12,038 nt of DNA. Origin: Hormoscilla sp. (lineage in GTDB: Bacteria; Cyanobacteriota; Cyanobacteriia; Cyanobacteriales; Desertifilaceae). The position numbers and the translations under genes are program-made. Below the pieces are notes generated by a model. The model did not search any database. It was not told where the DNA came from and worked only from the letters and a program-made list of their open reading frames with translations. The stretch lies in the NCBI GenBank assembly GCA_051439505.1, contig JBFRWI010000171.1, forward strand, positions 1-12,038, written 5' to 3'. Of this stretch, positions 1 through 12,038 are shown piece after piece (position 1 is the first letter of the stretch; each line of letters opens with the position of its first letter).

Positions 1-1048
1 GACTACCCTCTACTGGTAAAGCTTTTGGTGCTTCTATAGCTTTGACAAAACTTTCTAAACGTTCAATCCCCGCCATAAAACCGGTAAGGAATTCAAACAT
101 ATTAACTATGATGTTCAAGGACCTAAATATCTTATGAAAAGCTCCGCTAGCTTCTCGTAAGGATCCCACTTCCAGCCCTGGTTCCCCTGCTAAAATTCTC
201 GGTCCAATAAGCAATGCTGGTAAAACCCAGCTAGTAAAACCATATAGGTTTTGAAAAATGTCTAAGTTTCTCTCCCAGGTAATCACCTTGTTATAAATAC
301 TTAAAACGGGAGCAAATAGCTGCTTAATGTAGGTGAATTCTCTATTGCCCCCATGATAAAAAGCAATTGATTCAGCATGATCTCGAATTCTCACTAAGCC
401 AAAGCGGAAATTACCCTCTACTTTCCGTAGTTCTTTTTTGAGCGGAATCAAAATTTTTCCAAAGCCTATGGTCGTAATTAGCAGACCTCCTACAGAATAT
501 AGTACCAAAATTATCACAAGCAATTTTGACTTCCCCCAAAGCAGAATCACAAATGCAATCATGTCAAAAAATGCTACGGTAAAACTTCTAAATACTCTCA
601 CCGAACGATGACAAAACTCCTTAATGTCTTCGGCAATTCGCTGATCGGGATTATCTATTTCTACATTGAAGGCATTGATTTGATAAAAAACCTGATTTTT
701 CAAGTACTTATCTAAATAAATTTTTGTTAGCCCCTTTCGGGAATACAAGCGTATTTTATCTTCCACATACTGCCAACTGGCAAGGATCACCGCTAACAAA
801 ATAGAATCAACAACATATAATGATATGGCTTGCCAGAATCTCGCTGGTTCCAGCTTAACTAAAGCGGAAAATAATTCTCCTTCCTGTTTGAGATGATGGA
901 CTGCTACCATTGAATCTAAGCTGAGCAAAACAAGCAGCAATATGAGTAAAGCAATGGAGCGCCATCTTTCTGTAGACTCCCACCAATATAGTTTACCAAC
1001 CGCCCAAAAACTCTGGAAAGCACTGAAATTAAGTTTTATCTTTTTCAT
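1..1048 (-). CDS. ABC transporter permease/ATP-binding protein, ABCD/YddA/McyH-like (N-terminal TM domain; runs off window start)
   Basis: Not in the ORF track because it is partial. Manual translation from ATG at 1048: MKKIKLNFSAFQSFWAVGKLYWW...FYQINAFNVEIDNPDQRIAEDI...EGNFRFGLVRIRDHAESIAFYHG...AGIERL. IDNPDQRI and the EAA-like E-x-IAFY-x-G motif are typical of ABC_membrane_2 proteins. Confidence 0.9.
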   Translation of the reverse strand, partial: MKKIKLNFSAFQSFWAVGKLYWWESTERWRSIALLILLLVLLSLDSMVAVHHLKQEGELFSALVKLEPARFWQAISLYVVDSILLAVILASWQYVEDKIRLYSRKGLTKIYLDKYLKNQVFYQINAFNVEIDNPDQRIAEDIKEFCHRSVRVFRSFTVAFFDMIAFVILLWGKSKLLVIILVLYSVGGLLITTIGFGKILIPLKKELRKVEGNFRFGLVRIRDHAESIAFYHGGNREFTYIKQLFAPVLSIYNKVITWERNLDIFQNLYGFTSWVLPALLIGPRILAGEPGLEVGSLREASGAFHKIFRSLNIIVNMFEFLTGFMAGIERLESFVKAIEAPKALPVEGS

Positions 1049-1490
1049 TCTCTGTATTAGCAATGAAGATTTGGTAATTTTCCAACCCTAGCCCTGTATC
1101 CCGGGTAGTGCGAATAGCGCTCCCACCGATACATCTAGTTCCCAGGATACCAGGAAGTGGTGACGAAGCAAGCAGTGCCACCGGCGTGCAGCATGTAATG
1201 GATGTCTGGCAAGCTGCCCAGACAGTCTACCACACTGGCAGATGCCGGATGTCCTAGCAAGGGACCTAAACAATTCAAAATTCAAAATTCAAAATTCAAA
1301 ATTGGGAAAGCCCTTGAGGGCAAGGATCTCAGCTTTTTGGCCTATGCAATTTAAATGCGCGACAGCTTATCTCTAAGATAACTACCATTGCTATTTCTCC
1401 TACTGTTCAATCCGATCGCAACTATATCGATCGCCGCCGCGCCGGGGTCAGCATCCGATCATATACAGCGGGACACTGGGCCTGTCATGA
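1030..1490 (-). pseudogene. possible decayed SAM-dependent methyltransferase remnant, interrupted by repeat DNA
   Basis: Broken minus-strand frames read IGC/DPGAAAIDI (motif I-like), DCLGSLPDIHYMLHAGGTACFVT (LKPGG-like) and LGLENYQIFIANTENEKDKT*, the last overlapping the ABC start. Several stops and frameshifts; pattern recognition only. Confidence 0.22.
1272..1303. repeat. heptamer tandem repeat (AATTCAA)x4.5, STRR-like
   Basis: aattcaa-aattcaa-aattcaa-aattcaa-aatt read directly. Confidence 0.9.
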
Positions 1491-1491
1491 T

Positions 1492-1637
1492 TATAGCACT
1501 TTCTGTGATATGCTGTTGGGGAGATTGCTTCGGGGGGGGTTAAATTATAAACCATAAGTTATCGCTACGTACCCCCCCCCCTCGCAATGACAAATCTGCT
1601 ATGACAACTGTACCACATTAATTTAATAAACGCTATA
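1492..1637. repeat. MITE/REP-like dispersed repeat family A, copy 1 (TATAGC...GCTATA ends; GAGATTGCTTCG-G-run...C-run-CTCGCAATGAC core)
   Basis: Shares tgtgatatgctgt, gagattgcttcggggggg, cataagtta and cccccctcgcaatgacaaat with 8682-8804; both copies are bounded by inverted TATAGC/GCTATA. Confidence 0.8.
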
Positions 1638-1641
1638 TTTT

Positions 1642-2246
1642 TCATGCGCTCCGCACTGCTTGTGATAAAATTCCCAAAATCTTCTGGACATCCTGAATGT
1701 AAAAGTTACTCAAGTCGATCGCCACCTGATTTCCTGCCAACTGCAAGAACCTCCAAATATCTCCGGTTGTCACGGCTCCATAAATACTGTCTATCTCCTT
1801 TCCTTGCTGTTGATTGAACAATTGAGATGCGAACAGTGCTGCAATACACTGACCCAAACCTGCTTTAATTTCTCATTTTTCGCTTCCACAATCACGGCGA
1901 CGGGGGCCACAATGGTTAATTGTTCGGGAGAACGACTGATGATAAAATCGCAATAACCATTCAATCCTTTTTCTACATCTACATTAAAATCATTTCCGGA
2001 AAATAAACTAATCTGTGCTTGTGCTTGGCGCCGCAGTTCTAATAATAACGGCGTGACGATTAACTCCGATCGGGCTTTTTCTGTATTAATTGCCAAAGCT
2101 AAAGGTACTGTTTCCTTTAAGGTGGTCAGCAAGGACTCACTCGGGGGCAGGGGAGTCACTTCCGCAAATAAATCTGTCTGTTCCTTAATCTGTAAATTCA
2201 AATCATTTCTGACTTTGTTGAGATTCGTAAAGTCGCGATAAGCCAT
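1642..2246 (-). pseudogene. frameshifted conserved cyanobacterial hypothetical protein, PD-(D/E)xK nuclease-like fold
   Basis: ORFs 1791..2252 and 1642..1857 join into one ~201-aa protein if one base is restored between 1869 and 1870 (EAKNE[N]IKAGLGQCIA...YGAVTTGDIWRFL). GGAGG lies 6 nt before the ATG at 2246. GYCDF...VEAK resembles the D...ExK motif. Confidence 0.8.
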
Positions 2247-2365
2247 GTTCATCCTCCACTGTCCCTTGACCTGATTTGATTATATCATATCTGTTGTTTT
2301 CGGTCTCTTATCTGGTAAGGAATGTCGCGCGATCGGGCGAAGCATTCCCCTGGAATTCCCTCGCG

Positions 2366-2432
2366 CTTCGTTGTCAGCCCGCCGGGGGTTCAAACCCCCG
2401 GCTAATAGCTAAAGTCGGTTAAAACCGACTAA
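2366..2432 (+). repeat. dispersed double-hairpin REP-like repeat family B, copy 1
   Basis: gccgggggttcaaacccccggc-taatagctaa-agtcggttaaaaccgact; reverse-complement copies at 5560-5628 and 11062-11130. Confidence 0.9.
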
Positions 2433-2541
2433 GATGATAATCGTCAAAAATGTAGTATTTTGGTCACAAAAATGTATTATAGCATGAGTAAATATTGTCA
2501 GCGATCGCCTCATAAGTTCCCCATAGTTTAGGAGAATTACC

Positions 2542-2904
2542 ATGCCAAAAAGAATTAAGTTGATGGCTGATTATGGATGCGATCCTTTGTGGTGGATGGT
2601 AGGTTCAGGTAAGGCAGGGGATATAGATCCGACGACTCTACCCCTGAAGCCAGAAACCATTGAACGTTTGCAAAAATGGGCTGCTATCTATGATTGCATT
2701 TTAAATCAGGATGACCCGGCCTCATCAGATTTCGAGAACTCAGCAGCAGAGTTAGCTTTTGATCGAGAAGGTATCAAGCTGTGGCATCTGTTGAGAAAAG
2801 AACTTTCCCCAGAATACGAAGTGAGCTATTTTAGCGATCGATTAGGCAAGCTTTTCACTCATCCAAGTACCCTTGAACCAGTATTGTCAGCTAATGTCAG
2901 CTAA
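2542..2904 (+). CDS. hypothetical protein (120 aa, KLMADYGCDPLWW N-terminus)
   Basis: Clean ORF, AGGAG ribosome-binding site at ~2530-2534, natural protein-like composition; function not recognised. Confidence 0.8.
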   Translation: MPKRIKLMADYGCDPLWWMVGSGKAGDIDPTTLPLKPETIERLQKWAAIYDCILNQDDPASSDFENSAAELAFDREGIKLWHLLRKELSPEYEVSYFSDRLGKLFTHPSTLEPVLSANVS

Positions 2905-2913
2905 ATTAATTAT

Positions 2914-2976
2914 AGCCCGATCGGGCTTGTGGCGTGATCGGGCTTGTGGCGAGGCCGGGCTTGTCACGCGAGCTTG
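2914..2976. repeat. 17-bp-period tandem repeat (CGGGCTTGT core x3) starting with palindrome AGCCCGATCGGGCT
   Basis: cgggcttgt at 2922, 2939 and 2956; degenerate cgagcttg at 2969; lies between convergent genes. Confidence 0.75.
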
Positions 2977-3021
2977 CGCATTGCAGGATGTCAATTAGCC
3001 GTGGCGCTTATATGCTAAAGT

Positions 3022-4656
3022 TTACACATCTATACGCGATAGAAGAGCCACGCGAGTTTGCCACCCGGATGGACACCCATCTAAACGATATAAAAGGGGG
3101 AGAGATCCGGCGGGGGCGGCGAGGTTGAAGGTTAGGTTCCGGTAAATCTGCCATTTTTCTTTTACACGCCATCCAACCCGATCAGCTAGACGGCATTCTG
3201 TTTCCCCATCCACTTTTCCTCCCTCTTCTAGCCATATGCGCTTCTGCACCGAAAAGCCGAAGCGCCCATTGCTACATTTTACCCATAAACCATCGATTGT
3301 GCGCAAGTCTTCATAGGGAAAATTTTCTATATCTTCAACTCTAAACCAACCTTCTTTTTCGCGTCCGGCCACTTGCAGCATGACTTGGGACGTTTCCCGA
3401 TCTGCCTCTTTCCACTGTCCTGCCTTCAGCAAATCACGTAATTTATGGTATTTGGCTGCAACTTTATACTGTTGTCTATCTGCAGCATTATTTCTGCTAA
3501 TAACATCAATAAATGACCTAAAAATAAAATAGGACACAACCAAAATGAAAGAAACGAACAACATAGCTACAAAAGCAAACAATACACTACCAATGAACCC
3601 AATCAAGATCGCGAAAAAATAATTTTTTCTAGGAGTCTTGCTAGCTGATTTAGCCAAATCTATAGATTCTTTCCTTAACTGAGCCGCCCTCCGCTTTTGC
3701 TCTTCGGTTAATGGCTTTTTAGAGGGAGCTTGGGGAGTAGTTGCTGTCTCGCTTGACTCCGTTAATGGCTTTTCAGAAGGAACTTCGGGAGTAGTTGCTG
3801 TCTCACTTGAGGCTGTCTCACTTGAGGAAGCTGGTAATGCAGTAGAATTAGGTGGAGGCGTTGGAGTTACTGCTTCCGCCTGCTCCACCCGTTCCGGGGA
3901 TGAAGTTGAAGTCGGTAATTGGGGTGATGTAGAATTAGGTGATGGCGTTGGAGTTACTGCTTCCGTCTCATCAGGCCGATCGGGCGATAAAATTGAGGTC
4001 GATAATTCGGATTTTAAAAAACTCTCGATTGGGATAGCCAAGTTTAATCCTGTCTTACTTCCATCTTGATGGTCACCTTGTCCGTGAATGCCAATCACGC
4101 GCCCCTCTTCATCTAACACCGGACCACCACTCATTCCCCGACGGGTCGGGTTAGTATAAATCAAAGCATAGCCCTTTTGATTTGGCTTTTGCCGACCAAC
4201 AATATCCCCTGGAGTCACCAGTACCGTGCGTGAAGGCAAAGCCTCGCTGGGTTCCGGTGCGCCCGCGACATAAACTCGTTTGCTAATAGTCGCTGACTCA
4301 GAATTCCCCAACTTCCCCACGCTATAGCTATTCTCGCTGGTGAACTGCACCACGGCCAAATCTACACCCTCTATCCGTTTAATATTAGCAGGATAGACCC
4401 GGTGTCGCCTTCCATCTGGAGCGATCGCCAGATAAGTTACCTCAGCATTGACAACATGTGCGGCTGTCAGCACATAGTAAGTATCGCCCTTGCGATCGAC
4501 AATCACCCCCGAACCAGACTGGTAACCATCAATTAAAACTGTAATCGACTGGGCGATCTGACTCACCTGTTCGGAAGAGAGGGCAAATGCGACCTGGGGC
4601 TGCACTAGGACGATCGCAGCACCAACCATAATTGTAGATAATCTCGACATCATCAT
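3022..4656 (-). CDS. trypsin-like serine protease with signal peptide, Pro/Ser/Thr linker, hydrophobic membrane segment and C-terminal GUN4 domain
   Basis: Triad motifs LTAAHVV, DLAVV, GMSGGPVL; signal-like N-terminus ending AFA; GUN4 motifs LRDLLKAGQWKEADRET, DLRTIDGLWVKCSNGRFGFSVQKRIW, RVGWR, APAGSLP. Confidence 0.92.
   Translation of the reverse strand: MMMSRLSTIMVGAAIVLVQPQVAFALSSEQVSQIAQSITVLIDGYQSGSGVIVDRKGDTYYVLTAAHVVNAEVTYLAIAPDGRRHRVYPANIKRIEGVDLAVVQFTSENSYSVGKLGNSESATISKRVYVAGAPEPSEALPSRTVLVTPGDIVGRQKPNQKGYALIYTNPTRRGMSGGPVLDEEGRVIGIHGQGDHQDGSKTGLNLAIPIESFLKSELSTSILSPDRPDETEAVTPTPSPNSTSPQLPTSTSSPERVEQAEAVTPTPPPNSTALPASSSETASSETATTPEVPSEKPLTESSETATTPQAPSKKPLTEEQKRRAAQLRKESIDLAKSASKTPRKNYFFAILIGFIGSVLFAFVAMLFVSFILVVSYFIFRSFIDVISRNNAADRQQYKVAAKYHKLRDLLKAGQWKEADRETSQVMLQVAGREKEGWFRVEDIENFPYEDLRTIDGLWVKCSNGRFGFSVQKRIWLEEGGKVDGETECRLADRVGWRVKEKWQIYRNLTFNLAAPAGSLPLLYRLDGCPSGWQTRVALLSRIDV
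3707..3965 (-). repeat. intragenic duplications in the protease linker (54-nt and 87-nt periods)
   Basis: SETATTPxxPSxKPLTE x2 (3707-3810) and EAVTPTPxPNST x2 (3843-3878 and 3930-3965), near-identical at DNA level. Confidence 0.85.
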
Positions 4657-4690
4657 TAACCGCCAATTTTAGCTAACTTTATTTTATTCT

Positions 4691-4795
4691 CTCGCTCCCA
4701 GGCTCTGCCTGGGAGGAGGTGTCTCCAGTGGCCGGAATGGAGGCTCTGCCTCCCAACTTCGTTCCCAGCGAGACACGCGAGACACTGGGAACGAG
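4691..4795. repeat. REP-like multi-hairpin element (CTCGYTCCCAGGCTCTGCCTGGGA type)
   Basis: Hairpins ctcccaggc-tct-gcctgggag, ggaggc-tct-gcctcc and tcgttcccag...ctgggaacga. Confidence 0.75.
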
Positions 4796-4816
4796 GGGGA
4801 TCGGGAAACATACCAG

Positions 4817-5395
4817 TTACCAACCGCTATCCTGTGGCAAAATGCGATCGACCAAAGTTTCCAAAGAAATGAACAGAGCAATGCCACCATTTTCATCTAT
4901 TGTGCTATCAGAGGCTCGACCCTGCCGAAAATTAGTCAACCTTGCCAGTACCTGACTGGGGTTGCTGGCATTCTGCTTATTCAGGGTGAACAGAAGATTG
5001 CTATTGTCACAGGTTGATGTTGATGAATTTTGGGTAACAAAGCAAACCACTGGATAATCATTCAGGGTGCCGGTAGTCAGATCCAAGTTGCTCAACATGC
5101 CTCCATTATTGGCCACGGCCTTCGTCAAGCGTTCTGAAACAATGCGGCAACGGTTCTCCGGTGTATAATCAGAACCAAATTCTGTGGTATTCCAGCGGAT
5201 CATCGGGACTGTGGAAACTGCATTACCTCTTTGAGCAAAAGTTGCCCAGCCCTCCCCTTGCCGGACGCATTTGAATACTGTAGGATCCAGTTCAGGATTG
5301 GCCGCTGCTGGCTGAGTCGAATACAGTACAGCACCAGATAGCATCATAGCGGTAGCTAGCGCTTTAGCAGTAAAACCTCCTGGTTTAGCAATCAT
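4817..5395 (-). CDS. COP23 domain-containing secreted protein
   Basis: Signal peptide ending PAAA; FKC...PMIRW...FGSDYTPENRCRIVSERL...GTLNDYPVVC...LLFTL matches the COP23 pattern; sits upstream of a trypsin-like protease gene, a familiar cyanobacterial arrangement. Confidence 0.85.
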   Translation of the reverse strand: MIAKPGGFTAKALATAMMLSGAVLYSTQPAAANPELDPTVFKCVRQGEGWATFAQRGNAVSTVPMIRWNTTEFGSDYTPENRCRIVSERLTKAVANNGGMLSNLDLTTGTLNDYPVVCFVTQNSSTSTCDNSNLLFTLNKQNASNPSQVLARLTNFRQGRASDSTIDENGGIALFISLETLVDRILPQDSGW

Positions 5396-5477
5396 AGTCT
5401 TACCTCCGGTTATTTGCTGATTTTAGGCATTTTGCTGATTCCATTTTACACCAATAACTCCCACATCTACTCTGTCA

Positions 5478-5544
5478 AGAAACCTGGTTTCTCTAGTCAC
5501 AGCTAAAAGATCTCGTCGAACGCTACAGCAGAAACCAGGTTTCT
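5478..5544. repeat. AGAAACC(N)GGTTTCT palindrome doublet, family C
   Basis: 15-bp palindromes at 5478-5492 and 5530-5544. Confidence 0.85.
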
Positions 5545-5559
5545 GAGAAATAAATATTA

Positions 5560-5628
5560 TTAGTCGGTTTTAACCGACTTTAGCTATTAGCCGGGGGTTT
5601 GAACCCCCGGCGAGATAACAGCGAAGTG
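5560..5628 (-). repeat. repeat family B, copy 2
   Basis: ttagtcggttttaaccgactttagctattagccgggggtttgaacccccggcg...cagcgaagtg. Confidence 0.9.
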
Positions 5629-5636
5629 AAGGAGTT

Positions 5637-5671
5637 TATCAATTTGCAATTGTCAATTATCAATTTTCAAT
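5637..5671. repeat. degenerate heptamer tandem repeat (TNNCAAT)x5 overlapping the glycosyltransferase stop codon
   Basis: tatcaat-ttgcaat-tgtcaat-tatcaat-tttcaat. Confidence 0.75.
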
Positions 5672-6929
5672 TGATGAATTGATGAAATGCCTCAACTGCC
5701 CGCGCTACCCCATCTTCTGCTTGAATAAGATTGCCGATCGCCCTTACCCGTCCCCGCAGATCCCGATCGCCCATAGCAGTGCGAATAGCAGCAGCTAACC
5801 GTTCCGCAGTCAGCTGCTGTTGAGGGATAGGTGGGGGCGCGAGATGCAGCTGTGCCAAGCGCCGTCCCCAAAAAGGCTGATCCGCAAAGAAGGGAACGAT
5901 AATAGCAGGCACCCCCGCCCGTAAAGCTGCCGCTGTAGTGCCCATACCCCCGTGATGGACCACTGCGGCCACCTGGGGAAACAACCAATCATGGGGAATG
6001 TAATCTAACTGAAACACCGTATCGGGCAAATAACCGTGAATGAGTCCGCCCCACCCGGTCAGCAAAATGCCCCGCTGTCCCGTTTGGGCCAAAGCTGCTA
6101 GCACCAATGCCGTCATTCTCTGGGGATCGCGGTTCTGCATGCTGCCAAAACCAATGCAGACGGGAGGCGGTCCCGCCCCTAGAAACTCTACCAATTCCCT
6201 TGGCGGTTCCCAGTCAGAAGGACGTTTCAAAAACCAGTAACCCGTCACGTACAATTGTGGCGGCCAATGGGCGGGCCGAGGGACGATCGCGCGACTATAG
6301 GCATAGAGAAAAGGCACCCGTTCCATGCGTGTCAAGGGTTCCTGACAGGGGGACAAGGGAGGCAAATTCAAAGTGGACTGTCGCCATTGATTAATTGGTC
6401 CGCGAAGCAGTTGCCAAAAGGACAGGCGCATCAGAGGATAGCTGAGTTGATTGTACAGACTCTCCCAAGGCCATCCCCCCATAGCTGGCATAGTCGGAAT
6501 GGGAAAATCCCCACAAGCATGTAGGGGCAATAATGCTGCCAAGTAAAAGGGGACTCCTAATTTCTCGGCAATATCATAGCCCCAAAAGGTAAAAGGCGCA
6601 GCCACGATCGCCTCCGTCCCTTGACAAGCTTCCCAGGAATCTGCTAACAACTGCTGCAATAGCTGTTGGGCGATCCGCCCGTATTGACGGATAAAAGTCA
6701 GGGGATTTTCCCCCGATTCTAGCAGGACCTGTCCAAATTCACCCCTGTTAATTTCTTGAGGATTTCCTGCTATTGGGTAATGGGCCAGACCCCGAGAGAC
6801 TATTTGGGAGTTAAAGAAATCGTGAGTTGCCAATTGCACCTGATGACCTGCTTTCTGTAACCCCAGTCCCAAGGCCATTAAAGGCACTATATCTCCCCAA
6901 GTCCCCACTGTCAAAATTGTAATCCGCAC
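5667..6929 (-). CDS. GT1-family UDP-glycosyltransferase (sterol 3-beta-glucosyltransferase/EryCIII-like)
   Basis: GTG start; N-terminal ILTVGTWGDIVP..ALG.GLQKAGHQV; C-terminal IGFGSM, PHDWLFP, VVHHGGMGTT, PFFADQPFWG. Confidence 0.92.
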   Translation of the reverse strand: MRITILTVGTWGDIVPLMALGLGLQKAGHQVQLATHDFFNSQIVSRGLAHYPIAGNPQEINRGEFGQVLLESGENPLTFIRQYGRIAQQLLQQLLADSWEACQGTEAIVAAPFTFWGYDIAEKLGVPFYLAALLPLHACGDFPIPTMPAMGGWPWESLYNQLSYPLMRLSFWQLLRGPINQWRQSTLNLPPLSPCQEPLTRMERVPFLYAYSRAIVPRPAHWPPQLYVTGYWFLKRPSDWEPPRELVEFLGAGPPPVCIGFGSMQNRDPQRMTALVLAALAQTGQRGILLTGWGGLIHGYLPDTVFQLDYIPHDWLFPQVAAVVHHGGMGTTAAALRAGVPAIIVPFFADQPFWGRRLAQLHLAPPPIPQQQLTAERLAAAIRTAMGDRDLRGRVRAIGNLIQAEDGVARAVEAFHQFIN

Positions 6930-6973
6930 CTTCTCTTTCCCCAGGTTGTTTTATCCCCCACAACGGGTATGAC

Positions 6974-7603
6974 TTAACGGCGATAATTGTGTTCATAAAG
7001 ATAAAGCAAAGCCTCAGCATAGGTTTTGCCATTGGGCTGAGTAACTTCCAGGTAAGCATTGATCGTTTCCGGGCGCACTCCATCTCGATTAATGTGGTAT
7101 AAATAGCTCCGATGCTGAAATTTCAACTGATATGCCATGATTTTTTTCTGACTATCAATCGAGAGACTGCCGCTACCATCCTTAGCAGACATGATATAAT
7201 ATTTCGGAGCTTTTGGCGCTGACGACAGAGAGCAAATTAGCACTTGGTAATTGCTACTTTCGGCATAGCTATGGGGGGCGCTATCCGTCGGACAGGATGT
7301 AAACAGCTTCGAGGCATCCAACTCTTTGACATTCTTGCGAGTGGTGACTTTCCCAGTTTGTGGTAGGGGTTCTTTAAACTGGTAGTCCCTCAGATAATTG
7401 GGCTTATTAGCATCCGCTGTGAACTTGGATTTCTCCGCAATTGACAATCCCGGACTTTTGCCCTTCTCCCAAGTCAAGGAACTGCTAGGGGTTGTTTTGG
7501 GAGTTTCTTTCTGAATCTTGGGTTGACTGGTTGCAGTGCATCCGGCTGCCAGGACTAAACCCAATATCGGTAATACTTGCCTTAACTTTGATTTCTTTGG
7601 CAT
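6974..7603 (-). CDS. hypothetical lipoprotein
   Basis: Basic N-terminus, hydrophobic stretch and lipobox LAAGC; 209-aa ORF ending 44 nt before the glycosyltransferase start (likely operon). Confidence 0.8.
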   Translation of the reverse strand: MPKKSKLRQVLPILGLVLAAGCTATSQPKIQKETPKTTPSSSLTWEKGKSPGLSIAEKSKFTADANKPNYLRDYQFKEPLPQTGKVTTRKNVKELDASKLFTSCPTDSAPHSYAESSNYQVLICSLSSAPKAPKYYIMSAKDGSGSLSIDSQKKIMAYQLKFQHRSYLYHINRDGVRPETINAYLEVTQPNGKTYAEALLYLYEHNYRR

Positions 7604-7728
7604 TTTCCTTCTACCTGCTTTCTGATTTTTCCTTTTTCCACTATAACATACTCGATCGCATGTCTGCTAAGCTATCTTAAAAAAGATCACATTTTTTTAC
7701 ATAACCCGGGTGCCTCCCATATTTGCCT

Positions 7729-7785
7729 CGCCGCCCGAACCCTAAAGGGCCCGGCTACACGAACAAAGCCCGCCTGCGCGGGCTA
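7729..7785 (+). repeat. dispersed repeat family D, copy 1 (AGCCCGCCTGCGCGGGCT hairpin)
   Basis: cgccgcccgaaccctaaagggcccggctac..gaac.aagcccgcctgcgcgggcta; near-identical to 10340-10397. Confidence 0.9.
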
Positions 7786-7827
7786 AATTACTTGCATTAT
7801 CGTTGCACCCCATAACCCTCAACCAAA

Positions 7828-7848
7828 GGTGGGCAATGCCCACCCTAC
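7828..7848 (-). repeat. GTAG-type REP palindrome
   Basis: Minus strand GTAG-GGTGGGCA-T-TGCCCACC, 7 nt after the Mut7-C stop. Confidence 0.75.
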
Positions 7849-7855
7849 TCGCCAA

Positions 7856-8599
7856 TCACAGTTCGTCAATCACTCGATCTATAAACTGCTGCATCCGCTG
7901 GACGTGAGAACCGCGCCAATAAATTTGACCGCAGTTTTGGCAGCGACAAAATTCATCTATCTGCTGCTTGACAATTTCTGGCAGTCGATCCATGATCGAT
8001 GCTTTATCCACCGGTGTTAATAAGCCATTGCAGCTTATACAGCGTTGGAATGGCTGGCAAGCCCCCAATAGTTGGAAGCGTCCCAGGACTTCCATTAATT
8101 GGATATCGTGGGCTTTACTTCTGATATAATATCCATAGGTGACGATCTTCCGCATCAAGAGTCCCCGATCGCGTGTCAAGAGAATTCGTTCTTGTTGGGC
8201 AGAAGTTGCGGCTAATTCGGGATCGTCGTAGTCATTGCGGTATAATGTATCAACGCCTAACATCCGTAACGATGAGGCCAGTTTGCCTAAATGGACATCC
8301 AGAATGAAACGCGGCACTGACAAGGGTGGCGGTCCTAGGCACAAAGTGGGGGTAACTTCAGGAGTTACAGATAGGGGATATACCTCTATGCGATCGCGAT
8401 CTTCGAGGATATAGGAAAAATCCACGGCTTTTCCATTGACCACAATAAAGTAAACTTCAGGATGGGGGACGCCCAGGGATTCGATCGTATCCTTAATTGA
8501 TGGCCGATCCTTAAAGTAATGGGTGAATGTGACATGCTTTTTCCCGGGGGGCAAAAAGAAATTAAGTTCGGCATGTAAGCGTAATTCTGCGGTTGCCAT
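7856..8599 (-). CDS. Ub-Mut7C / Mut7-C RNase (PIN + Zn-ribbon) domain protein
   Basis: N-terminal ubiquitin-like SIKDTIESLGVPHPEV; PIN RFILDVHLGKLA..LRMLGVDT, RILLTRDRGLL; Zn ribbon RCISCNG...CQNCGQIYWRGSH. Confidence 0.93.
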   Translation of the reverse strand: MATAELRLHAELNFFLPPGKKHVTFTHYFKDRPSIKDTIESLGVPHPEVYFIVVNGKAVDFSYILEDRDRIEVYPLSVTPEVTPTLCLGPPPLSVPRFILDVHLGKLASSLRMLGVDTLYRNDYDDPELAATSAQQERILLTRDRGLLMRKIVTYGYYIRSKAHDIQLMEVLGRFQLLGACQPFQRCISCNGLLTPVDKASIMDRLPEIVKQQIDEFCRCQNCGQIYWRGSHVQRMQQFIDRVIDEL

Positions 8600-8681
8600 A
8601 AATTATTTGTTATAATTAAAGGATTGGCAGAGGGATGCCGTACAATAAGTTTAGCGTAAACGGCGCTATTCGTGCAACAAC

Positions 8682-8804
8682 TATAGCAGTTCTCATCCTT
8701 TGTGTGATATGCTGTCGGAGATTGCTTCGGGGGGGTGACTCATAAAGCATAAGTTACTCGCTAGTCTCCCCCCCTCGCAATGACAAATAGGCGATTTCGC
8801 TATA
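8682..8804. repeat. repeat family A, copy 2
   Basis: TATAGC...gagattgcttcggggggg...cccccctcgcaatgacaaat...GCTATA. Confidence 0.8.
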
Positions 8805-8831
8805 ACTAGGAAAATTCACGATCTACAGCTT

Positions 8832-10379
8832 ATGGTTCTCAATCAGAAAGACAGCAGTAAACCCCGGATAGTCGTCATCGGTGCTGGTATTGGTGGCTTG
8901 ACAGCCGCCGCCCTCTTGGCCCGTCGGGGCTACCCAGTATTGGTCCTGGACCAGGCGATCGTCCCTGGGGGATGTGCTTCGACTTTCAAACGTCAGGGGT
9001 TTACTTTTGATGTGGGGGCGACCCAGGTGGCGGGTTTGGAACCGGGTGGCATTCACAAACGCATCTTCGATGAGTTAGAAATAGATATCCCCCCGGCGAC
9101 CCCCTGCGACCCCGCCTGTGCTGTATTCTTACCTGGGGAAACAATACCTATTAATGTCTGGCGCGATCGCCCTCAATGGCAAGCAGAACGCCAGCAACAG
9201 TTTCCCGGTAGCGAACCTTTCTGGCAATTACTAGCAAAGTTATTTGAGGCTAGCTGGCGGTTTCAGGGGCGAGATCCGGTGTTGCCGCCGCGCAATCTTT
9301 GGGATCTGGGACAATTGCTCAAAGCCCTTCGTCCCGATACATTAATTACGGTGCCTTTTACCTTCATGACCGTGGGGGATGCTTTGCGAATTTATGGGCT
9401 ATCTGATAATTTACGACTCAGAACATTTCTGGATATACAATTAAAACTTTATTCCCAAGTGGATGCAGAAGAAACGGCATTGCTATATGCGGCGACGGCC
9501 TTGGCTGTATCTCAAGCGCCCCAAGGTTTGTATCATCTGTTGGGGAGTATGCAAGTGTTGAGCGATCGCCTAGTAGGGGCCCTAGAACGTGATGGCGGTA
9601 AGCTGTTAATGCGCCATACTGTAGAAAGCATTGAACTGTCAGGGGGAAAGGCCACCGGGGTAGTGATTAAAAAACAGAAAACGGGAGAAGTTTGGCGAGA
9701 ACCTGCGGACATAGTTATTGCCAATGTTACGGTGCAAAACTTGGTTAACTTATTGGGAAATGAGACCTTGCCCGGGTACAAGAGGCGAGTAAATAAACTG
9801 CCTGCCCCATCGGGTGCTTTTGTGGTCTATTTAGGGGTCGATCGCAGTGCCATTCCCGAAGGATGTCCGCCCCATCTGCAGTTTCTCTATGACTATGACG
9901 GTCCCATTGGCGAAAATAATTCCCTGTTCGTTTCCGTCTCTCATCCCGGAGACGGACGGGCCCCAGAAGGCAAAGCAACTATTATCGCTTCTTCCTTTAC
10001 CGACGCACAGAATTGGTGGGATAATAATGATTATGAAGAGATGAAGCAGTTGTATACTCAAGAGGCGATCGCCCGTCTGGGCCAATATTTTAATTTAACA
10101 CCAGAGACAATAATCCTCACGGAAGCAGCAACACCGCGCACCTTTGTCCGTTATACAGGCCGGGACTTGGGGGTAGTGGGGGGTATCGGTCAGCGAGTAT
10201 CGACTTTTGGTCCTTTTGGATTTGCCAATCGTACCCCGATCGAGAATGTTTGGCTAGTAGGAGATTCCACACATCCCGGAGAAGGGACAGCGGGGGTAAG
10301 CTATTCTGCTTTAACAGTAGTGCGGCAAATCGATACCGCCGCCGCCCGAACCCTAAAGGGCCCGGCTACTCCGAACTAA
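8832..10379 (+). CDS. crtD: carotenoid C-3',4' desaturase (myxoxanthophyll pathway), FAD-dependent
   Basis: Rossmann motif VIGAGIGGL; GGCASTFKRQGFTFDVGATQVAGLEPGGIH; QLKLYSQ; GDSTHPGEGTAGVSYSAL, characteristic of cyanobacterial CrtD (Slr1293-type). Confidence 0.9.
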   Translation: MVLNQKDSSKPRIVVIGAGIGGLTAAALLARRGYPVLVLDQAIVPGGCASTFKRQGFTFDVGATQVAGLEPGGIHKRIFDELEIDIPPATPCDPACAVFLPGETIPINVWRDRPQWQAERQQQFPGSEPFWQLLAKLFEASWRFQGRDPVLPPRNLWDLGQLLKALRPDTLITVPFTFMTVGDALRIYGLSDNLRLRTFLDIQLKLYSQVDAEETALLYAATALAVSQAPQGLYHLLGSMQVLSDRLVGALERDGGKLLMRHTVESIELSGGKATGVVIKKQKTGEVWREPADIVIANVTVQNLVNLLGNETLPGYKRRVNKLPAPSGAFVVYLGVDRSAIPEGCPPHLQFLYDYDGPIGENNSLFVSVSHPGDGRAPEGKATIIASSFTDAQNWWDNNDYEEMKQLYTQEAIARLGQYFNLTPETIILTEAATPRTFVRYTGRDLGVVGGIGQRVSTFGPFGFANRTPIENVWLVGDSTHPGEGTAGVSYSALTVVRQIDTAAARTLKGPATPN

Positions 10380-10397
10380 GCCCGCCTGCGCGGGCTA
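10340..10397 (+). repeat. repeat family D, copy 2, overlapping the crtD 3' end
   Basis: Near-identical to 7729-7785; contains the crtD TAA stop. Confidence 0.9.
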
Positions 10398-10570
10398 GAT
10401 TACATGGGACGAAATCAAGAGTTTTTCTGTAGAGATGCAGGCGATCGCGTCTATACTTTATTGGTGGATTTTTCACATTCCTAGAAAACAAAATTACCTG
10501 CGATCGCGGTTTAATTTTCTGAAAGATAGCTAATTTTCAGATTGGTTCAAAATCACTTCAAGATGGGGGG

Positions 10571-10598
10571 TTGACAAGCTCGATAAATATGTTATCAT
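10571..10598 (+). promoter_or_regulatory. sigma70-type promoter candidate (TTGACA, 16 nt, extended -10 TGnTATCAT)
   Basis: ttgaca 10571-10576, tatcat 10593-10598 preceded by TGT; no credible CDS downstream. Confidence 0.5.
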
Positions 10599-10623
10599 CT
10601 AAATATGAGCATTCTGAATTTCT

Positions 10624-10651
10624 GTAGAGATGTAAACTCAAGCGTCTCTAC
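10624..10651. repeat. GTAG-type REP hairpin (GTAGAGAYG...CGTCTCTAC); related degenerate copy at ~10429-10456
   Basis: gtagagatg-taaactcaag-cgtctctac; gtagagatgc-aggcgatc-gcgtctatac. Confidence 0.65.
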
Positions 10652-10700
10652 TTTCCTGGTGGAGTTTTTACCTTCTTAAAACTGCGATCGCGCCCGACCC

Positions 10701-10764
10701 AGAAACCGGGTTTCTTTGAGAATTTTGGCATCTCCACCAAGATGTTACTAGAAACCCGGTTTCT
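10701..10764. repeat. repeat family C doublet
   Basis: agaaaccgggtttct 10701-10715, 34-nt spacer, agaaacccggtttct 10750-10764. Confidence 0.85.
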
Positions 10765-10778
10765 CGCCCCCACGAGAC

Positions 10779-10940
10779 GGGTGTGGTCAAAACCCGTTGA
10801 TCGTTCGGGCGGCCCTCCCAGTCGCCGGATCCCCCCAAACCCCCCCTTTTGGAAGGGGGGGTTTGGGGGGGATCCTCTACAACTACTTTTGACCACACCC
10901 GTTTGGGGGGGATCCCTTACAACTACTTTTGACCACACCC
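10779..10940. mobile_element. MITE with 14-bp terminal inverted repeats, 9-bp TSD and duplicated right end
   Basis: TIR GGGTGTGGTCAAAA (10779-10792) / TTTTGACCACACCC (10887-10900 and 10927-10940); TSD CCACGAGAC at 10770-10778 and 10941-10949; internal GGATCCCCCCAAACCCCCCC...GGGGGGGTTTGGGGGGGATCC palindrome. Confidence 0.88.
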
Positions 10941-11061
10941 CCACGAGACAGCCCCCCGATCGCGTCCAACCAATAACCCAGGTTTCTTTGATAATTTTCG
11001 TATCGACGATGTTATACCATTTTGGAAAACCCATGCTACAATCACTTTAAATGATATTTTA

Positions 11062-11130
11062 TTAGTCGGTTTCAACCGACTTTAGCTATTAGCCGGGGGT
11101 TTGAACCCCCGGCGGGCTAACAGCGAAGTG
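11062..11130 (-). repeat. repeat family B, copy 3
   Basis: ttagtcggtttcaaccgactttagctattagccgggggtttgaacccccggcgggctaacagcgaagtg. Confidence 0.9.
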
Positions 11131-11158
11131 AGAGAACTTTCTCGATCGCGACCTAACA

Positions 11159-11222
11159 AGAAACCGGGTTTTTTTGATAACCTTCCCATCAATAGAGATA
11201 TGTTATTAGAAACCCGGTTTCT
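11159..11222. repeat. repeat family C doublet
   Basis: agaaaccgggttttt 11159-11173, 34-nt spacer, agaaacccggtttct 11208-11222. Confidence 0.85.
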
Positions 11223-11243
11223 GGGCCCTCGGGACTTGAGAAA

Positions 11244-11397
11244 CTTCTACATAATACAGCGTAGCGCGAAATAATACTAAACTTTTGTATTATTTGTATA
11301 TATTGTATTACAGGAGGCCCTTTTTCCGGCTTCTACATAATACAGCGTAGCGCACATAATACCCGACTTCTGTATTATTTGTATATATTGTATTACA
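11244..11397. repeat. direct repeat, two ~69-bp AT-rich units (86-bp period) with nested ATAATAC/GTATTA inverted repeats
   Basis: cttctacataatacagcgtagcgc..ataatac...tgtattatttgtatatattgtattaca at 11244-11312 and 11330-11397. Confidence 0.9.
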
Positions 11398-11421
11398 AAT
11401 TCGCATTTATGGCCTCCTTTC

Positions 11422-11496
11422 AAAAAAAATTTTGATCGCCTGCGGCGATGAGGGAAGAGGGCAAGAGGGCAAAAGGGCCAAGGGGCTAGGGAGTCC
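11422..11496 (-). other. putative DGR cis-elements: IMH-like pyrimidine-rich repeat tract, hairpin ATCGCC-GCA-GGCGAT, T-run
   Basis: Minus strand after the stop: ggactccctagccccttggcccttttgccctcttgccctcttccctc-atcgcc-gca-ggcgat-caaaatttttttt. Confidence 0.6.
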
Positions 11497-12038
11497 TCAC
11501 CGGGAAAACAGGCACACTACACGCAAACCGCCGTAGTTGTCCCTGCCGCCCGGCGCGTTGCAGTCGCGGTCGGCGCTGCGACAATTCCTGGGATAGTTGT
11601 ACCAGCTGCCGCCCCGCAGCATCCGGCGTGAATCATCTCCACCCGACTCCCAAACGCTGCCATCACCAGGCGCACCTTCATAATTTTCATGCAAAGGATC
11701 TGCACACCATTCCCAGACATTGCCATGCATGTCGTATAAATTAAAAGCATTAGGCGGAAAACTGCCCACATCGATCGTTTTCTCGCGATAAACTCCTTTG
11801 GAACCAGAACCATAGGTGTAGTTGCCATCGTAGTTCGCCAAGTCGGGAGTGATGGTTTCGCCAAAATGAAAAGGCGTAGTCGTTCCCGCCCGACAGGCAT
11901 ATTCCCACTCCGCTTCGCTGGGTAATCTATAGTGGCGTCCCGTTTCTCGGGAAAGTCGGGCACAAAATTCCACCCCATCGTGCCATGATACCTCCTCTAC
12001 GGGTCGATTCGCTCCCTTAAAATAAGATGGATCTGGAT
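11497..12038 (-). CDS. FGE-sulfatase (SUMF1/CLec-fold) domain protein, 3' part; probable DGR target
   Basis: Frame is open to the window end: [25 protein letters not shown]...[24 protein letters not shown]...[17 protein letters not shown]...LRGGSW...CRSA.R...GLRVVC. Confidence 0.93.

Follow-up and report, generated by a model that had tools for sequence, protein, structure and literature searches.

The 12,038-nt stretch of Hormoscilla DNA analysed here (the window, which is the whole of contig C171 of assembly G000; 6.47 Mb in 232 contigs, 93% complete, with no contig below 2676 nt) raises a simple question: was the 3' end of a CLec gene at its edge written by a DGR and, if so, where is that DGR? 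Judging from its sequence, the variable region (VR) of this gene is a genuine DGR-type VR. It is likely the work of a cyanobacterial DGR, and the reverse transcriptase (RT), Avd and template (TR) of that DGR have probably since been lost from the lineage, leaving an orphaned former remote target that has kept its downstream hairpin.

The target gene and its variable region

The gene is convergent on crtD, and its ORF (11497-12036, minus strand, read 12036 -> 11497) is 5'-open at the contig end. The features of the locus are the following.

11497 to 12038, minus strand: CLec/FGE-sulfatase-fold target gene, C-terminal 179 residues (profile and structure-family matches), cut by the contig end
11515 to 11619, minus strand: DGR-type VR (LRGGSW...GLRVV), collinear with cyanobacterial templates by alignment; its template-adenine columns run from 11601 to 11532
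11585 to 11601, minus strand: polymorphic 5' half of the VR, with six base changes in a second allele (contig from run X1)
11634 to 11718, minus strand: stretch upstream of the VR, and outside it, with a second haplotype (nine differences over 11604-11718)
11450 to 11529, minus strand: constant 3' gene end (putative IMH, by position) and pyrimidine-rich tract of CCCTT(T)-type units
11435 to 11449, minus strand: 6-bp GC-rich hairpin with a GCA triloop, a putative target-recognition hairpin and/or terminator stem
11422 to 11429, minus strand: T8 run 3' of the hairpin, terminator-like by sequence

The FGE-sulfatase/CLec domain named in the preliminary description is borne out by a match of the ORF to PF03781 (FGE-sulfatase, E 1.3e-41), and there is a further match to Treponema TvpA (2y3c, 5.8e-17). 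The VR thus sits at the C-terminus of a CLec-fold protein and is collinear with known templates, a likeness to the CLec/FGE-sulfatase DGRs of cyanobacteria. In G004, the crtD-facing gene consists of a trypsin-like domain and a truncated CLec start, and its G000 ortholog (95% at the amino-acid level over 42 residues, 88% at the nucleotide level over 324) is truncated by the end of contig C125, at 35002. The full gene would probably encode a signal peptide, a trypsin-like peptidase and the CLec domain, its 5' part being the end of C125 (a C125-C171 join that we infer). Multidomain CLec paralogs are scattered in the genome, with a kinase-CLec at C100 and the probable trypsin-CLec at C171. As a side observation, there are two parallel pairs of a COP23 gene and a signal-peptide trypsin-like peptidase gene (window 3022-5395 and G000:C125:33383-35002), the C-terminal domain being GUN4-like in one and probably this CLec domain in the other, which suggests that C-terminal modules are swappable.

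After the TGG at 11604-11602, the codons read as originally described (TAC AAC TAT CCC AGG AAT ... TAC GGC over 11601-11530, minus strand, then GGT at 11529-11527). The accompanying claim that the variable codons are all NNC/NNT was circular as first worded, and it holds under an independent adenine mask. This mask comprises the columns with A in at least half of 11 AAY-rich template-like repeats from loci outside the genus (27 of 105 columns); seven of these repeats adjoin a detected DGR RT (L063, L012, L078-L081 and L086) and four (L083, L084, L085 and L088) were included as template-like repeats without a confirmed adjoining RT. The comparison covered ten collinear VRs of the genus, a second G002 paralog (insertions) and a truncated G003 copy being excluded. 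AAY-type codons end in C/T in 11/11 cases in the window and in 106/110 across the ten VRs, against 80/139 codons (58%) upstream in the same ORF, which puts the chance of 11/11 at about 0.002. Column entropy amounts to 1.34 bits where the mask has A; the value is 0.40 for the remaining columns and 0.51 for third positions outside the mask. Differences between the window and the nine other VRs are enriched at A columns in 8/9 pairs (p 5e-7 to 0.003), the C100 paralog of its own genome giving p=0.057; these p-values are overstated by the kinship of the VRs, and selection adds to the enrichment since the A columns are also the likely binding surface. Variation is thus concentrated at template adenines, in codon positions 1 and 2 of AAY codons, and not at the synonymous third positions that the preliminary description had named as the pattern that would speak against a DGR.

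Could this pattern have arisen with no DGR at all, by diversifying selection of the ordinary kind on the binding loop of a lectin? Binding residues of CLec VRs are expected at the variable columns, so the coincidence of the two is what selection would give, and the C100 comparison is in line with it. Selection of this sort nevertheless strikes us as extremely improbable: it does not account for the C/T third bases, for an A in one of two alleles at every polymorphic site (see below) or for collinearity with real templates, and it is largely refuted by a cassette remnant in G003 (contig C502), where a near-identical VR lies directly before avd.

The template sequence predicted at the outset is mostly right, and the second allele agrees with it in carrying A at 11601 and 11595, but three codons need correction: the predicted AAC at 11562-11560 has G at position 2 in 10/10 genus VRs (AGN-type), codon 11550-11548 is GGC in 9/10 (scaffold), and codon 11556-11554 has A as its first base in none of the genus VRs. 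The nearest template-like repeat (L083/L087) differs from the window VR by 24 non-A mismatches in 123 nt. The two Caldora loci concerned contain a target, a template and a spacer, with no RT-sized ORF listed between, and are possibly RT-less cassettes.

The missing machinery in the genome and the genus

The window holds neither RT nor TR, as first reported, and the gene was put forward there as a candidate remote target, served by a DGR in another part of the genome. This part of the proposal is not supported by the assembly (93% complete), in which no template repeat, DGR-class RT, Avd or post-TR spacer RNA was found, although the assembly breaks inside this very gene and a 2-kb cassette could be missing from it. 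An exhaustive ungapped scan of G000, allowing any number of mismatches at A, returned no template and only the C100 paralog, which was also the only match (21 non-A mismatches) in the short-word blastn comparison proposed earlier; a scan for TGG-(AAY)3 gave five hits, none template-like. G000 encodes three RTs, none of them DGR-like: one group II intron RT over the cut-off, one retron-type RT below it and one unclassified RT, of which only 40 residues can be aligned to a DGR RT. The best G000 match to the intact DGR RT of G015 is 26%, and searches of the assembly for Avd came back empty. The retron-type RT adjoins a conserved gene (G000:C213:893-4693), a pair that is also present in G015.

A conserved and covarying structured RNA of about 135 nt lies directly after cyanobacterial templates (L063:2491-2625, and L012, L078-L083, L085, L086 and L088), with two-sided changes in 11 of 26 predicted pairs and no Rfam match in L063. 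It is probably a DGR spacer RNA and a useful template probe. In G000, nhmmer over the whole genome did not find it (best E 1.6), nor did a covariance model (best E 3.1, 150 of 747 candidates scored) that scores held-out G005 and G007 at E about 1e-24. Rfam has no match for VR or spacer; a lone 24-nt CRISPR-DR28 match falls at 7762-7785, in a repeat-rich intergenic stretch of the window.

At the level of the genus, DGR RTs (E<=1e-40) were found in 0/5 genomes, two of which are in six and seven contigs, and in 5/9 other genomes of the family; in intact relatives the gene order is target-avd-RT-TR. The absence of a TR and DGR RT that had been put forward as refuting a DGR therefore holds for the assembly and at genus level, whereas at family level it does not. 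The five species each have two to four hypermutated sensor tails, and the machinery survives only as wrecks, which are kept in three Hormoscilla-type records: (i) G003:C502, with a frameshifted target, a partial avd duplicate, avd and a 34-residue RT stub fused to a PIN domain tail, (ii) G004:C33, with a 40-residue RT scrap at 83%, and (iii) protein P0125, an Avd fused to an RT stub. Degenerate spacer scraps without TR are present in 4/4 congeners. Matches to R1 in the congeners were considered as stand-alone templates and rejected, there being no AAY repeat upstream. The spacer scrap lies, at one orthologous site (L150-L153, in G001-G004), upstream of a small two-gene toxin-antitoxin-like operon, which we take to be ParD/ParE-like; G000 is without this piece of roughly 170 nt, which a short direct repeat bounds, at C198:54961-54974. 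Within 8 kb of eight congener targets there is no RT or avd. RT matches number 3 in G000 and 8 in G003, against 79 in G001, 93 in G002 and 46 in G004 (mostly group II intron-sized), an excess that may be either a real expansion or an assembly effect.

There are at least two types of VR scaffold in the genus. The window scaffold differs from the G001 paralogs at 6-9 of 72 columns, and that of C100 from G004_C7 and G002_a at 4-5 of 72, and at the locus orthologous to C100 one gene of G001 has the other type. By sequence comparison, this suggests that the genus has been visited by more than one DGR. It also fits repeated arrivals, and with them a DGR that came in on a phage or plasmid and rewrote the VR in trans, a scenario that we consider very unlikely, together with its variant in which a resident non-DGR RT did the work. 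The best viral RT match is 28-38% in 34 loci, viral contigs lack the template pattern in an exact scan, plasmids gave no blastn match, and, with no template RNA found, the genome's own RTs (group II, retron-type and unclassified) would have had nothing to copy. Exact template-pattern scans, which miss easily, gave 0 hits in genome contigs, 0 + 0 in metagenome contigs and 0 in viral contigs; a shorter pattern gave six loci in genome contigs, none with this scaffold, and protein searches yielded no further alleles (best non-self match 72%).

A cassette that once stood directly behind the gene was likewise considered and dropped, no RT or avd scrap being found between the gene and crtD or at the C125 end. 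This stretch contains an AT-rich tandem duplication of about 85 nt with internal inverted repeats (11244-11397), which is also present at an unrelated G003 locus, G003:C276 holding a related multi-copy array. REP/MITE-like palindromic repeat families, with very many copies in the genus, occupy window 10685-11228 and 7740-7790.

Two alleles and the 3' cis elements

Runs covering most of the stretch come from marine sediment metagenomes of a single study (P1), which may have supplied the assembly, so P1 reads are not independent of it, and the allele data are assembled contigs only, in which rare alleles are hidden. In X1, exactly six bases set a single 106-nt contig over 11528-11633 (depth 74.7) apart from the window, and all six changes are nonsynonymous (Y>N, N>L, Y>N and N>F). 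All six sites fall at columns with A in all 11 templates (hypergeometric 4e-4 over the contig), and at each of them one of the two alleles carries A on the coding strand, as expected of two independently mutagenised copies of one template. Together with the A-column enrichment, these 6/6 template-A changes bear out the original proposal that the gene was hypermutated by a DGR. The window allele is assembled contiguously over most or all of the VR in 3/4 P1 runs (X2, X3 and X4), and in neighbouring X1 contigs the flanks (11324-11557 and 11726-12035) are identical to the window. By depth arithmetic with 31-letter words assumed, the X1 allele accounts for about 43-56x of 105-126x. X5, from another study, contains a relative's gene with 17 differences. 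The X1 contig break at 11557 was dropped as a second polymorphic site, because what lies there is a 49-nt tip whose 19-nt loose end is presumably a transposase adapter.

The two alleles have a common mutated 3' half, including its non-A bases, and differ in the 5' half only, next to the upstream stretch with two haplotypes. The haplotype depths (51.9 vs 52.7x in X1; 76.8 vs 127x in X2) add up to single-copy depth, which rules out a second gene copy, and the stretch is a probable recombination tract adjoining the polymorphic half, the phase between haplotype and VR being assumed. In BPP-1, integration takes place at a fixed point on the 3' side and at a variable one on the 5' side (PMC3240598, PMC5758913). 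Fresh retrohoming should therefore reset the 3' half of a VR, and the 3' half common to both alleles thus favours recombination: with the same phase assumed, a tract of about 135 bp most likely explains the allele pattern, more simply than fresh retrohoming. Both alleles have the window's own scaffold, therefore the last DGR activity was probably recent, not ancient.

The same polymorphism is the best argument for an intact DGR that persists in the organism, or in part of the population, on unassembled DNA, with this gene as its live remote target. The assembly is fragmented and incomplete, the polymorphism is purely nonsynonymous and at template-A sites, the kind of signal that Roux et al. 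take as a marker of recent activity (PMC8144416), the hairpin is intact, and apparently broken loci of pink-berry bacteria have intact structural variants in long reads (PMC10907252). We nonetheless regard such a hidden DGR as unlikely. No template-like contig aligned to the VR from X1-X5 at 80% likeness, where the read filter drops records and gaps are no proof of absence; a template would be about 88% alike, and much more diverged pieces (7 differences in 37 nt) did align from the runs. In addition, 4/4 congeners have no intact RT, and the mutated 3' half is common to both alleles. Loss of the machinery after it had written the VR is the reading that we prefer.

What remains of a DGR at the locus may include the elements behind the VR. 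A pyrimidine tract of CCCTT(T) type is present after cyanobacterial DGR targets, but not after templates. The 6-bp GCA hairpin is intact in the window and in 4/4 G001 paralogs, not in the other five genus targets tested, and there are 18 hairpins of its kind in the whole of G000 (6.47 Mb). Hairpins of at least 5 bp with a GNA or TGC loop follow 5/10 genus targets and 8/18 target rows of other genera, and behind 11 templates the two top-ranking hairpins are never of this type. The likeness is to the BPP-1 target site, consisting of IMH and hairpin (Guo et al., 2011; PMC3240598), where a GC-rich hairpin is likewise found 3' of the VR and is absent after templates. The hairpin here, however, has a 3-nt GNA-type loop and a 6-bp stem instead of the 4-nt GRNA loop and 7-10-bp stem given there for BPP-1, and unlike the latter it lies about 50 nt past the stop, behind the pyrimidine tract. 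Its role may be to help targeting, if the analogy with BPP-1 holds, and it may equally be no more than a terminator.

Proposed history, precedents and meaning

The history of the locus can be pictured in four steps. (i) Variation falls at the template-adenine positions of AAY codons, with third bases kept. (ii) Going by known DGR biology, RT and Avd would have made cDNA from a template RNA, with misincorporation at A, and this cDNA would have taken the place of the region, the hairpin and the constant gene end on the 3' side probably serving as guides; the DGR probably acted in trans because there is no cassette remnant on either side of the gene. (iii) The machinery is gone from the assembly and presumably from the organism, as in all five genomes of the genus. 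(iv) The two population alleles would be old DGR products, most likely joined by the recombination tract, being the same in the 3' half and different in the 5' half beside the diverged upstream patch. The protein is a putative sensor, to which a trypsin-like peptidase is probably fused, and the variable residues would make up its surface for ligand binding. A more speculative extension, which is possible but rather doubtful, is that a DGR-less population keeps a stock of DGR-written half-VRs that are recombined across the unvarying scaffold in the middle of the VR, the hairpin-bearing targets serving as genus-wide landing pads for transient, re-acquired DGRs with different templates, which then decay.

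Orphaned DGR targets have already been described, and the core finding is in this respect ordinary. Remote CLec targets and remnant paralogs are described in cyanobacteria by Vallota-Eastman et al. (2020; PMC7517822), related groupings being lineage 4 of Wu et al. (PMC5758913) and clade 5E of Dore et al. (2024; PMC10907252), and Nostoc all3226 has reportedly kept remnant TR-VR homology with no nearby RT. The genomes with such remote targets hold a DGR, whereas none was found in this genome and none that is intact in the genus; an A-biased VR, no RT or TR in the genome and DGRs in relatives together make an orphaned target, a statement that applies at the level of the assembly. Closest are isolates of Treponema denticola that lack core DGRs and have 'leftover' target genes (Nimkulrat et al., 2016; PMC4891356), which share with our case adenine differences from related templates, no RT or TR, several template types and multiple gains and losses. 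There, loss occurred among strains of one species and exact templates exist in sister strains, whereas here the loss extends over representatives of five species, the searches gave no matching template, and the two alleles in the population are unlike in one half only. Variation that predates disruption, or that comes from subpopulations with intact loci, is described as well in PMC10907252. One full-text search, which returned one review, gave no account of DGRs in Hormoscilla; 'retroelement' and 'reverse transcriptase' are both absent from PMC6520454, and the genus is not mentioned in the supplements of PMC7517822 and PMC10907252.

The value added by this locus is modest, that is, a genus-wide picture and two alleles that differ in one half of the VR. 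It has implications for surveys in which nonsynonymous VR variants are scored as DGR activity, which could misread such standing variation, and it offers a testable case of a diversified binding site after the loss of its generator.
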